Shown here one piece after another: positions 1 through 64,000 of a stretch of 64,000 bases of DNA; position 1 is the first letter of the stretch; every line of letters starts with the position of its first letter. The notes under the pieces were generated by a model. That model saw nothing but the letters and a program-made list of their open reading frames with translations, had not been told where the DNA came from and ran no database searches. The position numbers and the translations under genes were made by a program. The stretch comes from Bacteroidia bacterium (lineage in GTDB: Bacteria > Bacteroidota > Bacteroidia > SXHM01): positions 15,337 to 79,336 of the forward strand of contig JBFWYU010000004.1 in the NCBI GenBank assembly GCA_050186075.1. Direction: 5' to 3'.

Positions 1-459
1 AATAAAAGCGTGGGCAGTGTTTTTAACCACAGCGAGCGCTCAACTGTGCGCGATGGCATGGATATTTCACTCTGCTGCGTGGATTATACCACTATGACAC
101 TGGAATATGCCGGTGCATTTAATCCGCTCTACTATTTCACAAAAGGGGGGTTCAAAAAAATAAAAGGCAATCGTTTTCCCATTGGTTCGTTTCAGGGTGA
201 AGAACTGAAAGAGTTTGTAAATCACGAAATCAATATCAAGCCCGGTGACGTATTTTACATTTTTACCGATGGCTTTGCTGACCAGTTTGGCGGACCAAAA
301 GAGAAGAAATTCAAGCAACGACAGTTTGTTGAATTGTTGCTTGAAAACTACGATACTCCAATGCACAATCAGGAAAATCTCCTGCGCAAAACAATTTTGG
401 ACTGGCAGGGCAATAATGAGCAGGTAGACGATATGCTAGTTATCGGGTTCAGGATTTAA
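1..459 (+). CDS. PP2C/SpoIIE-type serine phosphatase, C-terminal fragment (gene begins upstream of window)
   Basis: Frame is open from nt 1; annotated ORF begins at GTG 10. C-terminus ...GFADQFGGPKEKKF...WQGNNEQVDDMLVIGFRI closely parallels the end of the PAS-PP2C protein at 4994..6295. Confidence 0.6.
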   Translation, partial: NKSVGSVFNHSERSTVRDGMDISLCCVDYTTMTLEYAGAFNPLYYFTKGGFKKIKGNRFPIGSFQGEELKEFVNHEINIKPGDVFYIFTDGFADQFGGPKEKKFKQRQFVELLLENYDTPMHNQENLLRKTILDWQGNNEQVDDMLVIGFRI

Positions 460-498
460 CAAAGAATTTTTTATCTTTCGCTGCAATTAACGTGCAGC

Positions 499-3400
499 AT
501 GGATAAACCTCAAACCTCAACTGCTTCAAGAAAGCCTGTTATAATCGGGCTTGTCGTGTTTTTTGCACTGCTTGCATTAACTCAGTTTCTTTCTTATCAG
601 CGTTATGTAATAAACTCAACTGCTGAACAGCGCGAAATAACCAATGCTGCAAATGCTGCCAAAGAGCGATTGCAAAACTCATTACAATCAAGTTTCAATG
701 CCACCAAAACCCTGGCATTTATTGTTGAAAAATATGGCAGCCCCAAAGATTTTAACGGAGTAGCAAAACCATTGCTCGAATCCAATCAATTTGTTGATGC
801 TATCCAACTGGTAAAAGCCGGTGTTATAACTAATGTTTATCCTCTGAAAGGTAATGAGTCTGTAATTGGTTACGACATTTTAAAAGATCCTGACCGCAAG
901 CGGGAGGCAGTAAAAGCAATTGAAAAAAAAGAACTTTATTTTTCAGGACCCTTTGAGTTAAAACAAGGAGGCATCGGAGTTGTAGGCAGACAACCCATTT
1001 TCATCAAAAATAAGTTCTGGGGCTTTGCGGCTGTGGTTATAAAACTTCCAACGCTGTTAAAAGCTGCCGGTATAGACAGCACAGAAAACAAAGATTATAT
1101 CTTTCAACTATCAAAATTTAATTCTGTTACACAGCAGGAAGAATTCTTTTTACCGCACCCTGAAAAATTTAAAAACGGACACTTTGTTTCTGTCAATGTT
1201 CCTGATGGCGATTGGAAAATATACGCTCAGAGCAAACACAATCGTGTATTCCCGTTGTCAATAATGTTTGTTATTTTGGGAATTGCATTGGCAACTTTAG
1301 GTGGCTTATTCGCCTGGTATTTTATCCGTCAGCCCGAAGAGTTGAACAGACAGGTAAAAGAAAAAACGCAACAACTCAGAGCAAGCGAAAACAATTACCG
1401 CACAACTTTGGGAAGGGTTAGCGATGCTTTTGTTGCCTTAGACAAAAACTGGCGCTATACATTTTTGAATGATGCTGCACTTGTAAACCATCCCTTAGGA
1501 AGAGAAGAAACTTTAGGCAAAATAATCTGGGATGTTCATCCCGAAATGAAGGGAACAATCTTTGAGAAGAAGTATTACGAAGCGATGGAAACCGGAAAAG
1601 TTACTGAAGCTGAAAGTTACTATCCGCCTTTAGATATATGGTTTTCGGTAAAAGTGTATCCTTCAGCTGATGGTTTAACCATCTTTTACAAAGACATTAC
1701 CGAATCCAAAAAAGCTGAACAACAGATTGTCCGCGAAAAAAATCTTTCCGATTCAGTTATTAATAGTCTGCCCGGCCTGTTTTATCTCTATGACGAAACA
1801 GGAAAATTTCTGCGATGGAACAAAAACTTTGAAACCATTTCGGGCTATTCAGGTCAGGAGATTGAGAAAATGCACCCGCTCGATTTTTTCCCTGAGGAAG
1901 AAAAACAATTGCTCACCGAAAAAATACAATCTGTTTTTCGCGGAGGCAATGATGATGTAGAGGCCAACTTCTTCACAAAAGACAGCAGAAAAATTCCTTA
2001 TTACTTTAATGGTTGGGTAACAGAGTACGAAGGCAAAAAATGTTTGCTGGGCGTGGGTATTGACATAACAGAACGCAAAAAAACTGAGACAGAACTCAAA
2101 TTATCTATTGAGCGATTCAACATCAGTGCAAAGGCAACCAACGATATTATCTGGGATTGGAATTTGAAAGATAATGGTATTTGGTGGAACGAAAATTTTT
2201 ATTCAACCTTTAATTACAGAAGAGACGATGTTCCCCTCGTAATTGATTTTTGGGATGAACGTTTGCACCCCGAAGACAAAGAACGCGTTTCAACTAAAAT
2301 TCGCGAGGCAATTGAAAAACGCGAAAACTTCTGGGCCGATGAATACCGTTTTTTAGACAGCGCAAACAACGTGTTTTACATTTACGATCGCGCCTATATT
2401 ACCTACGACAAAAACAACGAGCCCTACCGTATGGTTGGCGCCATGATTAACATTACCGACCGCAAAATTGCCGAAGAAAAAATAATTAAAACAAGCCGCT
2501 TATACTATGTTATCAGCCGCATTAATCAGATGCTTGTTCATGCTCTGGATGAACAAACCCTGTTTGGTGAAGCCTGCCGCATTGCTGTTGAACAGGGAAA
2601 ATTCCGTATGGCATGGATTGGGTTGGTTGACGAACAGACAAAACAGGTTGTTCCGGTTATGCATGCAGGCGAAGAACACGGATACCTTTCGCATATAAAA
2701 TCCATTTCCGTTGAAAATATTCCCGAAGGACAGGGTCCAACCGGCACTACCCTGCGCGAAGGTCACTATACCTGCTGCAACGATATTGAAAACGATTCGC
2801 ACATGCTCTCATGGAAAGATGAAGCGCTTGCCCGCGGCTACCGTTCCAGCATCAGTTTGCCGATTAAAAAATTCGGAAAACTGGTTGGTGCTTTCAATCT
2901 GTATGCTGACTCTGTAAACTTTTTTGATGAAGGAGAAATTGCACTACTGCTTGAAACAACCAACAACATTTCGTTCGCGCTCGAAAATTTTGAGAAAGAA
3001 CGAATGCGCAAACGTGCCAATGAAGAAGTGGTGAAGTCGCGTGAAGAATTGCGCGAACTCTCGGCCTACCTGCAGGGTGTTCGTGAAGAAGAACGTACAC
3101 ACATTGCCCGCGAAATTCATGACGAGCTTGGACAACAACTTACAGGCCTTAAAATGGATATAGCCTGGATAAAAAACAAAAGCGAAAAAGAATTTCAATT
3201 TCCATTGCTGCGCGAAAAAACAAACGACATGATTGACCTGGTTAACAACGCCATCACCTCCGTGCGCAAAATTGCCAAGCAACTTCGCCCCGGCATTTTG
3301 GACGACCTTGGTCTGGAAGCCGCCATTGAATGGCAGGCAAATGAGTTTGCTGAGAGAACCGGAATAAAATTCACCGTTGAATCAAAGCTGAACGGACAGG

Positions 3401-3702
3401 ACTTTTCAAAAGAAATAAATACTGCCGTTTTCCGCATTTTCCAGGAATCACTTACAAATATTGCCCGCCACTCACAGGCAACGCAGGTAAGCGTTAAACT
3501 TTTTACCAGTGGCAACAAACTAATTCTTCAGATCATTGACAACGGAATTGGCATCAGTGAAAACCGCAAATCCAACACGCTTTCCTTCGGTTTGCTCGGA
3601 ATGAATGAGCGTGCTGCCCACCTCAATGGAACTTTTTCAGTTGAAAAATATCCGCAAGGCGGAACTATTGTAATTCTTCAAATACCTTTACCCGCAGTAT
3701 GA
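499..3702 (+). CDS. Sensor histidine kinase: N-terminal TM, periplasmic CHASE-like domain, second TM, several PAS repeats, GAF domain, HisKA_3 H-box and HATPase_c (NarL-type kinase)
   Basis: 1067 aa ORF. CHASE-like stretch YPLKGNESVIGYDILKDPDRKREAVKAIEKKELYFSGPFELKQGGIGVVGRQPIF between two hydrophobic segments. H-box HIAREIHDELGQQLTGLKMDI and G-boxes near the C-terminus. ATGA overlap with the downstream regulator. Confidence 0.8.
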   Translation: MDKPQTSTASRKPVIIGLVVFFALLALTQFLSYQRYVINSTAEQREITNAANAAKERLQNSLQSSFNATKTLAFIVEKYGSPKDFNGVAKPLLESNQFVDAIQLVKAGVITNVYPLKGNESVIGYDILKDPDRKREAVKAIEKKELYFSGPFELKQGGIGVVGRQPIFIKNKFWGFAAVVIKLPTLLKAAGIDSTENKDYIFQLSKFNSVTQQEEFFLPHPEKFKNGHFVSVNVPDGDWKIYAQSKHNRVFPLSIMFVILGIALATLGGLFAWYFIRQPEELNRQVKEKTQQLRASENNYRTTLGRVSDAFVALDKNWRYTFLNDAALVNHPLGREETLGKIIWDVHPEMKGTIFEKKYYEAMETGKVTEAESYYPPLDIWFSVKVYPSADGLTIFYKDITESKKAEQQIVREKNLSDSVINSLPGLFYLYDETGKFLRWNKNFETISGYSGQEIEKMHPLDFFPEEEKQLLTEKIQSVFRGGNDDVEANFFTKDSRKIPYYFNGWVTEYEGKKCLLGVGIDITERKKTETELKLSIERFNISAKATNDIIWDWNLKDNGIWWNENFYSTFNYRRDDVPLVIDFWDERLHPEDKERVSTKIREAIEKRENFWADEYRFLDSANNVFYIYDRAYITYDKNNEPYRMVGAMINITDRKIAEEKIIKTSRLYYVISRINQMLVHALDEQTLFGEACRIAVEQGKFRMAWIGLVDEQTKQVVPVMHAGEEHGYLSHIKSISVENIPEGQGPTGTTLREGHYTCCNDIENDSHMLSWKDEALARGYRSSISLPIKKFGKLVGAFNLYADSVNFFDEGEIALLLETTNNISFALENFEKERMRKRANEEVVKSREELRELSAYLQGVREEERTHIAREIHDELGQQLTGLKMDIAWIKNKSEKEFQFPLLREKTNDMIDLVNNAITSVRKIAKQLRPGILDDLGLEAAIEWQANEFAERTGIKFTVESKLNGQDFSKEINTAVFRIFQESLTNIARHSQATQVSVKLFTSGNKLILQIIDNGIGISENRKSNTLSFGLLGMNERAAHLNGTFSVEKYPQGGTIVILQIPLPAV

Positions 3703-4325
3703 AATTCCTGATAGCCGATGACCATGCCATAGTGCGCAAAGGATTAGCGCAATTGCTGCGCGAAGAGTTTTCCGATGCCGAAATTCAGGAAGCATCTAAC
3801 AGCAACGAAATAATCGAAAAAGCTAAAAGTGCAATTTGGGATACTATTCTCATGGACATTTCAATGCCCGGCCGCAACGGCTTGGAAACACTCAAACAAA
3901 TCCGCGACATGGGTGTAAAAGCACCCGTGCTTGTCATAAGCATGCACCCCGAAGAACAATATGCTGTGCGCGTTATCAAAGCCGGAGCATCAGGTTTTTT
4001 AAATAAAGACAGCGCAACCGATGAACTGATTGCCGCAGTTCACAAAGTGCTGCTCGGCAAAAAATACATCAGCGCTACCTTGGCCGAAAAATTAGCCGAG
4101 GGCATTGACTCATCTTCACAAAAGCCGGCACACGAATTATTATCCGACCGCGAGCTGCAGGTTTTTCAGCTACTGGCTTCGGGCAAAACAGTAGGCGAAA
4201 TTGCCGATGAAATTTCACTCAGCGTAAATACCATCAGCACCTACCGTGCCCGCATTCTCGAAAAACTAAACCTTAGCAACAACGCTGAGCTCACCCGCTA
4301 CGCGCTGGATAACGGCCTGGCGTAG
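3699..4325 (+). CDS. Response regulator, NarL/FixJ family (REC + LuxR-type HTH)
   Basis: N-terminal receiver (LIADDH...DISMPG) and C-terminal LuxR HTH (LSDRELQVFQLLASGKTVGEIADEISLSVNTISTYRARILEKL). Translationally coupled to the kinase (ATGA). Confidence 0.85.
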   Translation: MKFLIADDHAIVRKGLAQLLREEFSDAEIQEASNSNEIIEKAKSAIWDTILMDISMPGRNGLETLKQIRDMGVKAPVLVISMHPEEQYAVRVIKAGASGFLNKDSATDELIAAVHKVLLGKKYISATLAEKLAEGIDSSSQKPAHELLSDRELQVFQLLASGKTVGEIADEISLSVNTISTYRARILEKLNLSNNAELTRYALDNGLA

Positions 4326-4328
4326 TTT

Positions 4329-4417
4329 CGTCATTGCGAGGCTTTTTCAGCCGAAGCAATCTCTTCAAATTGCGAGATTGCTTCACTGCTCCCGATAGCT
4401 ATCGGGACGCAATCACG
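4329..4417. repeat. REP-like nested palindromic intergenic element, copy 1 of 4
   Basis: cgtcattgcgag...gaagcaatctc...gagattgcttc...cccgatagctatcggg..cgcaatcacg. Outer IR cgtcattgcg/cgcaatcacg, inner IR gaagcaatctc/gagattgcttc. Starts 4 nt after the regulator stop codon. Confidence 0.7.
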
Positions 4418-4599
4418 TGTTCTACCCTTGTAGGACTATATTATCTACTCTTTTTCTACAAACAGTTAGCCCTCCTGGGCTTTAACAGCCTCGTAGAGGC
4501 GACCTGTTTGTAGTACAAACCACTACAAATCTTTCACACTCCTTACTATTTCGCAGCCCTTGCAGTTGCCGTTCCTTTGTGGTGTAAATTTTATATCAC

Positions 4600-5004
4600 A
4601 TGGAAGCAACAGAAAACACACTATCTCTTAAAGTATTAACCGTTGACGATTCACAAATCGTTTCAGACAACTTAAGCGAAATGTTGGGCGAGATTAAAAA
4701 CGTAAACTGGATTGGCCACGCCTTTACGCTTTCCGATGCATACCTCCATATCATTGAAAAAAGTCCTGAAGTAATTATTCTGGATATACAAATGAAAGAA
4801 GAAAGCGGTTTTGAACTGCTTGAGTTTTTAAAAGAAAAACATCCCGAGATTGATGTAATGATGTTTACCAATCTGTCCTACATGCCCTATCGCAAAAAAA
4901 GCATGGAACTGGGCGCTAAATATTTCCTGGATAAATCAACCGAGTTTGAAAAAATCCCCGAAATACTAACCAACATTTTAAAGAAAAAACAAAATGACAA
5001 CTGA
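4600..5004 (+). CDS. Stand-alone response-regulator receiver domain protein (CheY-like)
   Basis: 134 aa. VDDS...ILDIQMKEESGFELLEFLKEKHPEIDVMMFTNLS...LGAKYFLDKS receiver motifs. Overlaps the next gene by 11 nt. Confidence 0.75.
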   Translation: MEATENTLSLKVLTVDDSQIVSDNLSEMLGEIKNVNWIGHAFTLSDAYLHIIEKSPEVIILDIQMKEESGFELLEFLKEKHPEIDVMMFTNLSYMPYRKKSMELGAKYFLDKSTEFEKIPEILTNILKKKQNDN

Positions 5005-6295
5005 TTTCATAATTGAAAAAGCAGAGCGCTACCGTCTGCTGGCTCAATTTTCAACCGACATCATTTCAACACTCACACCCGAAGGCATCTACACCTTTGT
5101 TTCGCCTGCAAGCAAAACTATTTTAGGTTACGAGCCGGACGACTTAATAGGCACCTTAGCCTACAACATCATGCATCCCGATGATATCGAGAAAATAGGT
5201 ATTCTGCACATAAAAATGCTTGCCGATAAAGAAAAAACCATCTTCTCCTCGCGCATGCGCAACAAGGCAGGCAACTACATCTGGCTCGAAACCACTTCAC
5301 AACCCATCCTGAATCCCGAAACCGGTGATATTGACGAAATAATAGTAGTGTCGCGCGACATTACTGCACGCATTGAGCTCGAGAAAAAGGTAAAAGCCGA
5401 AATGGAAAAAGTGCGCGAAGAACTGGAACTGATGGTAGAAGAACGCACCAAACTGCTTCAACTCGCTAATGGTGCCCTGCGCGATGAGGTGAACAAACGC
5501 ACCGAGGTTACCCGCCTCATGACTCAAAAGAACAAGGAAGTAACCGACAGCATACAATACGCCAGACGCATACAAAAAGCGGTGCTTCCAAAGGCCGAAC
5601 GTTTTTACAAAATGTTCCCCGAATCATTTATTCTTTCAAAAGCAAAAGACATTGTAAACGGTGATTTCCTCTGGTTTCACGAAAACGGCAACAAGCAAAT
5701 AATCATCCTCAGCGATTGCTCAGGCCACGGAGTTCCCGGAGCATTTATGAGCATCATCGGAAACGATTTGCTCGACACCATCATTGCCTGCGAGGGCGAA
5801 ACAAACCCCTCACAAATTTTACAAAAACTCGAAGAGCGTTTAATTACCGCATTAAAAAACGGAGGCTCTGCCGAAGAAGTAAAAGACGGAATGGATATAG
5901 GCGTTTGCGTTATTGACCGCGCTGCAAATCAACTCAGTTTTGCAGGCGCCTACCGCCCCCTGTTTGTGCATACACCCGAAGGTCATTTACGCGAAATTCA
6001 GGGCAATCCCTATTCAATCGGTGGTGGAATAAACGGCCGGAAAAAGAATTTCCAGACAAGTACCATTGATATAACTCAAGGCACCACGTTTTACCTTACT
6101 TCAGATGGCTATTACTCACAGTTTGGCGGACCTCAGGGCAAAAAATTCATGAAATCAAAGTTTCGCGAAACGTTAACAGCAATAAGCGCTGAACCCATTG
6201 AACAACAAAAAGACAGTTTAATAAAAACATTGGCAGATTGGCAGGGAAGCAACGAGCAGGTAGATGATATCCTTGTTTTAGGTTTTAGGTTTTAG
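4994..6295 (+). CDS. PAS domain / coiled-coil / PP2C (SpoIIE-type) serine phosphatase, RsbU-like
   Basis: 433 aa. N-terminal PAS, central heptad-rich linker, C-terminal PP2C signature (DGDFLWF...LSDCSGHGVPGAFMS...DGMDIGVCVID...DDILVLGFRF). Confidence 0.8.
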   Translation: MTTDFIIEKAERYRLLAQFSTDIISTLTPEGIYTFVSPASKTILGYEPDDLIGTLAYNIMHPDDIEKIGILHIKMLADKEKTIFSSRMRNKAGNYIWLETTSQPILNPETGDIDEIIVVSRDITARIELEKKVKAEMEKVREELELMVEERTKLLQLANGALRDEVNKRTEVTRLMTQKNKEVTDSIQYARRIQKAVLPKAERFYKMFPESFILSKAKDIVNGDFLWFHENGNKQIIILSDCSGHGVPGAFMSIIGNDLLDTIIACEGETNPSQILQKLEERLITALKNGGSAEEVKDGMDIGVCVIDRAANQLSFAGAYRPLFVHTPEGHLREIQGNPYSIGGGINGRKKNFQTSTIDITQGTTFYLTSDGYYSQFGGPQGKKFMKSKFRETLTAISAEPIEQQKDSLIKTLADWQGSNEQVDDILVLGFRF

Positions 6296-6316
6296 GATGT
6301 CGCAATTGCCAATAAA

Positions 6317-6346
6317 CCCCGGCCCCAAAAAGGTCGGGGTTTTTTA
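6317..6346. terminator. Bidirectional rho-independent terminator between convergent genes
   Basis: ccccggcc-ccaaaaa-ggtcgggg stem-loop (one G-U pair) followed by tttttt; A-run on the other side. Confidence 0.6.
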
Positions 6347-6348
6347 TT

Positions 6349-6870
6349 TTACCCGAAATATTCCCTCACCGCCTTCTCCAACTCCTCCCCTTTTTGCGTT
6401 CCTATAAGCAACTTATCACCATTCTTCAGTTCTAGTTGCAGCCCCGTAGTTCCCGAAACATTACGCGCCTTATCCTTTCCCCAACCGCGTATTCCCCATC
6501 CGCCATATTCATAAATAGGTTTGTATTCACGCACATAAGCCTTTTCCAGTTCATCCCACCTCTTCAGTTTATACTTAATCTGAAAAGGAAAAAAACGATA
6601 ATAAACCCCTTCCGCATCCACTTTAGTATCCAACCTCAGCAAAACAAAAAATAAAATCAGCAGCGCAGGAACAGAACTAAACACCAACAGCATTTCATCA
6701 CTTGCCGGATTATCGCCAAACGGTTTACCCAAATAAAATTGCTGATACAAACCATAAACATGCAATCCTGCAACTCCAAAAATAATAAGCCATAGCCACC
6801 ATTGGGTAAAGCGTTGCGTTTCGGTGAAGGGTTTCATAGTGTATAAAGCATTAGTCCGGAAGGATTTCAT
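6349..6870 (-). CDS. Hypothetical membrane protein: two N-terminal TM helices and a C-terminal Gly/Trp-rich domain (bacterial PH-like?)
   Basis: 173 aa. Hydrophobic segments WWLWLIIFGVAGL and LLVFSSVPALLILFFVLL. C-terminus YEYGGWGIRGWGKDKARNVSGTTGLQLELKNGDKLLIG. Alternative start MKPF at 6837. Last gene of a minus-strand operon; terminator immediately downstream. Confidence 0.45.
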   Translation of the reverse strand: MKSFRTNALYTMKPFTETQRFTQWWLWLIIFGVAGLHVYGLYQQFYLGKPFGDNPASDEMLLVFSSVPALLILFFVLLRLDTKVDAEGVYYRFFPFQIKYKLKRWDELEKAYVREYKPIYEYGGWGIRGWGKDKARNVSGTTGLQLELKNGDKLLIGTQKGEELEKAVREYFG

Positions 6871-7402
6871 TGTCTAACTTTCTCATCAATCTGCTACAAA
6901 ACAATAGCAACTCAATTGCATCTATTTTTTGTATTTCAAAATTACCATGAGCTTTAGGATTACGAATTGCTAAAACCATTCCAGCAAAAATATATTTATA
7001 CCCTTCTTGCATTCCTTTCCAATCATCTTCGTCCTCGTTAAAGAGTCTAATTACCGGATTTTCTTGATTAAAAGCTTTCATCATAAGGCTTGTACCATCA
7101 TCTGTTTTTTTCGTTTTGCCTTTATAGTTCTTTTTAACTCTGCTAACAACTTCTACAATTGCGGCATAAACAGATTCTTTATAGTATTTATCATGAAACA
7201 ATTTAATAGAAACTTTATTAATCAAGGGATGTAATAAATCCGAAAGTTCTTTAAAACTACTCTTACTATCTAATTTATTAACTACTCTTCTTTTATTTTT
7301 AGGTTTATTGACGTCAATAAATACATCTATCGCTTTTTTAGCATCAGATTTTGAAATTTTGACCTTTTGAGCAATTATTTCTACTAGTTGAGCTTTGTTC
7401 AT
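6851..7402 (-). CDS. HU-like N-terminal helix segment fused to a HEPN-domain protein (predicted RNase, Rx4H motif RNPKAH)
   Basis: First ~31 aa MNKAQLVEIIAQKVKISKSDAKKAIDVFIDV match the alpha1-alpha2 region of Bacteroidetes HU proteins; the HU beta-arm is absent. C-terminus ...YKYIFAGMVLAIRNPKAHGNFEIQKIDAIELLLF carries the HEPN Rx4-6H signature (TIGR02391-like). Confidence 0.6.
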   Translation of the reverse strand: MNKAQLVEIIAQKVKISKSDAKKAIDVFIDVNKPKNKRRVVNKLDSKSSFKELSDLLHPLINKVSIKLFHDKYYKESVYAAIVEVVSRVKKNYKGKTKKTDDGTSLMMKAFNQENPVIRLFNEDEDDWKGMQEGYKYIFAGMVLAIRNPKAHGNFEIQKIDAIELLLFCSRLMRKLDNEILPD

Positions 7403-7487
7403 TTTACAACATATAAGTTTTCATACCCCAAAACTACCCAATTCCCGGGCACCCAACAAAAACCCTCCAAACTCTGCCATTTTCCCC

Positions 7488-7730
7488 TTACTTCTCGCCA
7501 TAAACCCTTGGCGTCTTTCCATATTCCTCTGGCGTCCTGCCAAAATTTCCTATATTCTTGCCAAATTTTCCTATATTCTTCCTAAAATCCTCTGTATCCT
7601 TGCCAAATTTCTCTGTATTCTTCCTGAAATCCTTTATATCCTTACCAAAATCATCTGTATTCTTACTAAATTCCTCTGTCTCCTTCCTGAATTTCTCTGT
7701 CTCCTCATCTGACACAATATGATCCTTCAC
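7488..7730 (-). CDS. Possible small protein made of 7-aa (F-x-K-x-T-E/D-E/D) tandem repeats; may be a non-coding 21-bp repeat instead
   Basis: 80 aa ORF, ...FRKETEEFSKNTDDFGKDIKDFRKNTEKFGKDTEDFRKNIGKFGKNIGNFGRTPEE...; same orientation as the two downstream genes. The opposite strand also gives an open (hydrophobic) frame, so coding status is unresolved. Confidence 0.3.
   Translation of the reverse strand: MKDHIVSDEETEKFRKETEEFSKNTDDFGKDIKDFRKNTEKFGKDTEDFRKNIGKFGKNIGNFGRTPEEYGKTPRVYGEK
7508..7718. repeat. Tandem array of ~10 degenerate 21-bp direct repeats
   Basis: Units tatattcttgccaaattttcc / tatattcttcctaaaatcctc / tgtatccttgccaaatttctc / tgtattcttcctgaaatcctt / tatatccttaccaaaatcatc / tgtattcttactaaattcctc / tgtctccttcctgaatttctc / tgtctcctcatctgacacaat, all in 21-nt phase. 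Confidence 0.75.
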
Positions 7731-7871
7731 AAACCCTCCTCACACCAAAACCACTAAACCCATCTCACTGCTCTTAGGTATATAACTTTTAACTCTTTTT
7801 ATGAAAAATCACCTTTGCGTCCCTGCACCTTTGCGAGCAATCTTATTTATCTTTGCCCAAAACCTATCACC

Positions 7872-9179
7872 ATGAAATACGCTCAAATTCCCAACAAACT
7901 CTTTATTGAAAACCGCAACCGTTTAGTCCAAAAACTGAAACCAAACTCAGTTGCCATTTTCAATAGCAATGATATTATGCCCACCAATGCCGATGGCACC
8001 ATGGCCTTCCGCCAGAACAGCGATTTGTTTTACCTCAGCGGCATCGACCAGGAAGAAAGCATCCTCATCCTCTTCCCCGATTCATTAAATAAGGACTACC
8101 GTGAAATCCTCTTCGTGCGCGAAACCAACGAGCACATTGCCATTTGGGAAGGCGCAAAACTTACCAAACAACAAGCTACCGAAGTTTCAGGTATAAAAAC
8201 CGTTTTCTGGCTCTCCGAGTTCGAGCGCGTGTTCAACACCGTTATGGCCGAAGCCCAAAACGTTTACCTTAACACCAACGAGCACCTGCGCGCCACCATT
8301 GAAGTAGAAACCCGCGATGCCCGCTTTATTAAAAAGTGTAAAGACCGTTTCCCCTTACATAACTATGAGCGCAGCTTTCCCCTTCTCATGGAACTCCGCT
8401 CCATAAAATCAGAAACCGAAGTAGAACTCATCAAACAAGCCTGCGCCATCACCAAAAAAGGATTTCTGCGCACCCTCAGTTTTGTAAAACCCGGAGTTAT
8501 GGAATACGAAATTGAAGCCGAACTCATCCACGAGTTTGTCCGCAACCGCTCGCGCGGCTTTGCCTACGGACCAATTATAGCCTCGGGCCTCAACTCCTGT
8601 GTGCTTCACTATGTTGAAAATAACCAGCAATGCAAAGACGGTGATATCCTGTTAATGGACGTGGCAGCCGAATACGCCAACTACGCCTCAGACCTTACCC
8701 GTTGCATTCCAGTAAACGGCAAATTTACCGAAAGACAAAAACAGGTTTACAATGCCGTTCTCCGCGTTATGAAAGAAGCAACTTCCATGCTTCGCCCGGG
8801 AATTATCATCAGCGAGTTTAATAAGGAAGTAGGTAAAATAATGGAGAAGGAATTAATCGGTCTTGGCCTGTTCACCGAAAAAGATGTGCGAGACCAGGAC
8901 AAAGACAAACCTCTTTACAAAAAGTATTTCATGCACGGCACCTCACACTTCCTTGGTCTGGATGTTCACGATGTGGGTGATTTCAATAAACCCGTTCAAC
9001 CCGGAATGGTCTTTACCTGCGAACCCGGCATCTACATACCTGCCGAAAAAATAGGCATCCGCTTAGAAAACGATATTTTGGTTACCAGCGGCAATCCCGT
9101 TGACCTCATGGCCGATATTCCTTTGGAAGCAAATGATATTGAAGCCCTGATGGCAGAATCAGTGAAGGTTCTTGTATAA
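7872..9179 (+). CDS. Xaa-Pro aminopeptidase, M24B family (aminopeptidase P-like)
   Basis: N-terminal AMP_N-like region and C-terminal pita-bread fold with metal ligands (DVAAEYANYASDLTR, HGTSHFLGLDVHD, EPGIY). Annotated ORF begins at TTG 7815; first ATG (MKYAQIP) at 7872 preferred. Confidence 0.85.
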   Translation: MKYAQIPNKLFIENRNRLVQKLKPNSVAIFNSNDIMPTNADGTMAFRQNSDLFYLSGIDQEESILILFPDSLNKDYREILFVRETNEHIAIWEGAKLTKQQATEVSGIKTVFWLSEFERVFNTVMAEAQNVYLNTNEHLRATIEVETRDARFIKKCKDRFPLHNYERSFPLLMELRSIKSETEVELIKQACAITKKGFLRTLSFVKPGVMEYEIEAELIHEFVRNRSRGFAYGPIIASGLNSCVLHYVENNQQCKDGDILLMDVAAEYANYASDLTRCIPVNGKFTERQKQVYNAVLRVMKEATSMLRPGIIISEFNKEVGKIMEKELIGLGLFTEKDVRDQDKDKPLYKKYFMHGTSHFLGLDVHDVGDFNKPVQPGMVFTCEPGIYIPAEKIGIRLENDILVTSGNPVDLMADIPLEANDIEALMAESVKVLV

Positions 9180-10016
9180 GTCTTCGCAGTTCTGGTAGCG
9201 GTCGCCTTTGGCATTACGTCCATCGCACCGCCCGAAATAGTATATCAATGAAAAACTTACGTCTATAAAGCTGTCTTTCTGGTCAGGGTTGCCACGCGTT
9301 GCTCTGTTTGCTCTTGCTACACCGCCCGTTGGGTCTGAGTAGTAAACCGTTTCTTCTCCTCTGGGCGAAGTTGCCAAAATATCAGGCGCTAAATAACTTG
9401 TGCTTACATCATCCAAATAGTCAGTAAAAAGAACATGATAGACTGCTTCCAGCTTAACACCCCAGTTGCAATGAAAACGGTAGCGCACACCCAACCCAAC
9501 AGGAATAACCGGCTGCCATAAAGAGTAAGCCTTAGCATAACCGCCTCCCGCAGCATACTGACCCTCGGTGCCTAGCGGCTGCAAAGCCACACCATGCGAA
9601 AGCGGGCTGAAATGAAATACCCCACCACCAACTGTAATATAAGGAACCACACGCCCCGCCCTTTCACGCAATATGTTAAAGGTAATTCGCAACGAAATCT
9701 CATCTATTTTTGAGTAAAAGCCTAAATTGCGCAACTGCATATTCGCTTTTGAAGAATAGGTGTCATCAGCAGCAAGCGAGCCGTGCAGGTAATGCAACTG
9801 CACCCCCCAACGGGTATTAATATCGTAATGAACTCCGGCATTGATGGCGAGCTTAACCGTCTTAAAATCAGGCAGAGCTGTCTCTTTCAGGTCACCTAAA
9901 TAATACATACCTCCTACCCCAACATAAACCGAAAACCGCCCTTGTGGCTTAGCCGTTCCCGCCAGAGCAAGAAGAAAGATAACCGTAAATAGAATTCGTG
10001 AACCGCTGATTTTCAT
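9159..10016 (-). CDS. Outer-membrane beta-barrel protein (signal peptide, aromatic-rich alternating strands)
   Basis: Signal peptide MKISGSRILFTVIFLLALAGTAKPQ; alternating hydrophobic beta-strand pattern; C-terminal aromatic. 21-nt convergent overlap with the aminopeptidase gene. Confidence 0.5.
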   Translation of the reverse strand: MKISGSRILFTVIFLLALAGTAKPQGRFSVYVGVGGMYYLGDLKETALPDFKTVKLAINAGVHYDINTRWGVQLHYLHGSLAADDTYSSKANMQLRNLGFYSKIDEISLRITFNILRERAGRVVPYITVGGGVFHFSPLSHGVALQPLGTEGQYAAGGGYAKAYSLWQPVIPVGLGVRYRFHCNWGVKLEAVYHVLFTDYLDDVSTSYLAPDILATSPRGEETVYYSDPTGGVARANRATRGNPDQKDSFIDVSFSLIYYFGRCDGRNAKGDRYQNCEDLYKNLH

Positions 10017-10143
10017 GTGCTTTTACATATAGAACGTAAGTTGGGGCAAAGTTAGTATGTGGCTGCCAAACTTTTATTTGCTATTAAAATATAAATAAGA
10101 TATGTTTGCACATCAAACTGTTGAAAATTAAACACATTTAACC

Positions 10144-10575
10144 ATGTTCAACTCAGAAAATAAATCTCAGAAGTCAAACAGCGGCTCTGATGTTAACCCC
10201 AATTCAAGCAACCGTATTCTTGCCGGAACTATTATAGAAGGAAGCATTCAAACCGAAGGGCATATCCGCATTGACGGAACGTTGATAGGCTCTATTACCT
10301 GCAAAGGCAAAATAGTAATCGGCTCAACCGGAAAAGTAGAGGGCGATATTAAATGCCAGAATGCCGACATTGAAGGCACTATTAAAGCCAACATTTCGGT
10401 TTCAGAATTGCTTAGTCTTAAATCTACCGCAAAACTTACCGGTGATATATATGCAAATAAATTAGCCATCGAGCCGGGCGCAATGTTTACCGGAAGCTGC
10501 AGCATGGGTGCTATTATAAAAGACATGCAGCATGGAAAATCCGGAGAAGCCCCAAGAACCCAAAAAACAGCTTAA
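10144..10575 (+). CDS. Bactofilin family cytoskeletal protein
   Basis: Beta-helical repeat core GTIIEGSIQTEGHIRIDGTLIGSITCKGKIVIGSTGKVEGDIKCQNADIEGTIKANI...LTGDIYANKLAIEPGAMFTGSC typical of bactofilin/CcmA (DUF583). Confidence 0.8.
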   Translation: MFNSENKSQKSNSGSDVNPNSSNRILAGTIIEGSIQTEGHIRIDGTLIGSITCKGKIVIGSTGKVEGDIKCQNADIEGTIKANISVSELLSLKSTAKLTGDIYANKLAIEPGAMFTGSCSMGAIIKDMQHGKSGEAPRTQKTA

Positions 10576-10759
10576 CGATTACGCCCGCTACTCGGGAATG
10601 GCAGTGCAGATGATTGCCATTATCCTTATTGGTGTATTGGGCGGAATAAAGTTAGACGAGGTTCTTACCCTTAAATTTCCTGTTTTCACGTTAGTGCTTA
10701 CACTGTTGTCTGTTTTTCTTGCTATGTTTTTTGCAATCAGGGATTTTTTGAAGAAGTAA
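10532..10759 (+). CDS. AtpZ/AtpI-like small membrane protein
   Basis: 75 aa, NDYARYSGMAVQMIAIILIGVLGG followed by a second TM; resembles the small AtpZ proteins that precede Bacteroidetes atp operons. No atp genes follow here. Overlaps the bactofilin 3' end by 44 nt. Confidence 0.5.
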   Translation: MENPEKPQEPKKQLNDYARYSGMAVQMIAIILIGVLGGIKLDEVLTLKFPVFTLVLTLLSVFLAMFFAIRDFLKK

Positions 10760-10763
10760 CAAT

Positions 10764-11135
10764 ATGGTAGTCTTTTCCAGAAATCTTATTCTGTTCACAA
10801 TTGCAATTGGCGCGGGCATTTTTGCATGGAATAACTTTATGCCTGTTGAATATGTTTTTTCAAAAGCCTGGTTTGTTCTTGCGCTGTATTTTGTAATAAC
10901 TGCCGCGCTTCACTGGGGCGCAATACAATCAGGAAACAAAGGCGGACAGCAGTTTATCCGCTATTTTCTGGCGGCAACCATGCTCAAACTCTTTCTCCTT
11001 CTCATCATTATCACCCTTTATGTTATGACAAAGCCTGCCGATGCTGTGCATTTCGCAGTTTGCTTTCTTCTACTCTACTTGTTTTACACCGTTTTTGAAA
11101 CCATCCACTTGCTGGATCACTTTAAAAATAAGTAG
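10764..11135 (+). CDS. Hypothetical integral membrane protein (4 predicted TM)
   Basis: 123 aa, hydrophobic throughout; 4-nt gap from the previous gene. Confidence 0.45.
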   Translation: MVVFSRNLILFTIAIGAGIFAWNNFMPVEYVFSKAWFVLALYFVITAALHWGAIQSGNKGGQQFIRYFLAATMLKLFLLLIIITLYVMTKPADAVHFAVCFLLLYLFYTVFETIHLLDHFKNK

Positions 11136-11547
11136 TTCCGTTTTACACAATCTCTCAACATCTTGTGAACATAATGAAGTAGAATTTCTGCGCAGAAATC
11201 TCTCTTTACTGTCGATTAATTCAGGTTTAATAAATCGCTGAAACCCTCACTACTAAAAGGGTTATCGATGTGCGCCAAATGCAGTATTACCGCAATGTTA
11301 AAAACTTTGCACGATTGTTTAAAACTATGAATCGAATCCTAAAAAAAATTATCCAAAATTTGCTGCAACGAAAATCGAAGCAATTACACCCCGTAATTTC
11401 TTCATTTCCAAAAAATCGGTAGATTGTCTGTGAAAAGCAGACTTTAAGCGGCAAATCGCGCTATAAAGTTTGAGTAAGAATCTTTTCGCTCTTTTTTCAG
11501 GCAAAATACCGCAGAAAATAAAAATTTACCTAGTAAAAACAACATAT

Positions 11548-12582
11548 ATGGAACCACAAACACAAAAAAAAGAGCAAGTAAACATTTCAGAAGTTTTACC
11601 GGCAAATACATCACTTCCGGTAGAACCGATTTTAGTTGAAAATACTGACCGTTTTGTGTTGTTTCCTATCAAGCATAATGACATCTGGAATTTTTACAAA
11701 AAAGCTGAAGCCAGTTTCTGGACTGCAGAGGAAATTGACCTTTCGCAAGACACTGTTGATTGGGAAAATAAACTGAACGATGACGAGCGCCACTTCATTA
11801 AACACGTTCTTGCTTTCTTCGCAGCAAGCGATGGAATTGTAAATGAAAATCTGGCTATCAATTTTTTAAATGAAGTACAATACCCGGAAGCTCGCTGCTT
11901 CTATGGGTTTCAGGTGATGATGGAAAACATTCACTCTGAAACCTATTCATTATTAATTGACACTTACATAAAAGATACAGCAGAAAAAAATCATCTATTC
12001 AAAGCAATTGATACTCTTCCCTGCGTAAAGAAAAAAGCAGAGTGGGCTGTCCGCTGGATTAACAAAGGATCTTTTGCAGAACGATTGGTTGCTTTTGCTG
12101 CCGTAGAAGGAATTTTCTTTTCAGGCAGTTTCTGCTCTATCTTCTGGTTGAAGAAACGAGGATTGATGCCCGGCCTGAGTTTTTCAAACGAATTGATTTC
12201 ACGTGACGAAGGTTTGCACTGCGATTTTGCCTGCCTGCTTTACAGCCAATTGGTAAATAAACTTTCTGAAGAAAGCGTGAAAGAAATTATTGCCAACGCA
12301 GTGGAATACGAAAAAGAATTTGTGAGCGATGCACTGCCGGTAAAACTGATTGGTATGAATGCAGAGCTGATGTGTCAATACATTGAATTTTGTGCCGACA
12401 GGTTATTGTTGGCTCTTGGAGTAAACAAAATTTACAACGCAAAAAATCCTTTCGACTTTATGGAAATGATTTCGTTGCAAGGCAAAACAAATTTTTTTGA
12501 GAAACGTGTTAGCGAATATCAGAAATCAGGAGTAATGAGCAGCACATCAGAACAACAGTTTAGCCTCGATGAGGATTTTTAA
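11548..12582 (+). CDS. nrdB: Ribonucleoside-diphosphate reductase beta subunit (class Ia R2)
   Basis: Diiron/tyrosyl radical protein motifs ([46 protein letters not shown]). Start taken at ATG 11548 (MEPQTQ...); an in-frame ATG at 11470 is an alternative. Confidence 0.9.
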
Positions 12583-12643
12583 GTTCTACACACTTGGATT
12601 TAGAGATACAAATACACAACACTAACGACAAAACCTTTACCCC

Positions 12644-15016
12644 ATGTATGTAATAAAACGAGACGGCAGACGCGAGTCAATCAAATTTGACAAAATCACC
12701 GCGCGCATTCAAAAGCTTTGCTACGGCTTAAATCCTATCGTTGACCCGGTTCCGGTGGCAATGAAAGTTATCAAAGGAATTTACGAAGGCGTTACAACAA
12801 TTGAATTAGATAACCTTGCTGCCGAAGTGGCTGCATCGTTCACTATCAAGCATCCTGATTATGCGTTGTTAGCTTCTCGCATTGCGGTTAGCAATCTTCA
12901 TAAAATCACCAATAAATCGTTTTCAGGAACAATGAAATCATTGTACGAGTATGTTGATCCTGTAACAGGTGAAAATGCTTCGTTGCTTGCAAATGATGTT
13001 TACGAAATCATTGAAAAAAATGCCGAACTTTTAGATTCAACAATTATTTACGACCGCGATTTCGGTTATGATTATTTCGGCTTCAAAACACTGGAACGCT
13101 CGTATCTATTGAAAATAGACGGAAGAATTGCAGAACGTCCGCAACACATGTTGATGCGTGTGGCTGTCGGAATTCATAAAGACGACATTAATTCAGCAAT
13201 TGAAACTTATAACCTGATGAGTGAGCGTTGGTTTACCCACGCAACACCAACACTTTTCAATGCAGGAACACCAAAACCGCAAATGTCGAGTTGCTTTTTA
13301 CTGACAATGAAAGACGACAGCATTGACGGTATTTATGACACATTAAAACAATGTGCTAAAATTTCGCAGTCAGCTGGTGGAATTGGATTAAGCATTAATA
13401 ATATTCGTGCAACAGGCTCATACATTAAAGGCACCAATGGCACCTCTAACGGAATTGTGCCTATGCTGCGCGTATTCAATGACACCGCGCGTTATGTTGA
13501 TCAAGGAGGAGGCAAGCGCAAAGGTTCATTTGCAATTTATTTAGAGCCCTGGCATGCCGATGTTTTTGATTTTCTTGAATTAAAAAAGAATCACGGAAAA
13601 GAAGAAAACCGCGCACGTGATTTATTCTTCGCGCTATGGGTTCCTGATTTGTTTATGAAACGGGTGGAAGAAAATGGAGATTGGTCATTATTCTGCCCGA
13701 ATGAAGCTCCGGGACTTGCTGACACCTATGGTGAAGAATTTGAAGCCTTATATTTCAAATACGAGAAAGAAGGCAAAATGCGCAAAACAATTAAAGCGCA
13801 GGAATTGTGGTTCGCCATTTTAGAATCGCAAACCGAAACAGGCACACCTTACATGCTTTATAAAGATGCCTGCAACAAAAAATCGAATCAGAAAAACCTC
13901 GGAACAATTAAAAGCAGTAACCTCTGCACCGAAATTATTGAATACACCTCACCTGAAGAAGTTGCGGTTTGTAATCTTGCTTCTATTGCATTGCCTCATT
14001 TTATAATTGATGGTCAATTCGACCACCAAAAACTATTTGAGGTTACTTACGTGATTACTAAAAATCTGAACAAAATTATCGACAGGAATTTTTATCCTGT
14101 TGAAGAAGCACGCAGAAGCAATATGCGTCACCGTCCGATTGGTATTGGTGTTCAGGGATTGGCAGATGCTTTCATTCTACTTCGTATGCCTTTCGATTCA
14201 AATGAAGCGAAAAAGCTGAACAAAGAAATTCACGAAACAATTTACTATGCTTCCATGACTGCATCCAAAGACCTTGCAAAGGTTGACGGACCTTACGAAA
14301 GCTACGAAGGATCTCCTGTTTCGCAAGGTATCTTCCAGTTTGACATGTGGGGCGTGACACCTTCCAACCGTTGGGAATGGGATATTTTGAAAGATGAAGT
14401 GAAAAAACATGGAGTAAGAAACTCATTATTACTTGCGCCAATGCCAACAGCTTCTACTTCTCAAATACTTGGCAACAACGAGTGCTTTGAGCCCTACACT
14501 TCCAACATTTACACACGCAGAGTACTGTCGGGTGAATTTATAGTGGTGAACAAACACTTGCTGAAAGACCTTGTAAACCTTGGCTTATGGAATGACGGTT
14601 TGAAAAACGATCTTATAGCTGCCAATGGTTCAGTTCAAAACCTTGATGTAATACCTCAAAACATAAAAGACCTTTACAAAACGGTTTGGGAAATAAAACA
14701 GAAAGACCTAATTGATATGGCTGCTGACCGTGGAGCGTACATTTGCCAAAGCCAATCGTTAAATCTTTTCGTTCAAAATCCGAACTTCGGCAAACTGACT
14801 TCTATGCATTTCTACGCTTGGAAAAAAGGATTGAAAACAGGAATGTATTACCTGCGTACCAAAGCTGCAACTGATGCAATTAAATTCACAGTTGAGAAAC
14901 AAGCTGCAGTTCAACCTGAAGTACAACAGATAGCACCTAAATCTGTTGAAGAACAACAAGCAGCAATTGCATGCTCGCTGGATAACCCTGAAGGTTGCGA
15001 AGCTTGTGGCAGCTAA
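12644..15016 (+). CDS. nrdA: Ribonucleoside-diphosphate reductase alpha subunit (class Ia R1) with N-terminal ATP-cone
   Basis: ATP-cone [20 protein letters not shown], catalytic region (SSCFLL, NLCTEI), C-terminal redox tail ...CEACGS. Confidence 0.95.
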
Positions 15017-15042
15017 ATATTGAAACATTCATAAAAGAAAAA

Positions 15043-15065
15043 GCCAGACGCGAGTCTGGCTTTTT
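15043..15065. terminator. Bidirectional rho-independent terminator
   Basis: gccagac-gcga-gtctggc 7-bp stem followed by ttttt and preceded by an A-run; lies between convergent nrdA and 15088..16146. Confidence 0.7.
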
Positions 15066-15087
15066 CTTTTATGATAGTCAAACAGAA

Positions 15088-16146
15088 TTATCTCTGATAA
15101 ATCATATTTTCCAATAGTAACGCCAGTCGGTGCGCCTCACACTTGTACTTTAAGTGCACAAAAGAATTCCCAGCTAATGAGTAGCTAATTTCACTTTCAA
15201 AAGCAGTTAATAACCCTGCATGAAAGAATGACCAACGTTGGGCTTCTCCCTTCAAAATAGAAAGAATTGGGACAGAACTTCCAAGCCTAACTAATGAAGT
15301 TGAAAGAATAATCCTATTCATTTCGTTCTCTTCCTTTTCAAAAAGCATTATGAGGTCTGAGATTACTTTCAGTTTTATTTCACTCAATCCCGGAACTTCA
15401 AATTTCTCTAGTAAACGTGCTACATGATATAGAATAACTGAAGCAGACGGATATGAATGCGAAGCATAAAACGGCTTTTCCAGGTATTGCTTTTTTTCAA
15501 TCACAGAACGTATAAAGAAAATAGAATCGTGATCATGTTGATTTAATTCCAACTTATTCTGAAAAACAAAATAGAGAATATTGCACAGCACACAAACATC
15601 AAACTCAATAAACATATTCTTTCCAAAAAAAGTGGAATAAGCTTTTAGGTTCTTGTATTCGGGAAAAGTATTAGTGACCTGTTTTTTGCTGAGATTAGTG
15701 TGTTGTGCTAACTTTTCTTTCAACCAAAGAGCCTTTTCATGGCTTGGGTTTGAAGTGAGGTAAATCAGTGAGGTGTCATCTGCATCATCCGGTATTCTTA
15801 CTTTATTGATTCGCGATAGAATATTACCGTTAGGAAAATGCGGTGAACCATCTGTTCTCCAGAAATTATAAGTATCAAGGCTATCTTTGTTTTTATAATC
15901 AGGATAATTAGCAACAGCTTTTATGCAAATTTCATCCACAAATTTTTGTTCTTCGCGGGGTAATTTCTCTCTCAGATTTTGAAGAATGAAAACAATACTT
16001 GCCGTAAAAAAAATGTTATTGTCTTCGCGCTCAAAAGGCAAATGAAGATGAAAGCGCTGAGAAGGAAAGAGCCCGCGCGCATAGTATTTATCTCCCTTTG
16101 ACTGAAGTTCTGAAATTTTTAGAAGCAGTTCTGAAGAAGAAATCAA
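15088..16146 (-). CDS. Hypothetical protein (no recognisable domain)
   Basis: 352 aa ORF; 4-nt overlap with the upstream cobB-like gene suggests an operon. Only available start is TTG at 16146, so the N-terminus is uncertain. Confidence 0.4.
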   Translation of the reverse strand: MISSSELLLKISELQSKGDKYYARGLFPSQRFHLHLPFEREDNNIFFTASIVFILQNLREKLPREEQKFVDEICIKAVANYPDYKNKDSLDTYNFWRTDGSPHFPNGNILSRINKVRIPDDADDTSLIYLTSNPSHEKALWLKEKLAQHTNLSKKQVTNTFPEYKNLKAYSTFFGKNMFIEFDVCVLCNILYFVFQNKLELNQHDHDSIFFIRSVIEKKQYLEKPFYASHSYPSASVILYHVARLLEKFEVPGLSEIKLKVISDLIMLFEKEENEMNRIILSTSLVRLGSSVPILSILKGEAQRWSFFHAGLLTAFESEISYSLAGNSFVHLKYKCEAHRLALLLENMIYQR

Positions 16147-16838
16147 ACGGAAAATTCTTTAATAAGTTTTTTAGCCAAGTCGGGTATACCTTTACCTGCC
16201 GTATCCTTTATTATTCGGATATCACTGAAGTTATAAACCAAATCAGGATTCGGGTCAATATAAAACTTAGGAATATCTGCAGGAGCATAATCAAGCAGGT
16301 TTGCTGCGGGATAAACATTGAGTGAAGTTCCTGCCACAATAAACACATCAGCTTGCTGAACTAATTCTATTGCATTATCCATTTCGGGAACAGACTCGCC
16401 AAACCAAACGATATGCGGACGAAGCTGATAACCTTTTTCGCAACGTTCACCCATTTTTAATTCCCAACCTTTGATGTTGTAAATTAAGTTTGGATAGACA
16501 GAACTGCGTGCTTTTTTTATTTCACCATGCAAATGCAATACTTTTTTTGAGCCTGCACGCTCATGCAGATCATCAATATTCTGCGTGATAACATACACAT
16601 CAAAATGTTGTTGCAACTCTGCAATAGCCATGTGTCCTGCGTTAGGTTGGGCTGCTAATGCCTGTTTTCTGCGTTGGTTGTAAAACTCCTGAACTAATGC
16701 CGGGTTCTTTGCCCAGGCTTGGGGTGTAGCAACGTCTTCAATTTTATATTCTTCCCACAAACCACCGCTGTCGCGAAATGTTTTGATACCACTTTCAGCG
16801 CTTATCCCTGCACCTGTAAAAACCACTAATCTTTTCAT
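16143..16838 (-). CDS. cobB: NAD-dependent protein deacylase, Sir2 family (CobB-like; lacks the Cys4 zinc ribbon)
   Basis: VVFTGAGISAESGIKTFRDSGGLWEEY, TQNIDDLHERAG, LHLHGE catalytic His; only one Cys, so no zinc-binding module. Confidence 0.8.
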   Translation of the reverse strand: MKRLVVFTGAGISAESGIKTFRDSGGLWEEYKIEDVATPQAWAKNPALVQEFYNQRRKQALAAQPNAGHMAIAELQQHFDVYVITQNIDDLHERAGSKKVLHLHGEIKKARSSVYPNLIYNIKGWELKMGERCEKGYQLRPHIVWFGESVPEMDNAIELVQQADVFIVAGTSLNVYPAANLLDYAPADIPKFYIDPNPDLVYNFSDIRIIKDTAGKGIPDLAKKLIKEFSV

Positions 16839-16847
16839 CCACCAAAT

Positions 16848-19532
16848 TTATTCAAATTCGATCTTTATATCAGTTTCTTCATTTCTATTCTGATTGGCTT
16901 TCACTTTTTTAAGGATCTTTTTCTTCTCCTTTTCAGATTTTCCAACAGTGTCGGGCAGTTCATCCCATTCTATTTTTAGTTCAGCATTTTTCTCCGGTTC
17001 TTTTTGTTTAAACGAAGCAGTGTCTTTTTTAAACCATCCGAATTCCTCATTCAGCAAGGCTTTCATATTCTGATTCTCTTTTTTCATGTCGCTCTTTATT
17101 TTATCACGCACCGATTTACTGTCGTAAGTAATTTTGAAATTGCTTGCTGTTCCTTTCATGGTAAGATAAAGCGAAGTTTTTCCGCGACCATCATCTTCCA
17201 GATAACTGAATTCTTCATTTTCTTTCTTTGCTTTACGAGCCTTGTTACCTAAAATGTCAGACAAGAAAACACGGAAATGATATTCAATTTCATTATCAAA
17301 ACTATGTGTTCCCGAAACGTCCAAATCTAAAGCAGACGACTGAATTTTCATCAGAGGAATATTTACTTTACGGTCTTTAATAGTGATGTTATTGCTTAGC
17401 GTAGCAAATTTTACATGGTTCAGGTCATCTACCTTAATAAATTCAGAAAGCTCTTCAAGTGGTTTGAAATTTACTATCTCACCCTTGCTGATAGCGAGGT
17501 TGCTGCTTACCACTAATTTCGGCAGATCCATTTTCAAGCCGTCAGTTAACACACCTGTAAGATTAATGCTGGCACTTGCATTTCCCCTGAGATTTTCATC
17601 TGTAATAAATTCCTGTCCGAAATTTTCGCAATCATGAAATAATTGCTGAACATCAATATTTGACAATGACGCATTGCAAATAATATCAAAGTGCTGAGCC
17701 GGATTTTGCACCAGTGAAAGATCAGCAGTAGCTGTTCCTCCAACACTTTTAAATGACAGATCGCTTGCCGTGAAATATCCGTCTTTCAATTTTAGAACAC
17801 CACGTATATCCTGCGCTGAGAATTTTCTGAATTTCAATTCCTGTGCCGAAAGCATAAGGTCAAATGCAAGATTGGGGGACAACTTGAGATGATATTCATC
17901 ATCAGAAACAAGTGGTGCATCACTTGCATTTCCTTCCTCCAGCAATTGATCAAGGTTAATGAGTTTTGATTTCGCGCTAGCGTTAATGTATAACTGCTGA
18001 TCCGGCAAAAGAATATATTGCAAAATGTTTCTGAAGTAGCCGGTGAGCGCAAAATCAGTTCCTGAAATTACGCCTTTGAAATTTTCAATTTTCAGTTCAT
18101 TGTTGTAAAAATCGAAATCACCGTTTAGTTCTTTAAAGGTTCTTTTACTCCCTTTCAATTTAAATAATGCATCGCGCAGAGCAACATTTCCGGAAGTAGT
18201 AGCACGGCTGATCTCAGCAGCAGTAATATTTTCTATATCACTGAACGAAGCACGGAAAGAAGCATTAAGCGTGGTGTTGCCCGAAATTTCTTCTAATGTA
18301 TCCAATTTTAAAAAACGTGCTAATTTTTCAAGATCAAATTCTGCATCTAAAGTAGTCTGGACATCGGGATGCAAAAAGTTACGGATGCTGAAAGCCCCGC
18401 TCAATCTACCTTCGGCAAGTGATGCATGAAAAGAAGAAACACTCAATGTTGCTGTTTCCGTTTTGCGAATATCCTTCATCACATAATTTCCTTTTACACT
18501 TACTTCTTTCAGCGAAATACCGGAAGGCTTATGAGTGATATCTCCTTTTTCAATTCCAAAATCGGCATTCAGCGAGGGTGAATTTCCTTCCGTTGTTTTG
18601 CCTTTATAATTCGCTTTAAAATAAAGACCTCCATCACTGCTATAATCAGCCAGTTTTTTCGCAGCATCTTCGGGAAGCAAAGAAATTATTTCGCTGACAT
18701 CAAAGTTTTTACCCTCAATAAAAAGATCGGTTTCGCCTCCTGCACGGGCAGAACAAACGCTTCCTGTCAAAATAACCTCCATCTGCGCTACGGTTACATC
18801 TCCTTTCTCAAACGTATAAATTCCTTGTTCGGAATTTACATTCATCACTAATTCAATTCCCAGTTTTTTATCTCGCAGAATTTCTTTCTTGGTCTGTTCA
18901 AAGGCATACAACTGTCCCTTACTTACAATGTCAAGGCTGAATTCCTTCTCTGAAAAATCTCCTTTCAGTTTTATTTTTTCCTGGTAAGAAGAAATGTTCT
19001 GACCCAATGCATCATCACGGTAATATAGTCGTGCATCACGAAACTTTACTTCATTTAATGCCAATGAAAAAGGAGATGAGGCTGTATCTTTTCGTGTTTT
19101 AAAAATTTCATAGTTGCCTTTCCCTTCTTTGTCTCGCACTATTTTTACCACACCATGCTCAGCTGCTATTTTTTTGATGTTGTAATTCTTATTTATGATG
19201 TCAAGCACATTAAATCCAAGATACACTTCGCGGAAATAAAACAAAGTGTCCTTTTTAACTTGTGTTGATACTTCGCGAACAAATACCTCATTAAGTTCTA
19301 AAGAAACATAAGGAAATTGCTGAAACAACGTAAGGTCAACTTTATCACTAATACTAACCGGTGTCAGCAATTCCTTGTTTACTTCAGCCAGCACATAGTC
19401 TTTAATTTTGTCGCGGTAAAGAGTAGCTAAAACCACGCTTGTCAAGGGAATCAGAACAACAAGCGAAAGCAAAACAATAAGTATTGTTTTGAGAATATTA
19501 AATCGTTTTGGCTGTTCCTGTACTTCTTCCAT
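16848..19532 (-). CDS. AsmA-family / TamB-like large envelope protein (N-terminal TM anchor)
   Basis: 894 aa. N-terminal TM (ILKTILIVLLSLVVLIPLTSVVLATL), long beta-rich body. K/E-rich C-terminus is low complexity. Confidence 0.55.
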   Translation of the reverse strand: MEEVQEQPKRFNILKTILIVLLSLVVLIPLTSVVLATLYRDKIKDYVLAEVNKELLTPVSISDKVDLTLFQQFPYVSLELNEVFVREVSTQVKKDTLFYFREVYLGFNVLDIINKNYNIKKIAAEHGVVKIVRDKEGKGNYEIFKTRKDTASSPFSLALNEVKFRDARLYYRDDALGQNISSYQEKIKLKGDFSEKEFSLDIVSKGQLYAFEQTKKEILRDKKLGIELVMNVNSEQGIYTFEKGDVTVAQMEVILTGSVCSARAGGETDLFIEGKNFDVSEIISLLPEDAAKKLADYSSDGGLYFKANYKGKTTEGNSPSLNADFGIEKGDITHKPSGISLKEVSVKGNYVMKDIRKTETATLSVSSFHASLAEGRLSGAFSIRNFLHPDVQTTLDAEFDLEKLARFLKLDTLEEISGNTTLNASFRASFSDIENITAAEISRATTSGNVALRDALFKLKGSKRTFKELNGDFDFYNNELKIENFKGVISGTDFALTGYFRNILQYILLPDQQLYINASAKSKLINLDQLLEEGNASDAPLVSDDEYHLKLSPNLAFDLMLSAQELKFRKFSAQDIRGVLKLKDGYFTASDLSFKSVGGTATADLSLVQNPAQHFDIICNASLSNIDVQQLFHDCENFGQEFITDENLRGNASASINLTGVLTDGLKMDLPKLVVSSNLAISKGEIVNFKPLEELSEFIKVDDLNHVKFATLSNNITIKDRKVNIPLMKIQSSALDLDVSGTHSFDNEIEYHFRVFLSDILGNKARKAKKENEEFSYLEDDGRGKTSLYLTMKGTASNFKITYDSKSVRDKIKSDMKKENQNMKALLNEEFGWFKKDTASFKQKEPEKNAELKIEWDELPDTVGKSEKEKKKILKKVKANQNRNEETDIKIEFE

Positions 19533-19613
19533 AGTTTAAAAGCGCTGTAAAGCTATTAACGTAAATCCAGAATAAAAATTGTTTTAGTTTTGAAGGCATT
19601 AAATCTAAATTCT

Positions 19614-20165
19614 ATGGCCGAAACAGGAATTCTTAAAAAAGGCAAAACAGCCTTTATCATAATTGATGTTCAGGAACGGTTAATGCCCGTTATCTTTAAT
19701 AACACTGAAGTTTTTGAAAATGTGAACCGCCTGATAGAAGGTTCAAAAATTTTGGATGTTCCGCTTCTTATAACTGAACAATATCCGAAAGGATTAGGAA
19801 AAACCTGTGCAGAAGTAAATATTCCCGCAGGACAAGAGGTGATTGAGAAAGTATGTTTCTCGTGTTTGCTTTCTGATCCTGTGAATGAAAAACTGAAAAC
19901 TCTGGGAATTGAACAGGTTGTTCTTGCAGGTGTTGAAAGTCATATCTGTGTTTTAAAAACTGCGCTGGATGCATTGAACAGCGGTTTACAGGTTCATGTG
20001 GTTGCCGATGCGGTTTCGTCACGAAAAGAATACAGCAAACAAATTGCTCTAGAACGCATGCGACAAGCAGGTGCTTTTATTACCACTACTGAAATGGTTC
20101 TTTTTCAATTGATGGATGCAGCAGGAACCGAAGAATTCAAACAAATCAGCAAATTAATACGATAA
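19614..20165 (+). CDS. Isochorismatase-family hydrolase
   Basis: AFIIIDVQERLMP..., VVLAGVESHICVLKTALDAL; cysteine hydrolase fold motifs. Annotated ORF starts at TTG 19590; ATG 19614 preferred. Confidence 0.75.
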   Translation: MAETGILKKGKTAFIIIDVQERLMPVIFNNTEVFENVNRLIEGSKILDVPLLITEQYPKGLGKTCAEVNIPAGQEVIEKVCFSCLLSDPVNEKLKTLGIEQVVLAGVESHICVLKTALDALNSGLQVHVVADAVSSRKEYSKQIALERMRQAGAFITTTEMVLFQLMDAAGTEEFKQISKLIR

Positions 20166-20169
20166 GAAC

Positions 20170-21948
20170 ATGAAAGACTATACACGCCTGTTTGACTTGC
20201 TTCCCTATCAGCAGTCAAATCATCCGCAAGCGATTTGTCTTGCGGAAAAAGTAACAGAGAATGGACAAAAGTTCTACAAAGGTTACAGTACGCAGGAGTG
20301 TATCAACATCATTAATCAACTGAGCAAAGCGCTGCTGAAACTGGGTGTTAAGCCAAATGATAAAATAGGATTGATATCCAACAATCGTCCGCAATGGAAC
20401 TTTGTTGATTTGGCTGCACAGCAAATAGGAGCTATTAATGTACCTGTTTATCCTACTATTACAGAGAGCGAATACAAGTTTATTTTCAACGATGCTGAGA
20501 TTGTTTACTGCTTTGTTTCAGATGCTGATTTGTATGCAAAAATTCAAAGCATAAAATCCGATATTCCTTCACTGAAAGATGTTTTTACTTTTAATGAAGT
20601 TGCCGGGGCAAAGAACTGGAAAACATTGCTGGAAGAAGTAAGTGCGGACGACCTGAAGCAAATTGAAACGCTGAAAGCAGCTATAAAACCAAATGATCTT
20701 GCTACCATTATTTATACTTCGGGTACAACAGGAAATCCCAAAGGGGTAATGCTTTCGCATAACAACATCATCAGCAATATCAAATCAACACTTTCTATTC
20801 AGCAGATGATGGTGGCGGGTAAACGAAGCCTGAGTTTTCTTCCGCTCTGCCATAGTTTTGAGCGCATGGTGGTTTATACATATTTCGCTGTAGGCATGTC
20901 GGTTTACTATGCCGAAACACTGGAAACTATTGGCGAAAATCTGAAGGAAGTAAAGCCGCATTTCTTTACCACTGTTCCCCGTTTACTTGAAAAAGTGTAT
21001 GAAAAAATAATGGAGAAGGGTAATGCGTTAGAAGGTTTCCGCAAGAAGTTATTTTTCTGGAGCATTGATTTAGGCTTACGGTTTGAACTGAATAAATTTC
21101 AGGGAATATCTTACACGCTTCAGCTTGCCATTGCACGCAAATTAGTTTTCTCGAAATGGAAAGAGGCACTGGGCGGAGAAGTGGAAGCTCTTGTAAGCGG
21201 TGCTGCTGCATTGAATGCAAAACTGGGAACATTGTTTACCGGAGCAGGAATTCCAATTATTGAAGGTTACGGATTAACGGAAACTTCGCCTGTGCTTACC
21301 TCCAACCGCTTGGAAGAAAAGGACCGAAAACTGGGAACGATTGGTATTCCTATTCCCGGTGTGGAAATAAAAATTGCTGAAGACGGTGAGATACTTGCCA
21401 AAGGTCCCAACATCATGTTGGGATATTACAAACGCCCTGATTTAACGGCCGAAGTAATAGATAAAGATGGCTGGTTTCACACCGGTGATATAGGAGTGTA
21501 TGAGGGAAAGTTTTTAAAAATAACCGACCGCAAAAAAGAACTTTTTAAAACATCGGGCGGAAAATATGTTGCACCGCAACCGATTGAAAACAAAATGAAA
21601 GAATCGCCACTGATTGAACAGGTAATGGTAGTCGGCAGTGAACGCAAATTTGTTTCAGGACTAATTGTGCCCTCGTTTGTGAATCTGGAAGGATGGTGCA
21701 AAAACAACAATGTTATTTTTCCGGGTAATGCGGGAGTAATACGAATTCCGGAAGTAATAGAAGCTATTCAGAAAGAAGTGGAACGCATTAATCAGGATAT
21801 TAACCATGTGGAGCAGATAAAGAAATTCACTTTACTGCCTGCCGAATGGGGTGTTGCAACCGGAGAACTCACTCCAACCATGAAACTGAAACGAAAAGTA
21901 ATTCTGGAAAAATTCAGTACGGAGATTGAAGCGATGTATAAAGAATAA
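20170..21948 (+). CDS. AMP-dependent synthetase / long-chain acyl-CoA ligase
   Basis: AMP-binding motif IIYTSGTTGNPKGVMLSH, GYGLTETSP, TGDIG...DRKKELFKTSGGKYVAP. Confidence 0.85.
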   Translation: MKDYTRLFDLLPYQQSNHPQAICLAEKVTENGQKFYKGYSTQECINIINQLSKALLKLGVKPNDKIGLISNNRPQWNFVDLAAQQIGAINVPVYPTITESEYKFIFNDAEIVYCFVSDADLYAKIQSIKSDIPSLKDVFTFNEVAGAKNWKTLLEEVSADDLKQIETLKAAIKPNDLATIIYTSGTTGNPKGVMLSHNNIISNIKSTLSIQQMMVAGKRSLSFLPLCHSFERMVVYTYFAVGMSVYYAETLETIGENLKEVKPHFFTTVPRLLEKVYEKIMEKGNALEGFRKKLFFWSIDLGLRFELNKFQGISYTLQLAIARKLVFSKWKEALGGEVEALVSGAAALNAKLGTLFTGAGIPIIEGYGLTETSPVLTSNRLEEKDRKLGTIGIPIPGVEIKIAEDGEILAKGPNIMLGYYKRPDLTAEVIDKDGWFHTGDIGVYEGKFLKITDRKKELFKTSGGKYVAPQPIENKMKESPLIEQVMVVGSERKFVSGLIVPSFVNLEGWCKNNNVIFPGNAGVIRIPEVIEAIQKEVERINQDINHVEQIKKFTLLPAEWGVATGELTPTMKLKRKVILEKFSTEIEAMYKE

Positions 21949-21949
21949 T

Positions 21950-22640
21950 CTACCGGATTTTATCACAAAAGAACAACACAAAGTCCGAAGGACTTAAATA
22001 TGAATAACCCCGAATGCAATTCGGGAAAAAAAGCGGAGTTAACAACAACTCTAAAGGAGTTGAATAAAACAGTATGAGTACTTATACCCAAATAGTATAT
22101 CAAATAGTTTTCAGCACTAAGAACCGTGAACATACTCTTAAACCTGAAAGCAATAAAGATTTATACAAATACATTTGGGGTATATTAAAAAACAAAAAAT
22201 GTCATTTGTATCAGATAGGTGGTGTTGCTGACCATATTCATATTATAACTCATTTACATCCCTCCATAGCGCTTTCATCCTTGATTAAAGACATAAAACT
22301 GGCAAGTTCAGAGCACATAAAAAGTCATAATTTATTTCAAAACTTTTCAGGCTGGCAGGAAGGGTACGGAGCATTTACATATTCTATTAAAGATAAAGAC
22401 CGATTAATAGAATATGTAAAAAATCAGGAAGAACATCATCGAATAAAAACATTCAGAGAGGAGTATGTTGAATTGCTTAATGAGCATGGGATTGCATTCG
22501 ATGAGAAATTTCTTTTGTAATAACAATTCAACCACGTTGTGGTTGTTTTATATCTGCGTCATATAACCCCTGATTTCATCAGGGGTTATTCAAATTAAAT
22601 CCCTTCGGGATTTTTATAGAAGCTAGGCAGGATATTCTCT
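21950..22640 (+). mobile_element. Putative IS200/IS605-family element (tnpA only) with hairpin-rich ends
   Basis: Y1 transposase gene flanked upstream by hairpins (agtccgaaggact; cccgaatgcaattcggg) and downstream by three hairpins (caaccacgttgtggttg; ataacccctgatttcatcaggggttat; aaatcccttcgggattt). Exact ends not determinable from one copy. Confidence 0.4.
22074..22520 (+). CDS. tnpA: IS200/IS605-family Y1 (HUH) transposase TnpA, possibly a REP-associated tyrosine transposase (RAYT)
   Basis: 148 aa. HUH motif ADHIHIITHL; C-terminal catalytic Tyr context EYVKNQEEHH; size typical of TnpA_IS200. Confidence 0.7.
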   Translation: MSTYTQIVYQIVFSTKNREHTLKPESNKDLYKYIWGILKNKKCHLYQIGGVADHIHIITHLHPSIALSSLIKDIKLASSEHIKSHNLFQNFSGWQEGYGAFTYSIKDKDRLIEYVKNQEEHHRIKTFREEYVELLNEHGIAFDEKFLL

Positions 22641-22708
22641 AAAAGAGCACTAAAATTAATTCACATCAGAATCCCCTTATTCGTAATTTCGCACAGAATT
22701 TCCTCTCT

Positions 22709-23272
22709 GTGCTTATTACTCATCCTAAACTAACCAAACTTCTTCAACAGGCATACTCTGCTGAAAAAGCTGCTGCTTTTGCTTATCAGGGACATGCCGG
22801 TTCATTAAAAAGTAAAGAAGAAAAAGTTCCGGTTCGTCAGATTGAACTGGATGAATGGAAACACCGCGAAGAAGTATTGAAAATTATGAAACAGTACCAT
22901 ATTCCTGTTTCAAAGAAATATGAAGTTCAGTTTCATGTTATCGGCAAAACCATTTCGTTCAGTTGCTATGTTATCGGTTGGTTTATGCCTTATTATTTTG
23001 CAGGAAGACTGGAAAGCGGAAACGTGTGTGAGTATTTTGTGATGATCCATTATTTCCATGAATTAGGTATTTACGAGCATGACCAGATTTTATACGAAAT
23101 GGCTATCAAGGAAAAAGAACACGAGGTGTTTTTTCTTGAAAAAGTAAAAGGAAGTAAGTTGTTGCCTTTCTTTGAAAAGCTTTTTAACTGGGGAAAGAAA
23201 AGCAGTTTTAATGATGTTGATCTGGAAAACAAATTTCCGGTAGAACAATCGGATAATTATTGCAAGAGGTAA
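22709..23272 (+). CDS. Hypothetical ferritin-like (diiron-carboxylate) protein
   Basis: Two E-x-x-H motifs (ELDEWKHREE; EKEHEVFF) about 90 residues apart, with an intervening hydrophobic segment; no closer family assignment possible. Confidence 0.35.
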   Translation: MLITHPKLTKLLQQAYSAEKAAAFAYQGHAGSLKSKEEKVPVRQIELDEWKHREEVLKIMKQYHIPVSKKYEVQFHVIGKTISFSCYVIGWFMPYYFAGRLESGNVCEYFVMIHYFHELGIYEHDQILYEMAIKEKEHEVFFLEKVKGSKLLPFFEKLFNWGKKSSFNDVDLENKFPVEQSDNYCKR

Positions 23273-23275
23273 TTT

Positions 23276-24154
23276 TTAGTTTCTCTTATCTGCGCCCCAC
23301 ATCATTTTGTTGCGCAGGGTGCTGATGAAATTATCACCGGGAAAGCGCACCAGACCTAAGGTAAATACAGCACGAGAAATCTGAAGTTCAAATGAACTTG
23401 GTAAAGTAACCGAACGCGAATCTAATGTTGCAAGAAAGTTTTCGCTACGGCTTTCTACTTTTAATTTTATTTTGCTTTTGTTAGAGATAACAAATGGACG
23501 CACCGTTAATCCATGCGGAGCAATGGGTGTAATAACAAAGTTACCACAACCGGGACTTAGAATTGGTCCTCCGCAACTCAATGAATAACCTGTTGAACCT
23601 GTTGATGTAGCTATAATTAATCCATCGGCCCAATAGGAGTTTACAAACTCATCATCTACCCAGGTATGAATGGTGATCATGCTGGAGGTGTCTTTTTTGG
23701 TAACGGTTATTTCATTAAGCGCAAAATTATTTTCACCGAAATAATCTGTTCCGTTTATAAAGCTTACCAGGGTGCGTTGCTCAATGGAATACTTTTTTTC
23801 AAAAATACTTTGCAAAGCCTGTTTTATATTTTCCTGCGAAACACCGGAAAGAAATCCTAATCTTCCGGTATTGATACCCAGAACAGGAATTCCTGAACTG
23901 CCTACCAATAAAGCACTTTGCAACAATGTTCCGTCACCTCCAATGGAAAAGAGAAAATCTACTTTGCCTTCAATTTCTTCTTTTGTTTCAAAGATTTTTG
24001 CAGCAGCAAGATCAGAAATTTCAGTTGGTAATTGCTGATGAAACTCACGGTGAATAAAAATATGAACATTGTTTTTTTTCAGTGTTTTCAGCAATTCTGA
24101 AAAGCCTGAGAAAAAATCGGAGTTGTATTTTTTGCCGTAGATAGCAATGTTCAT
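23276..24154 (-). CDS. nadK: NAD+ kinase
   Basis: GGDGTLL motif (FSIGGDGTLLQSALLV), NEITV, DGLIIATSTGSTGYSLSCGGPI. Confidence 0.9.
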   Translation of the reverse strand: MNIAIYGKKYNSDFFSGFSELLKTLKKNNVHIFIHREFHQQLPTEISDLAAAKIFETKEEIEGKVDFLFSIGGDGTLLQSALLVGSSGIPVLGINTGRLGFLSGVSQENIKQALQSIFEKKYSIEQRTLVSFINGTDYFGENNFALNEITVTKKDTSSMITIHTWVDDEFVNSYWADGLIIATSTGSTGYSLSCGGPILSPGCGNFVITPIAPHGLTVRPFVISNKSKIKLKVESRSENFLATLDSRSVTLPSSFELQISRAVFTLGLVRFPGDNFISTLRNKMMWGADKRN

Positions 24155-24169
24155 GTGCCAAAGATAATA

Positions 24170-25600
24170 CTATGCCTGAAACTTGCTTTTCAGCCATTTG
24201 TTGTAATTGATAACATCGGTATCGCTGCTGGTTTGCTGTTCTTCTTTCAGAAATTGAGTAACCAGCTCGTTCAGCTTTTTATTCTTTTTAGAAATACCGT
24301 TCAGTGCCACATAGCGGATAATCTCCATCAGCTTCAGTTCGCGGTTGTTTTCTTCGTTCTGCAACAGGTCTTTGTATTCCTTCTTAATCTGTGTGGTGCG
24401 GTAATCCAGAAACTCCATGTCATCCAGTTCAAGACGGATAATCAGTTCGGCAATGGCAATGCGGAAACGCAAGGAGCGATCGGCATTCTGATAACTCTTG
24501 TGCAGAAAAAGTTTGTTCAGGTTTTTTATTGAGTTTCGGAAATCACCTTTCTCGAAACGGAAGATGGCAAGATTGAGGTAAACAAACACTTCGTAGAACG
24601 GTGTGTTTTTCAGTTGCTCGTTATTCTCTAATTGTTCCAGTATTTCAATGGCTTTATCAATATCAATTTTAGAGTAATTAATAACCAATGAATTGTAGTA
24701 GAAGAACAAATACTTATCGTAATGAAGCCTACCAAACTCTTCCATTGCAGCTTTCAGCTTTTCGGCATAGGCAAGGCTTTCCTGAATTTTTCCATTTTTA
24801 AACAAAGTGTTTACGCTGTAGGTAAGCATCTGCAACTTGGTAAGGTGATTTCCTTTGTTGAACAGATGTTCTTCCGAGAACTGGTTATACGTTGTTAAAA
24901 GATAATCTTCCAGGTTTTTATAATCATGGCGCTGCAACAATACCTGACTAACGGCCTGGTAAATTTTAAAACGCAGTGCAGGGCTTTTCTTCAATTCACT
25001 ATCGTGCGAAAAATCATCTACTGTTTTGCTGAGCATTTCAACAACGGGGTTTTCGCCCGGTGAAAAATTCTGTGTTATTTTCAGTTTGTATTTTACTGCT
25101 GCCAGTACATCGTCTATCTGACGAATGTCGTGCAGCCGCACACTGTTTTCTTTGCGCAACTTAATATAGGTTTCGGGATTAATGGAAACCATTTCGTGCG
25201 ATAGCTTGATGTACTCACTGTAAATAATATCCAGCAACTCGTAGTTCTCCTGTTCGCTTGCTTTTTTCTCGGCTTTGCGGATAAAGTGATAGGCAACAGG
25301 ATAATTGTTGCGGTTGAAAAACAAATAGGCCAGTGAAATTAACTGAAGGGTGTTAGCAGCTTCGTCTTCGCCAAAGTGTTGCAGCATCAGGCTTTTGTTT
25401 ACCTCTTCGGTAAGGCGGTTCTTTAAGCGATAGAACGAATTCTTTTCGCCATCAGGATAAAGCTTCAGCGCTGCTTTATCTTCATCATAGTCTTCGCCTT
25501 TTTTGCGGATGTAATCAAAGAGCACTACATCTTTTCGGTTGCCTTCGGAGGTATTGCGCGAAATATAGATTTTGAAGAACCGAAGTTCTTCTTTTGTCAT
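24170..25600 (-). CDS. Hypothetical alpha-helical (TPR-like) protein
   Basis: Long helical repeat-like protein upstream of nadK on the same strand. Annotated ORF extends to TTG 25654; first ATG (MTKEELRFFK) at 25600 used. Confidence 0.45.
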   Translation of the reverse strand: MTKEELRFFKIYISRNTSEGNRKDVVLFDYIRKKGEDYDEDKAALKLYPDGEKNSFYRLKNRLTEEVNKSLMLQHFGEDEAANTLQLISLAYLFFNRNNYPVAYHFIRKAEKKASEQENYELLDIIYSEYIKLSHEMVSINPETYIKLRKENSVRLHDIRQIDDVLAAVKYKLKITQNFSPGENPVVEMLSKTVDDFSHDSELKKSPALRFKIYQAVSQVLLQRHDYKNLEDYLLTTYNQFSEEHLFNKGNHLTKLQMLTYSVNTLFKNGKIQESLAYAEKLKAAMEEFGRLHYDKYLFFYYNSLVINYSKIDIDKAIEILEQLENNEQLKNTPFYEVFVYLNLAIFRFEKGDFRNSIKNLNKLFLHKSYQNADRSLRFRIAIAELIIRLELDDMEFLDYRTTQIKKEYKDLLQNEENNRELKLMEIIRYVALNGISKKNKKLNELVTQFLKEEQQTSSDTDVINYNKWLKSKFQA

Positions 25601-25811
25601 ACTCTGGATAATGCGGTTAATAATGTCCACGGGGCTAAGATATAAAGAAAGCAAACTATTTTGCCTGCCTTATGGGTTCAAAACACAGTGTAATGTATCT
25701 TCTCTATCTGTGAATTATGTAAATCACAGGTAGTATTCTGTAACATCAACCTAAATTAATGGCCTCACCTTTGCATGTTCATTATTCAGTATTCACATAA
25801 AAAAAATAATC

Positions 25812-26606
25812 ATGAAAACTCAACCAAATAAAAAAAGTAAAATTTCTTTTATAAAGAGCATGTTCTATGTAACAGTTGCCGGAATGGTCAGCTTGCTATT
25901 GCCTGCCTGTTCTAAAGAAGATGTAAAAGATAAAGCCCACATGTCGGTGCGCATGACTGATGCTCCCGCCAATTATGATGCGGTTCTTATAGATGTGCAG
26001 AATGTAGAAATAAAAACCGATGGCGGTGATATTATGCTGAATGTTAATGCAGGTATATACAACCTGCTTGATTTTTCAAACGGGTTAGATACACTTATTG
26101 CTTCGGGAGATCTGGATGCAGGAACAGTATCGCAAATAAGACTGATACTGGGGTCAAACAACACAGTGGTTGTGGATAATGTTCCCCACCCATTGGCTAC
26201 ACCCAGTGCTGAACAATCAGGATTAAAGATACAGGTTCATAAAACGCTGGAGCCCGGTGTTTCTTATGCTATATTACTTGACTTTGATGCTAATGAATCA
26301 ATTGTTTTGCAAGGTAATGGTGAGTATAAACTGAAACCTGTTATCAGAACCGTTGATGTTTCATTAAACGGTTCTGTAAGAGGAAGCATAGCTCCGGCCG
26401 GAGTTGCAGCCGTTATAACAGTAACTGATGGTGTTAACTCTTATACTTCTGTAGCCAATGCAAACGGTGACTTTTTAGTGGCCGGTATTCCTGCGGGAAA
26501 TTATGATGTAGAAATTACTCCGGCTCTTCCATTCTTGCCGGTTACTGTATCGGGTGTAACTGTTTCGGTGGGAGGTTCAACTCAAATAGGGCTTATAACT
26601 CTGTAA
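25812..26606 (+). CDS. Lipoprotein, DUF4382-like (carboxypeptidase-regulatory-like C-terminal domain)
   Basis: Signal peptide and lipobox (LLLPACSKE). C-terminal GSVRGSIAPAG...DGVNSYTSVANANGDFLVAGIPAGNYDVEI beta-sandwich motif. Confidence 0.5.
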   Translation: MKTQPNKKSKISFIKSMFYVTVAGMVSLLLPACSKEDVKDKAHMSVRMTDAPANYDAVLIDVQNVEIKTDGGDIMLNVNAGIYNLLDFSNGLDTLIASGDLDAGTVSQIRLILGSNNTVVVDNVPHPLATPSAEQSGLKIQVHKTLEPGVSYAILLDFDANESIVLQGNGEYKLKPVIRTVDVSLNGSVRGSIAPAGVAAVITVTDGVNSYTSVANANGDFLVAGIPAGNYDVEITPALPFLPVTVSGVTVSVGGSTQIGLITL

Positions 26607-26640
26607 GTTATTTTTGAGCTATAACAGTTTATTATTTTTT

Positions 26641-26676
26641 AAATAACAATGCCCCTTAAACGGGGCATTGTTATTT
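26641..26676. terminator. Bidirectional rho-independent terminator (perfect 15-bp stem)
   Basis: aaataacaatgcccc-ttaaac-ggggcattgttattt flanked by a T-run upstream and A-run downstream; between convergent genes. Confidence 0.75.
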
Positions 26677-26725
26677 AAAAGAGTTTTAACTCATCAGCGT
26701 AACAACCTTTAGTGCTGCACTCTGC

Positions 26726-27022
26726 TTATTCAATAAGAAACACCTCGCGTTTGCCGCCTTCAACAAGCTCGGTATAACCTTTCATGATTTCCTGCAGTTC
26801 GGGAGTGGCTGTTGAACCGCGCAGGTCCGAAAAATAAGCACCCATGTCTTCTACTTCGTATTCCATCACTACAGTCCAGTAGGTGCTTACGGCATCGGTC
26901 ATTATTTTATAGTTTTTACCGCCTTCTGTTTTTTCGAAATGCGGGATGGCTTGCTTGAATTTTTTTACCAGCTCCTTTGCTTTTCCGGGTTTGGCATTAA
27001 ATAGTTCACGGATAAGATACAT
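26726..27022 (-). CDS. Hypothetical small protein (alpha+beta barrel-like)
   Basis: 98 aa ORF; no confident family assignment. Confidence 0.4.
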   Translation of the reverse strand: MYLIRELFNAKPGKAKELVKKFKQAIPHFEKTEGGKNYKIMTDAVSTYWTVVMEYEVEDMGAYFSDLRGSTATPELQEIMKGYTELVEGGKREVFLIE

Positions 27023-27094
27023 GGGGTTTATGTTTTAAGGTTTAAACAAAAATAATGCTTTTCTATCCGCTAAACGGATGACACTACTATTTCT

Positions 27095-27436
27095 TTACTT
27101 CCCTAATTGATATAAGGTAATAACAAGTGTTATCAGCAATATAACTGAATATATGTGCTTATTATATTTCGCCAACCATTCAGGAAGATAGATGTCAAAG
27201 TTTGCCTGTTGCGAATCGGTGTATTTGCGCGCAACAAGAGTTAAAGGACAATACGAACGAAAAATTAAAAGCACCAATCCCTCTGCAATAAATAATCCGT
27301 AGCCAATCCATAACCATAGGTTGAGCCTGTTAGTTACCGCAGCATACAGCATGTAAAATATTACCACATTGAAAAACAACAAGACCGCAGTATGCAGCAA
27401 TTTTATTGCAATCAGTTTGGTTTTGGCGGTTATCAT
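27095..27436 (-). CDS. Small membrane protein (DUF2784-like, 3 TM)
   Basis: 113 aa, hydrophobic helices and conserved SYCPLT motif. Confidence 0.45.
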   Translation of the reverse strand: MITAKTKLIAIKLLHTAVLLFFNVVIFYMLYAAVTNRLNLWLWIGYGLFIAEGLVLLIFRSYCPLTLVARKYTDSQQANFDIYLPEWLAKYNKHIYSVILLITLVITLYQLGK

Positions 27437-27494
27437 TATTCAACAGTATGTGTGTTTTAAAACTGTTCAATATCAATTATCACAAACATTTTGC

Positions 27495-28046
27495 TCAGCG
27501 TGTGTATTTACTCTTCACGCCAATTACTTCGTCCGTTTTATAACTTACGGTGTAGGTATATAATTCCGATAAAGCAGGGTCGTTAATAAATACTTTGCTA
27601 TGCTGCTTAGACAGCTCTTGCCAGAATAAATATAACAGCTTGTACATAGCTATTTGTTCTTCACCGGGAGGTGGATAATTATTTTGGTTTACTGCACTGC
27701 TCATTTCTTCATCCGAGGTTTCGTAATCACGAAATAATGTTTGATAAATTAACGCTGCATCGGGATCTGTTTTGTACTGCTCTTTCATATAATCCCACCA
27801 TTTGTAATTATAAAAGTGGGGAGTACTTACGGTGATGAAAACACTGCCGCCTGTTTGCATTATGCTTTTCTGGCGTTTAAACTTTTCATGTAACGTTGCA
27901 GTTGCCAGGCGGTATATCATTGAAGCGGTATCATCGGGTTCAATAAGCAGCGATGCCTCTACTCCACTTTCTGCAATAAGCTTGTGCTTATCACTGATGC
28001 GTGATACACGTTCAACACTTGATAAAGGACGCAGGGAGAGTTGCAT
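27495..28046 (-). CDS. Hypothetical protein, probably co-transcribed with the upstream hydroxylase
   Basis: 183 aa; 4-nt gap to the hydroxylase stop; no recognisable domain. Confidence 0.4.
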   Translation of the reverse strand: MQLSLRPLSSVERVSRISDKHKLIAESGVEASLLIEPDDTASMIYRLATATLHEKFKRQKSIMQTGGSVFITVSTPHFYNYKWWDYMKEQYKTDPDAALIYQTLFRDYETSDEEMSSAVNQNNYPPPGEEQIAMYKLLYLFWQELSKQHSKVFINDPALSELYTYTVSYKTDEVIGVKSKYTR

Positions 28047-28050
28047 GGTT

Positions 28051-28599
28051 TTACGCAGTTTGTGCTGCTGACGAAAAACTGAAATCAGTTGCGTAGATTT
28101 CTTTTATAACATCACCATCTGTTAACCATTGCATTGTCATCTTGCGCGGAACTTTTACTTGTTCCACTCTTACAAAGGTGCCGAACACACGATCCCAGAA
28201 ACGGGTTGTTACACCATGATTGGTTTTAGGATTATGAAAATGATGGTAGAAGTGATGTTTGCGGAAGGTGATGAAAATAAACAGCAAGGGGTCTTTGCTG
28301 TGGTAACGGAAATGCACGTATTCATAAAAAGCATACATGCCAAACAGCCCGGTAAGAAAAGCCAATACATGCAAAGCAGGTGCAACTAAATTAAGCACAC
28401 TAAAAAACAAAGTAAAAACAAATGCAGCGGCTATGCTTTTTTTCCACGCAGGCGCAAAGTAATTGGCTTTGGAATGGTGCTGTGTATGTTCTGCTTTAAA
28501 AAAATTACGGCCTTTATGCACATGCCCTAAAAAGCGGTGCATAACATATTCCAGAAAGGTCCAGCAGATAATGCCGGTAATAAATGCAATCAGTATCAT
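28051..28599 (-). CDS. Fatty-acid hydroxylase / sterol desaturase superfamily membrane enzyme (CrtZ-like size)
   Basis: Histidine boxes HRFLGHVH, HTQHHS, HFYHHFHNP within 4 TM helices. Confidence 0.7.
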   Translation of the reverse strand: MILIAFITGIICWTFLEYVMHRFLGHVHKGRNFFKAEHTQHHSKANYFAPAWKKSIAAAFVFTLFFSVLNLVAPALHVLAFLTGLFGMYAFYEYVHFRYHSKDPLLFIFITFRKHHFYHHFHNPKTNHGVTTRFWDRVFGTFVRVEQVKVPRKMTMQWLTDGDVIKEIYATDFSFSSAAQTA

Positions 28600-28689
28600 G
28601 GTAAAAGGTGGTTTTATAAACGGGTTTAAAATTAAGTATTCTCTGCTGCTGAAAAACGGTAGTAATTACTAATTATTGTTAAAGCTTAA

Positions 28690-28753
28690 GCCGCTTAACC
28701 TATCTGCCTTTTAACATAATGACTAAAAAGAACATTGCGCTCAGCGGGGCAGA
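28690..28753. repeat. Intergenic repeat family 2, copy A
   Basis: gccgcttaacc...ttaacataatgactaaaaagaacattgcgctcagcggggcag; shares a 60-nt core with copy B. Confidence 0.6.
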
Positions 28754-28754
28754 T

Positions 28755-28961
28755 TTAAGACCTGCTTTTTCTTTTCAGCAACTGAACAAACTGCGTAAAC
28801 TGTCCGCTGCGATGCCATTTATTGCAATGCCGACATTGATAAATAGTTTGCCCCTTTTGATACGCTTCTTCTTTGGTTGCGTAGCTTTTTTTTGAAAGGC
28901 ACATTTTGATTTTGCTTCGCTGTTTACGTGCCTCCTTTGCAAGATGATTGTACTTATTCAT
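28755..28961 (-). CDS. Small basic protein with CxxC motif (possible zinc-ribbon), hypothetical
   Basis: 68 aa, K/R-rich, ...YQCRHCNKWHRSGQ... Confidence 0.35.
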   Translation of the reverse strand: MNKYNHLAKEARKQRSKIKMCLSKKSYATKEEAYQKGQTIYQCRHCNKWHRSGQFTQFVQLLKRKSRS

Positions 28962-29029
28962 AAGCTATTCCTTTTTAAAGAATAACGGAATAAGTGGGTT
29001 AAATAGTATGTGTGAACAAAAAAATAATC

Positions 29030-29087
29030 AGATGCCGCTTAGCCAATCCGCCATTTAACATTATGCCTAAAGAACATTGCGCTCAGC
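29030..29087. repeat. Intergenic repeat family 2, copy B
   Basis: gccgcttagccaatccgccatttaacattatgcctaaagaacattgcgctcagcgggg. Confidence 0.6.
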
Positions 29088-29672
29088 GGGGTTAAGTTTA
29101 TGGTTTTTCAGAAGAGTTATTACAGGAGGAAGTGATTCAATAATGTTATTTTTCAACTGATGTTCTAAAGGCAGATAAGTAAGAACACCATTATCAAATG
29201 AAGCTTTCTCAATAATCTTAATTGATATTATATCTTTTATCAATGCATTTACATCGTATTCTGCTGTTTTGTCAAAATAGATACATACATTAACATATTC
29301 TAACTTGTTTCTTCCTTTGTCATCATACTTTTCTAACCAAAAAATCTGAGTAAAATAAGTATCATATGTTCCCTCGTAATAAAGTTCTTCATGGATACTG
29401 AACCCATTCTCAAGGATGCTATTAAATGATTGCAGATTTTCTAACTTTTTCTTTCTTTTCCAATATTCTTCAATAAAGAAACCTAAACTCCAACCCAACA
29501 AAGCAAAACCAAAACCAAATGCAAATCCCATCCAGAGAGATGTTTCCCATGCTCTGATTTTATTCTGTAACCCACTTATAAAAAAGAGAGTTCCAAAGAC
29601 AAAACCTGTAATAATTGCATTCTTCAGATAACGTTTGTAAGCATCTTTTCTGATTATTGAAACAGGTATCAT
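29067..29672 (-). CDS. Hypothetical membrane protein (2-3 TM, AT-rich gene)
   Basis: 201 aa; hydrophobic N-terminal half, soluble C-terminal half; no family recognised. Confidence 0.4.
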   Translation of the reverse strand: MIPVSIIRKDAYKRYLKNAIITGFVFGTLFFISGLQNKIRAWETSLWMGFAFGFGFALLGWSLGFFIEEYWKRKKKLENLQSFNSILENGFSIHEELYYEGTYDTYFTQIFWLEKYDDKGRNKLEYVNVCIYFDKTAEYDVNALIKDIISIKIIEKASFDNGVLTYLPLEHQLKNNIIESLPPVITLLKNHKLNPAERNVL

Positions 29673-29763
29673 CGTTGTCCGATTTTTAACTCTTAAATTG
29701 TACAGTATGACAAAAATAATTTAAAAGCATAATTATAAATTCTGCAATGTTCCAAGCGGCATT

Positions 29764-29821
29764 ATCCGCCTCAGGCGGACCGCTTAGCGCAAACGCATTG
29801 AACATTCAGCTGAGCGGGGCA
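29764..29821. repeat. Intergenic repeat family 2, copy C (hybrid with the GC hairpin of family 1)
   Basis: tccgcctcaggcggac-cgcttagcgcaaacgcattgaacattcagctgagcggggcag. Confidence 0.55.
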
Positions 29822-29825
29822 GTTA

Positions 29826-30935
29826 CTATTTGCTTTTCAAAATCCAGTTCAGTCGTAAATTAAATGTCTTGAAATTTTTCCAGTCAGGCGAATTGTTGGT
29901 GTATTTGGGTTGAGAAAGTGAGGCAAAGTCAAAATTAATGTTCATTGGTATTTTAGTCAACTTGTAAAGAGGAACCTGAAGTCCGAGCCCGTATGTGAAA
30001 GGGGTAATTTTGTCGTAGTTGATGGATGGGTAACCAAAGTCATATTGTTTTTCAAAATAGTAACCAGCGCGAAGTGATAATATCTCAAAAAGCATTAGTT
30101 CACCACCTACCCGAATAGCGGTCTCATATTCTGAGTTTAAAAGGTTTTGGTATTCACCTTGAACTAAAAAAACAAGAGTTGTTAAAGTGTCTATAAGCAC
30201 GTGCTTGGCAAGGTTAAACTGATAATTTGCGCCAAAGCGAGCAACAACGGGCAAATCGTTTTTAATCGTTGTTCCGTTATATTCAAGTGTGATTTTGGAA
30301 TTATTAAGATTTGAAATGCTTGCCCCGACATTTAGTGAATGTCCGGTGCTTTGCTTTTGTAAGAATTTGATTTTTTTAATTATCCCAAAGTCAACGTAAA
30401 GTGAGTTGGCGGCTTTGTCAAGTCCCGGCTGCCAAACTAAATTGGTTAAGTTAAGTCCGATAAGAAGATTTTTTATTGGTTCAGAAGATACAGTCAACGT
30501 ATTTCTTTCGGAATAAGGTTTTTTGTTTACGTTTTGGATTTCTGTCTTACCAAAATCAAAGCGAAATTTAGAAACAGCAATCTGTATAGATGGTCCAGGT
30601 CCTGTTGGTAAAGGTGTCCACCCGCTCTTTTTAAACATATTGCGTAACGATAAGTTTAATCCTGCACTGAAATACCAATAATAACCTTCTGTCAAATAGA
30701 ATGGCGGTGGTGTATAAGAGCCATTTGTTTCTACACCTTTAATTGTTGCAGCACCCGCTGGATTAAAATAAATAGTAGTCAAGTCACCATCAATAGAAGT
30801 ATAACTTCTACCCATTGCCTCTGCACGTGCATTTTGTTGTCTGCCAAAAAAATTCTCTTTTAGGAAATAGTATTTATACTGTCCGAAAGAAGTAAACGGA
30901 AGTAGTAAAAGAAAAATGATTATCAGTCGTGTCAT
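29826..30935 (-). CDS. Outer-membrane beta-barrel protein, PorV/PorQ-like (T9SS-associated family), tentative
   Basis: Signal peptide. N-terminal ARAEAMGRSYTSIDGDLTTIYFNPAGAA motif reminiscent of the PorV/PorQ family; beta-strand periodicity; C-terminal aromatic. Confidence 0.4.
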   Translation of the reverse strand: MTRLIIIFLLLLPFTSFGQYKYYFLKENFFGRQQNARAEAMGRSYTSIDGDLTTIYFNPAGAATIKGVETNGSYTPPPFYLTEGYYWYFSAGLNLSLRNMFKKSGWTPLPTGPGPSIQIAVSKFRFDFGKTEIQNVNKKPYSERNTLTVSSEPIKNLLIGLNLTNLVWQPGLDKAANSLYVDFGIIKKIKFLQKQSTGHSLNVGASISNLNNSKITLEYNGTTIKNDLPVVARFGANYQFNLAKHVLIDTLTTLVFLVQGEYQNLLNSEYETAIRVGGELMLFEILSLRAGYYFEKQYDFGYPSINYDKITPFTYGLGLQVPLYKLTKIPMNINFDFASLSQPKYTNNSPDWKNFKTFNLRLNWILKSK

Positions 30936-31169
30936 TGGTCGTTTGCTTTAATTGCCCATAACTTATCTATACCCGAAACCTTATTTCGCATATCCACACC
31001 CCCTTGGTTAGACTTGCGAAAATTTGGTGTTATTGCATAGCATTCTGTCAACAACATTATTAAAATTATTTTATAAATCAAATACCAACAGCAATTTGTT
31101 GCTGAGGAAATACGGCCTTATACCGTAGTTGTTAAGGATGCACAGAAAAAGTAAAAGTATGTACACAGA

Positions 31170-31421
31170 ATTATAATGTTTGCATATATACTTATAAACT
31201 ATGCCCGGAGATTTATAAAGTTTGCAGAGATACTTTTTAACTATGTATAGTCGTTTATAAAGTTTGCCTGCATACTTTTAAACTATGCATAAAGAATATA
31301 TAAGTATGCACGCTTAGTTGTAAACTATGCATACAGAATTATAAAGTTTGTGTGCAGAATTATAAACTATGTATGCAGAATTATAACGTTTGCACAAATA
31401 CTTATACTTTTTGCAAGCATA
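31170..31421. repeat. Array of 12 strictly phased 21-bp AT-rich direct repeats (iteron-like), alternating two subtypes
   Basis: Units start at 31170, 31191, 31212 ... 31401 (exact 21-nt spacing). Type A ttataaagtttgcNNNNNatac, type B ttataaactatgNNNNNagaa (42-bp super-unit x6). Confidence 0.8.
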
Positions 31422-31694
31422 CTTAACTAAAATGGCGGAAAAAGAAAAAGCTTTCTTCACAAACCTGTAAGCGTTGCGAAGAAAGCTTTAAACTCCGGCT
31501 GCCGGACTGCCGGCTAAAAATTATTAATTGATGATGAGTGAATAAGGTTGACTCCAATTGCCTGTTCCGTCTTTAGGGGTGGTTACCCTATGGCGAAAAT
31601 ACTGACGCGTTACCGGCTGCAAGCCTGCAACAGTTGTAGTTGCCTTTATAGTTGTTGGCAAAGGTTGCCAGTTAATACCATCACCTGATGTAGC

Positions 31695-32144
31695 CTACTC
31701 ATGAAACGAACGCATGGGAGCGCCCGGAGCAAAAAGGTCAACTATACCTGAAGTAATTGTGTTTTTTGCATGAAACACTACTTTCTGCCTTATTGCAGTC
31801 ATTTTTATGCGCATGCCACCTTTTTCGGCTATGTCAGCAGCCTGTGAAGGGTTAGCATTAACAGCAGTTTGCACTACCACTTTCAGCATATTAATATCCG
31901 AAACTACTAATCCCAGCGGTATATTTCTTGCAGCAGCAGTGCCTGTTCCGGCTATAACGGCTGCCTCGGCATTTTCCAGTGCCTGAATATTGGCATCTAT
32001 TGCTGTAAGCACTGTAGCCGGAATTACAAAAAGTGCCGGATACTGTTGAATAGCTGCAAGCAATGCATCAGCATCCAGAATTAGTTGTGGAACTTTGGTA
32101 GCAATCTTGTAAACGACTACCGGATGTTTTGGAAAGTTTGTCAT
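31695..32144 (-). CDS. Hypothetical protein; ORF ends at a TAG that is followed in-frame by 57 further sense codons (31522..31694)
   Basis: 149 aa ORF. In-frame downstream extension ATSGDGINWQPLPTTIKATTTVAGLQPVTRQYFRHRVTTPKDGTGNWSQPYSLIIN. Confidence 0.4.
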   Translation of the reverse strand: MTNFPKHPVVVYKIATKVPQLILDADALLAAIQQYPALFVIPATVLTAIDANIQALENAEAAVIAGTGTAAARNIPLGLVVSDINMLKVVVQTAVNANPSQAADIAEKGGMRIKMTAIRQKVVFHAKNTITSGIVDLFAPGAPMRSFHE

Positions 32145-32314
32145 GTGTTTAGAATTAAATGGTTAAATTTTTTGAATTTTTCAAAAAAACAGTCGCAAGT
32201 TAGAACCCTGAAAAACAGCGGTTGACCCATTTAAATCCTATGTGACCTTTTCAGTAACCATTCAAACCTTTGTTGGTTACATTATCACCTAATCTGACCC
32301 TTTTAGTCCTTTTT

Positions 32315-32587
32315 TTAGTTGTCTGCTTTTTTCTTTTTCCCTAACTCCTGGGGCAAAGGCAGGGGCGGTTCAAAGCCCATGTGGTCAAACAGCAGTTGCA
32401 GCATGGGTATGGTCCAGAAGTTTGAACCTCTTTTGCCGGAAGGGCGCAGGGCTTTGCGCATAGCATCTAACTCATCATTAATGCCCTCGATGTTCTTTTT
32501 AAATGTGTTTTTAGAATAACCATAGCGGGCTGCCAATGTTTTATTGGTTTCCTTATGGTATTTTGAAAAATCCCAGGTTTGCTTCAT
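32315..32587 (-). CDS. DUF4248-like small protein (family found in Bacteroidetes integrative/mobilisable elements)
   Basis: 90 aa; ...FWTIPMLQLLFDHMGFEPP resembles the conserved ...FTPAQV.LIVEYLGEP C-terminus of DUF4248 proteins; helix-turn-helix-like AARYGYSKNTF segment. Confidence 0.4.
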   Translation of the reverse strand: MKQTWDFSKYHKETNKTLAARYGYSKNTFKKNIEGINDELDAMRKALRPSGKRGSNFWTIPMLQLLFDHMGFEPPLPLPQELGKKKKADN

Positions 32588-32975
32588 GGTACATTGTTAT
32601 TGGTTAACTCTTAAACCGCACAGCCGCACGCAGACAAAGGCCCTATAGCCTGCACACAAAAGCATGTTGATTAAAAAAGTAAACCTATAACAATGAAGCC
32701 GGGGGTTAAAAACAGAGTAGAAATGTTACGCTATGCCGGAAGTGGTTTTGGATTAAGAGCAGTAAATTTATAAAAATTATTATTTACAATGCAAGCGGGC
32801 ATCCGTTAACAAGATACTGCTGATAAGGCCTGTTTTATATTTTTATGCTCAACAAAGCTTTGGCAATGGCCTTAGCCTTGGTTGCTGAAAAGATCTTACA
32901 CCCGGTCAACGCCTGAGGAGGAAGAGGGAAGCAAAGGGGTGTCACAACGTGACGGGGTGAGTTAAAAAGAAAACC

Positions 32976-32999
32976 CCGTATCGCCTGAGGCGATACGGA
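32976..32999. terminator. Rho-independent terminator downstream of the fasciclin gene (bidirectional stem-loop)
   Basis: ccgtatcgcc-tgag-ggcgatacgg 10-bp stem with T-rich tracts on both sides. Confidence 0.6.
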
Positions 33000-33030
33000 G
33001 TTTTCTTCACTCTAAAACCCACGTTGCCGC

Positions 33031-33591
33031 TTACTTCTGCGGGGGCAACAGCACCGCATCAATCACATACACCATACCATTGGAGGCAGGCACGGCAGCA
33101 AGAATGTTTGCACCGTTAATTTGTTTTTTTCCGTCAACAATGGTGATGGTTGCACTTTGTCCGTTCACCATACCCAGCTTCATTCCGTCTTTCAGAAAAT
33201 CTTCTTTCAGCGCACTGGTAGTAACGTGATACTCCAGAATGTTGGTAAGGTCTTTTTTAGCTTCGGGTTTCAATAAACCTTCTACAGTGCCTGCGGGTAG
33301 TGCATCAAATGCTTTGTTAACCGGAGCAAATACAGTAAATGGTCCGGCATTGCTCAATACATCTACCAGTTGTGCAGCCTGCACTGCTGCAACTAAGGTA
33401 GTATGGTCGGGCGAACCAACAGCTACTTTAACCACATCGGGTTGTGACATATCATCTTTTACTGCGCTTTGTCCGGCAGCAGGAGCAGCCTGATCAGTTG
33501 TTGCAGAAGTTGCTGCATTTTCATCGGATGAACTGCATGATGCTGCAACGAACCCTAATGCTATTGCAAATGTTTTAAAAATTGTTTTCAT
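33031..33591 (-). CDS. Fasciclin (FAS1) domain lipoprotein
   Basis: Lipobox VAASCSSS; FAS1 motifs TVFAPVNKAFDALP ... LEYHV ... MVYVIDAVLLP. Confidence 0.85.
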   Translation of the reverse strand: MKTIFKTFAIALGFVAASCSSSDENAATSATTDQAAPAAGQSAVKDDMSQPDVVKVAVGSPDHTTLVAAVQAAQLVDVLSNAGPFTVFAPVNKAFDALPAGTVEGLLKPEAKKDLTNILEYHVTTSALKEDFLKDGMKLGMVNGQSATITIVDGKKQINGANILAAVPASNGMVYVIDAVLLPPQK

Positions 33592-33817
33592 AATAAATGA
33601 GTTTTAAATGGTTAATGGTTTCGGGTACAAATGTATTTTGCAAAAAGGGAGGCAGTAATGAGGTTGGTCAGTAAAAAATATGATTGTAATCAATAAAAAG
33701 ACCTTTTTATCTTTTTATATCAGAATGACCTATATCATCTGCGAACATTACATACATCATATTGGTTATAGAAAAGGAATAAGAACTTTGCAAACGAAAT
33801 TTTAAAATTCAAACATC

Positions 33818-34285
33818 ATGCGCTATTCAGGTATACAAACAGCTTTGATTTCAGCAGCCATTGTATGTATTGCAGCCGCCTGCAGCAATACTACAGGCAA
33901 TGAAAATGCAGCTACAGCAGTTAGTTCAGAAAACTTTGTTGCCGAAAAAATAAACGGAAAATATACGGTTGACCGTGCCACATCCGAAGAACTGAAAGTG
34001 ATGGAAAACACGGTAGTAAATTTTACGGTGATGATAAAACGCCAGCCTGAGAATATGGCTGCATATAATGAATACGGCAATCTGCTGCAGAACCATATTG
34101 AGCGTATTAATAAATACTGCGGCCTTGATGCCAACACCAAAACCGAACTTTGCAATAACCTGAACCTTATCAGCGAAAAAGTTCCTGCGCTGCAACAAAA
34201 TGATGTTGCTGCCGCAGCCCAGGCAACCGGTGAAATAAATACGCTCTTCGCAAAAATTGATTCGTCTTTTGCATTCAGAAACTAA
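33818..34285 (+). CDS. Hypothetical lipoprotein
   Basis: Signal peptide with lipobox (AAACSNT); 155 aa; no domain recognised. Confidence 0.45.
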   Translation: MRYSGIQTALISAAIVCIAAACSNTTGNENAATAVSSENFVAEKINGKYTVDRATSEELKVMENTVVNFTVMIKRQPENMAAYNEYGNLLQNHIERINKYCGLDANTKTELCNNLNLISEKVPALQQNDVAAAAQATGEINTLFAKIDSSFAFRN

Positions 34286-34304
34286 ACAATAATTTTGCGG
34301 CCCT

Positions 34305-34745
34305 ATGATGTTCTCTAAAAGTTGTGAGTATGCTATTAAAGCAGTGCTGCACTTATGTATTCACACCAAAGACGGGAACAAACTCGGCATACACGAAATT
34401 GCGGAAGCCATAGAATCGCCCGAACCATTTACGGCAAAAATTCTGCAAACGCTGGTAAAGCATAAAATCATCAATTCTTCAAAAGGTCCCGGTGGCGGTT
34501 TTTTTATTGATAAAAAAGCAAAGCCCATTGTAGTAATGGATATTATTGAAATCATTGACGGCAAATCAGCTTTTGAACGTTGCGGCCTTGGATTAAAACA
34601 CTGCGATGCCAGTCACCCCTGCCCTATTCATAATGAGTTTGTCAATTACTCACAGAAACTGAAAAACCTGTTGGAGAAAAAAACCATTCAGGAGTTTTCG
34701 GCAAGCATTGCGGCAGGAAAATCGTTTATCTCTAATTTAAGCTAA
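34305..34745 (+). CDS. Rrf2-family transcriptional regulator (IscR/NsrR-like, three-Cys cluster)
   Basis: N-terminal wHTH (CEYAIKAVLHLC...LGIHEIAEAIESPEPFTAKILQTLVKHKII); C-terminal Cys residues (C..C.....C) as in Fe-S Rrf2 regulators. Sits directly upstream of the nos locus. Confidence 0.8.
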   Translation: MMFSKSCEYAIKAVLHLCIHTKDGNKLGIHEIAEAIESPEPFTAKILQTLVKHKIINSSKGPGGGFFIDKKAKPIVVMDIIEIIDGKSAFERCGLGLKHCDASHPCPIHNEFVNYSQKLKNLLEKKTIQEFSASIAAGKSFISNLS

Positions 34746-34747
34746 AC

Positions 34748-34839
34748 CGTCATTGCGATCTGCCAGAGGCGGAGAAGCAATCTCCCGTTTAAATACTTTA
34801 CCTCATTGTAAGATTGCTCAGCTATCACCCGCAATCACG
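34748..34839. repeat. REP-like nested palindromic intergenic element, copy 2 of 4
   Basis: cgtcattgcgatctgccagaggcggagaagcaatctc...taagattgctcagctatcacccgcaatcacg; begins 3 nt after the Rrf2 stop. Confidence 0.65.
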
Positions 34840-34965
34840 TTATTATAACTCAATAAAAGATAAAAAGGTCTTTTTATTGACATTAATCATAATTTTGACT
34901 GACCGAACTCATTATGTATAACCCAACACGGGGCTAATTTTGTCCCGTAATCAAAAACAATCCTT

Positions 34966-35460
34966 ATGAAAAACATAACATTTAAACTAATTACAGGAAG
35001 TATTCTGGCAACAGCAATTGCAGTAATGGCAAGTTGCTCAGGAGGTGAAACAACCAATACCTCAGGCACAGCACCTGAAAGTATGATAAACAAACCTGCA
35101 GCCGATAACGGTGAAGGAATTGGAAAATTCAGCGGTATAACATTGGCAGCTTTTGATGCCACACTGGCTGCATCAGGCAAAAGCGTATTTGAAACCAAAT
35201 GCTCTGCCTGCCACAAAATAACCGACCAGAAAATTGTAGGTCCCGGACTTAAAGGCGTTACTCAACGCAGAAAACCAGCCTGGATTTTAAACATGATCAC
35301 TAATCCCGAGGAGATGACTAAAAAAGATCCTCAGGCAATGAAGTTGCTGGAAGAACACCTTACCCAAATGACCTTTCAGAATGTAACCGATGATGAGGCA
35401 AAAGCTATTCTCGAATACATGCGTGAAATAGACGGTGAAGGAACAACCGCACAACAATAA
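34966..35460 (+). CDS. Mono-haem c-type cytochrome lipoprotein (nos-associated)
   Basis: Lipobox MASCSGG; haem-binding CSACH; Met-rich C-terminal half. A TAATTTTG -7-type promoter motif lies at 34935..34942. Confidence 0.8.
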   Translation: MKNITFKLITGSILATAIAVMASCSGGETTNTSGTAPESMINKPAADNGEGIGKFSGITLAAFDATLAASGKSVFETKCSACHKITDQKIVGPGLKGVTQRRKPAWILNMITNPEEMTKKDPQAMKLLEEHLTQMTFQNVTDDEAKAILEYMREIDGEGTTAQQ

Positions 35461-35496
35461 TCACAATCAATTAAAACCAATCAAAACCAGTTAACA

Positions 35497-37479
35497 ATGA
35501 AAACACTAACATTAAAATCAATGGGGATATTTGCCGCCTGCATAGCAGCGGCAGGTATTATCAGCAGTTGTAAACCCAAAAAGGTTGACTCTGCTCTTTC
35601 AGGCGATGCAGCAGCAAAAGTTTATGTTGCACCGGGCAAATACGATGAAGTTTACTTATTCACTTCCGGTGGCTTTAGCGGACAGGTAGGCGTTTACGGT
35701 ATTCCTTCAGGTCGCATGCTGAAACAGGTTCCTGTATTTTCTATGGATGCCGAAACAGGATGGGGATACAGCGAAGAAACAAAACCTATGCTGATGACTT
35801 CACATGGTTTTGTTCCCTGGGATGATAGTCACCACCCGCAACTTTCACGTATGGAAGGTCAGGCAGATGGTCGTTGGCTGTTTATTAATGCCAACAACAC
35901 TCCGCGTATTGCACGTTTGGATTTAGGAGTATTTAAAACACGCGAAATTATTGAGTTGCCTAATACAGGAGGAAACCATGCTTCGCCTTTCACTACTCAG
36001 AATACCGAGTACGTTGTTGGTGCTTCACGCTTTTCTGTTCCGTATGATAAACAAGGTGATGAGGCTATTGCCGAATACAAAGACAAATTTAAAGGCACCA
36101 TTTCTTTTGTAAAAGTTGACAAAGAAACAGGTCGCATGAATTTGAATTTTCAGTTATTGGTTCCCGGAGTTGACTATGATCTGGCTCGCGCAGGTAAAGC
36201 AGTTTCTGACGGATGGGTTTTCTTCAGTTGCTACAACAGCGAAAAAGCACACTCATTGCTGGAAGTAAATGCTTCGCAACGCGACAAAGATTTTATTATG
36301 GCTGTGAACTGGAAAAAAGCTGAAGAATATTTAGCAGCAGGCAAAGGACAAAAATGGTCTGCAAACTATGCACACAATGTATATGACGAAGCAACACATA
36401 CAGCTACCACTACCATGGAAAAAGAAGTTACGGTGTTAGATGTTAAAGATTTGCCGGGCGTATGTTATTTTATTCCATGTCCTAAATCACCACACGGTTG
36501 CGATGTTGACCCTACAGGCGAATACATCTGTGCATCGGGTAAACTGGCTGCTGTAATTCCTGTTTACTCCTTCAGCAAAATGATAAAAGCTATTGAAGCA
36601 AAAGATTTTGAAGGCGATTTTGACGGAGTTCCTGTAATAAAATACGAAGCTGCATTGGATGGTGAAGTAGAACGTCCGGGACTTGGACCTCTGCACACCG
36701 AGTTTGATGCAAACGGCAATGCTTACACTTCATTCTTCGTATCATCAGAGATTGTAAAATGGAATGTTAAAACAAAACAAATCATTGACCGCGTTCCTAC
36801 TTACTACTCTATCGGTCACCTGTGTGTGCCAATGGGCGATAACATTACTCCTTACGGAAAATATGTAATTGCACTGAACAAAATCACCAAAGACCGCTAC
36901 CTGCCTACAGGACCTGAGTTAACTCAATCTGCTCAGTTGTATGACATCAGCGGAGAAAAAATGCAATTGCTGCTTGACTTCCCTACTATCGGTGAGCCAC
37001 ACTATGCACAGGCATGTCCTGCAGAAATTGTGCGTAAACACGAAGTTAAGTTCTATAAATTAGAAAATAACAACCATGCATATGCAGTAAAAAATGAGAA
37101 AGATGCAAAAGTTGTTCGCACCGGAAACGATGTACATATTTATGCAACCTCTATCCGTTCACACTTTACTCCCGATAATATTGAAGGAGTAAAAGTTGGC
37201 GACAATGTGTATTTCCACCTTACCAACCTTGAACAGGATTGGGATGTTCCGCACGGGTTTGCAATCAAAGGAGCTAACAATGCAGAGTTATTAATTCTGC
37301 CGGGCGAAACAGCAACACTTAAATGGGTTCCGGACAGAGTGGGTGTGTTCCCTATGTATTGCACCGACTTCTGCTCTGCTTTGCACCAGGAAATGCAAGG
37401 ATACATTCGTGTATCACCTGCGGGAAGCAATCCTGCATTGAAATACTCAACCGGAGAAGAAGCAGTTTCTGCAAAATAG
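35497..37479 (+). CDS. nosZ: Nitrous-oxide reductase, clade II (Sec/lipoprotein-type signal peptide)
   Basis: 660 aa. N-terminal Sec-type signal with lipobox-like SSC. Seven-bladed propeller region with conserved His ligands. C-terminal cupredoxin CuA motif H..CTDFCSALHQEM. Confidence 0.95.
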   Translation: MKTLTLKSMGIFAACIAAAGIISSCKPKKVDSALSGDAAAKVYVAPGKYDEVYLFTSGGFSGQVGVYGIPSGRMLKQVPVFSMDAETGWGYSEETKPMLMTSHGFVPWDDSHHPQLSRMEGQADGRWLFINANNTPRIARLDLGVFKTREIIELPNTGGNHASPFTTQNTEYVVGASRFSVPYDKQGDEAIAEYKDKFKGTISFVKVDKETGRMNLNFQLLVPGVDYDLARAGKAVSDGWVFFSCYNSEKAHSLLEVNASQRDKDFIMAVNWKKAEEYLAAGKGQKWSANYAHNVYDEATHTATTTMEKEVTVLDVKDLPGVCYFIPCPKSPHGCDVDPTGEYICASGKLAAVIPVYSFSKMIKAIEAKDFEGDFDGVPVIKYEAALDGEVERPGLGPLHTEFDANGNAYTSFFVSSEIVKWNVKTKQIIDRVPTYYSIGHLCVPMGDNITPYGKYVIALNKITKDRYLPTGPELTQSAQLYDISGEKMQLLLDFPTIGEPHYAQACPAEIVRKHEVKFYKLENNNHAYAVKNEKDAKVVRTGNDVHIYATSIRSHFTPDNIEGVKVGDNVYFHLTNLEQDWDVPHGFAIKGANNAELLILPGETATLKWVPDRVGVFPMYCTDFCSALHQEMQGYIRVSPAGSNPALKYSTGEEAVSAK

Positions 37480-37493
37480 GTTGAGCAATTAAA

Positions 37494-37527
37494 GGGGGAG
37501 GTATGGGTTTGCCTCCCCCTTTTTTTA
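37494..37527 (+). terminator. Rho-independent terminator / attenuator between nosZ and nosB-like gene
   Basis: gggggagg-tatgggtttg-cctccccc followed by tttttttt. Confidence 0.75.
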
Positions 37528-37548
37528 ACACTAAAAAATTTAAAAGTC

Positions 37549-38124
37549 ATGAAAACCATCAAACCATTTCTGAGGGTAGTGTTGTTGCTGTGTGGTATTG
37601 CCATGTTTGTTTCGCTCAAATTTCCTGCGTGGAAAATTCTGCTCGAAGCACCGCAATATCCTGAAGGATTAAAGATGGAAATATGGTCTGACCACATTGG
37701 TGGTGACATTGACAAAATAAACGGATTGAATCATTATATAGGAATGGCATTAATTAAGGAAGAAAATTTTCCTGAATTTAAAATTATGCCTTACCTGATT
37801 ATTGTAATGGGTGTTTTGGGTTTACTGGTTGCGGCAACCGGAAAACGTTGGATGCTGTGGATATTTGCAGGTTATCAATTGCTTTGCGGAATATGGGGTG
37901 TTTATGATTTCTGGAAATGGGAATATGAATACGGACACAATCTTGATCCGCATGCAGCCATAAAAATTGAAGGCATGGCTTATCAGCCACCACTCTTCGG
38001 ATGGAAACAATTACTGAACTTTCTGGCAGGCTCATTTCCCGATATCGGGGGCTGGCTTATCATTGGTGCTTCAGCAATTGTTATCTTAGTATTGGCTTAC
38101 GAGCAATACTTCAGAAAAAACTAA
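37549..38124 (+). CDS. NosB-like integral membrane protein (clade II nos clusters)
   Basis: 191 aa, 4-5 TM; position immediately after nosZ as in clade II loci. Confidence 0.55.
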   Translation: MKTIKPFLRVVLLLCGIAMFVSLKFPAWKILLEAPQYPEGLKMEIWSDHIGGDIDKINGLNHYIGMALIKEENFPEFKIMPYLIIVMGVLGLLVAATGKRWMLWIFAGYQLLCGIWGVYDFWKWEYEYGHNLDPHAAIKIEGMAYQPPLFGWKQLLNFLAGSFPDIGGWLIIGASAIVILVLAYEQYFRKN

Positions 38125-38143
38125 TTACTTTACATTTATAATT

Positions 38144-38584
38144 ATGAGAAATATGAATAAAATAACTGCGCTCATTTTTAGTGTATGCATATTTATTGTT
38201 TCGTGTTCAACCGAACCGCAACCAATAAACTACGGAAAAGATATGTGTGAACATTGCGGTATGACCATTATGGATAAAAAATTTGGTGCCGAAATGGTAA
38301 ACTCAAAAGGCAAAGCCATAAAATTTGATTCGGGCGAATGCATGGTAAGCTACATCAACAGCGATAATAAATTTGAAGCTGAACAATACCTTGTTGTAAA
38401 TTATAATTCGGAAGGTGAGTTGCTAAAGGCATCGGAAGCATTTTACCTGCATGGAGGAACAGTTGTAAGTCCTATGGGTGGCAATCTGGCTGCTTTTAAA
38501 ACAAAAGAAGATGCTGAAAAATCCAATCAGGAATTTGCTGCTGATCTGCTTACCTGGGACGATGTAAAAAAGATTAACTTTTGA
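38144..38584 (+). CDS. nosL: Copper chaperone lipoprotein NosL
   Basis: Lipobox IVSCST; MCEHCGM copper-binding motif; ATGA overlap with nosD. Confidence 0.85.
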   Translation: MRNMNKITALIFSVCIFIVSCSTEPQPINYGKDMCEHCGMTIMDKKFGAEMVNSKGKAIKFDSGECMVSYINSDNKFEAEQYLVVNYNSEGELLKASEAFYLHGGTVVSPMGGNLAAFKTKEDAEKSNQEFAADLLTWDDVKKINF

Positions 38585-39819
38585 AAACATTTGCTTTATC
38601 ATGCTTCTCTATTGTTGTTTTTTGCTTCTTTTCACAGGCAAAAACAATTGTGGTTTGTCCCCAATGCAAGGTAACACAGCTTACCACAGCACTTGAATTA
38701 GCTGTTGACCATGACACCATTCTTGTAAAAAAAGGAAGCTACATTTCGGTAAACACCGAAATAAAAAAACAGGTTGTTATTATTGGCGAGGATTACCCTG
38801 TAATTGACGGACAGGAAAAAGATGAAGTGCTGGTAGTTTTAAGCGACAATGTTGTTATTTCAGGTTTATGGGTAAAAAACTCTAAGCGCGGAAGTATGAA
38901 AGATTACGCAGGAATAAGAGTAGTTGATTCGCGTAACGTGAAAATAATAAATTGCAAACTGGAAAATACTTTTTTCGGAATATACCTGAGCAAATCACAA
39001 AATTGCCTGATTACAAACAACCACAGCAAAGGTGCCAACTATGGTAAAAGCGATACAGGTAATGGCATTCACTTATGGAAATGCGACAGTGTAAAAATTG
39101 AAAACAACCACATGGAAGGTCATCGTGACGGAATGTATTTTGAGTTTGCACACTTTTGCCTGATTGAAAAAAATTTATGCGAAAAAAATTACCGTTATGG
39201 TTTGCACTTCATGTTTTCGGATGATGATGTTTACCGCAACAATACGTTTCAGAATAACGGAACAGGTGTAGCTGTTATGTACACCAAAAATGTGGAAATG
39301 TATGATAACACCTTTCAGAACAATTGGGGTGATGCAGCTTACGGCTTGCTTTTGAAAGACATCAGCAACAGCATTATTGAAGGAAATACATTTACCAACA
39401 ACACAGTTGGTGTAACCATGGAAGGCTCGAACATGATAACGTTTTCAAAAAACAATTTCACCTCCAACGGCTATGCACTAAAGGTGATGGCCAATTGCAT
39501 ACGCGATACGTTTATGTATAATAACTTTACCGCAAACACCTTTGATGCTGCCACTAATGGTGAGCTGCGCGAAAACAGTTTTATGTACAATTACTGGGAT
39601 AAATACGAGGGCTATGATTTAAACCGCGACAAAATCGGTGATATTCCTTTTCGCCCGGTAAGCTTGTATTCTATGATAATTGAACAGATGCCTTATGCTG
39701 TAATGTTGCTGCGCAGTTTTACTGTTGAGATTTTAAATCGTGCCGAAAAAAGCATTCCGGGAATTGTTCCCGAAACATTTCAGGATTATGCACCCATGAT
39801 GAAACCAAACATTCTATGA
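38581..39819 (+). CDS. nosD: Periplasmic copper-binding protein NosD (parallel beta-helix repeats)
   Basis: Signal peptide; repeated N-x-F/I beta-helix rungs (NNTFQNNGTGVAV, DNTFQNNWGD, GNTFTNNTVGV ...). Confidence 0.85.
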   Translation: MKTFALSCFSIVVFCFFSQAKTIVVCPQCKVTQLTTALELAVDHDTILVKKGSYISVNTEIKKQVVIIGEDYPVIDGQEKDEVLVVLSDNVVISGLWVKNSKRGSMKDYAGIRVVDSRNVKIINCKLENTFFGIYLSKSQNCLITNNHSKGANYGKSDTGNGIHLWKCDSVKIENNHMEGHRDGMYFEFAHFCLIEKNLCEKNYRYGLHFMFSDDDVYRNNTFQNNGTGVAVMYTKNVEMYDNTFQNNWGDAAYGLLLKDISNSIIEGNTFTNNTVGVTMEGSNMITFSKNNFTSNGYALKVMANCIRDTFMYNNFTANTFDAATNGELRENSFMYNYWDKYEGYDLNRDKIGDIPFRPVSLYSMIIEQMPYAVMLLRSFTVEILNRAEKSIPGIVPETFQDYAPMMKPNIL

Positions 39820-40529
39820 TACGCACCGAGCAATTAGAAAAGAGTTTTGGCAAGTTGCATGTACTGAAAGGATTGGACGTTGAGTTTACTGCCGGACAGG
39901 TAGTGAGTATTATCGGACACAACGGTTCCGGAAAAACAACGCTTATCAAATGTATTCTTGGAATGGTGGTTGCCGACAAAGGCAAAATATTTTTTGACGG
40001 GAAAAGCATTTCCGGTGATTTCCGCTATCGCGAACAGATTGGCTATATGCCGCAGATAGGACATTATCCCGAGAACATGAAAATCGGTCAGATTTTTAAA
40101 ATGATGAAAGACCTTCGAAAAAATGCTACTTCGTTAGATGAAAGCCTGATGGAAGAATATAAACTTTCTGAACTTTTTGAAAAACCCATGCATGCACTTT
40201 CGGGCGGAACAACTCAAAAGGTAAGTGCATCACTGGCATTTCTGTTTAACCCTAAAGTGTTGATTTTAGATGAACCTACCGCAGGACTTGATCCATTGGC
40301 TGCAGAGATTTTGAAAGCAAAAATTATAGAAGCAAAGAGTAAAGGAAAGCTGGTTATCATTACTTCACACATTATGAGCGAGGTAGAAGAAATGGCAGAC
40401 ACAGTAATGTATTTATATGAAGGGAAAGTAAATTTTCACAACTCAGTTGCTGAATTGAAAAAACAAACCGGTGAAGAAAAAGTGGGAAAGGCAATTGCTA
40501 AAATCATGAAACAATCTGCCCATGTTTAA
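39816..40529 (+). CDS. nosF: ABC transporter ATP-binding protein NosF
   Basis: Walker A GHNGSGKTT, signature LSGGTTQK, Walker B ILILDEP. Confidence 0.85.
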   Translation: MIRTEQLEKSFGKLHVLKGLDVEFTAGQVVSIIGHNGSGKTTLIKCILGMVVADKGKIFFDGKSISGDFRYREQIGYMPQIGHYPENMKIGQIFKMMKDLRKNATSLDESLMEEYKLSELFEKPMHALSGGTTQKVSASLAFLFNPKVLILDEPTAGLDPLAAEILKAKIIEAKSKGKLVIITSHIMSEVEEMADTVMYLYEGKVNFHNSVAELKKQTGEEKVGKAIAKIMKQSAHV

Positions 40530-41289
40530 GATAGCTAAATATGTAGTGTACGATATTTTGCGCAGTAAGGTGCTGATTGCTTATTCCTTGTTCTTACTGC
40601 TGGTTTCATTCAGCCTATTTAGCATGGAAGAAAACAGCTCAAAAAGTTTAATCAGCCTGATGAGTGTGGTAATGATTATTGTTCCGTTAGTGAGTATTAT
40701 TTTTTCTACAACTTATTTCTATAATGCCTACCAGTTTATTGAATTACTGGTGGCACAGCCCATCAGCCGAAGCTCTATTCTGATGGGCGAGTTTTTGGGT
40801 GTTTCTGTTTCATTGCTTACCGCCTTACTTTTAGGCGTTGGTATTCCTGTTTTGATTTACGCTCCGGATGCAACCGGATTTGTATTGATGATTTCAGGGT
40901 TTGCACTCACGCTTTCATTTATCTCTTTGGCGTTTTTCTCATCTGTTGCCATGCGTGATAAAGCCAAAGGAATAGGAATGTCGCTGATGCTTTGGTTCTA
41001 TTTTTCGGTAATTTATGACGGACTTGTATTAGGTATTCTCTTCTCATTCAATGAATATCCGCTGGAGAAGGCAGTAATTGCTTTGGCCTCTTTTAACCCT
41101 ATTGACCTGGGCAGAATAATTATTCTGATGAAAATGGATATTTCAGCTCTGATGGGATTGACAGGTGCTGTTTACAAACAGTTTTTCGGAAGCAGTTTTG
41201 GCATAATTTACAGCCTTTCCATCATGCTCATATGGATTACAGCTCCACTGCTGATTGCCCTGCGAATCTTCAAAAGAAAGAACTTATAG
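40522..41289 (+). CDS. nosY: ABC-2 type permease NosY
   Basis: 255 aa, 6 TM; overlaps nosF by 8 nt. Confidence 0.75.
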   Translation: MFKIAKYVVYDILRSKVLIAYSLFLLLVSFSLFSMEENSSKSLISLMSVVMIIVPLVSIIFSTTYFYNAYQFIELLVAQPISRSSILMGEFLGVSVSLLTALLLGVGIPVLIYAPDATGFVLMISGFALTLSFISLAFFSSVAMRDKAKGIGMSLMLWFYFSVIYDGLVLGILFSFNEYPLEKAVIALASFNPIDLGRIIILMKMDISALMGLTGAVYKQFFGSSFGIIYSLSIMLIWITAPLLIALRIFKRKNL

Positions 41290-41628
41290 TATTCTTTATC
41301 AAATAATTACCACTTCTAAAAACTGCTTTAAACATTATCAATGATTTAAATCAGTGTTAAATCTTACCACTATCATTTGGAAGAAATTGACAAAAGTTAT
41401 ACTTTTGCAAAATAATTAATTTGATAGACGAATAAGATGTTAACTAAGATGAACGAGAGAGAAAGTTTGACGGGCTCATTTATGGATTTTTTATCCGATA
41501 ATTTTTTACTGCTTTGCATATTGGCATTTGACATAACCATTATGGTTAAGTCGTTTCACCTTTTTGAGTGATTACACTTCAGTAACAGGGGTTTTATTCC
41601 AGTTTAAAACCTTTGCCGAATAAATTTA

Positions 41629-41636
41629 TAGTTTTG
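41629..41636 (+). promoter_or_regulatory. Candidate Bacteroidetes -7 promoter element (TAnnTTTG) for tRNA-Ala
   Basis: tagttttg located 12 nt upstream of the tRNA 5' end; no well-spaced -33 TTTG found. Confidence 0.3.
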
Positions 41637-41648
41637 CAGCCCTCAACT

Positions 41649-41722
41649 GGGGGATTAGCTCAGCTGGCTAGAGCGTTTGCATGGCATGCAAGAGGTCATC
41701 GGTTCGACTCCGATATTCTCCA
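41649..41722 (+). tRNA. tRNA-Ala (anticodon GGC)
   Basis: GGGGGAT-TA-GCTC-AGCTGGCTA-GAGC-G-TTTGC-ATGGCAT-GCAAG-AGGTC-ATCGG-TTCGACT-CCGAT-ATTCTCC-A. Cloverleaf with G3:U70 Ala identity pair, TTCGA T-loop, anticodon GGC; CCA not encoded. Confidence 0.9.
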
Positions 41723-41732
41723 CTCTAAAAAA

Positions 41733-41758
41733 AGCAACCTTCACGGTTGCTTTTTTTA
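41733..41758. terminator. Rho-independent terminator after tRNA-Ala (also serves the convergent esterase gene)
   Basis: agcaacc-ttcac-ggttgct + ttttttt, preceded by aaaaaaa. Confidence 0.7.
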
Positions 41759-41760
41759 TT

Positions 41761-42777
41761 TTACTCAGGCTGCTTCAGCAACCCAAAATCCTTAGCCACC
41801 CACCAGGTAGAGTGAAAGTTTACATCCTTACCAAACATCCCCAACTTGCCGCCTTCATCCTCTTTATCGCCCGGGTTAAGTGCCAAAGCATGGCCAATGT
41901 CTTTTAATATATAAAGCACAACCACTTCCTTGTTTTCGGCATCGTTGTAAGTTAATCGGGTTATACCCGGGTTTTTATTAAAGGGGCGTTCCTTTTTCTC
42001 GGGTTTTACATCGGTTTTATGTACAGCAGTCCATTGCTGCACCAGTTCATAGGCATTGCGTATAAACACCACAAAATCTTTTCTGCCGTGTACTACTACC
42101 ATGCGCGGATATTTACCGGTGTAATCAGGGTTTTGTTTAAAAACACGTTTAGCCCATTTCTGTGGAGATTTATTAGGAGGCAGCCAAAAGGCAAACATGG
42201 CCTCAAACGGATTGCGTGCTACCTTATAGGGCGCACCGGCAAATATGGCTCCTGCATTAATATCATCGGGATAACAAGCCATTAGTGCTACAGCCATTGC
42301 CGCACCTGCCGATAAACCCGATACAAAAACCCTTGACGAATCAGTGTTAAAGTTTGCATTCATATAATCAATCATTTCCTTGATGGAATGCACCTCTCCA
42401 CTACCGCGTGTAATGTCTTTTTTCTTAAACCAGTTAAAACAACCTGAAGTGTTATTAGTATATTTCTGCTGCGGATATACCACAATAAAACCATTGATAT
42501 CGGCCAGTTTATTCCAGCCGGCAAGTTCCGAAACACTTTCGGCATTTTGCAAACACCCATGCAATACAAAAACAACAGGAGCCTTTAAACTGTCCGAAAG
42601 GTTTTTAGGCTTGTAATAATACAGCTTCAGGTTGCCGGGGTTAGACCCGAAGCTTTCAATTTCAGTAATATCCAACGCAAAAGAACTAAGCGTAAAAAAA
42701 AGTGCCGGAAAGAGAGAAACAAACAGTTTTAACATCGCCTCAAAGTTGGAAAAAATATGCCGGCTGTTGAATATCAT
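41761..42777 (-). CDS. Secreted alpha/beta-hydrolase, PHB-depolymerase-family esterase
   Basis: Signal peptide; HGC motif VVFVLHGCLQNAES; nucleophile elbow GLSAGAAMA. Confidence 0.6.
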   Translation of the reverse strand: MIFNSRHIFSNFEAMLKLFVSLFPALFFTLSSFALDITEIESFGSNPGNLKLYYYKPKNLSDSLKAPVVFVLHGCLQNAESVSELAGWNKLADINGFIVVYPQQKYTNNTSGCFNWFKKKDITRGSGEVHSIKEMIDYMNANFNTDSSRVFVSGLSAGAAMAVALMACYPDDINAGAIFAGAPYKVARNPFEAMFAFWLPPNKSPQKWAKRVFKQNPDYTGKYPRMVVVHGRKDFVVFIRNAYELVQQWTAVHKTDVKPEKKERPFNKNPGITRLTYNDAENKEVVVLYILKDIGHALALNPGDKEDEGGKLGMFGKDVNFHSTWWVAKDFGLLKQPE

Positions 42778-42831
42778 GAAACATAAAACATAAAAACTCT
42801 GTTAAAGCCTCTTCGGATAAGACCAACAACC

Positions 42832-43656
42832 ATGAACCGCGAGGATTTATATTACCATATTAAGCAAAAAAAATCGTTTTTGTGCATCGGTTTAGACACC
42901 GATATTGCCAAAATTCCGATGCATTTGCTGGATCTTCATGATCCGGTCTATGAATTCAATAAGGAGATTATAAAAGCTACACATGATTTATGTGTGGCTT
43001 ATAAACCTAACATCGCCTTCTACGAAGCACGCGGCTCCGAAAGCTGGTTAAGCCTTGAAAAAACAATGGGTGAAATTCCTCCGGGAATTTTTAAAATAGC
43101 CGATGCAAAACGGGGTGATATAGGCAACACCACTAACATGTATGCCCGCGCTTTCTTCGATCAGATGGACTTTGATTCCATCACTGTTTCGCCCTACATG
43201 GGCGAAGATTCAGTTAAACCTTATTTGGATTATAAGAATCGTTGGGTAATTATTTTGGCAGTAACATCTAACATCAGTGCATTTGATTTTCAGTTTCTGC
43301 CCATAGCCGGAACCGACCAAAAAGTATTTGAAAAAGTAATTTCTGTTTCTCAAAAATGGGGAACTACCGATAACACCATGTATGTAGTAGGTGCAACAAA
43401 AGCCAACATGCTTGAGAAAATACGTGAAATGATACCTGACCATTTTCTTTTAGTTCCAGGAGTTGGCGCACAGGGAGGCAATCTGGAAGAAGTTGCCAAA
43501 TATGGTTTCAACTCGCATTGCGGACTGTTAGTAAACTCATCGCGGAATATTATTTATGCTTCAAGTGGAGTTGACTTTGCAGAAGCAGCACGCGAAGAAG
43601 CAAAGAAAATGCAGAAAGAAATGAAAATGCTGCTTGAACGTGCCGAACTTGTCTAA
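42832..43656 (+). CDS. pyrF: Orotidine-5'-phosphate decarboxylase (type 2)
   Basis: KIADAKRGDIGNT active-site motif; 274 aa long form. Confidence 0.9.
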   Translation: MNREDLYYHIKQKKSFLCIGLDTDIAKIPMHLLDLHDPVYEFNKEIIKATHDLCVAYKPNIAFYEARGSESWLSLEKTMGEIPPGIFKIADAKRGDIGNTTNMYARAFFDQMDFDSITVSPYMGEDSVKPYLDYKNRWVIILAVTSNISAFDFQFLPIAGTDQKVFEKVISVSQKWGTTDNTMYVVGATKANMLEKIREMIPDHFLLVPGVGAQGGNLEEVAKYGFNSHCGLLVNSSRNIIYASSGVDFAEAAREEAKKMQKEMKMLLERAELV

Positions 43657-44162
43657 TGGAAATAACAACCATTGCTCCCTTTCTTGATTATTACGAGAAG
43701 CTTCGAGGCAGAACACTGAACATCATTAAAAAAGTTCCTCCCGAATATATTGAGTGGACTTACAAACAAGGAAAATTCACCATCGGTGATTTAATCCGTC
43801 ACCTTGCCACTATTGAACGTTATATGTATGGCGAAACTGTTTCGGGCAGGCCAAGCGCTTATCCCGGATGCGGAAAAGAATTAGCCGAAGGCTATGAAAA
43901 CACGGTTGCCTACATGAATCGTCTTCATGCCGAATCGATGCAACTGTTTGCAAAATTGACAGACGAAGATTTGCAGAAAAAATGTTTAACCCCTGCAGGA
44001 ACACCAATTACCACATGGAAATGGTTGCGCGCTATGTGTGAACATGAAATTCATCACCGCGGACAAATTTTTATTTATCTGGGAATGTTGGATATAAAAA
44101 ATCCTGCACTCTACGGTTTGACTGCCGAAGAAGTGCAGGAAAGAAGTAAACCTTTGAAATAA
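43656..44162 (+). CDS. DinB/YfiT-like metal-dependent protein
   Basis: Three His ligands in the DinB_2 pattern (HLATIERYMYGE, HEIHHRGQI). Start overlaps the pyrF stop (TAATG). Confidence 0.7.
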   Translation: MEITTIAPFLDYYEKLRGRTLNIIKKVPPEYIEWTYKQGKFTIGDLIRHLATIERYMYGETVSGRPSAYPGCGKELAEGYENTVAYMNRLHAESMQLFAKLTDEDLQKKCLTPAGTPITTWKWLRAMCEHEIHHRGQIFIYLGMLDIKNPALYGLTAEEVQERSKPLK

Positions 44163-44675
44163 CTATTTCAGCAATTCATCAACGGCAGCAAGAACTTCGT
44201 CATAATTGGGTTCTTGTCCTATTTCAGGAACTAATTGCACATAGCGAATAACATTGCCTTTATCCACCACAAAAACGGCACGGGCGCTTAGACCCTTCAT
44301 TCCGCCTGAAATAATTTCAGTTTTATATTCATTGCAAAAATCGTTATAGCGGTAATCCGAAAGTGCAACTACATTTTTAATTCCTTCTGTTTCGCAAAAT
44401 CTGCGTTGTGCAAAGGGCAAATCTTTTGAAACAACAAGTCCAACAACACCTTCTTTACTTTCCAGCTTTTTATTAAACGTTCTTGTTTCTGTTGCGCATA
44501 CACCGGTATCTAAACTTGGAACACCGATTATAACTTTTACTTTTCCCTCAAAGTCATACAAACTTATTTCGCTGAGGTCGGTTTTTACTGCTGTAAAATC
44601 TTCAGCCTTTGCTCCCACTTTGGGTAAATTTCCTTTCAGTTGAACTTCTTTTCCTTTTAATGTTACGGTTGCCAT
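44163..44675 (-). CDS. tpx: Thiol peroxidase (atypical 2-Cys peroxiredoxin, Tpx)
   Basis: MATVTLKGKEV...VPSLDTGVCATE peroxidatic Cys context. Confidence 0.85.
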   Translation of the reverse strand: MATVTLKGKEVQLKGNLPKVGAKAEDFTAVKTDLSEISLYDFEGKVKVIIGVPSLDTGVCATETRTFNKKLESKEGVVGLVVSKDLPFAQRRFCETEGIKNVVALSDYRYNDFCNEYKTEIISGGMKGLSARAVFVVDKGNVIRYVQLVPEIGQEPNYDEVLAAVDELLK

Positions 44676-44711
44676 AAATGTGTTTTAAAAATTTTGCGCA
44701 AATATAAATGA

Positions 44712-45287
44712 TTAGGCTTTCATCCGTTGTTCAACATAATCAATTAACGAATGAATAACCTTGATGTGAATTTCCTGAGCCCTGTCGGCATATTCAGAAT
44801 GAGGTGCACGTATTTCAACATCGCTTAGCGAAGCAAGTTTTCCACCATCTTTTCCTGTAAGCCCGATTATGTGAACTCCGTTTGCTTTTGCAACTTCTGC
44901 AGCTTTCAAAATATTTTTCGAGTTACCGCTGGTGCTGATTGCCAATAATACATCACCATGTTTTCCATGTGCTTCAACAAAGCGTGAGAAAATATATTCA
45001 AATCCGTAATCATTGGCAGTGCAGGTAATGTAAGAAGGATCAGAAATAGCAATGGCAGCAAAAGGGTTGCGATCATCACGGAAACGCCCTGTCATTTCTT
45101 CGGCAAAGTGCATAGCATCTGACATAGAACCGCCATTGCCACACGAAATAATTTTGTTTCCCGCTTTTAGTGCAGTCGCCAACATATTGCCCGCTTGTTC
45201 AACTGCGAGAATATTTCTTTCATCCGACAAAAATGTGTCGAGAATAGTTTTTGCTTCTTCTAAATTTTTGCGGATACTGTTACTCAT
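44712..45287 (-). CDS. gmhA: D-sedoheptulose-7-phosphate isomerase (SIS domain)
   Basis: [27 protein letters not shown]. Confidence 0.85.
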
Positions 45288-45343
45288 TGTTGATGCTTTG
45301 CGACAAAGCTATCAGAAAAAATAATTACACTAAATGCGGCTCA

Positions 45344-47116
45344 TTATATTTTACCTGCCTCAGCCTGTTTTATCAGACGCTTTTGTCTTTCCTGTTTGAA
45401 GGTGCGTTTTGCGATTTCTTCTTCTGTAAACTGTGCCGGCTCTACTTTTTCTACCACTTCCCGTTCTTCGGGTTTCTTTAAAAGCTGTTCAGCCAGAAAT
45501 TTGTATTTGGTTTGAAAAGCAGCAAGCATATATTCACCATAAACAGTGTGTCCGCCTTCATAACACTGCATTTGGTATTCTTCGTAAGTAGTTACATAAC
45601 CGCAATACGCATTGGTGTATGACGAAATTATCACACGCTCCACTCCTCTTTGCTTCAACACATCGGCAACGGTTTTTCTCAATCGTTGTCCTGCAATGGT
45701 TGTTATTTCGCAGGGAATTCCAACCAATGCCATGTTACCGATTATTGCAATATGAAAAGGCAATACCTGTGGAATCCAGGGTTTGTTATCCAGACTTCCG
45801 TTGCGGTGATACTCTTTAAATGTGCCTATGCTTCTGTCGGCCCAACCCGGGATAAACAGATTTTTTACATTCGGTGTTCCCAGCATTCTGCGTTCACCTG
45901 TTTCTACTAAAATATCTTTCTTTCCCTGAATGATGTATTTATTCATCACACTCTTTCTTCGCTCTTCGCTCATAAATGAAATCGTAGCATTTTCCCATAC
46001 CTTTATAAGTCTTGAGAGAACTGTTGCAGCTAGGGTAACCGGTTTAGGCATACCGGGACCTTCCAAAGTGCCCGCAAAAAATGCAACTCCATGACACGAT
46101 GGTCCTGTGCGTGCATCTGTTTTTCCATCGGCAAACTCAGGGTCGCAAACAACGTTACGCATATCAACATTCATAACCACAAAATCAATCTCAGGCAGAA
46201 GTGCTGAAGTTGTTTTTGCTTTTTCAAAAATCTCTTTTGCTTTTTCGTATTGCAGATTACCGTTGAATTTTGCGCTGTCAAAATCGTTTTCAAATTTTCC
46301 GCGCATCCATTTTTTCTTTTTGTCCCAAATGAAATTGGGTGTTACATCGCCCGAAACATGCTGTGCGAAAATGGAAATGAATTTTTCTCTGCCATGTTTC
46401 TTCATTTCTTCTTCGTGGTAATGTGCGGCATAACCTTTATTATCGCTGCAGATAAGATGGTTATCGTTGCTGAGGCTTGTAGTATGAACGCCAAACCAGT
46501 TGACAGATGCGATTGGTTTTCCATCAGGAGTATCGATGCGCATCAAAGTCATTTCGCGGTCAACGGCAAGGTGCTTATCTTTTTCGCTGCGCTTTATTTT
46601 AACTTCAGGATTCAGGTTGTAGGCAAGAACAGAACGGTTGAATGCAATTTCCAGATCTGCATCAAATGTTCCTGTTTCAATTTTCAATTCGGCAGGTTGC
46701 AAATTTTTTTCTGCTTCCAGAATTGCATCCACAATTCCGTCAACAACTTTGGTATAAACTTCGGGCACAAAACCCGGAATGCTCATGTTGTATAAGCCGT
46801 AATTGGAATAGCCACCCGGTGCGCTGTGGGTATGTTGTGCGGTGAGGAAAAGATTGTTTTCGTTGTAACCCAACTCTTCATGATTTCGGGCAAAACGTTT
46901 TACAACTCCGCTTTTTATGGCAATTGTGATGAAACAGATTTCAGCATTTACATACGCAATTTTTTTTCCTGTTCTTGAATCGCGAAATACCAGTGCGCGG
47001 GCATAAATGGGCGTTTCAACCCCGAGCACTATGTTGCGGAACATTCCGTAGCCCATCATGCCGACACCTTTTTTATCAACGGTAATGTCTGTTTTACCGG
47101 TTCCAACTTCAAACAT
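45344..47116 (-). CDS. Neutral/alkaline ceramidase-like hydrolase
   Basis: N-terminus GTGKTDITVDKKGVGMMGYGMF...GVETPIYARALVF matches the conserved N-terminal motif of neutral ceramidases (G.G..DIT...gMMGY...ARAfV). Confidence 0.55.
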   Translation of the reverse strand: MFEVGTGKTDITVDKKGVGMMGYGMFRNIVLGVETPIYARALVFRDSRTGKKIAYVNAEICFITIAIKSGVVKRFARNHEELGYNENNLFLTAQHTHSAPGGYSNYGLYNMSIPGFVPEVYTKVVDGIVDAILEAEKNLQPAELKIETGTFDADLEIAFNRSVLAYNLNPEVKIKRSEKDKHLAVDREMTLMRIDTPDGKPIASVNWFGVHTTSLSNDNHLICSDNKGYAAHYHEEEMKKHGREKFISIFAQHVSGDVTPNFIWDKKKKWMRGKFENDFDSAKFNGNLQYEKAKEIFEKAKTTSALLPEIDFVVMNVDMRNVVCDPEFADGKTDARTGPSCHGVAFFAGTLEGPGMPKPVTLAATVLSRLIKVWENATISFMSEERRKSVMNKYIIQGKKDILVETGERRMLGTPNVKNLFIPGWADRSIGTFKEYHRNGSLDNKPWIPQVLPFHIAIIGNMALVGIPCEITTIAGQRLRKTVADVLKQRGVERVIISSYTNAYCGYVTTYEEYQMQCYEGGHTVYGEYMLAAFQTKYKFLAEQLLKKPEEREVVEKVEPAQFTEEEIAKRTFKQERQKRLIKQAEAGKI

Positions 47117-47346
47117 AAAACGTGGGGATTAAATTTATGAGGTTAAAAGTAGCAGGATTTTGAAGGAAAAACAAAACCAGCAGCCCTTAACCGCAAAGGA
47201 CGCAGCGTAAGCCGGCCAATACCCAGAGCTGCTTCTTTGTGTGTAAGTGGTTTTATTTCGGGTTTCATAAATCGGATAGCAGTATGGTGTTACAAAACTA
47301 CTAAATGCACTAGCAAAAGTGTTAAGCAGATGCTATAAACTAAAAA

Positions 47347-47377
47347 TCCACCTTGCAATTAGACTTGTCAAGGTGGA
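47347..47377. terminator. Stem-loop terminator downstream of the minus-strand sulfur operon
   Basis: tccaccttg-caattagacttgt-caaggtgga, with T-runs on both strands. Confidence 0.5.
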
Positions 47378-47417
47378 CTTTTGATGCTGACCGGAATTCG
47401 GTTACCGTATTATAGGC

Positions 47418-47900
47418 TTAAATAAACAACATGTGCGTGCCTTCGCCAGCGCTTTGTTTATAAAAATCACCAACGGTAATTACTGCTTCAATGCCATCAT
47501 ACATATCTTCTTTTTTGTAGTGAAACATATCCATAGCCAATTTGCATGCCCACAGTTTTACTCCGGAGGCTGTTAGAATATCTAAAAACTCATGCACATC
47601 CGGCATGTCAATTTTTTCCATTTCTTTTTTCATCATAGAAGTTGCCAGCGCCTCCATACCAGGCATACCACCCAGCAAAGTAGGTATATGCATGGCAGGG
47701 TTACCCACCGTTGCCACATGCAGGTGTTCCAGCTTCTGTTTATGAATGGCTTCCAATCCAAAAAAGGTAAAGAACATTTCTGCTTCAATACCTTCCATGC
47801 GTGCTCCGTTTGCCAGCACAAATGCAGCATACACATTTTCCAACGTTCCTTTGGATAAGATGATCATCATCTTTTTTATTTCTCCTTTATTTTCGCTCAT
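47418..47900 (-). CDS. DsrE/DsrF-like sulfur-relay family protein
   Basis: 160 aa, MMIILSKGTLENVYAAFVLANGA...; DsrE-fold size and motifs. Confidence 0.65.
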   Translation of the reverse strand: MSENKGEIKKMMIILSKGTLENVYAAFVLANGARMEGIEAEMFFTFFGLEAIHKQKLEHLHVATVGNPAMHIPTLLGGMPGMEALATSMMKKEMEKIDMPDVHEFLDILTASGVKLWACKLAMDMFHYKKEDMYDGIEAVITVGDFYKQSAGEGTHMLFI

Positions 47901-47921
47901 GTTTATAGTTTTTAGAGGTTA

Positions 47922-48230
47922 TTAAATACAACTGGCAGGTTTAGGAATGCCTGCAATTTTGGTGGCAGTTTTCAAGGGTGCAATGGGAAATAACTGATAA
48001 AATTCTTTGATATCCACTACTCCGCTTTTACCTACGCGTCTGATGCTGAGTGCTGTTCCGCCCTGTTGTTCTTTTTGCAAATACTTCAGCACTTCCCAGT
48101 GACGCGGTGTAATAGTAATATTGGCTTCTGCCGCCAAAGCCTCTCCAACTTTTTCGTCCCACTGACTGAAATCAGTCATGTAACCTTCCTCGTTTACGGT
48201 AATTGTTTTACCTGCTACTGTTCTTTCCAT
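47922..48230 (-). CDS. TusE/DsrC-family sulfur-relay protein
   Basis: TPRHWEVLKYLQKEQQ core and C-terminal ...IPKPASCI (conserved penultimate Cys tail). Confidence 0.6.
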   Translation of the reverse strand: MERTVAGKTITVNEEGYMTDFSQWDEKVGEALAAEANITITPRHWEVLKYLQKEQQGGTALSIRRVGKSGVVDIKEFYQLFPIAPLKTATKIAGIPKPASCI

Positions 48231-48245
48231 TTTGTGTTTTATTTA

Positions 48246-49487
48246 TTAATTGTTTGTATAATCTTTTCCTGCTTCATCCATTGTTGCAGAAACAAAAGGG
48301 ATGTGCGTTCCTTTTAACAACATATTCCAATATATCCAGCGAAAAGCCAATTTCCCCATGTGATTTATCCTGCTCTCTTTCAAAAGGCGCAATGGCCCTA
48401 TGCCCTCAAAAGGAAAAGTTCCTTCCACCGGCTCGTGGGTATAGTTAAAATCAATCAGTAAAGCTTTACCATTGCCTGTTTCAATAAAGCAATTGGCGTG
48501 TCCGTCAAATTCTTCTTTCAGCGGTTCACCTTTTATATAAAGCAGAATATTGTCAGTTAATATCTCGGCCTCGAAGTGAGCTACCGAACCTGCTTTGGAT
48601 GCAGGGATGTTGCTGGCATCGCCCAGAACAAAAATGTTCTGGTGTGCCACCGACTGAAGCGTTGCTTTGTTGGTGGGAACATAATTCAGGTCATCACCCA
48701 TTCCCGAACGTTCAATCAACTCATCACCTTTGTTGGTGGGGACAGTTACCAGCAAATCAAACGGTATTATTCTGCCTCCGTAATCCACAATTGTTTTATT
48801 GTCATTATCTACTTTTTCAATGGCAAAATCGCTTTCAATTTTAATTCCTTTTTCGTGGAGCAGATGCTCTAAAGCCGCAGTGGCTTTAGGCTTGGTAAAT
48901 GCACCGCTTAAAGGAGTAACATAAGTTATATCCACTTTATCGCGCATGCCCTTATGCTTAAAAAACGAATCGGCTAAAAAGGTAAATTCCAAAGGTGCAA
49001 CCGGACATTTGATCGGCATTTCGGTAATGTGAACCAAAAGTTTTCCGCCTTCCCAATCACGCAGTTTATTGCGCAGAGCCAAGGCACCCTCATACGTATA
49101 AAAATCAAAAACAGATTTCTGCCATTCACTACCCAGCATACCGTTTATTTCCTCTGGTGCAATTTTGGCACCTGTGGCTATAATCAACACATCATAAGAT
49201 AATGCATCTCCGCCAGATAACTCTATTTTGTTTTGATCGGGAATAATTTTTTCAATCTTATTCCTTATAAGCTTAACACTTTCGGGAATAAACTCCTCAA
49301 CTGTTTTTATAATATCATCGGGAGTATAAATATCAAAGGGCAGGAAAAGAAAGCCCGGCTGGTAATAATGCTTTTCGCGTTCATCAATAATGGTAATCTG
49401 CCAATCGGGTCGTTTTAATTCATGATGCAGGTGGTTTGCCATCATCGTTCCTCCGGTGCCTGCGCCAAGTATTACAAGATTTTTCAT
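48246..49487 (-). CDS. FAD-dependent pyridine nucleotide-disulfide oxidoreductase, sulfide:quinone oxidoreductase-like
   Basis: N-terminal Rossmann VILGAGTGGTMMAN; second dinucleotide motif; conserved Cys residues (IKCPVAP, HANCFIETG). Context with DsrE/TusE genes. Confidence 0.6.
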   Translation of the reverse strand: MKNLVILGAGTGGTMMANHLHHELKRPDWQITIIDEREKHYYQPGFLFLPFDIYTPDDIIKTVEEFIPESVKLIRNKIEKIIPDQNKIELSGGDALSYDVLIIATGAKIAPEEINGMLGSEWQKSVFDFYTYEGALALRNKLRDWEGGKLLVHITEMPIKCPVAPLEFTFLADSFFKHKGMRDKVDITYVTPLSGAFTKPKATAALEHLLHEKGIKIESDFAIEKVDNDNKTIVDYGGRIIPFDLLVTVPTNKGDELIERSGMGDDLNYVPTNKATLQSVAHQNIFVLGDASNIPASKAGSVAHFEAEILTDNILLYIKGEPLKEEFDGHANCFIETGNGKALLIDFNYTHEPVEGTFPFEGIGPLRLLKESRINHMGKLAFRWIYWNMLLKGTHIPFVSATMDEAGKDYTNN

Positions 49488-49629
49488 TTACTTCTTTTTA
49501 GTTGGGGGCAAAAATGCGTCAGCTAATTTTCATCAAGCATGACTTATATCATGCAATGAGATGACTACTATCATGCACTTCGTTTCAACGATTTTTCACA
49601 TTTGCCGCTGAAATATAATCCAACATAAA

Positions 49630-50448
49630 ATGAAAAATATTTTAGTACCAACCGACTTTTCGGAAACTGCAAATGCAGCTGCTGAAGTAGCGGCAACTAT
49701 CGCAAAAAAAACCAACTCAACCATTTATTTGCTTCACGTTGTGAACCTGCTTGAATATGGAGATGAGGATGAAGTTTCAAAAAAATTGTTTGTAATGAAA
49801 CTGGTGAAAAAAAAGATGGATGCACTGATTGCACAACCATTTTTTGAAGGTGTAAATGTTGTAGTTGCACTTCAGTTCGAGTTGATTTACGAGCAAATCT
49901 GGAAACACGCTAAACAACATGATATTGATTTGATTGTAATGGGAACACACGGAATCAATGGTATTTCTGATATGTTTTTAGGCTCAAATACACAAAAGGT
50001 AGTTCGTATGGCTGAGTGTCCTGTTCTTACAGTTAAGGGAAAACCTGAACATTTTAATTTCAGCAATATTGTTTTTGCATCAGACTTTGGCGCAGAAACA
50101 GAAAAGATTTTCTGGAAAATTTCAGAGCTCATAAAAGCGTATGACAGCAAAATTCATTTACTCCGCGTTTGTACAGCATTTGATTTTGAAGTTACTGATA
50201 ATGCCATTGAACGAATGGAAGCTTTTGCTAAAAAACTGCATCTTAAAAACTACACAGTAAATATTTACAATGCAAAACAGATAGAATCGGGAATTATAAA
50301 GTTCAGCAATTCCGTAAAAGCCGGTCTGGCAGCCATTGGTGCGCATGGAAGAACAGGCTGGGACATGCTTATTATAGGAAGTAAAGCAGAGAATGTGGTG
50401 AACAGTTCCAACATCCCTATTCTGAGCATTCAAATTCCAAGAGATTAA
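49630..50448 (+). CDS. Universal stress protein (tandem UspA domains)
   Basis: Two Usp domains, each with VLVPTDFSE.../G.HG motifs. Confidence 0.75.
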   Translation: MKNILVPTDFSETANAAAEVAATIAKKTNSTIYLLHVVNLLEYGDEDEVSKKLFVMKLVKKKMDALIAQPFFEGVNVVVALQFELIYEQIWKHAKQHDIDLIVMGTHGINGISDMFLGSNTQKVVRMAECPVLTVKGKPEHFNFSNIVFASDFGAETEKIFWKISELIKAYDSKIHLLRVCTAFDFEVTDNAIERMEAFAKKLHLKNYTVNIYNAKQIESGIIKFSNSVKAGLAAIGAHGRTGWDMLIIGSKAENVVNSSNIPILSIQIPRD

Positions 50449-50450
50449 TC

Positions 50451-51857
50451 ATGAAAACTATTTTCAACACGCTGATTGTTTTAATATCCGGCACGTTGTC
50501 ATCATTTGGTCAAACACCACAATGGGCATGGGCAAGTGGTGGTGGCGGAAGTTCTCTCGACTACGGAACCAGTATATCAGTTGACGCCAACCGCAATTTA
50601 TATCTTACCGGATGGTTCAACAGTTCTACCATTTCTTTTGGCATCAATACACTTACCAATAACGGCCCTGAGGGAACTAGCGATATTTTTATTGCAAAAT
50701 ACGACTCAAACGGACAATTGTTATGGGTTAAAAATTTTGGAGGAAGCGGAGATGATAGAAGCGTGAGCATTAAAACTAATAGTCAGGGCGTCTTTGTTCT
50801 TACAGGATGGTATAACAGTTTAACTCTTACGTTGGGTAACAATACATTAAAAAATGCAGGCGGCAGTGACATATTTATTGCACGTTTTAATCAGGAAGGC
50901 GCAGTGCTGTGGGCAAAAAGTATAGGAGGAAGCGCTGGTGACGAAGGTACCAGCATCAGTTGCGATTCAAGAGACAATATCTATGTAACCGGCACATACG
51001 AAAGTGCTACAATCAATTTCGGGAATTCTGCATTAACAAGTGTAGGTAACCATGATATATTTCTGGTCGGTTATGATCAATCAGGACAACTATTGTGGGC
51101 AAAAAATATTGGAGGGAAAAATGATGATAACGGAAGCACCGTAACAAACGATGGTGACGGAAACATTTATTTGTCAGGAAAATTCAGAAGTGCCACTGTT
51201 AGCCTGGGCGAAAAGACATTGAGTAATGCTGGGAAAGATGGCAATTACGGTGATATATTTATGACAAAGTATAACCCTTCCGGAAAACTAACATGGGTAA
51301 AAAGCCTTGGAGGCAGTTATTATGATGAGGTATATAGCATTACAACAGATATGAACAGTAATGTCTATCTGACAGGTTGGTTTAAAAGCGACACTATCGT
51401 ATTTGGATGCGATACCCTGATGGAATGTACAATATTAACCCGTGCACATGGCGTAGAATACGGTGATGTATTTATTGCAAAATATGATACTTACGGGGAA
51501 CCTGTTTGGGCAAAACGCGCAGGCGGAATGGCAAAGGATTTTGGTTTCGGTATAACAACAAATGCCGTTGGCGATGTATATCTGACCGGCATTTTTGAAA
51601 GCAATTACACTGCTTCAGGGCAAATGAAATCAACTAATGTAAGAGGTAATGATATCTTTATTTCAAAATACAATCCGGAAGGTAAAGTGCTATGGGCCAA
51701 AAGTATTTACGGAAGCGCAATGGCCCGTTGCATTACCACCGATGTAAATGGTGATGTATATTTTGCAGGGGTTTATCATGCTCTTGAAATGAGATTTGAT
51801 AACACATTGTTAAAAAATGCGGGTGACGGAGATATTTTCGTTGCCAAACTAAAATAG
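50451..51857 (+). CDS. Secreted SBBP-repeat beta-propeller protein
   Basis: Signal peptide; ~8 repeats of the type DIFIAKY(D/N)..G...W.K..GG...D.G.SI..D...N.Y.TG. Confidence 0.6.
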   Translation: MKTIFNTLIVLISGTLSSFGQTPQWAWASGGGGSSLDYGTSISVDANRNLYLTGWFNSSTISFGINTLTNNGPEGTSDIFIAKYDSNGQLLWVKNFGGSGDDRSVSIKTNSQGVFVLTGWYNSLTLTLGNNTLKNAGGSDIFIARFNQEGAVLWAKSIGGSAGDEGTSISCDSRDNIYVTGTYESATINFGNSALTSVGNHDIFLVGYDQSGQLLWAKNIGGKNDDNGSTVTNDGDGNIYLSGKFRSATVSLGEKTLSNAGKDGNYGDIFMTKYNPSGKLTWVKSLGGSYYDEVYSITTDMNSNVYLTGWFKSDTIVFGCDTLMECTILTRAHGVEYGDVFIAKYDTYGEPVWAKRAGGMAKDFGFGITTNAVGDVYLTGIFESNYTASGQMKSTNVRGNDIFISKYNPEGKVLWAKSIYGSAMARCITTDVNGDVYFAGVYHALEMRFDNTLLKNAGDGDIFVAKLK

Positions 51858-51986
51858 CAACAGCCTTTATTAACCGGAATTATGATACACATCATTAACA
51901 TTCATGATTAAATGCAGTAGCCGACTGACATCTGAACGATACTTTTGTACAGATAACCAATTAAACTAAATTAATACCCGATACCA

Positions 51987-52325
51987 ATGAAAAATCTGTC
52001 ATCAATTTCAATATCCAGAAAATTTCAACTACTGTTTTTCGGAGTTGCTTTTTTTCCGCTGTTTGCGTTTTCACAGAGCAACCCTGAAAAGTCAAAGCAA
52101 TCTGATTATCCGCAAATCTCAAATACACAAGCTGCTCCTGCTTCACATCCTGCAGATAATCAGGATAAATCACAAAAATGGTCAGAAGAACCACGCTATA
52201 ATGTAAAGAAAAGAAACAAAAAGATTGAAAGAACCAAAACGGAACAAAGCAAAGGAACAGAAACTGTTACCGAAGGTGAATCTACACGAGGCGAAACTAA
52301 AAAAGAAAGAAAAAGCAAAAAATAA
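51987..52325 (+). CDS. Secreted low-complexity Lys/Glu-rich protein, hypothetical
   Basis: Signal peptide followed by a K/E/T-rich tail; 112 aa. Confidence 0.35.
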   Translation: MKNLSSISISRKFQLLFFGVAFFPLFAFSQSNPEKSKQSDYPQISNTQAAPASHPADNQDKSQKWSEEPRYNVKKRNKKIERTKTEQSKGTETVTEGESTRGETKKERKSKK

Positions 52326-52381
52326 TTCAGGTCTGCTTCACTGACTGAAGGTTTTATTTAGAATGAAAACTCTTCTGTTGC

Positions 52382-53902
52382 GTGTTACATATTAACCACA
52401 TTAATTTTAAAGAAAAAGCAAATGCAGGATTACTGTGTTTGCTTTTTCTGTTTTTAGTTTCTTCAGCATTTTCGCAATGCTGTAGTGGCGATTGTCTTAA
52501 TGGTTATGGTTCTTTCATAAATCAACAGGGAGATACCTACACCGGAAATTTTAAAGATGGCTTCTACAACGGCTATGCAAAAATGGTTTGCTTCAATGGC
52601 GATGTATACACAGGATTCTATGTTTCAAACTATAAACAAGGATGGGGCATATTGAATTATACAAACGGAATCAGGTATGAAGGTGAATGGAATAAAGATA
52701 AAATGCATGGAGACGGAATACTATATTACCCTGATGGCAGCAGACACATCGGGCAATTCAGAAATAACCGGCAAAATGGTCGTGGCGTTTTTTACGCTGC
52801 TAATGACAGCATAATCGCTGACGGATTTTTTGAAGACGGGGAATATATTCCGGGAGGCGAACTTAAAAATGCAGGTACTTCATACCTTGAAACCTATAAG
52901 GCAAACAGGTTAATACAGGAATATAATATCAGTGAATTCCCTTTTATTTCCGGCTTTTCGCAAACCTATGAGATACTCAGAAGTGCAAAGACCGATAATT
53001 TTCAATCGGTAAGAGGTGATGCAGTGTCGGAAAATACAAGAGGGCAATTCAGGCACGAAGGAAAAGTAAAAATTCCCGGAGCCAAAAACTGTTATATTAT
53101 GGCAGATGCCTACCTAGCCAATTATGGAGAATTCTCATCACTTGAAAGTGTGGTGAAAAAATTTGTTGAGGTATATGCCCAAATATCAGCAGCCGATAAA
53201 AGTTTTACAGTAGTAAATGATATCAGCTCACTGGAACCACCGTGCATTAAACGCTATCTCTTCTTAAAAGATGAAGGCAATTATTATTCACAGGACTGGT
53301 TGTATCTGAGTATTTATGAATGGAAAAAAAATCAAAACTATATTCTTGAACTCGGATGTGGTTTTGGTGCAGGTAAAGTGATGAAAGTGATACCACAGAA
53401 AGAAAAGAAGGATACACTGTTTGCCCGAAATTTACTGCTGCTGTTGAACGATGCGGATAATTCATTCCGGAATTTTACTGATAACGACAGCACTCTTATT
53501 TGCATGGCAAACATGGATTCTCTTACCTGTTATCATCTCAATATTGAATTACCCGGCTTGGGTAAACTGAGGTATTTTCCTCTCCATACTAATGAGAGCA
53601 ACAAAGGAGTTTCGGGCTACACAGAGGTAGCAACTGAGAAAGAAGCAAAAAAATTATATCACCAATTGATAGCACAGGTAAAAAATTCTTTGGATGAAAG
53701 CTACGTTTATACCGAAGCGGTTGATGCCGGTAATTTTGCGTCTGAAATTTTATTTGCCGCTTTCAGCGACATTCATAACGACCATGCTCCTGTTGTTAGG
53801 ATTAATCTTGGCGAAGGTGAGGAAGGAAATTATCAGGTTTTGCTAACTGTTCAGTACGATGCTTTTACAATTATTTCACGTCAGCTTCCCTACAGTTGGT
53901 GA
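52382..53902 (+). CDS. MORN-repeat protein with unknown C-terminal domain
   Basis: N-terminal MORN repeats (GDTYTGNFKDGFYNGYAKM, GDVYTGFYVSNYKQGWG, RYEGEWNKDKMHGDG, SRHIGQFRNNRQNGRG). Confidence 0.65.
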   Translation: MLHINHINFKEKANAGLLCLLFLFLVSSAFSQCCSGDCLNGYGSFINQQGDTYTGNFKDGFYNGYAKMVCFNGDVYTGFYVSNYKQGWGILNYTNGIRYEGEWNKDKMHGDGILYYPDGSRHIGQFRNNRQNGRGVFYAANDSIIADGFFEDGEYIPGGELKNAGTSYLETYKANRLIQEYNISEFPFISGFSQTYEILRSAKTDNFQSVRGDAVSENTRGQFRHEGKVKIPGAKNCYIMADAYLANYGEFSSLESVVKKFVEVYAQISAADKSFTVVNDISSLEPPCIKRYLFLKDEGNYYSQDWLYLSIYEWKKNQNYILELGCGFGAGKVMKVIPQKEKKDTLFARNLLLLLNDADNSFRNFTDNDSTLICMANMDSLTCYHLNIELPGLGKLRYFPLHTNESNKGVSGYTEVATEKEAKKLYHQLIAQVKNSLDESYVYTEAVDAGNFASEILFAAFSDIHNDHAPVVRINLGEGEEGNYQVLLTVQYDAFTIISRQLPYSW

Positions 53903-53909
53903 GTTGAAA

Positions 53910-54959
53910 TTACTCCTCGCTCCAGCAAACTAAAATCTGCCGCTTCCCTTCATAAGGAAGCCTTCCGTGCGAAGTTCCAAGGTTATCAATCGCCAGCAAA
54001 TCATTTTTCTTCCAGGGAAAAATCACCATGTTTTTCCAAATAGTTTCTTCAATGTTTCGGATATATTTTTCAGGGATTTCTGCTCCATCGGCAAACAACA
54101 TATTCATGCTTTGCTCTTCGGGCTGGGTTCCGCGTTTTTTCAATTTGGTTGCCACATTTAAAAACAATTTCATCATCCATGTTTTCAGGCGTTTCTGCCG
54201 ATGATGAATGAATTCGTATTCTATTGGCGCAGCATCAATATTAAAAACCTGTGTGTGATTAAACCATACTTTTTCTTTAGTAACCGGATGCTCCACAACA
54301 GCATCATTAATATGTGTAAGCCTTAGATCACCATTTTCTTTCCATGCAAAATCAACTTCGTATTTACGGAATTGTTTTTCCACTTCTTCTTTATCAGTGG
54401 TATGAAAAATGTCCGGCCAGCTTTTCAGCTCCCAGAGATTGAGCTTGCTGCGCTTGCCCGGAGCACTGTAGTTGCGAACCAATTTCAGTTTGCGCTTTTC
54501 AAACTCACGTTTCACTTCTGCATCCAGCTCAGTGTATACCTTTCTGAAATTGCAAATGGGTGTTTCACCGCCATATTCGGGTTCTACATTGCAGTAAAAA
54601 AACAACTTGATTGGCTTGTTTTTCATGTAACTCATTTCGCAGTGCTGCGGAATAGGATAAAAACCCGGAAGCTCGCTGGCAGAAAAAACATAATCGGTTC
54701 CCGCAACTTTGTCGCGCGGTGAAGTTCCCAGATAGTCGTTCTTTAAATTAGGGTCAACAAGCGCAGAAATTTCTTCAAACACTTTAGGAGAACTGATGTC
54801 GAAACCACGGAATAGAATTGCTCCGTGTTTATACATTTTATTCAGCAAGTCTTTATGATTTTTTCGGATATATTCTTTCAGTCCTTCCGCTGATTTATCG
54901 CCATCCGGTTCAATTACCAAAGGAAGCTGTTGCTGTTCGTTAATAAAGTATTGTTTCAT
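53910..54959 (-). CDS. TauD/TfdA-like Fe(II)/2-oxoglutarate dioxygenase, tentative
   Basis: ~350 aa; clavaminate-synthase-like fold pattern. Annotated ORF starts at GTG 54980; ATG at 54959 (MKQYF...) preferred. Confidence 0.45.
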   Translation of the reverse strand: MKQYFINEQQQLPLVIEPDGDKSAEGLKEYIRKNHKDLLNKMYKHGAILFRGFDISSPKVFEEISALVDPNLKNDYLGTSPRDKVAGTDYVFSASELPGFYPIPQHCEMSYMKNKPIKLFFYCNVEPEYGGETPICNFRKVYTELDAEVKREFEKRKLKLVRNYSAPGKRSKLNLWELKSWPDIFHTTDKEEVEKQFRKYEVDFAWKENGDLRLTHINDAVVEHPVTKEKVWFNHTQVFNIDAAPIEYEFIHHRQKRLKTWMMKLFLNVATKLKKRGTQPEEQSMNMLFADGAEIPEKYIRNIEETIWKNMVIFPWKKNDLLAIDNLGTSHGRLPYEGKRQILVCWSEE

Positions 54960-54999
54960 ATGATTAACCACTAAGAGCACTAAGATACACTAAGTTTCT

Positions 55000-55080
55000 C
55001 GTGATTGCGAGTCCGCCTCAGGCGGGCGAAGCAATCTCATAAATAATAAAGAGATTGCTTCGCTATCGCTCGCAATGACG
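55000..55080. repeat. REP-like nested palindromic intergenic element, copy 3 of 4
   Basis: cgtgattgcgagtccgcctcaggcgggcgaagcaatctcataaataataaagagattgcttcgctatcgctcgcaatgacg; preceded by a (cactaag)3 short tandem repeat. Confidence 0.7.
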
Positions 55081-55136
55081 GAATTATTAATGTTTCCTAT
55101 GATTTCTTAATTTCGCTGCCTCTTTAAAAACAGAAC

Positions 55137-56885
55137 ATGCACAGAACACATACTTGCGGAGAATTAAACATAGCTGATACAGGAAAAACAGTAACACTTG
55201 CCGGATGGGTACAACGCTCACGCGATTTAGGCGGAATGACCTTTATTGATTTGCGCGACCGTTATGGATTAACGCAACTGGCCTTCAATATGGAAACCAA
55301 TGCCACACTTTGTCTGGAAGCACGAAAACTGGGACGCGAGTTTGTTGTTAAAGTAACCGGAAAAGTTGCCGAGCGCAGCAGCAAAAACCTGAAAATGCCA
55401 ACCGGTGAAATTGAAATCATTGTTGATAAGATTGAAGTGTTGAATTCAGCCATTACACCACCTTTCACCATTGAAGATAGTACAGATGGAGGTGATGAAT
55501 TGCGAATGAAATACCGTTACCTTGATTTGCGTAGAAATGCTGTGCGGAAAAATCTGGAACTGCGCCACCGCATGGCAATTGAAACACGCAACTATCTTGA
55601 TTTGCAAGGTTTCCTTGAAGTAGAAACGCCTGTGTTGATTAAATCAACGCCTGAAGGAGCACGCGATTTTGTGGTGCCTTCACGCATGAACCAAGGCGAG
55701 TTTTATGCTTTGCCACAATCACCGCAAACGTTCAAACAGATATTGATGGTTGGTGGTTTTGACAAGTATTATCAGATTGTGAAATGTTTTCGTGACGAAG
55801 ATCTGCGTGCCGACCGCCAGCCGGAGTTTACACAGATAGACTGCGAAATGAGCTTTGTGGAGCAGGAAGATATTCTGAACACATTTGAAGGGCTGGTGAA
55901 AAATCTTTTCAAAAAAGTGAAAGGTATTGAGATCAAATCGTTGCCGCGCATGACGTATGCAGATGCCATGAAATACTATGGCAACGACAAACCTGATACA
56001 CGTTTTGAAATGAAGTTTGTTGAGCTCACTGAATTGGTAAAAGGCAAAAGCTTCAAAATATTTGATGATGCCGAAACGGTTTTAGGTATTTGTGCTAAAG
56101 GCTGTGCAGAATACACACGCAAGCAATTGGATGAGTTAACAGAATTTGTAAAACGCCCACAACTTGGTGCCGGTGGCTTAATCTATTTGCGTTACAATGC
56201 AGACGGAACATTAAAATCTTCGGTTGATAAATTTTACAATGAAGAGGAATTGAAAAAATGGGCTGCTGCATTTAACGCACAACCGGGAGATTTGATCCTT
56301 GTTCTTGGCGGAGCAGATTCAAAAACAAGAAAGGCGCTGAGTGAATTACGTTTGGAAATGGGTAGCAGACTTGGCTTCCGCAATAAAGATGTTTTCTCTC
56401 CACTATGGGTAGTTGACTTTCCATTATTGGAATGGAACGAAGAAACAAATCGCTGGCATGCGATGCACCATCCGTTTACTTCGCCTAAACCTGAAGATAT
56501 TTCGCTACTTAATTCTGATCCGGGCAAGATACGTGCGAATGCTTATGATATGGTGATTAATGGTGTTGAAGTTGGTGGTGGTTCTATCCGCATTCACAAT
56601 AAAGACCTGCAGGCAAAAATGTTTGAAGTGCTTGGTTTCACCAAAGAAGATGCACAATATCAATTCGGATTTCTAATGAATGCATTTGAGTTTGGTGCGC
56701 CTCCGCACGGTGGTATTGCTTTTGGCTTCGACAGGCTTTGCTCACTCTTTGGTGGTTCTGATTCAATCCGTGATTTTATTGCCTTCCCGAAAAATAATTC
56801 AGGACGCGACATGATGATTGATTCGCCTTCAACCATAAATCCTGAGCAACTGAAAGAACTCGGAATTCAGCTTGAAAAGGAATAA
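55137..56885 (+). CDS. aspS: Aspartate--tRNA ligase
   Basis: Class II aaRS motifs, OB-fold N-terminus, GAD insertion; 582 aa. Confidence 0.95.
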
Positions 56886-58380
56886 ATTATTCTTTCTTCT
56901 CCTCATCCTTTTTTCTTTTTCTGCGAAAAGCCAGTTTATCATTAACGGCCCTGCCATTGGTGGCGTAACGCCAACCGGTGCAAGGATGTATCTCAGCACA
57001 GAACATCCAGAAACTGTTACTATTCTTCTTTCGGAAGATGGAAGTGAAAGCAACACCAAATCTTTTGAAGCTTTTACCACCAAAGAAAAATTCAACACAA
57101 CTATAGTTGATTTTTCAGGACTTAAACCTGACACCAAATATTTCTATTCTTTCCTGATTGATGGCAAAGAGGACAGCATTCATGCTAGTTTCACAACTTT
57201 TCCTGAAAACGAAAAAAGAGGTAATTACACTTTTGTTACAGGCTCGTGCCAGGAAACAGAGAACATGAAAGTGTTTGATGTTATTCCTAAACATAACCCA
57301 CGCTTTATGCTCCACACGGGGGATTTCACGTATCCTGATTACCAGATTGCTCCTGATTATTCTGCCGATTATGCAAAGGTTGCATACTCCTATCGTAAGC
57401 GTTATGATGAAAAAGTAATGAAGGAAATGTTGTATAACATTCCGATTGATTATGTCTATGATGACAATGATTATGTGGGTGGGAATGGCGGCAGATACAA
57501 TAAAAATGATTTCCGCAGCAATTTCGAAGGAACAGTAGAACACAAGTTTATAATCGATTCATTCCCACCTTCATGGCGCAGAAATGTGATAAAAGGTTAC
57601 ACCGAATTTTTTCCGGCTTATCAGATGGTTGATACCAGTGAAGGCATCTACCACAGCTTTAAATTCGGCAATGCTGAATTCTTTTTTGTTGACCGCTGTT
57701 CGGCACACGAAGATCCACTGGTAGCCAATTTCAGCTATGATGCGAAAAAGAATAAATGGTCGTTTTCGCCAATAGACAGCGTAAAACTTTTTGGCGAGAA
57801 ACAAATGAATTGGCTGAAAAATGGTTTAAAAAACTCAACTGCCGACTGGAAATTTATTGTCAGCGGAGCACCTTTTAACAAAGCGTTGAGAAAATTAATT
57901 GATAAGGGGATGAAGATTCAAAAAATACAGGCAAAAGGATATAACGGCTTTCACATGGCCACAGGTTTTGCCTCGTATTTTGCAGGTTTTCCTAAAGAGC
58001 AGGAAGATTTTCTGAATTTCATAAAACAGGAAAACATCAAAGATGTAATTGTCATCAGCGGTGATACGCACCACAATGTGATGGATGACGGAGCCAATGC
58101 AGGCCTGCCCGAAATGAATGCAAGTGGTTTAAGTGTTACCGGAACTTACCTCGCTTACTTTTTGAATTTGGTGGGCAACGGAACGATGATGTATGATATA
58201 GGAGACGAAATATGGAACCAAGGTGGTAATGGCATTGGCAACCTGAATTTCAAAAATGCTTTTGGCAGAGTGGACATTGTTGAAAATAACTATGTAAAGC
58301 TAAGCCTTGTTGATGAAGACAATGAAGTAATCAGCAGTTTCAATGTTTATCATTCAGACTACACCGGAAAGCGGAAGTGA
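56872..58380 (+). CDS. PhoD-like metallophosphatase (secreted)
   Basis: Signal peptide; metallophosphoesterase motifs HTGDFTYPD and SGDTHHN. The only start available is TTG 56872, overlapping the aspS stop. Confidence 0.6.
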
Positions 58381-58384
58381 TTGA

Positions 58385-59572
58385 TTATTTCAACACACCC
58401 AACTCCTTCCCCACTTTTGTAAACGCAGCAATAGCTTTATCTAAATGTGCGCGTTCATGTCCCGCAGAGATTTGAACACGAATACGGGCTTTCTCTTTCG
58501 GCACAACGGGGAAGAAAAAACCGATCACATAAATTCCTTCAGCTAATAATTTGTCGGCAAATACCTGTGCAATTTTTGCATCATACAACATGATGGGAAC
58601 AATCGGATGAATTCCTTCGCGTATATCAAAACCAGCTGCTGTCATGGCTTTGCGGAAGTAGGCGGTATTGTCCATCAGTTTATCACGTAGTGAAGTTGTT
58701 TCACTCAATAAATCAAACACAGCTGTGGCAGCACCAACAATAGAAGGTGCTAATGAATTAGAGAATAAATAAGGACGTGAACGCTGACGAAGCATTTCAA
58801 TGATCTCTTTTCTTCCGGAAGTAAAGCCGCCCATTGCACCACCCAACGCTTTACCCAATGTACCGGTAATGATGTCAACTTTTCCAATCACACCGCAATG
58901 TTCATGTGTACCTCTTCCTGTTTTTCCTACAAAGCCGGTACAATGGCTGTCATCTACCATCACCAACGCATTGTATTTTTCGGCAAGTGCACACACCTCA
59001 TCCAGCTTTGCTAAAAATCCATCCATAGAAAAAGCTCCATCGGTAACAATGATTCTGAAGCGTTGTGCCTGTGCTTGCTTCAGTTGCGCTTCCAGATCAG
59101 TCATATCGTTATTCTTATAACGATAGCGTTGTGCTTTGCACAAACGTACGCCATCAATAATAGAAGCATGGTTCAACTCATCAGAAATGATAGCATCCTC
59201 TTCACCGAACAGTGGTTCAAACACGCCACCATTTGCATCAAATGCTGCTGCATATAATATAGTGTCTTCTGTTCCCAGAAAATCAGAAATCTTTTTTTCC
59301 AGCGTTTTGTGAATATCCTGCGTACCACAGATAAAGCGTACAGACGACATTCCGTAACCACGGGTGTCCAACACATCTTTTGCTGCCTGAATAACTTTCG
59401 GATGACTTGAAAGTCCGAGGTAATTATTCGCGCAGAAATTAATTACCGTTTTCCCGCCTACGCTGATCTCAGCCCCCTGGGCCGATTCTATTATTCTTTC
59501 TTTTTTAAACAATCCTGAATTGCGGATAGTTTCTAGTTCTGTTTCAAGATGATTTTTCAGTTCTCCGTACAT
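58385..59572 (-). CDS. kbl: Glycine C-acetyltransferase (2-amino-3-ketobutyrate CoA ligase)
   Basis: PLP-dependent AAT-I fold; [10 protein letters not shown]; Lys-PLP region [16 protein letters not shown]. Confidence 0.9.
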
Positions 59573-59584
59573 AGTTTTATTCTT

Positions 59585-61189
59585 TTATTTTTTTAACCAG
59601 ACTTTACCTACCTGCAAATTTCCGTTTGACGTTTCAAACTTCCACGCAAATGGGAATGCAGCGCAAGTATAAAAAGCTTCTGATGAATTTACTTCTTCCG
59701 ACAAAAGTAATCTTCCGTCAATTCCATAAACATTAAGTCTCCCGCGTTCAGTATTCTTTATTTCCAACAATGAATTCTGTGCATCATAAATCAGGTGCAG
59801 AGAATTCTGCAAGTTATTGTCTTCAATTGCACCAAACACTGGCGGCTGACAAACATCATTAAAGGCCATATTCTCAACATCATCAATCCAAATCATAGCG
59901 CGTTCATCACTTTGCAATGGCGTAAAACAAACACTGTCAAGCGTTAATCCGTTCACATGACGAAAGTAGATTCCATAAGCAGGCAGCGTGTTTCCGAACA
60001 AATCCATTTCGGGACGCTCTTGTATATTTTCAGGAACTACATAACTTGAATCAACTGCTGCCGAACCTCCGGGAACGGTGAATGAGATATTCTCCAGATG
60101 AACGTTTTCTAAGCTATGGCCGGGTATTCCGGTGATGTGACAAGGAAGATTATTCAATCCTTCGCCCGAAATATTTTTCAGCCTAATGTTTTCAAAGCTG
60201 CCTGCAGGTAATGGGGGAAGCGTATCAATATACTGGCGACCACTTTCTCCAAGCCGTATAACAATAGGAACCTGAACGCCTGAAACGGTAATGTTTTCAA
60301 TCAACACGCTGTCAATATGGGCACCGTCAATGCTGGCAATGTTGATTCCTATTTCGCCCGGCTGTCCCAATCCGCCTTCTGTAACAACGCAGTCGTGGAT
60401 ATGCACATTACTGATATCGCCAATTGTTTCTGTTCCTATTTTTATAACACGTGCAAGACTGGAAAACGAACAATTCCAAACTTCCACATCATGCAATTCG
60501 CTCATGCTGGTGGTCTTCATCACCATGGCATCGTCAAAACTTTCAACGGTGCAATCGTGAATACGCACATAGCGGCAACCGTCAAAAGCAATGCCGTCAT
60601 TGTTTCCGACACCTGAGTTATTAATCTTTAAACCTGACATTAACAAGGTGTCGCAATTTAAGTTATGCATCATCCAGAAAGAAGAATTCTTCATCGATAT
60701 ATCTTCATAACGCACATTCACGCATGAAATAAAACGAACTCCAAAAGCCCGCTGACCGGAATTAAGCACAAATGCCGAGGCAAAACTATTTCCGTCCAAT
60801 GTGCCTTTGCCAATGATACCGATGTTGTTTTCGCCTTCGGCATAAATCAATGAACGTTTGCGGTAATCATCGGCCATGCCATGCACCTGCGATTCAATTT
60901 CGGGATAATGTGCAGGATTGCCGCTGCCTTTTAAAATGGCTGCACTGTCGAGGTATAACAACACATTGCTTTTGAGAAAAATTGTTCCGCTTAAAAATGT
61001 TCCTCCTGCGGGAACATGTACTTCTCCCCCGCCCGCGTTGAAACAACTGTCAATGGCATTTTGGATTGCTGTGGTGTTAAGTGTTGTTCCGTCATTTACT
61101 GCACCAAAGTCAGTAATATAAAGTGTTACCTGAGCTGAAGACCAAAGGAAGAAGAAGAAGAAAGAAAGTATAAGGAAGAGTTTTCTCAT
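59585..61189 (-). CDS. Glycoside hydrolase family 28 / pectate-lyase-fold enzyme with probable T9SS C-terminal sorting domain
   Basis: Signal peptide; N-terminus ITDFGAVNDGTTLNTTAIQNAIDSC typical of GH28; beta-helix repeats; C-terminal ~80 aa beta-sandwich (…LEIKNTERGRLNVYGIDGRLL…) like T9SS CTD. Confidence 0.6.
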   Translation of the reverse strand: MRKLFLILSFFFFFLWSSAQVTLYITDFGAVNDGTTLNTTAIQNAIDSCFNAGGGEVHVPAGGTFLSGTIFLKSNVLLYLDSAAILKGSGNPAHYPEIESQVHGMADDYRKRSLIYAEGENNIGIIGKGTLDGNSFASAFVLNSGQRAFGVRFISCVNVRYEDISMKNSSFWMMHNLNCDTLLMSGLKINNSGVGNNDGIAFDGCRYVRIHDCTVESFDDAMVMKTTSMSELHDVEVWNCSFSSLARVIKIGTETIGDISNVHIHDCVVTEGGLGQPGEIGINIASIDGAHIDSVLIENITVSGVQVPIVIRLGESGRQYIDTLPPLPAGSFENIRLKNISGEGLNNLPCHITGIPGHSLENVHLENISFTVPGGSAAVDSSYVVPENIQERPEMDLFGNTLPAYGIYFRHVNGLTLDSVCFTPLQSDERAMIWIDDVENMAFNDVCQPPVFGAIEDNNLQNSLHLIYDAQNSLLEIKNTERGRLNVYGIDGRLLLSEEVNSSEAFYTCAAFPFAWKFETSNGNLQVGKVWLKK

Positions 61190-61195
61190 TATGAC

Positions 61196-61645
61196 TTATT
61201 TTAGATGTATTGTTTGTTCCTCTCCAGAATTATAAAAAGTAATACTATTTATTTCTAAGATTTTTTGAACAGATAATTTTCTATTTACACCAAACATTAA
61301 AATAGCATCCTTATTAATTTCCTTCCAATCTTGTTCATCATTAATTGTTGGGAAACTAATAATTGATTTATAAAAGCCAATACCATATACAGGAACATTA
61401 GTATTTACAGTATCAACATATTGCTCACATATCTTTATAAAATCAGTGTTATTAAAACATTCTTCATTGTAACCTTCAACATATAAATAATGAACAAAAT
61501 ACGTTTCACTGCCATGACTCATAGATTCATAATAGTGTGGAGTTATTTTTAAATGCTGATTTGCACAATCAATATTGTTTATTGAGATTGAGCAAGAAAA
61601 GAATATCGAGATACTAAAAAACAGAAAGAATACCCTGAACTTCAT
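61196..61645 (-). CDS. Hypothetical secreted protein (AT-rich gene)
   Basis: Start taken at MKFRVFF (61645) giving a signal peptide; no domain recognised. Confidence 0.35.
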   Translation of the reverse strand: MKFRVFFLFFSISIFFSCSISINNIDCANQHLKITPHYYESMSHGSETYFVHYLYVEGYNEECFNNTDFIKICEQYVDTVNTNVPVYGIGFYKSIISFPTINDEQDWKEINKDAILMFGVNRKLSVQKILEINSITFYNSGEEQTIHLK

Positions 61646-61649
61646 TGTC

Positions 61650-62621
61650 TTAAAAATTATACAACACCCCTTGCTCTGCAAAAATAAAATTCAGTTTGTA
61701 CTTATTCTGTTCGCTTAACTGTTTCTTAATCATTTCTTCATTGTTGCCTGCAGGCTTCATGTGGGTAATGATCACATTCAAGTCTTTCAACGCATCTTTT
61801 CCGGCCAGTTTTGCAAGTGCTTCCATTTCTTTCATCAGCCATTTGGGAGTGAGGTGTCCATAGAGTTTATTATCGGCTTGCTCATCGGGATAAGAAACTT
61901 CGAGGAAGATTGCTTTCAGTTTTTTCTCTTTCATTAAAGGTGCGATCTCCTTCCAGATGCTTTCCATGCGATTGGATTTTTCCAGTTCATCTGCACCGGT
62001 GTCACCAAAATACAAAATGTAGTTATCATTGTTACGCAGCAGGAATGCGGAACTCTGATAAGGCGTTGAATGGCTCAACGGAAATGTTTTTGCTGAAAGT
62101 GCAGTGTTCTCAATTTTGGTTTCGGCACCGGGAGCTAAAAACTTATACTGATATTTTTTAAGCGCAGGACTATCACCATCGCTGCCGAAGTTGGGCCAGC
62201 TTTTCCAATTGAAATAATGCTTCTGCAAATAGTCAAGCGTGAAGGGAAGTCCGTAAATGCTTTTGGTAGTATCATCAACCGAGTTGAGAACAAGTCCTGA
62301 AACATGGTCAAGGTGAGCGTGCGAAATGAGATAGGCTTTGATGTTGTTTTTTATAACACCTTGCACATCGCCTTTGAATAGTTTATTAGCAATTGCTTTC
62401 TCCACTCCGCTGTAAATTGTTCCGGCATCTAAACAGATGTAAGTATCGGAACCTTCGGGAGCGACAAGGTAGGCAGAGAGGTTGCTTTCGTCAAGCCCGC
62501 CTTTTACACCAAGGGGAATTACTTTGAAAGCGTTCTGGGAAATGCAGAATGCAGAATTAAGAATTAAGAATACGAGTAGAATGTTTTTTACCACTAAGGC
62601 ACTAAGGACACTAAGTTTCAC
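61650..62621 (-). CDS. Secreted MBL-fold class II 3',5'-cyclic-nucleotide phosphodiesterase-like protein
   Basis: Signal peptide; HAHLDHVSGL (class II PDE signature H-x-H-L-D-H). Confidence 0.6.
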   Translation of the reverse strand: MKLSVLSALVVKNILLVFLILNSAFCISQNAFKVIPLGVKGGLDESNLSAYLVAPEGSDTYICLDAGTIYSGVEKAIANKLFKGDVQGVIKNNIKAYLISHAHLDHVSGLVLNSVDDTTKSIYGLPFTLDYLQKHYFNWKSWPNFGSDGDSPALKKYQYKFLAPGAETKIENTALSAKTFPLSHSTPYQSSAFLLRNNDNYILYFGDTGADELEKSNRMESIWKEIAPLMKEKKLKAIFLEVSYPDEQADNKLYGHLTPKWLMKEMEALAKLAGKDALKDLNVIITHMKPAGNNEEMIKKQLSEQNKYKLNFIFAEQGVLYNF

Positions 62622-63199
62622 TAAGAGTTGGTTTTGAATTGTTTTTTAAATTGTTCTTCAGCTTGTTTATCAAAGAATACCCAGAAGATTGGAGTATAGC
62701 CTTTGATTTGTCCGGTTTCGGGTTCTACCACTGCCATGCGGGGTGCTGCGCCCAACACACGTTTTTCCAACTGCAGAGTTTCTTTGTTGAAATGCCAGGT
62801 TTCTTTCAACTTGATTGAAATGATATTCTTGTCCAGTTCGTTCTGAACTATTTTCATTTCCAGCACTTCGGTTTCGGGATTTTCAACATAAATAGTATCG
62901 GTAAAGTTGGAAGCCTTTTTTACATCGTCAATGCTTAAAGGTGAACCGTCCATAAAATTGTAGGCCTGCAATTTGCCGGCATACACCTGTTCGAAAATCT
63001 GGTAAATCAATTGGGAGTACTCTGAGAAATCCTGATCTTCCACATCATCATAATAGGTAGTGGGTGCATCGAGCGAATAGATAGCAGGTTTTGTCCAGCC
63101 GGCTGCAGTTGTTGCAGGTGCAGTTGTTTCAGGTTGTTTTGCCTGTTCTTTGCAGGAGAGGAGAAGTGCAAGCGGTAAGAAGAGGAGTAAGTTTTTCAT
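62621..63199 (-). CDS. Hypothetical lipoprotein
   Basis: Lipobox LLLSCKEQ; 192 aa; ATGA-type overlap with the downstream PDE gene. Confidence 0.45.
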   Translation of the reverse strand: MKNLLLFLPLALLLSCKEQAKQPETTAPATTAAGWTKPAIYSLDAPTTYYDDVEDQDFSEYSQLIYQIFEQVYAGKLQAYNFMDGSPLSIDDVKKASNFTDTIYVENPETEVLEMKIVQNELDKNIISIKLKETWHFNKETLQLEKRVLGAAPRMAVVEPETGQIKGYTPIFWVFFDKQAEEQFKKQFKTNS

Positions 63200-63219
63200 T
63201 TGTTTGGTTTTTTAGTTTT

Positions 63220-63294
63220 CGTCATTGCGAGTCCGCCTGAGGCGGACGAAGCAATCTCACAATTAAAGATTGCTTCACTGCGTTCGCAATGACG
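63220..63294. repeat. REP-like nested palindromic element, copy 4 of 4 (overlaps the 3' end of a CDS)
   Basis: cgtcattgcgagtccgcctgaggcggacgaagcaatctcacaattaaagattgcttcactgcgttcgcaatgacg; encodes the last 7 codons and stop of the M20-like gene. Confidence 0.7.
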
Positions 63295-64000
63295 GTTCAT
63301 TTGAGTTCTTAATTAATTGAATATAAAAGCTGATGGTTTCTTTATAACTCTGTATTGAAATACGTTCGTCTGTTCCGTGAATGCGCTTGAGGTCGGCATC
63401 ATCCAAACGCGTTGGTTCAAAGCGGAAAATATTTTTTGTGATGTTCTTGTAATGTTTTGAATCGGTTGCGCCTAAGACAAGGTAAGGTGCAACCAATACA
63501 TCGGGAAAAATTTCTGCTGTTGTTTTATGTATAACACCAAAAGCTGAGGAACTAAGATCTGAAACACCTGATGGCTCATCGGGTTCCTGACTGGTGGTTG
63601 TAAGCTTAATGCGTTCGTCATTGATAATTTGTTTCACGTAATCAATAACACCCTGCACACTATCGCCCGGCATGATGCGGAAATTGACAACTGCTTTTGC
63701 TTTGATGGGCAACACGTTTTCTTTTTCACCGCTTTTGAAAATAGTAGCTGCGGTAGTGGTGTGCATGGCAGCGCGTGTGGAATTTTTCTTGTCGAGCTGG
63801 CTTTCAATAACAGGACCAAAGAGCCAACGGTTGGCGAAAACCAAACGCATTCCGAATTTCATTTCAGGTCCCACATAATCAAATAACACTGTGCCTACTC
63901 CATCCATCTGGCTGGGAAAGGGATGTGTTTCTAATTTTGAAATAGCGGCACTCAAAATACCGATTGCACTTTGTTTAGGCGGCATGGAGCTGTGTCCGCC
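63275..64000 (-). CDS. M20/M25/M40-family metallopeptidase, C-terminal part (N-terminus beyond window end)
   Basis: Dimerisation-domain-like region and ...GATDSKHY...HGTDERI motifs; open to the window edge. Confidence 0.5.
   Translation of the reverse strand, partial: GGHSSMPPKQSAIGILSAAISKLETHPFPSQMDGVGTVLFDYVGPEMKFGMRLVFANRWLFGPVIESQLDKKNSTRAAMHTTTAATIFKSGEKENVLPIKAKAVVNFRIMPGDSVQGVIDYVKQIINDERIKLTTTSQEPDEPSGVSDLSSSAFGVIHKTTAEIFPDVLVAPYLVLGATDSKHYKNITKNIFRFEPTRLDDADLKRIHGTDERISIQSYKETISFYIQLIKNSNEPSLRTQ

Follow-up and report, generated by a model that had tools for sequence, protein, structure and literature searches.

CGTC-tagged repeats, such as dRS3 of Neisseria and the palindromic elements of Rickettsia, are widespread, and to our knowledge no enzyme that mobilises them is known, in contrast to the situation for the GTAG-tagged REPs. 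The CGTC-tagged REP superfamily was defined by Di Nocera, De Gregorio and Rocco (2013, BMC Genomics 14:522). According to the text and the supplementary tables of that paper, its members consist of a CGTC or TGTC (also CCTC) tag, a stem of 8-9 bp that starts with AT, a loop of 4-5 nt and a CCA tail. Most of them form inverted (HH) dimers, in many cases heterodimers; they are reported from five phyla and include dRS3 (CGTC-1) as well as RPE-4 and RPE-6 of Rickettsia. The same parts of the paper describe these repeats as being without associated transposase genes, unlike GTAG REPs. The four types CGTC-1 to CGTC-4 are used for comparison in the present study as reconstructed from the text and the supplementary peptides of the paper. 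The REP-encoded peptides published for them are VIPAKAGI for CGTC-1, RHSELVSGS, which corresponds to CGTCATTCTGAACTTGTTTCAGGATC, for CGTC-2, VIPGLDPGI for CGTC-3 and VIPVLDTGI for CGTC-4.

The window, by which we mean the whole stretch of 64,000 nt of DNA analysed here, contains four nested palindromes. We consider it likely that these are copies of a small non-autonomous repeat, designated type A, which adds a new sequence type to the superfamily of CGTC-tagged REPs and is mobilised in trans. A preliminary description had taken the four elements for a dispersed REP/BIME- or MITE-like family and not for gene-specific terminators. This assignment is borne out by the lack of terminator scores, by a copy that is located between two divergent gene starts, by the occurrence of the unit in many other genomes and by the turnover of its sites.

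Structure and gene context of the four copies

The features of the four copies are as follows (positions in the window).

4329-4417, copy 1, type A dimer with outer arms 4329-4340 and 4406-4417
4353-4363 and 4374-4384, inner arms of copy 1
4340-4352, left side hairpin of copy 1, GGCTTTTTCAGCC
4390-4407, right side hairpin of copy 1, TCCCGATAGCTATCGGGA
34748-34839, copy 2, decayed type A dimer with outer arms 34748-34759 and 34828-34839
about 34759-34772, left side hairpin of copy 2
34774-34784, inner left arm of copy 2 (its counterpart on the right, near 34810-34820, is degenerate)
55000-55080, copy 3, type A dimer with outer arms 55000-55011 and 55069-55080
55028-55038 and 55051-55061, inner arms of copy 3, with the loop at 55039-55050
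55012-55026, side hairpin of copy 3, TCCGCCTCAGGCGGG
63220-63294, copy 4, type A dimer with outer arms 63220-63231 and 63283-63294
63248-63258 and 63266-63276, inner arms of copy 4
63233-63245, side hairpin of copy 4, CCGCCTGAGGCGG

Within the 64-kb window, inverted pairs of the outer 12-mer CGTSATTGCGAG (with at most 1-2 mismatches) and of the inner 11-mer GAAGCAATCTC occur only at copies 1 to 4, exactly where the preliminary description had located outer and inner inverted repeats. The copy density, for the window only, is four in 64 kb. The inner motif has seven matches in the window compared with 1.27 expected, a number that was reached by none of 100 shuffles. The elements are 75-92 nt long and are bounded by 12-bp terminal inverted repeats, and the G+C content is about 50% in the elements versus 39.8% across the window. 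For all four copies a fold is predicted that consists of a 12-bp outer stem, an inner stem-loop of 11-13 bp and one or two GC side hairpins in between, and the same branched fold is predicted for single-stranded RNA and for single-stranded DNA. The z-scores against shuffled sequences for copies 1 to 4 were -5.9, -2.4, -8.5 and -8.2 as RNA (plus strand) and -6.1, -2.0, -8.5 and -8.2 as DNA. Folding thus reproduced the nested hairpins and the short GC hairpin that had been postulated for each copy, convincingly so for copies 1, 3 and 4 (z of about -6 to -8.5), whereas copy 2 is degraded and its fold barely surpasses the shuffles in stability (z of about -2). Of all pairs, copies 3 and 4 resemble each other most closely, as had been proposed; however, the term 'nearly identical' is too strong for 83% identity overall and 88% across the left 51 nt, compared with 70-74% for the remaining pairs of copies. 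The tags on the window arms are CGTC in five and CGTG in three out of eight.

Alignment of both strands resolves each window copy into a tags-outward (tail-to-tail) dimer of one basic unit, [C/T]GTC-ATTGCGAG-(variable apical hairpin)-GAAGCAAT-C(C/T)N, the tail of which is CTC after GCAAT in the window copies. A single unit is predicted to fold alone into a foot of 5-6 bp (ATTGC/GCAAT; GATTGC/GCAATC), followed by an internal loop rich in purines and by a hairpin at the apex. Since two units are joined tail to tail with their tags outward, a single DNA or RNA strand of the dimer is predicted to form one long hairpin that branches at a three- or four-way junction. In this dimer fold the pairing between the arms (12 + 11 bp) dominates and the variable segments protrude as side hairpins; variable segments or spacers usually differ between the two arms of a dimer.

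Family statistics were obtained from 355 units of other genomes and of viral contigs. Of these units, 185 have a C and 155 a T in front of GTC, an alternation of CGTC and TGTC that Di Nocera et al. (2013) also describe, and the tail after GCAAT is CCA-like in 39% and CTC-like in 32%. The variable segment has a length of 6-35 nt. Its 6-nt form is CGNAGC, with N being any base, and together with the flanking G it reads GCGNAGC, which corresponds to the very stable GNA mini-hairpin. Of the longest spacers, 67% contain a hairpin with 4 bp or more, compared with 17% after shuffling. Judging from these units, the stems are conserved in sequence and the apical hairpin is conserved in shape only. Small hairpin modules (TCCGCCTSAGGCGGA, TCCCGATAGCTAWCGGGA and GGSTTTTTCASCC) recur at the loop position of type A, of CGTC-2-type repeats and of unrelated stems. 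Tags-outward dimers comprise 119 of the 171 units (70%) in bacterial genome loci; in viral contigs solo units predominate. The solo viral units are co-oriented in 18 of the 20 contigs with two or more units and are found in either sense relative to the genes (based on crude ORF calls and with some tandem arrays included), and the co-orientation would fit a strand-specific insertion.

Copy 1 starts 3 nt past the TAG stop codon (4323-4325) of a gene for a LuxR/GerE-type response regulator (3699-4325), and copy 2 starts 2 nt past the TAA stop codon (34743-34745) of an Rrf2 regulator gene and is itself located upstream of a cytochrome c / nosZ cluster. The earlier statement that each element starts within a few nucleotides of a stop codon is therefore correct for copies 1 and 2, and it fails for copies 3 and 4. 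Copy 3 is flanked by two divergent start codons, the ATG of a TauD-like gene (54957-54959, minus strand) and the ATG of aspS (55137, plus strand). A function as intrinsic terminators was considered for the elements and rejected, because a terminator scan reported none of the four, with no terminator-like T-run in any of them, and because copy 3 sits between two gene starts.

Copy 4 separates two minus-strand genes, one for an M20 peptidase and one that is GldN-like; the start codon of the latter (63199) is 20 nt away from the beginning of the copy. The right arm of copy 4 holds the stop codon of the peptidase gene (63275-63277), and the last six codons of the peptidase ORF together with the stop codon come from copy 4. 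The C-terminus of the peptidase reads ...NSNEPSLRTQ* here versus ...NSNE* in a sister species, so that copy 4 has replaced the native stop codon and added six codons. For annotation this means that copy 4 rewrote a protein C-terminus, and individual copies can gain effects on the host. We also note that the proteins of the window place its source among uncultured Bacteroidota with a relationship to Lentimicrobium, as AspS is about 80% identical to AspS of L. saccharophilum and the GldN-like gene of the window is a type IX secretion gene; the window matches the MAG GCA_050249275.1.

Distribution and turnover of type A

For a survey of other genomes, the core GTCATTGCGAG-N(5-35)-GAAGCAATC was scanned in one genome per species. 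Exact core matches in the genome collection come from at least 12 phyla among the matches listed. The carriers among these include Alpha-, Gamma- and Deltaproteobacteria, Chloroflexi, Cyanobacteria, Melainabacteria, Patescibacteria and Zixibacteria; further carriers among the matches listed are Planctomycetes, Latescibacteria, Ignavibacteria, Bacteroidota, Firmicutes and Helicobacter. Viral contigs also carry the exact core among the matches listed, in a set that includes prophage-derived and perhaps misclassified host DNA, and the collections of isolated phages and of plasmids contributed only 3 and 9 records with the core, respectively, all of them without annotation in these collections. 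The preliminary description had held that a motif present only four times and absent from relatives would speak against a dispersed mobile repeat; instead, the unit is present in many other genomes and in sister species. In metagenomes, the exact 33-nt arm with the side hairpin that copies 3 and 4 share was detected in 66 stretches, where its flanks and partner arms vary widely; one population accounts for at least 10 of them. A short-read contig identical to the window (L262) extends from within copy 3 to the final base of copy 4, as is expected of a multi-copy repeat. The elements break short-read assemblies.

Contigs of relatives were collected via homologues of AspS, NosZ and the sensor kinase, and their nucleotide identity of 83-87% corresponds to other species of the same genus. 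A comparison of insertion sites between relatives, as suggested in the preliminary description, revealed gain, loss or replacement at orthologous sites in the sister species. Copy 1 is missing from the orthologous spacer in L259 and L260 (the kinase being 91% identical in one of the relatives and 70% in another) and therefore was probably gained in the lineage of the window. The site of copy 2 is occupied by a CGTC-2-type dimer instead in L134-L136, with flanks that align up to CGTCA on the left. In the left unit of this dimer the loop contains TCCCGATAGCTAACGGGA, a module that also forms the right side hairpin of copy 1. A CGTC-2-type dimer is also found instead of copy 4 in L121, L127, L128 and L133; the alignment at this site is exact on the left flank up to CGTCA and ragged at the right boundary. 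At the spacer 23272/23276 two convergent genes nearly abut here and in L133 (empty site), whereas in L134-L136 the spacer contains an insert of 89 nt with a complete type A dimer (filled site) and with additional bases beyond the CGTC...GACG core. Neither a target-site duplication nor a conserved target was visible at this one filled-versus-empty site, and no target-site duplications were found at the four window copies. All sister species have copy 3 at this site, and its inner stem and loop are unchanged in them; the side hairpin, by contrast, reads GGGTTTTTCACCC in the sister species and TCCGCCTCAGGCGGG here, and copy 4 shares the latter module. The species of this genus differ in the presence or absence of copies, in the type of repeat that occupies a site and in the hairpin that a copy carries. 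We mostly infer the direction of these changes by parsimony. The window and the sister species together provide a natural before/after series with a gained copy, an empty and a filled site, two type replacements and one exchanged hairpin module.

Copy 3 without the swapped module has an identity of 93-96% across the sister species, and the 56-nt spacer from copy 3 to the start of aspS is even 98-100% identical, in contrast to just 82-90% for the coding DNA adjoining copy 3. Conservation of copy 3 above the level of its flanking coding DNA points to selection on this copy and not to purely selfish persistence. Copy 3 appears to be old and under constraint, and it may have been co-opted into the control region of aspS or of the TauD-like gene. 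Its conservation is the best evidence that these comparisons offer for a host-level role of an individual copy.

Probable mobility and alternative readings

Type A is apparently mobile, and the evidence for this mobility comes wholly from comparisons between species. We assume that type A elements would spread and turn over as selfish DNA with the help of a trans-acting, sequence-specific enzyme that is encoded away from the elements. By analogy to TnpA of IS200/IS605 and to REP-associated transposases, such an enzyme most likely would recognise the tag and the hairpin foot on single-stranded DNA. Copies would survive where they are tolerated, namely in the intergenic spacers that border on genes. 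The conserved blocks of 8-11 nt beside the apical hairpin could allow copies to swap this hairpin by short-patch conversion or by template switching, and the replacement of one repeat by another was presumably anchored at the left tag. The apparent selection on copy 3 discussed above stands against an entirely selfish reading. The two repeat types at one spacer could also reflect selection for any stable hairpin at that place instead of a targeted insertion.

A more far-reaching proposal is offered tentatively, and we regard it as doubtful in its full extent. Type A might be a fifth, uncatalogued type of CGTC repeat, the 20-nt core of which is identical across phyla and viral contigs through a single horizontally travelling, possibly virus-borne enzyme that acts at the CGTC tag and is not a classical RAYT; incoming elements would replace resident CGTC repeats and hairpin modules would be traded. 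Through its action at this tag, the enzyme would direct incoming elements to resident CGTC repeats, which they would replace in a cassette exchange anchored at the left tag. The core shared across phyla constitutes a precise 20-nt handle for phylogenetic profiling toward a candidate enzyme.

The main rival to mobilisation in trans is a role at the RNA or regulatory level. According to this explanation the elements are cis-acting hairpins of the host that are kept by selection as stabilisers of 3'-ends, for intercistronic processing or insulation or as parts of leaders, and their mobility is incidental. The position of copies 1 and 2 directly past stop codons in the sense of transcription, the position of copy 4 between two co-directional genes and the very stable folds as RNA are in agreement with such a function. 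So are the high conservation of copy 3 and of its spacer to aspS relative to the neighbouring coding DNA and the presence of one or the other strong hairpin repeat at two sites in every species examined. However, no element has a terminator-like T-run, the conserved parts are symmetric and therefore both strands fold alike, and copy 3 sits between two gene starts. A fixed tie to any gene family was not seen at about 300 loci, and in viral contigs the units have both orientations relative to the genes. In addition, the stem sequences are conserved across phyla and do not covary, as would be expected of the recognition of DNA by a protein. Searches with Rfam covariance models produced no matching family: the sole match above the gathering score in the whole window was one tRNA, with none at the elements, and a permissive search around copy 3 yielded just noise (E up to 10). 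A host function is thus plausible for copy 3 and does not explain the whole family, for which we regard it as an unlikely account.

Another explanation views the elements as recognition or recombination sites, either for a conserved DNA-binding protein (a nucleoid protein, gyrase or IHF as at the BIMEs of E. coli) or for integrating elements. The conservation of the stems at the sequence level across phyla would be in line with this view, a symmetric architecture would suit a dimeric binder, and in one contig (L048) an insertion sequence is located exactly at the junction of two dimers. Precedents exist, as dRS3, a CGTC-1 repeat, is a target of phage integration and several IS110-family elements target REPs. 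We know of no candidate binding protein for type A, though, and the four copies of the window are free of integrated elements. Binding alone, moreover, explains neither the spread to new sites nor the replacement of one type by another, and this explanation is therefore very unlikely.

The possibility that the elements are classical MITEs, that is, deletion derivatives of an insertion sequence with a DDE transposase that move by cut-and-paste through 12-bp terminal inverted repeats (CGTCATTGCGAG), is slighter still. It gains some appeal from the repeats at the ends of elements of only 75-92 nt and from an IS256/Mutator-like transposase gene that lies exactly between two type A dimers in L048, a contig of Patescibacteria. 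The latter element has its own, unrelated 24-bp terminal repeats, though, and therefore looks like an insertion into a repeat cluster; this gene is also the one exception among the otherwise ordinary genes that are bracketed by two units. Cut-and-paste transposition is contradicted by the lack of a target-site duplication, both around the four copies and at the filled-versus-empty site, and by the frequent occurrence of solo units with a single 'end'. Nor is any transposase family, or indeed any other protein family, enriched near the units: all-against-all clustering of the ORFs at 120 loci from genomes and 120 from viral contigs returned only common housekeeping or phage structural families. 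This agrees with the lack of transposase association described in the text of Di Nocera et al. (2013).

The window also contains a gene for a Y1 transposase (22074-22520), and a link of this enzyme to the repeats had been hinted at in the preliminary description. The protein of 148 amino acids scores 66 bits with the IS200 model (cut-off 55) and 29 bits with the model of REP-associated transposases (cut-off 80). Its length and its motifs DHIH, WQ and YVKNQEEHH fit subclass 1.2 of TnpA-Y1. According to Quentin et al. (2018), this subclass has few copies, is not accompanied by REPs and occurs solely in Cyanobacteria and Bacteroidetes, as opposed to the presence of type A in at least 12 phyla. 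On both sides of the gene lie the arms of a 46-nt imperfect inverted repeat, made up of small hairpins that are unrelated to type A and are found nowhere else in the window, and gene and flanks together form an indel unit of about 715 nt that is absent in one relative and present in two others. Scores, flanks and indel behaviour therefore make it look like an ordinary small IS200-like element. That it mobilises type A as a RAYT-like partner is the least credible of all readings, since the membership in the same enzyme superfamily as the REP-associated transposases and a CGTC-tagged hairpin on its right flank (22557-22593; the only simple CGTC-plus-hairpin repeat in the window, with similar counts for control tetranucleotides) are set against these features and against the absence of any homologue among the ORFs of 120 type A loci from other genomes.

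Comparison with known repeat classes

A full-text literature search for the motif sequences gave unrelated primer matches only, and the literature on REPINs and RAYTs yielded nothing newer than the works cited here. Small dispersed repeats of cyanobacteria are said to nest inside other palindromes. The hairpin modules of the present study, being nested in different host palindromes, resemble the cyanobacterial repeats of Elhai et al. (2008), which differ in their sequences and in the taxa concerned; any independent mobility of the modules described here is putative.

With MITEs such as the Correia elements and ERIC, type A shares a short length (75-92 nt here), terminal inverted repeats, an intergenic location and the ability to alter gene ends. 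In contrast to these, type A is without a target-site duplication or a parent insertion sequence and has functional-looking solo half units. More similar are the GTAG REPs or REPINs that are associated with RAYT / TnpA-REP in E. coli, Pseudomonas and Stenotrophomonas. Like type A they are short tagged palindromes in intergenic regions that form inverted doublets and thereby long hairpins, turn over between related genomes and presumably are mobilised in trans as single-stranded DNA. However, their tag is GTAG, whereas that of type A is CGTC, CGTG or TGTC, and an equivalent of the REPtron, a single-copy transposase gene flanked by repeats, was not found for type A; the sole Y1 gene of the window has unrelated flanks.

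The CGTC-tagged superfamily comes closest. It has in common with type A a tag that abuts the palindrome, a stem starting with AT, a 3-nt tail that in type A is close to CCA in part of the units, tags-outward dimers with differing arms, an occurrence in distant phyla and the lack of a linked transposase gene. The stem of 8-9 bp and the loop of 4-5 nt by which the superfamily is defined are present in the CGTC-2-type repeats of the sister species (CGTCATKCTGAACTTGTTTCAGSAT), but not in type A, which differs by a foot of 5-6 bp, a purine internal loop and an exchangeable apical hairpin, so that its dimer folds as a branched junction. Type A matches none of CGTC-1 to CGTC-4, from which it is set apart here by means of the text and supplementary peptides of Di Nocera et al. 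(2013), and its six-frame peptides are absent from the supplementary tables of that paper. It is also seen in more phyla than the five reported for CGTC-tagged REPs and, in addition, in viral contigs. As both have the tag, a stem foot that starts with AT and an arrangement in dimers, agree in the tail for part of the units and have no linked transposase gene, we treat type A as a further type of the CGTC-tagged superfamily.

Possible insertion and exchange at palindromic repeats

The CGTC-tagged type A palindromes, which in bacterial genomes mostly occur as dimers with their tags directed outward, were also found in a Patescibacteria MAG contig (L048) together with an insertion sequence.

L048, 556-1840: transposase gene of the IS256/Mutator-like type, with 24-bp terminal repeats of its own

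This element lies precisely where two complete type A dimers meet (...CTCGCAATGG / IS / CCATTGCGAG...), and its position suggests that the palindromes serve as targets of insertion sequences. A different arrangement is seen in several viral contigs (L141, L153, L174 and L188), in which solo type A units are present in nearly all intergenic gaps, throughout on a single strand and often with a ribosome-binding site and start codon 10-25 nt downstream.

The site of copy 4, a type A dimer of the window (63220-63294), is occupied in two contigs of sister species by a dimer of another CGTC-tagged repeat, the CGTC-2-type.

L121, 16340-16447: CGTC-2-type dimer at the copy 4 site
L127, 17810-17878: CGTC-2-type dimer at the same site
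Window, 61196-61650: AT-rich segment with a lipoprotein-like minus-strand ORF of 149 aa

Both dimers are heterodimers of ATGCTGAA/TTCAGCAT and ACCCTGAA/TTCAGGGT; the two units stand in opposite order in L121 and L127, and the spacers are of unequal length, which would imply either an inversion or an independent re-insertion between the sister species. In the pectate-lyase-like/phosphodiesterase gap, most of the CGTC-2-type dimer of the sister species is replaced in the window by the AT-rich segment, and a remnant, ACCCTGAAC, is left at ~61634-61642.

The small GC hairpin modules known from the side positions of type A are also present at other sites, in the window and in two contigs of relatives (L133 and L134).

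Window, 29764-29778: module TCCGCCTCAGGCGGA, within an unrelated stem AAGCGG...CCGCTT
L133, 20826-20843: module TCCCGATAGCTAWCGGGA, within a stem TGCC...GGCA
L134, 9268-9285: module TCCCGATAGCTAWCGGGA, in the loop of a CGTC-2-type unit

Such modules may be exchangeable or may nest independently.

Candidate regulatory repeats and further repeats of the window

Two repeats lie close to the type A dimers copy 1 (4329-4417) and copy 2 (34748-34839).

Window, ~4507-4528: palindrome TTGTAGTACAAACCACTACAA, upstream of a CheY-like response-regulator gene
Window, 33656-33715 and 34855-34914: 60-nt inverted duplication, 87% identical

Relatives with a kinase identity of 91% and 70% have kept the palindrome but not the remainder of the spacer, and the palindrome probably serves the adjacent LuxR/GerE-type regulator as its operator. 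Partial additional copies of the palindrome adjoin copy 1. The arms of the inverted duplication enclose a 155-aa ORF, an Rrf2 regulator gene and copy 2, and its core AAGATAAAAAGGTCTTTTTATTGAYATTAATCAT is kept in relatives too, upstream of the cytochrome c/nosZ cluster. The duplication is likely a promoter or operator that the divergent fasciclin gene shares with the clade II nos cluster.

At 31154-31406, in the intergenic stretch between 30935 and 31695, a 21-nt unit of consensus AAAGTATGCATACAGAATTAT is repeated in tandem ~11.5 times, with a double period of 42 nt; the array resembles one of the iteron type or a series of multiple binding sites. Separately, three copies of a 23-nt repeat, AAAGAACATTGCGCTCAGCGGGG, of which two are identical, lie close to where small minus-strand ORFs end (28727, 29069 and 29797).

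The IS200-like unit

Window, 21949-22664: IS200-like unit of ~715 nt with a gene at 22074-22520

This unit follows immediately after the stop codon of an AMP-binding enzyme gene. Among the relatives compared, it is present in L134 and L136 and missing from L133. Its gene codes for a 148-aa Y1 transposase of the subclass 1.2 type and is flanked on both sides by small hairpins that make up an imperfect inverted repeat of 46 nt (21980-22025/22568-22613). According to the literature, terminal structures of this kind are generally missing in Y1 subclass 1.2.

Follow-up and report, generated by a model that had tools for sequence, protein, structure and literature searches.

A 21-bp intergenic minisatellite between divergent HEPN and pepP genes of a Bacteroidia bacterium, and unrelated 21- and 42-nt arrays in the same slot of sister haplotypes

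Background

The locus described here raises the question of whether a 21-nt tandem repeat that lies between two divergent genes, and is open to translation on both strands, encodes a heptad-repeat peptide or acts as regulatory DNA. It is located in a stretch of 64,000 nucleotides of contig JBFWYU010000004.1 from a Bacteroidia bacterium (assembly GCA_050186075.1, positions 15,337 to 79,336 of the forward strand). This whole stretch is called the window, and all coordinates below are positions in it. An initial annotation, made from the letters alone, placed about 10 units at 7508-7718, described one open reading frame (ORF) on each strand, and proposed a heptad protein, a phased array of protein-binding sites forming a regulatory minisatellite, or a contingency switch driven by changes in repeat number.

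Several kinds of repeat offer themselves for comparison. Intergenic minisatellites or VNTRs, such as the mycobacterial MIRUs, are composed of tandem units of tens of base pairs whose copy number varies by strain. Plasmid iterons and ParR/parC arrays are direct repeats of ~20-22 bp, present in 4-12 copies with two-turn spacing beside a promoter. Promoters in Bacteroidota carry TTG at -33 and TAnnTTTG at -7. Tandem repeats are reported to be enriched in prokaryotic intergenic regions (PMC12418385), and intergenic heptanucleotide repeats are abundant and of unknown function (SPADE survey, PMC6344855; TAACTGA repeats, PMC4679880).

Results and discussion

The divergent HEPN-pepP region

The array lies between the HEPN gene on the minus strand and pepP on the plus strand, which are divergent and 469 nt apart, in agreement with the divergent region of 470 bp initially described. 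The features of the region are listed below, where L005 denotes the contig that carries the closest relative of the HEPN protein.

6349..6870, minus strand: gene for a DUF6141-like membrane protein, a conserved partner downstream of the cassette gene, which itself varies
6851..7402, minus strand: HEPN gene, 183 aa, Hypoth_Ymh/TIGR02391 with an RNPKAH motif (Pfam PF09509, 2.8e-24; TIGR02391)
7388..7585 and 7558..7722, plus strand: two further partial ORFs, from the ORF listing
7395..7712, plus strand: 105-aa Leu/Ile-rich ORF with a TTG start, judged spurious (stops in L005, no family)
7429..7459, minus strand: predicted HEPN promoter of the Bacteroidetes type, TTG-N17/20-TAGTTTTG; 27 nt separate the end of its -7 box from the ATG
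7478..7709, no strand assigned: 21-bp minisatellite (TRF, unit layout, lag scan), minus-strand consensus approximately GGCAAGAATACAGAGGAATTT
7488..7730, minus strand: 80-aa ORF with a GTG start and the heptad xKxTExF, judged spurious; peptide stretch MKDHIVSDEETEKFRK
7710..7789, no strand assigned: unique sequence linking the array to the conserved pepP upstream region; it contains the GTG of the 80-aa ORF and a GGAGG, the latter not kept in L005
7790..7871, plus strand: conserved pepP upstream region, TAACTCTTTTTATGAAAA, from an eight-haplotype alignment
7872..9179, plus strand: pepP, Xaa-Pro aminopeptidase, ATG at 7872 (Pfam AMP_N + Peptidase_M24, NCBIfam), divergent from the HEPN gene

At its N-terminus the HEPN protein is HU-like over 31 residues (PF00216, residues 1-31), without the DNA-binding arms of HU, and the protein also matches PADLOC PD-Lambda-3_B (4.4e-12). 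When metagenome contigs were queried with this protein, only HU genes were returned, matched through its N-terminal 32 residues, and a literature search found no paper linking TIGR02391 with HEPN. On the other side of the region, the last ~85 nt before pepP are conserved across haplotypes; the pepP upstream region holds two copies of CACCTTTGCG (7810-7819 and 7826-7835), and a predicted -7 box, TATCTTTG, is located at 7848-7855 on the plus strand.

The promoter positions are predictions, as are the curvature and the regulatory role of the array considered below. Within 7300-7900 the TAnnTTTG motif occurs only twice, at 7436-7429 (minus) and 7848-7855 (plus). Taken by itself, this motif shows no enrichment in the window, with 60 occurrences compared to 68 in shuffles. 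The full TTG-N17-21-TAnnTTTG pattern has seven sites in the window and possesses predictive value, because three of the seven sit 8-36 nt upstream of the ATG of a long ORF. A sigma-70 promoter scan was uninformative, as expected for Bacteroidota, and the sole Rfam match in the window was a tRNA away from the array, at which no Rfam family was found. The array starts at the predicted -33 element of the HEPN gene and reaches ~250 bp upstream. As the predicted HEPN promoter is placed between it and the start codon, the array forms upstream DNA that the HEPN gene has in common with the divergent pepP promoter.

Extent and structure of the array

The array occupies 7478-7709 and consists of head-to-tail 21-nt units with zero indels. 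In the minus-strand register there are 11 clear units, with starts at 7709, 7688 ... 7499 (7499-7709), followed by a 12th, degenerate and promoter-proximal unit at 7478-7498. The array first proposed at 7508-7718 with ~10 units was thus borne out, with an extent that is slightly longer than had been given. TRF called a period of 21 (7574-7705, 6.3 copies, 73% matches), a period of 42 (7553-7700, 78% matches), which had the best score of 170, and a period of 63, from which a higher-order structure of 42 and 63 nt is evident. A lag-autocorrelation scan of the whole 64 kb at lags 6-90 yielded two periodic regions only, the array and a second one at 31118-31448, both of them with lags of 21, 42, 63 and 84. 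The 21-nt periodicity originally noticed is far beyond chance by the lag scan, and zero signal at lag 7 or 14 shows that the unit of the array is a true 21-mer.

The mean identity of the units to their consensus is 0.75, and the conserved positions are scattered within the unit, with no contiguous conserved core. No second copy of the unit was found in the 64-kb window (0 expected in shuffles), and searches of the unit against viral contigs, plasmids and phages gave zero matches. The feature is an intergenic (non-coding) minisatellite: its tandem units fall within the range of 10-100 bp in non-coding DNA, and the number of units differs among strains, the array of L005 being 63 nt longer. It resembles MIRUs and other VNTRs in its intergenic tandem units, its strain-variable copy number and the small ORFs that arise when the unit is a multiple of three. 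MIRUs, however, form one dispersed family at many loci, whereas the unit described here is confined to a single locus within 64 kb and the arrays in the corresponding slot of sister strains are unrelated to it.

The closest relative of the locus

Among 5.8 billion proteins, the HEPN protein has a sole close relative, P0001, with 95% identity. The contig of P0001, L005, is present in two samples and contains a homologous array. The two HEPN genes are 95.1% identical and differ by 12 synonymous and 11 nonsynonymous codon changes; dN/dS was estimated to be near 0.3, which indicates that the HEPN gene is under constraint. The HEPN -7 box is retained in L005 as TAGCTTTG. Between the window and L005 the array diverges much faster than its flanks, and the number of units is 11+1 in the window strain and 14+1 in L005.

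A/T phasing and predicted curvature

One A(n)T(m) tract is found per unit, with starts at 7542, 7563, 7584, 7605, 7627, 7647, 7668 and 7690, and with one tract in each 21-bp unit their spacing is two helical turns. A parameter-free measure, the 10.5-bp Fourier amplitude of AA/TT/AT steps, is 0.14-0.15 in the array, which is the maximum of the window (median 0.028, 99th percentile 0.080). The array of L005 retains the 10.5-bp phasing (99.6-99.8th percentile) despite its diverged units. In a dinucleotide wedge model, no other 190-bp piece of the window is predicted to be as curved as the array, which has a ratio of end-to-end distance to contour of 0.64 against a median of 0.954. Setting the period to 19, 20 or 23 weakened the predicted curvature (0.87-0.97), a period of 22 left it about the same (0.68), and column-permuted arrays of equal period were as curved as the array in 6% of trials.

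The A/T tracts of the array are phased with the helical repeat, and in this respect, as in its position directly upstream of a predicted core promoter, it is similar to phased A-tract curved promoter DNA. It differs from classical curved DNA, which has a few tracts spaced ~10-11 bp apart, in being an 11-unit minisatellite whose curvature is predicted only. The phased array that was initially suggested therefore stands with regard to phasing, with one tract per unit, an extreme 10.5-bp signal and a location upstream of a predicted promoter; the regulatory part of that suggestion is a prediction that is viable and, among the readings considered here, the best supported.

Based on the phased A/T tracts, the predicted curvature and the position beside the predicted HEPN promoter, we tentatively read the array as a non-coding minisatellite that serves as architectural upstream DNA between the divergent HEPN and pepP promoters, a reading we hold to be plausible and a little short of probable. 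The phased tracts would bend the array strongly and coherently, or let a protein wrap it, from the -33 element of the HEPN gene onwards, and it may act as a static bend and/or as a phased platform for cooperative protein binding. In this role it would tune or insulate the HEPN promoter, possibly also that of pepP, and would gain or lose blocks of 1-3 units over evolutionary rather than generational time.

Arrays in the pepP-upstream slot of sister haplotypes

Relatives of the locus were found via pepP, and the slot upstream of pepP was compared among haplotypes. In L151-153 and L168-176 (pepP 95%), the place of the HEPN gene is taken by a Cro/C1-HTH gene, next to which lies an array of 21 nt x 7.6 copies, AGCAATTAAGTCTGAATATTT, with an invariant AATTAAGTC core. 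L166 and L167, whose pepP falls in the 90%-identity cluster of P0012, contain no cassette gene and have an array of 42 nt x 6.6 copies that is 94% identical; this array was misread by the JGI gene caller, with the result that pepP was given an N-terminal extension of 124 residues and a 79-aa ORF was called on the opposite strand. An array of 21 nt x 4.8 copies, GGTTACATACACTTAGCATCC, was found in L154/155 (pepP 88%), and of the 21-nt units in L160/162 (pepP 83%), three point one way and eight the opposite way. L156 (pepP 88%) has a ParE-like toxin gene and a small upstream gene with no upstream array, and an array of 21 nt x 4.9 copies lies just downstream of its pepP. No array was found at the slot in L157 and L177. 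The sister-strain arrays in the slot abut the 5' end of the cassette gene, L166 being the case with no cassette gene. The array of the window forms the upstream border of a slot that differs between strains and houses defence- or toxin-type genes, which include HEPN, Cro/C1 HTH and the ParE-like pair.

Five mutually unrelated arrays occupy this slot in strains whose pepP genes are 83-95% identical. When consensus units were compared in 55 pairs, at all rotations and on both strands, they proved mutually unrelated, the exception being the two halves of the second array of the window (31154-31406). A motif or descent common to the arrays was rejected on this comparison, which the TCTGTAT and TTnGCA cores picked out by eye also failed. 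All of the lineage arrays (8/8, from a small sample of ~145 kb of lineage sequence) have a period of 21 or 42, and the eight are not independent because five of them occupy one slot. Nine tandem arrays were found in ~800 kb of unrelated loci, among which two have a period of 21 and one of those two is coding.

Strong phasing or curvature was present in three of the seven arrays examined (the window array, L152 and L156) and absent in the second array of the window, L154, L160 and L166. Bending therefore cannot explain the common 21-nt period, and curvature was rejected as its general cause, with four of the seven tested arrays not predicted to be bent. That the intergenic arrays of this uncultured lineage are held to 21 bp or its double regardless of their sequence, by a two-turn constraint or by the mechanism that generates them, with the window array as one instance, is a conjecture that we consider unlikely. 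Its basis might be architectural or binding modules that are exchanged along with the swapped defence or toxin cassettes, or alternatively a lineage-specific duplication process with a fixed step of 21 bp. If the 21/42-bp period does reflect selection for helical phasing, such arrays would represent a simple and evolvable promoter architecture of bacteria. In a literature search no account was found of 21-bp intergenic arrays from Bacteroidota or of unrelated 21/42-nt arrays at one slot, and that unrelated 21/42-bp arrays recur at a single hot spot is a finding worth pursuing.

The variability of the slot also bears on the possibility that the array could be tolerated junk, that is, a functionless minisatellite that arose through slippage or unequal recombination at an insertion hot spot varying among strains, and that is tolerated owing to its position beyond the core promoters. 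We regard this as a possible explanation, on the unlikely side. It is consistent with units that have decayed to ~75% identity without a contiguous conserved core, with the rapid divergence of the array relative to its flanks between the window and L005, with DNA to the left of pepP that is wholly different among strains whose pepP is >90% identical, and with the existence of three haplotypes (L156, L157 and L177) lacking an array at the slot. Neutral decay, however, leaves the lineage-wide period of 21/42 nt unexplained, as well as the presence of five different arrays in one slot and the persistence of A/T phasing in L005 despite the change in sequence.

Comparison with iterons and operator arrays

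The array may instead be composed of iteron- or operator-like sites for one sequence-specific protein that binds cooperatively every two helical turns, which we judge to be improbable. Like iterons and ParR/parC arrays, the units are direct repeats spaced at two helical turns next to a promoter, at exactly 21 nt with zero indels. Two sister arrays combine an invariant core of ~9 bp with a variable spacer, namely L152 with AATTAAGTC beside the Cro/C1 HTH gene and L160 with ATCCCGAA, and at an unrelated locus in Actinomycetota an array of 21 nt x 8.3 copies is located 50 nt upstream of a GntR-like gene. The window array, unlike those of L152 and L160, has no contiguous conserved core, and unlike iterons and parC it is chromosomal, with no Rep- or ParR-like gene nearby. 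Its neighbours are the HEPN gene with its HU fragment, the DUF6141-like gene and pepP, none of them the gene of a cognate DNA-binding protein, given that the HEPN protein has just 31 N-terminal HU residues and no DNA-binding arms. The L166 array, moreover, stands without any adjoining cassette gene.

Coding potential

Both ORFs of the initial annotation, on the minus strand at 7488..7730 (80 aa) and on the plus strand at 7395..7712 (105 aa), are present as described, and the minus-strand ORF is co-oriented with the HEPN gene. We consider it very unlikely that the array encodes a small heptad protein, be it the minus-strand ORF as a possible antitoxin of HEPN or the hydrophobic plus-strand ORF. 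The points that speak for such a protein are that the minus-strand ORF is open with GGAGG-N4-GTG at its start, that it has been annotated as a gene in GCA_050249275.1, and that its position is that of the antitoxin gene upstream of the ParE-like toxin in L156. Openness on both strands, however, results from a unit length that is a multiple of three and from a unit that is free of stops in several frames.

The heptad-peptide reading found no support in the variation among units. In the frame of the minus-strand ORF, pairwise differences among the 11 units were 0.405, 0.340 and 0.382 at codon positions 1, 2 and 3 (P=0.47, the share of random seven-position sets doing as well), and single-base codon differences comprised 23 synonymous and 132 nonsynonymous changes, so that a third-position or synonymous bias is absent; this frame has the lowest synonymous share among the six frames. 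The comparison with L005 points in the same direction, as both frames are broken there. The minus-strand ORF is cut short after 13 codons by a 1-nt deletion, with no start codon in the frame that continues; the GGAGG ahead of the GTG has become GGTAGG, and the plus-strand ORF is interrupted by stops. The middle units are changed in L005 such that the acidic/basic heptad is lost (FRKNTEKFGKDTEDF to LRNYIDTLRNCIGTF), a radical alteration of residues. The repeat also ignores the boundaries of the ORF, since in the window the array overruns the stop codon, which sits inside the degenerate unit, and since the additional 63 nt of L005, exactly three units, straddle the position of this stop codon. 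Furthermore, the predicted HEPN promoter is located downstream of the ORF.

No Pfam or NCBIfam family was found for the minus-strand ORF, and a word-index search for its homologues detected none sharing a word with it. An exhaustive HMMER search of 1.84 billion representatives returned 41 heptad-array ORFs at E<=1e-3 (best E = 5.6e-12), which would seem to favour a protein family. The matches are, however, other heptad arrays (VFGKNTK, FGKNVPA, NTREFGV, TSDFRLP, DFRKLSE and others) that align in their periodic part only, and their flanks are mutually unrelated and often resemble out-of-frame translation. The score amounts to the agreement of a single 7-residue consensus, because each unit repeats one match, and by our rough estimate the many heptad arrays among 1.8 billion proteins should include chance matches at five of the seven positions of one heptad. 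We thus read these matches as more cases of one annotation artefact and not as a protein family. Several of them, such as TSDFRLP, resemble the "proteins" of 7-residue periodicity that result from the translation of heptanucleotide repeats, from which the window array differs in its true 21-mer unit.

On the grounds of the family searches, the word index, HMMER, the codon test and the comparison with L005, the small-protein reading was rejected. The array is non-coding, a conclusion that is well supported, and the ORFs called from it are judged to be annotation artefacts. The lesson for annotation is that non-coding arrays with a unit length of 3n are annotated as proteins, and dozens of similar heptad "proteins" exist in public databases.

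Stability of the unit number

The initial annotation also suggested that variation in repeat number might act as a contingency switch, and proposed that unit numbers be compared between strains. The comparison gave identical arrays in the three assemblies that contain it and a difference of 63 nt from the diverged L005; the difference in copy number (11+1 against 14+1 units) is evolutionary variation and not a switch. A contingency (phase-variable) locus, in which frequent gain or loss of units switches the expression of HEPN or pepP, is thus highly improbable. The three assemblies with the array are identical over 1200 nt, and all 480 nt of the L152-type sister array are the same (100% identity) among 12 contigs, which come from several studies and at least 9 samples, with the reservation that consensus assemblies, on which this identity within populations is based, hide minor variants. 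Contingency loci have short units of 1-9 nt that are near-perfect, whereas the present units are 21 nt long and ~75% alike, and being both long and diverged they are poor substrates for slippage. A change in copy number would alter neither the reading frame nor the spacer of a promoter, as a step of 21 nt preserves both the frame and the helical phase and the array is situated outside the predicted -33/-7 spacer.

Comparison with type III toxin-antitoxin systems

We give very little credence to a type III toxin-antitoxin-like arrangement, in which RNA of the array would be cut into units by the HEPN RNase and the units would neutralise the RNase. The array resembles ToxIN, CptIN and TenpIN in that a gene of an RNase-type superfamily, one related to defence proteins, is directly preceded by co-oriented direct repeats, and the slot holds a toxin-antitoxin pair in L156. 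The array fails, however, to match these systems in promoter, terminator, unit identity, toxin family and conservation among homologues. By a consensus scan only, no minus-strand TAnnTTTG occurs in 7437-7900, and the sole such motif is downstream of the array; terminator-like sites number 0 in 7250-7950, and there is no Rho-independent terminator between the array and the HEPN gene. The units are just 73-78% alike rather than near-identical, and RNA folding of the array on each strand was weak, with nothing notable. The protein itself is a Hypoth_Ymh/TIGR02391 HEPN and not a ToxN/AbiQ, CptN or TenpN protein, and its nearest larger homologue is found at the end of a type I restriction-modification operon. 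TRF detected an array directly upstream of the HEPN gene in 0 of 64 Ymh-HEPN loci from diverse genomes, and with upstream arrays in these 64 homologues, terminators and RNA structure all negative, the type III candidate was rejected. In L052 an array of 21 nt x 8.3 copies is present, with a different gene standing between it and the HEPN gene.

Strain-variable slot left of pepP

The DNA to the left of the Xaa-Pro aminopeptidase gene pepP differs by strain and constitutes a variable slot, which lies at the following positions in the window and in five haplotypes of relatives found via pepP.

Position of the variable slot left of pepP
Window: 6349-7800
L152: 2295-3500
L156: 2429-3401
L160: 249-1240
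L166: 3900-4290
L177: 9339-10000

The slot holds a HEPN gene, a Cro/C1-HTH gene or a ParE-like toxin pair, ahead of a conserved DUF6141-like membrane-protein gene, while in other strains it is empty or occupied by a nos cluster and a fasciclin gene. It looks like a hot spot for the insertion or replacement of defence or toxin-type cassettes.

HEPN gene of the window

6851-7402, minus strand: HEPN (Ymh/TIGR02391) protein gene

The homologues of the encoded protein measure 240-270 aa and exceed it by about 70 residues. The first 31 residues of the window protein match the HU N-terminus (53-66% identity to real HU genes) and are followed by a basic stretch. The gene looks like a fusion of the 5' end of an HU gene to a HEPN domain, in which the HU-derived part perhaps includes the HU promoter. 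Comparison with L005, the contig of the only close relative, suggests that the gene is under purifying selection.

Other 21-nt and 42-nt arrays

Besides the non-coding 21-bp array between the HEPN gene and pepP, the window contains a single other tandem periodicity, unrelated to it in sequence.

31154-31406: second array, intergenic, about 220 nt upstream of the 369-aa gene
29826..30935, minus strand: 369-aa gene without Pfam match

This second array comprises about 12 units of 21 nt in an alternating 42-nt structure (AAAGTTTGCACACATACTTAT / AAACTATGCATACAGAATTAT); no ORF of at least 50 aa runs across it, and no curvature was predicted for it.

Arrays in other loci
L166 (also L167), 3972-4248: 42 nt x 6.6, 94% identical, with the near-palindrome CCGAAGAGTTCTTCGG inside
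L160, 1013-1360: three 21-nt units in one orientation (CCGGGACAAATTATTTCT...), then eight inverse (AGAAAGAATTAATCCCGAA...)
L052, 1542-1737: 21 nt x 8.3, TCTCACGGTGCAAAAGCAACT, with a 63-nt super-period

Annotation turned the L166 array into a 124-residue N-terminal extension of pepP (559 aa); in L167 the opposite strand of the array was additionally called as a 79-aa ORF. Both annotations are, as for the window array, artefacts of a non-coding repeat whose unit length is a multiple of three. The 21-nt units of L160 are followed, after about 60 nt, by a long palindrome that is GC-rich and near-perfect (GGGGAAGTGGGGGCAGACGGGCGCGAC...GTCGCGCCCGTCTGCCCCCACTTCC). In L052, which belongs to an unrelated Actinomycetota metagenome-assembled genome, the array precedes a GntR-like regulator gene by 50 nt. 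It is divergent from a photolyase-like gene, after which comes a HEPN gene, and is likewise open in several frames (SHxAKxT heptads).

Many "proteins" in public collections (P0147, P0152-P0159 and P0171 from the HMMER search with the 80-aa minus-strand ORF) were found to be heptad arrays with unrelated, junk-like flanks, and are probably translated non-coding 21-nt or 7-nt DNA repeats; TSDFRLP, for example, is a 7-nt repeat read in three frames.

Short repeats around the array and the pepP promoter

In every haplotype the pepP -7 box is closely preceded by short direct repeats, whose sequence differs between haplotypes.

Short repeats upstream of pepP
Window, 7810-7835: CACCTTTGCG x2
L005, 81-99: CGCAAAGG x2.4, given on the L005 strand (opposite orientation)
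L152, 3450-3477: AAATCTGTGC x2.9
L160, 1664-1697: AATCTTTCC x3.9

A 12-nt direct repeat flanks the array left of pepP in the window, with copies at 7457-7468 and 7728-7739 (plus strand CAAAAACCCTCC / CACAAACCCTCC; minus strand GGAGGGTTTKTG), and could be due to chance; in L152, a similar CACAAAAACCCCTC stands after the array.

Follow-up and report, generated by a model that had tools for sequence, protein, structure and literature searches.

A Y1 HUH endonuclease gene enclosed by two mirror-image arms of three hairpins each occupies a single site in the window (the whole 64-kb stretch of DNA that was analysed), and we propose, with a probability of roughly 0.6, that it represents a REPtron/REPIN-like system with a class 1 Y1 enzyme at its core, in the copy that carries the gene. 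The REP/RAYT system is the textbook case of a transposase that ceased to copy itself and maintains a family of short palindromes; to our knowledge, such systems rest so far on one branch of the Y1 enzymes, class 2. A class 1 enzyme with the REP/RAYT life-style, if that is what the window holds, would mean that this transition happened more than once.

The gene and its catalytic codons lie at the following positions of the window:

22074..22520, plus strand: Y1 HUH endonuclease/transposase gene, TnpA_Y1 subclass 1.2, 148 aa from ATG to TAA
22233..22241, plus strand: codons of the HUH motif, H54-I55-H56, invariant in alignment A1 and aligned with the HUH motif of IS608 TnpA
22413..22427, plus strand: catalytic Tyr114 to Gln118 (YVKNQ), ahead of the signature HH of subclass 1.2

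The motif YVKNQEEHH begins at Y114 (nt 22413-22415), and Y114, N117, Q118, H121 and H122 are invariant among the homologues of alignment A1. A profile sequence search of the PDB returned IS608 TnpA (4.5e-6) and ISDra2 TnpA as the best relatives, pairing DHIHI with DHIHIL and EYVKNQ with QYIENQ of IS608 TnpA. We take H64/H66, Y127 and Q131 of IS608 TnpA to be the counterparts of the HUH motif, Y114 and Q118; by this alignment, H54, H56, Y114 and Q118 would correspond to its metal ligands and nucleophile. The first-pass annotation had read this ORF as an IS200-superfamily transposase with an HUH motif and a C-terminal tyrosine, and that reading holds: the 148-aa enzyme appears intact, and alignment with IS608 TnpA confirms that the full set of Y1 HUH catalytic residues (H54, H56, Y114, Q118) has been retained.

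We compared the protein with models of the two families to which it might belong. Pfam Y1_Tnp matched with E=3e-22 in the family scan, covering residues 4-118 only, and NCBIfam transpos_IS200 scored 66 bits against a cutoff of 55, a threshold exceeded by 16 of the 16 family members tested; NCBIfam REP_Tyr_transpos gave the 148-aa protein 29.4 bits against a cutoff of 80, which none of the same number of members tested (0/16) reached. The E. coli RAYT (PDB 4ER8) was not found by sequence at E<=1 in the PDB profile search, and when an AF2 model of the protein (pLDDT 78.6) was searched with Foldseek, IS608 and ISDra2 TnpA ranked first (~2e-8) and 4ER8 ranked 30th (6e-6). The earlier suggestion of a domesticated RAYT thus fails as a family assignment, on this score and on the lack of a Y-x3-NP motif; as a statement that the enzyme works like a RAYT it is the better reading, but with a REP-like family that is the element's own.

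Neither ORFs nor family scans revealed a tnpB near the gene, as had been noted before, and the 64-kb window holds no second ORF of the HUH...Y type. The gene's neighbours are an AMP-binding ligase gene, an unassigned ferritin-like ORF and an NAD kinase gene, and no PADLOC defence model matched. A perfect 17-bp inverted repeat within the coding sequence (22374-22390 / 22404-22420) was discarded as a candidate feature: it is not conserved in homologues (mean 9.3 of 17 positions) and looks like a by-product of the FTYSIK and LIEYVK codons in an AT-rich genome.

A large protein collection contains 4960 relatives of the 148-aa protein, labelled in their sources 'IS200/IS605 family transposase' or 'RayT' interchangeably; the top 120 of these share 72-89% identity with it and are nearly all exactly 148 aa long. 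Subclass 1.2, as delineated by Quentin et al. (2018; BMC Genomics 19:475; PMC6006769), has the signature Y-x3-Q-x2-HH, a specific C-terminal domain and a low copy number, and is without the typical IS200 end structures. Across this signature the window's protein reads Y114-V-K-N-Q118-E-E-H121-H122, and its C-terminal residues 119-148, which lie beyond the Pfam Y1_Tnp coverage, form a tail conserved in A1 (F127, E129, E130, L134, L135, F142, E144, K145, L147). Because of the YVKNQEEHH motif, this conserved tail and a Bacteroidota origin, we place the protein, on its sequence, in subclass 1.2; it is neither a canonical IS200 TnpA nor a canonical RAYT.

Both flanks of the gene are built from hairpins:

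21977..22030, minus strand: left BA module; read outward, hairpin B, linker GTTATTCATATTT, hairpin A; 62.1 bits with covariance model R1
21981-21995, in the minus-strand BA module: left hairpin A, a perfect hairpin
22009-22025, in the minus-strand BA module: left hairpin B, a perfect hairpin
22046..22062, unstranded: left hairpin C (CAACTC-TAAAG-GAGTTG), ending 11 nt 5' of the ATG
22529..22545, unstranded: right hairpin C' (CAACCAC-GTT-GTGGTTG), 8 nt past the stop codon
22563..22616, plus strand: right BA module; hairpin B' 22563-22589, linker TCAAATT, hairpin A' 22597-22613

From the gene outward, both arms follow one order: hairpin C, then a spacer, hairpin B, the linker CTATTCATATT and finally hairpin A. 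The hairpin-rich flanks that the first pass had pointed out are real and far beyond chance, with six perfect stems, each of 6 bp or more, within 245 nt where 0.19 would be expected from the rest of the window (Poisson P=6e-8); folded as ssDNA, the flanks gave z-scores of -4.1 to -6.2, and 0 of 200 shuffles folded as well. Model R1 detected the left BA module with E=3.5e-13 (nhmmer E=7.5e-8) and the right one with about 63.7-63.8 bits and E=1.3e-13 (nhmmer E=1.9e-9). The two flanks are inverted repeats of one another, 21980-22025 against 22568-22613 (46 nt, 76% complementarity), and a second mirrored stretch matches 22044-22065 to 22526-22547. The stems differ between left and right while every hairpin is kept, and for this reason we rejected long-range pairing between the left and right arms as a selected structure of gene-carrying copies. 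No Rfam family matched the arms when the window was searched at E<=10 and 10 loci at the gathering score, and a sigma-70 scan, which does not cover Bacteroidota promoters, found no promoter in them. Several of the hairpins fit a loose terminator pattern (C' at 22529-22545, followed by TTTTATATCT; B and A on the minus strand).

The same arms recur around homologous genes. A genome scan with one genome per species yielded at least 599 loci, from which the best 80 were kept (L003-L082; Bacteroidota, Verrucomicrobiota including Akkermansia, Planctomycetota, Chlorobiota, Acidobacteriota and Balneolaceae are among their sources). By hairpin detection, most of these best 80 loci show a common layout that runs outward from either end of the gene: hairpin C (ATTCAACCCC-TTCG-GGGGTTG) near the start or stop codon, a spacer of ~20 nt, hairpin B (CCnnnGG-TTTCA/TTGCA-CCnnnGG), the linker CTATTCATATTnAA and hairpin A (nCCC-TTC-GGGn). 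Each arm is ~100 nt long, and two inverted arms enclose the Y1 gene. Among the 75 loci with adequate flanks, a hairpin equivalent to left hairpin C lies 10-60 nt before the ATG in 32, and a hairpin starts no more than 35 nt past the stop codon in 39. Perfect hairpins have a density of 12.2/kb in the 130-nt flanks, compared with 1.27/kb at distances above 600 nt and 0.62/kb within the gene. None of L003-L082 shares the neighbours of the window's Y1 gene.

Conservation of the arms was quantified in alignment A2, which comprises 80 B-linker-A modules. In this alignment 94.5% of cells are paired, a value that is high partly by construction, since the modules came from hairpin detection; when partners are slid by one column, at most 50% of cells pair, and 247 double-sided changes were counted against 57±6 in shuffles. 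The stems thus covary, and the loops and linker stay constant across the family. In view of the way in which the A2 modules had been chosen, we also used a sequence-only nhmmer profile, which found the module in 67 of the 75 loci; in 61 its distance from the gene is no more than 150 nt. Outward-pointing modules lie downstream of the gene in 43 loci, upstream in 41 and on both sides in 30, and 8 of the 75 loci have no detectable module. Module conservation spans the first C of stem B to the last T of stem A, and the similarity between copies within a genome takes in hairpin C and ends 2-4 nt past hairpin A. The module consensus consists of a T-rich 5' flank, CC...GG and then CTATTCATATT, without the GTAG that serves, in this form or as GT[AG]G, as the guide tetranucleotide of REPs; comparison with the REP consensus, proposed in the first pass, accordingly found no GTAG at the foot of the hairpin.

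Arms also occur away from the gene. Across 446 kb (the window and the loci together), model R1 produced 318 matches, and large arrays of arms adjoin the Y1 gene in L023, L040, L057, L013, L012 and L063. A metagenome scan with GGYTATTNNNRTTNRANCCNTTCNGG, representing the linker and hairpin A, returned at least 120 loci; among the 120 listed, a Y1 gene is present in 9, in every case at a distance of 84-289 nt from the module, and absent from 111, 37 of which have at least 1.5 kb on both sides. Although hairpin B was outside the search pattern, a B stem of 5 bp or more is perfect in 83 of the 137 metagenome matches listed, and in many of the remainder listed a B stem with one mismatch can be seen. 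Module pairs oriented as they are around the gene were the commonest orientation among adjacent pairs in the matches listed (41 pairs); 28 of these 41 are separated by 54 to 184 nt, approximately the remainder after taking the 447-nt gene from between the arms, and a few pairs with gaps of 543-607 nt are gene-carrying units. Inspection revealed gene-less doublets of ~190-200 bp in the order A-B-C / C'-B'-A', some of which, for example L093 and L202, can fold into one long hairpin, and L148 holds an internally deleted gene of which a short internal remnant is kept. Arms of the left and right types in the same genome differ in their B stems, which are specific to that genome (L051, L043, L057); the two ends of the element can therefore be told apart, and the gene-less doublets resemble products of internal deletion.

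In the 64-kb window itself, R1 with filters off found only the two gene-flanking modules, the next match (15 bits) overlapping the right one; this genome may have no dispersed arms, or only ones beyond the 64-kb window. The first pass had suggested a connection to a REP-like family in the window, which we took to be the palindromes with the core CCGCCTSAGGCGG, the only candidate found (29766, 32981, 55013 and 63233, with two longer copies of ~50-70 nt at 54996 and 63216). On that reading, the connection does not stand: these palindromes fail to match the arm model, and the family was rejected as a relative of the arms.

Comparison of occupied and empty sites places the arms and the gene within one inserted block:

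21949..22669, unstranded: inserted block of ~720 bp comprising both arms, the gene and extra spacer of ~32 nt on the left and ~56 nt on the right (alignment A3)

A close relative has a Y1 protein 89% identical and a ferritin-like neighbour 95-96% identical to those of the window, with which it has in common the order isochorismatase, AMP ligase, Y1, ferritin-like, NAD kinase, and L203-L207 carry the ~720-bp block at the identical site. In three more distant relatives (L209, L210 and L211; ferritin-like gene 85-86% identical), 42-47 nt lie between the ligase stop and the ferritin-like start, and the Y1 gene is absent. As judged from these alignments, the whole ~720-bp block is an insertion in the window's lineage, and what the window has between the ligase and ferritin-like genes is one real, intact copy with the gene, placed there by insertion. 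The flanking hairpins are more than terminators of the neighbouring genes, the alternative that the first pass had raised: they are conserved around homologues and arrived together with the gene. IS200/IS605 insertion sequences go in 3' of a fixed tetra- or pentanucleotide and do not duplicate their target. In the single filled-versus-empty comparison, the insertion directly follows the stop codon of the ligase gene (GAATAA) and a string resembling GATTAA is found again close to the right junction, but the junctions have diverged and no clean target-site signature was found; the extra spacer at both ends of the block diverges fast. Because the block overshoots the arms by ~32 and ~56 nt and lacks a clean target signature, recombination or horizontal transfer is possible, and the block may have arrived in that way and not by arm-bounded transposition.

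The gene, by its distribution, is probably a low-copy one. The window holds one copy, and the search for identical copies that had been recommended returned the exact protein in one genomic context only; near-identical further copies, such as IS200/IS605 insertion sequences have in a genome, were found neither in the window nor in the contexts of the exact protein. Each of the best 80 of the at least 599 genome loci is on a contig of its own, and the only loci with two copies, L040 and L072, arose by local tandem duplication (94.6% and 96.5% identity). Between the window and its orthologue in L203, the dN/dS of the Y1 gene is 0.165, with 0.036-0.038 for the neighbouring genes, and three other species pairs gave 0.06-0.08. 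From these sequence comparisons, the Y1 gene is under purifying selection. For the same window-L203 pair, the dS of the Y1 gene is 0.33 and that of the neighbours 0.65-0.94.

An ordinary autonomous, tnpA-only insertion sequence of the IS200 type, moving by single-strand peel-and-paste and with the gene-less doublets as its MITEs, would also account for much of this, namely for transpos_IS200 scores above cutoff in all 16 members tested, for IS608 and ISDra2 TnpA as the nearest sequences and folds, for the insertion of the whole block relative to three relatives, for arm types that differ between left and right as LE and RE do, and for the internally deleted copy in L148. The ends of IS200/IS605 elements are not inverted repeats (PMC6006769), however, whereas the ends seen here are inverted copies of each other, and with inverted arms the hairpin versions recognised would sit on opposite strands. 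Nor does such an element sit well with an exact protein known from one context and 80 best loci on 80 contigs, with two-copy cases that are only local tandem duplications, with a gene that in the window and L203 is found in the same gene order and has evolved under purifying selection, or with an inserted block that extends past the arms. We consider this explanation unlikely, and the minimal IS200 that the first-pass annotation had offered gives way on the same grounds: the ends are mirror-image arms in place of same-strand LE/RE hairpins, in a family of low copy number (PMC6006769).

It is still less probable that the hairpins play no part as a DNA substrate and work solely at the level of RNA or transcription, for example as terminators, as read-through insulators or by translational occlusion. 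Precedents exist in the terminator hairpin and the RBS-occluding hairpin that IS200 uses. Another is the suggestion that REP hairpins may down-regulate RAYT expression (PMC3733652), and both the fit of several hairpins to a loose terminator pattern and the position of hairpin C just before the ATG are in keeping with such a role. Mirror symmetry with complementary loops, GAA in the one flank and TTC in the other, would be superfluous for RNA signals, though, and the arms occur alone, in either orientation, in arrays and in doublets at a great distance from any Y1 gene; a terminator would have no obvious use for the conserved single-stranded linker CTATTCATATT, and no Rfam family matches. Equally improbable, in our estimate, is a fully domesticated host enzyme, active for example in ssDNA processing at replication or repair, for which the arms would be regulatory or loading sites or hitchhiking repeats. 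The close similarity and uniform length of the top 120 relatives, the low dN/dS, the apparently low copy number and the conserved subclass-specific C-terminal segment (residues 119-148) would all suit such an enzyme; yet the best 80 loci have no conserved gene neighbourhood, presence and absence vary between close relatives, unlike an essential host function, and the fixed outward geometry of the arms, matched in the gene-less doublets, points to a common origin as one unit. Both the ordinary IS200 element and the RNA signals have mirror symmetry, an apparently low copy number, selection and the spread of arms without the gene against them, and patchy presence and lack of synteny argue against the host enzyme.

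We favour the REPtron/REPIN-like system: the locus would be a palindromic hairpin-arm element in the copy that carries the gene. On the analogy of IS608 TnpA and E. coli TnpA-REP, the protein would bind the arm hairpins when the DNA is single-stranded, use Tyr114 and a metal coordinated by H54, H56 and Q118 to cut beside them, and rejoin the ends, whereby arm-bounded segments would be moved or copied. Across the family, it would be the arms that multiply: they occur singly, in tandem arrays next to the gene and in ~190-200-bp doublets without it, and the gene would stay at approximately one copy per genome under purifying selection. We infer binding, cleavage sites, strand choice and mobilisation of the arms by the 148-aa protein from this analogy; the dispersed arms could be mobilised by another enzyme.

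More tentatively, and with somewhat less than even odds, subclass 1.2 enzymes and their six-hairpin palindromic elements may constitute an unrecognised REPIN/RAYT-like system of several phyla, Bacteroidota and Verrucomicrobiota (with Akkermansia) among them, that arose from class 1 independently of the class 2 RAYTs, and in which master genes persist under selection while gene-less doublets and arrays proliferate. If so, there would be a second, convergent route from an insertion sequence to a 'domesticated' REP-generating enzyme. A class 1 enzyme with the REP/RAYT life-style would offer biochemistry a compact 148-aa protein with a well-defined composite ssDNA substrate, would explain widespread intergenic hairpin repeats of Bacteroidota and their relatives, for which we found no Rfam or literature entry, and would correct an annotation that mixes 'IS200/IS605 family transposase' and 'RayT' labels. 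The practical message for the window itself is modest. The protein subclass was already known, and its link to a dispersed family of three-hairpin arms appears to be new: our search of the literature, which was not exhaustive, turned up PMC6006769 for the subclass and nothing on the arms. The REP-like sequence search in that study covered class 2 and class 3 genes only, and its Table S1 contains no string like the arm linker or loop (PMC6006769).

Of the known systems, subclass 1.2 (PMC6006769) is the one to which the protein belongs, and the two are alike in the YVKNQEEHH signature, the short core with a conserved C-terminal tail, a probably low copy number, the Bacteroidota host and the IS200-like scores with profile models; what differs from the subclass as described is that a conserved arm of three hairpins lies, inverted, on either side of window-type genes and is found dispersed without them as well. 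TnpA-only members of the IS200/IS605 family (IS200, IS608, ISDra2) resemble the element in fold, in the HUH/Y/Q set, in size, in needing no tnpB, in the small subterminal hairpins by the gene and in the distinct types of left and right end. Here, by contrast, the ends are inverted repeats of each other with three hairpins per end, where that family has same-strand subterminal hairpins without terminal inverted repeats, an arrangement seen neither in the window nor across the family of its homologues, and an apparently low copy number, vertical persistence, the subclass-specific HH motif and the C-terminal tail further set the window's element apart. TIRYTs and their TIRtrons (Di Nocera et al., 2013; PMC3733652) likewise have a Y1 gene bounded by inverted repeats, some of them in small repeat families, but TIRYTs are RAYT-like class 2.1 proteins with HTH tails (PMC3733652, PMC6006769), and their TIRs share GGGGWSAS and are not hairpin triplets (PMC3733652).

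The likeness in organisation that we propose is to REPtrons, the RAYT-REPIN systems typified by E. coli TnpA-REP (PDB 4ER8) and the Pseudomonas REPINs (PMC3333891, PMC3116915). Common to both are a Y1 gene, here probably single-copy, with inverted palindromic flanks, units that spread as singlets, clusters and inverted doublets (here across the family, with none elsewhere in the window), and unit sequences that are genome-specific and match those at the gene. The enzyme described here differs in being class 1 (Y-x3-Q) and not class 2 (Y-x3-NP), and it scores below the NCBIfam RAYT cutoff; its unit is made of three hairpins (~100 nt) and an AT-rich linker in place of a GTAG-tagged single hairpin; and the gene lies inside the doublet, in a gene-carrying block that was itself inserted in the window's lineage.

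The Y1 gene and recognisable arms, the mirror-image three-hairpin sets that flank it, were found together well outside Bacteroidota, Akkermansia muciniphila MAGs included, at the following genome loci with Y1 homologues:
L051, L075, L082: Akkermansia MAGs
L066: Gemmatales
L033, L056, L078, L079, L081: Verrucomicrobiota

At L079 the arms are inverted doublets lying on either side of the gene. Large arrays of arms adjoin the gene at four homologue loci:
L037, 3004-3893: arm array, period 349 nt
L057, 905-2449: arm array, period about 150 nt
L023, 2126-5432: arm array, period about 215-230 nt
L040, 1510-4945: arm array

The regular periods suggest that these large arrays arose by tandem amplification of arm pairs.

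Comparison of the window with L203, the locus of a close relative in which the Y1 gene lies between the same neighbours, revealed a synonymous divergence (dS) of 0.33 for the Y1 gene (window 22074-22520 against L203 4001-4447), two to three times below that of both flanking genes in the same genome pair (ligase, 0.94; ferritin-like, 0.65). The element may have been exchanged later, its nucleotide sequence may be constrained, or the low value may be noise in so short a gene.

Several further repeats were found in the window, within or beside the Y1 insertion and farther away:
22374-22390 / 22404-22420: perfect 17-bp inverted repeat within the Y1 coding sequence
22691-22712: hairpin GCACAGA-ATTTCCTC-TCTGTGC, overlapping the ferritin-like ORF at its GTG start codon
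54996-55046, 63216-63266, 29766-29778, 32981-32993: palindromic repeat with core CCGCCTSAGGCGG
15029-15074, 26637-26680, 41726-41758: long perfect palindromes, stems of 13-21 bp, outer arms A/T-rich

The 17-bp repeat covers the codons for FTYSIK and LIEYVK, around the catalytic Tyr, and is likewise perfect in L001 and L002, the exact-match contigs from the same organism; because homologues match at a mean of only 9.3 of 17 positions (n=70), it is probably a by-product of the codons. The hairpin at the ferritin-like start belongs to the neighbouring gene rather than to the element, since it is kept in relatives without the Y1 insertion.

The CCGCCTSAGGCGG family is separate from, and unrelated to, the Y1 arms: its core has 6 matches in the window against 0.29 expected (at most 2 mismatches allowed), and the first two listed copies are longer, about 50-70 nt, with 88% identity (TTCGTSATTGCGAGTCCGCCTSAGGCGGRCGAAGCAATCTCA). 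The window contains no RAYT-like ORF.

An intergenic stretch at 31133-31445 holds about 15 tandem 21-nt units, with a consensus close to TATAAACTATGCATACAGAAT, and looks like an iteron-like or binding-site array. The palindrome at 41726-41758 comes immediately after a sequence that resembles a tRNA T-arm. All three long palindromes are in the style of bidirectional terminators.

Follow-up and report, generated by a model that had tools for sequence, protein, structure and literature searches.

Mosaic intergenic repeats of the BIME, NIME and BOX kind form a known class of bacterial sequences (PMC3733652; PMC1797815), and NIMEs have been proposed as recombination substrates (PMC1797815). We analyzed a 64-kb stretch of DNA from the MAG of an uncultured Bacteroidia bacterium, hereafter the window, which contains a family of repeats of this kind that we refer to as family 2. 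All coordinates are those of the window, and family-2 units are read on the minus (gene-sense) strand. The units are noncoding, are assembled from interchangeable modules, occur within and between related genomes and are intergenic, and their hairpins are maintained, as in the BIME/NIME/BOX kind. Family 2 is a new example of this known class, not a new kind of system, and no new mechanism is demonstrated. Our best explanation, for which we consider the chances about even, is that family 2 is a lineage-specific, modular, hairpin-forming REP/BIME/NIME-like mosaic intergenic repeat that acts as spacer and recombination joint of small gene modules, with probable terminator and promoter signals.

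In NIMEs, RS units are flanked by dRS3 inverted repeats. Like these elements, and like the "minimal mobile elements", family 2 consists of noncoding modular units that lie singly or in arrays between genes, and it is similarly tied to loci where gene content varies between close relatives. However, there is no sequence relation to NIMEs, and family 2 lacks the 20-bp dRS3 bracket (ATTCCC..GGGAAT). Also unlike NIMEs, family-2 units always share the direction of the gene that follows them, and usually a single unit makes up the whole spacer. A further contrast is that the family-2 host is not, to our knowledge, known to be naturally transformable.

REP and BIME elements of enterobacteria and pseudomonads, including GTAG- and CGTC-tagged REPs, are short hairpin-forming intergenic repeats that are able to cluster and are thought to affect termination and mRNA stability. 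Family 2 resembles them in form, and a more direct link comes from a second repeat in the window, family 1 (CGTCATTGCGAG...GAAGCAAT). Family 1 carries a CGTC tag and, judged by its sequence, looks like a CGTC-tagged REP; it shares an inner hairpin with one family-2 copy (copy 3). Unlike REPs and BIMEs, family 2 has no GTAG or CGTC tag and no associated RAYT, is longer, has multiple hairpins and an apparently low copy number, and shows an orientation bias toward the downstream gene.

BOX elements of Streptococcus pneumoniae (boxA-boxB-boxC) are intergenic and modular, with modules that are present, absent or multiplied, and have strong predicted structure. They are dispersed in about 100 copies, and we know of no case in which they form the regular spacers of orphan-gene arrays. 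Family 2 shares the modular A/B/C architecture, the strong predicted secondary structure and the intergenic position, but is unrelated in sequence and occurs in a different host phylum.

Copies in the window and anatomy of the unit

The first-pass annotation of the window placed three copies between minus-strand genes, and all three are present there: copy 1 at 28691-28749, copy 2 at 29035-29091 and copy 3 at 29727-29819, all on the minus strand, with a degenerate fourth at 27483-27503. Searches of the 64 kb for CCCCGCTSAGC (≤1 mismatch) and for GYTAAGCGG each found the same three sites, copies 1-3, and nowhere else. A profile of all family members, run on the window, gave one extra match, the weak degenerate A box of the fourth copy (E 0.81); no further copies were found in the 64-kb window. 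All window copies, including the degenerate fourth, fall within 2.4 kb, and copies 1-3 fall within 1.1 kb. This apparently low, clustered copy number, with nothing more in the other ~60 kb of the window, counts against our best explanation. Classical REPs are usually more abundant.

A unit comprises, in order, an A box (CCCCGCTSAGCnnAATGTTC), a variable stretch (V), a B box (GCTNAGCGG), a GC tip, a C box (CCGCTYGGAACA), an AT-rich hairpin D and a T-run or -7-like box, and measures ~95-145 nt when full. The parts are interchangeable: V is either short (~10 nt) or long (~30 nt), the hairpin tip varies among full-length units, and C and D may be present or absent. We compared ~20 units, from the window and from contigs L004, L035, L037, L050, L053, L059, L060, L064/65 and L071, in which modules A, V, B, tip, C and D are differently combined. 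All are intergenic or overlap just the last codons of a gene.

In the window, only copy 3 is full length. It has both conserved ends, the A box CCCCGCTCAGCtgAATGTTC (29800-29819), which begins 6 nt past the stop of the PorV/PorQ-like ORF369, and the B box GCTAAGCGG (29780-29788), separated by a short variable stretch (29789-29799). The GC hairpin tip TCCGCCTGAGGCGGA follows at 29765-29779, and then the C box CCGCTTGGAACATT (29746-29759); its CCGCTT is paired with the B-box AAGCGG, and its GAACATT is able to pair with the A-box AATGTTC. Next are the AT-rich hairpin D (GCAGAATT-TAT-AATTATGC, 29727-29745), which shows covariation, and a T-rich tail (29711-29726). The tail includes an TATTTTTG box 38 nt before the start of ORF201 (29672), from its sequence a probable promoter. 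The place first given for copy 3 was thus correct but its length was not, as the unit continues to 29727 with the C box and D hairpin.

Copies 1 and 2 are 5' partial units that end just past the B box. They are 87% identical over ~60 nt and share an exact 23-mer (28727-28749 = 29069-29091; family D11). In copy 2, the A box (29072-29091) and B box (29035-29043) are separated by a long variable stretch (29044-29071); ORF201 ends 8 codons into the unit, which is immediately followed by the conserved promoter and leader of ORF68. Copy 1 consists of an A box (28730-28749), a long variable stretch (28700-28729) and the B box GTTAAGCGG (28691-28699), and lies 5 nt past the ORF68 stop and 91 nt before the start of a fatty-acid-hydroxylase-like gene. 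The overlap with the upstream gene's stop reported for every copy therefore holds for copy 2 only; copies 1 and 3 start 5-6 nt past the stop. The degenerate fourth A box, ACACGCTGAGCAAAATGTTTG (27483-27503, minus strand), is directly past the stop of ORF183. In addition, a B-like hairpin, ATCCGTTTAGCGGAT, occurs on the minus strand at 27065-27079, upstream of the ORF98 promoter (TATTTTTG at 27047-27054). In the close relative L060, the corresponding joint has an A-like box. We also searched the window for an orphan C-D half and found none, so the idea of a unit split by a gene inserted between B and C was rejected.

The GC hairpin of copy 3 had been described as shared with family 1, and the match is real: TCCGCCTSAGGCGGA at 29765-29779 is identical to 63232-63246 in one family-1 repeat (63224-63255) and differs only in the last base from 55012-55026 in another (55004-55035). 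It is not a one-off borrowing, however, as the whole subfamily of copy-3-type units has a GC hairpin in this place. Units of L071, for example, carry the GC tip CCTCGCCTGAGGCGAGG at the position of the copy-3 tip, from which it differs by compensatory changes.

The B and C boxes pair with each other as AAGCGG/CCGCTT or GAGCGG/CCGCTC. Two alignments, A2 and A3, show compensatory changes among copies in the B-C, tip and D helices, which are 88-100% paired. In A2, both members of 7 of the 15 pairs have changed, with 92% of cells paired, a result matched by 0 of 500 shuffles, and A3 again gave 0 of 500; with 5-6 related sequences per set, these values are supportive but are not proof. The compensatory changes point to selection for the hairpins, which mere patches of homology would not need. 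A hairpin-recognizing protein or an RNA function may thus be involved, a point against our best explanation. Departures from Watson-Crick pairing in the main helices are G-U and A-C in equal number (4 versus 4), so structure at the RNA level is indistinguishable from structure at the DNA level.

Several other identities were rejected. A small ribozyme or known structured RNA was dismissed for lack of an Rfam match: at the gathering score, Rfam 15 matched the whole window only at a tRNA (41649-41722) and nowhere at the units. With the threshold relaxed to E ≤ 10 for the window and E ≤ 1 for L050, L053, L059 and L061, still nothing plausible overlapped a unit. The core reads N-I-x-L-S-G on the opposite strand, but the frames are short (10 to ~60 codons) and differ in each copy, and a coding explanation was rejected on this ground. 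Finally, ATTATGTTAAA in the long variable stretch of copies 1 and 2 resembles the XerD arm of Escherichia coli dif. This dif/Xer resemblance was attributed to chance, because the spacing does not fit and the rest of the family has GCAAAG in that place.

Full-length units end in a T-run and a TAnnTTTG-like box, located, as judged from sequence, 16-40 nt before the next start codon. TAnnTTTG is the -7 consensus of Bacteroidetes, and it is matched by the TATTTTTG boxes at 29711-29718 and 27047-27054, which lie 24-38 nt before start codons. We infer that the T-rich 3' end, with its TAnnTTTG-like box, may supply or abut the promoter of the next gene. Likewise, on the transcript, the GC hairpins together with the D hairpin and T-run could end or stabilize the upstream mRNA. 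The suggestion that the repeats are a shared promoter is thus at best partly plausible, and then just for the 3' end of full-length units; copies 1 and 2 lie upstream of gene-specific promoter and leader sequence.

These signals bear on a different explanation, in which the main role of the unit is that of a cis-acting RNA or regulatory element of co-regulated small genes and its position at variable joints is a by-product. Candidate forms are a 5' leader with structure, operators clustered for a single regulator, or an insulating block of terminator plus promoter. Units are always upstream of and co-oriented with a gene, even in divergent spacers, their helices are conserved with covariation, and the T-run and -7-like box at the 3' end would suit this role. 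Furthermore, one-sided changes in the alternative A-B pairing, in which no compensatory change is seen, are mostly to G-U on the sense strand. On the other hand, the downstream genes are unrelated and mostly orphans, half of the structure is missing from copies 1 and 2, there is no Rfam match even at E ≤ 10, and the main helices show as many A-C as G-U departures. In front of ORF68, the unit is upstream of the conserved promoter-like region and hence would lie outside the ORF68 transcript. The leader of ORF68 is kept in all of its contexts, and the unit in front varies. We consider a primarily cis-acting element unlikely, though it is the strongest of the alternatives.

Family-2 units mark gene-content differences between close relatives

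Scans of representative genomes and metagenomes returned mostly chance matches, plus true relatives. The chance matches in the representative genomes, a collection that does not contain the window's own genome, fell mostly in one unrelated, highly conserved coding sequence, presumably the EF-G gene fusA. Homologous units were identified in one Bacteroidetes MAG (L004 and L037), in another Bacteroidia MAG (L035), where the unit adjoins family-1-type repeats, and in low-GC metagenome contigs (L050 and L053), with further units in L059-L074. With related units and swapped modules at other loci and in other genomes, the initial proposal of a mosaic small-repeat family is well founded. Searches of viral contigs, a phage collection and a plasmid collection gave no match to the unit, and a phage or plasmid origin was rejected on this basis.

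The arrangement is most regular in L071, an array of six co-oriented orphan genes that have no Pfam domains (a single zinc-finger match is below threshold). Three of its spacers (145-172 nt) each consist of one full-length unit of ~145 nt that is 84% identical to copy 3, and the other three contain partial or degenerate units. In divergent spacers (L060 at 791 and 3250/3404; L064 at 1319), the orientation of the unit follows the downstream gene. Within and between genomes, therefore, family-2 units are repeated, co-oriented with the downstream gene, and keep their hairpins by compensatory changes. Orientation relative to the downstream gene and coincidence with gene-content breakpoints are points that go beyond the first reading of the sequence.

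The genes next to the units appear to be exchangeable modules. ORF68 (28755-28961, minus strand), which encodes a small zinc-ribbon-like protein, is one such module and lies between copy 2 and copy 1. Another, flanked by copies 3 and 2, is ORF201 (29067-29672, minus strand), encoding an orphan membrane-like protein whose sole match is a 100%-identical protein from a Bacteroidia MAG; exact look-ups of ORF201 and this database twin (P0001) yielded no contig on record. Relatives of ORF68 that are ≥90% identical at the protein level occur on many contigs. We found ORF68 in five gene contexts, the window and four others, with a family-2 unit of varying subtype directly in front each time and no relation between contexts in the sequence before the A box. 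At the other end of the module, homology stops at the start of the next A box, just past the stop codon, in four of the five. The point at which homology begins differs: relative to the window, it is at the A box for L064/L074, at the B box for L060, L071 and L072, and part-way into the variable stretch for L059. A second module, encoding proteins of 188/195 aa, is common to L071 and L065 from the C box onward, and the A-to-B halves in front of it differ.

Comparison of the window with L060, whose core proteins are 92-96% identical, places family-2 units at gene-content differences between close relatives. Synteny breaks at 29043 (the copy 2 B box), at 28754 (the start of copy 1) and at 27064 (just past the B-like hairpin), and the genes between ORF68 and ORF98 are wholly different. 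The breakpoints are scattered within the unit (start of A, B box, apex of the B-C hairpin). The commonest of them is this apex, around which truncations, insertions and swaps are clustered. In the more distant relatives L055-L058 the orthologous position has no family-2 unit, though it is hypervariable there too, so the repeat is not required for variability in those genomes, which counts against our best explanation.

Assembly breaks also coincide with units. L062 and L070 are 100%-identical assemblies of the window's genome, and the L070 contig starts at window position 29713, just past the copy 3 D hairpin, in the T-rich tail. Contigs L071, L072 and L073 likewise start within or beside a unit. 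Contig starts at units are the outcome that a repeat or strain-variable joint would produce, and hint at more copies.

Under our best explanation, the spacers would join gene modules that are small, mostly orphan and transcribed independently, within hypervariable stretches of the genomes of related uncultured Bacteroidia. Co-oriented, near-identical patches of 60-110 nt could serve as joints for homologous recombination or gene conversion, by which gene modules would be inserted, deleted or swapped. The scatter of breakpoints over the A box, B box and B-C apex fits homologous recombination or gene conversion at such patches. Counting against the joint model, a patch of 20-60 nt is short for efficient RecA recombination.

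Mobile-element and cassette explanations

An alternative is that the units are nonautonomous REP/REPIN- or MITE-like elements copied by an HUH/Y1 transposase, for instance by the product of the IS200-like gene 6.5 kb away. That gene (22074-22520) has a clear Y1_Tnp domain (Pfam 3e-22; NCBIfam IS200/IS605 66 bits versus a cut-off of 55), and hairpin-built units are the kind of substrate on which Y1/HUH enzymes act. The tandem clusters of units in L060 (3250-3450) resemble BIMEs. However, the Y1 gene has flanking inverted repeats of its own (46 nt, with hairpins) that bear no relation to family 2, and the whole 727-bp element is missing from L060, so it is an ordinary insertion sequence. The REP-associated transposase (RAYT) model scores the gene at 29 bits, below the cut-off of 80, and together these observations led us to reject a RAYT identity for it. 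Family-2 units themselves differ from a REP mobilized by a RAYT in that they are 60-110 nt long with several helices and have no GTAG/CGTC tag (a REP is a 20-40 bp palindrome). The two ends of the unit (A box versus D hairpin/T-run) are not inverted repeats of each other, and so a MITE was rejected. No terminal inverted repeats were detected, no target duplications were seen at aligned joints, and no empty sites were found. Strict co-orientation with the downstream gene would also be unexpected from random insertion. Overall, copying by a transposase appears improbable.

Slightly less probable still is an integron-like cassette system, in which the units are recombination sites analogous to attC sites or VCRs and the recombinase is encoded elsewhere. 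Like attC sites (e.g., the Vibrio cholerae repeats), family-2 units form imperfect hairpins (~60-140 nt) whose base helices are conserved and whose tip varies. They too lie between single-gene units that share one orientation and are mostly orphans, and toxin-antitoxin pairs occur nearby. The same conserved hairpin divides whole arrays of such genes, the ORF68 module has A boxes at both bounds in four contexts, and the B-C apex is where truncations, insertions and swaps concentrate. In some A boxes the sequence is GTTGAGC or GTTGGGC, compatible with GTTRRRY, and TA-like pairs adjoin units in L004 and L035.

Against this, family 2 lacks the complementary RYYYAAC...GTTRRRY pair of attC sites. 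A regex search on both strands for core pairs 45-145 nt apart and at least 6/7 complementary found none in the 26-33 kb array, and across the whole window it hit only two unrelated places. In most copies the B box has GCT (GCTAAGC or GCTGAGC), and the GTT-like motif is at the 5' end of the unit, not the 3' end. Pfam detected no tyrosine recombinase (Phage_integrase) in the 40 window proteins that we scanned, a set covering the complete 26.7-33.6 kb gene run, although one may be encoded beyond the 64 kb inspected. Unlike attC sites, the units show no single fixed crossover position (homology starts at the A box, B box, variable stretch or C box), and the genes seem to be served by promoters of their own. 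In Bacteroidetes, moreover, integrons are very rare (PMC9024848). Membership in the integron attC class was rejected given the missing core sites, the lack of an integrase among the scanned proteins and the scattered breakpoints.

A variant of this idea, an undescribed Bacteroidia-specific cassette system without IntI or attC, strikes us as similarly improbable. In such a system, single orphan genes with their own promoters would be excised and inserted by a recombinase, or by an enzyme that recognizes hairpins in single-stranded DNA, acting at a structured ~100-nt site and encoded in another part of the genome. At the core of this site would be the B-tip-C hairpin, its apex being the commonest breakpoint. 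Selection for the hairpins, together with the clustering of rearrangements at the hairpin apex, leaves room for an active hairpin-recognizing enzyme.

The remaining explanation, that a single gene boundary was duplicated in tandem and left the three copies as a scar, draws on their location within 1.1 kb and is refuted, because the flanking genes, as first suspected, are not paralogous (BLASTP, all E > 0.05) and homologous units occur at unrelated loci and in other genomes.

Implications for hypervariable regions

In other respects family 2 is an ordinary class of feature. If our best explanation is correct, it would show how a poorly known group of environmental Bacteroidia organizes a hypervariable region. 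Small orphan genes would be separate transcription units joined by the same structured spacer, and relatives would differ exactly at the joints. This organization would also explain why assemblies break at unit positions. The spacer would provide a sequence handle with which to find variable arrays in metagenomes, and the family would be a test case for mosaic repeats driving module exchange outside Neisseria and the enterobacteria.

Surroundings of the variable region

The gene directly upstream of the third copy of the modular intergenic repeat (family 2) is ORF369 (29826-30935), which encodes an outer-membrane protein of the PorV/PorQ family (type IX secretion). In more distant relatives (contigs L055-L058), a co-oriented run of accessory genes also lies downstream of the ORF369 homologue. 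These genes encode toxin-antitoxin pairs, T9SS cargo, and transposases, and the run lacks family-2 units. On its right, the variable region is flanked by a nitrous-oxide reductase region (34305-41289), which comprises genes for an Rrf2-type regulator and a cytochrome c as well as nosZ and accessory genes located downstream. A tRNA gene (41649-41722) comes next. Gene names in the nitrous-oxide reductase region were assigned by reading translations and from Pfam labels on L062, a 100%-identical assembly of the source genome.

A plus-strand DUF4382 gene (25812-26606) is encoded in the window, whereas the close relative L060 has an unrelated DUF1761 gene in its place (window 25650-26725 versus L060 5508-6136). 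Inside the window side of this replacement is a palindromic, terminator-like hairpin with a stem of ~20 bp (26636-26681).

ORF149 (31695-32144, minus strand) and ORF369 are separated by a 760-nt spacer that contains ~15 tandem units of 21 bp each (31133-31445). Two unit types, AAACTATGCA and AAAGTTTGCA, alternate, giving a super-period of 42 bp. The units could be iterons, or the array could bind a regulator or act as a promoter region.

A Y1 transposase insertion

An IS200/IS605-type Y1 transposase gene (22074-22520) lies within a 727-bp block (21949-22674) that is a discrete insertion, as the entire block is missing from L060. Imperfect inverted repeats of 46 nt (21980-22025 and 22568-22613) occur on either side of the gene. 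Each consists of two small hairpins, and the differences between hairpins are compensatory changes. The right-hand hairpin is preceded by GCGTCAT, which is similar to the CGTC tag of the REP-like family-1 repeats.

Other small repeats and the GC hairpin

Family-1 repeats occur in the window at 4333-4360, 55004-55035, and 63224-63255, and also in contig L035 (4600-4670), where an inverted pair is located immediately upstream of a family-2 unit. The repeats consist of CGTCATTGCGAG, then a variable GC hairpin, then CGAAGCAATC. They are similar to the superfamily of CGTC-tagged REPs that Di Nocera et al. described (PMC3733652), whose members likewise have a variable inner hairpin. A textbook intrinsic terminator 3' of the fasciclin gene (32974-33000, minus strand) has the stem-loop GTATCGCCTCAGGCGATAC, whose core, GCCTCAGGC, is identical to the core of the GC hairpin common to families 1 and 2.

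A third small repeat, CTAAGCGAAGCGTTCTCnTTGATACCTT, is common to the unrelated contigs L004 (3398-3430) and L050 (1318-1350); no convincing copy was found in the window. In L004 it is inserted in a family-2 unit, at the apex of the hairpin formed by pairing of the B and C boxes.

Family-2 units at contig ends

Four contigs from independent short-read assemblies, L070 (whose start corresponds to window position 29713), L071, L072, and L073, begin inside or adjoining family-2 units. These positions suggest that assemblies are interrupted by the units themselves or by variation between strains at these sites.
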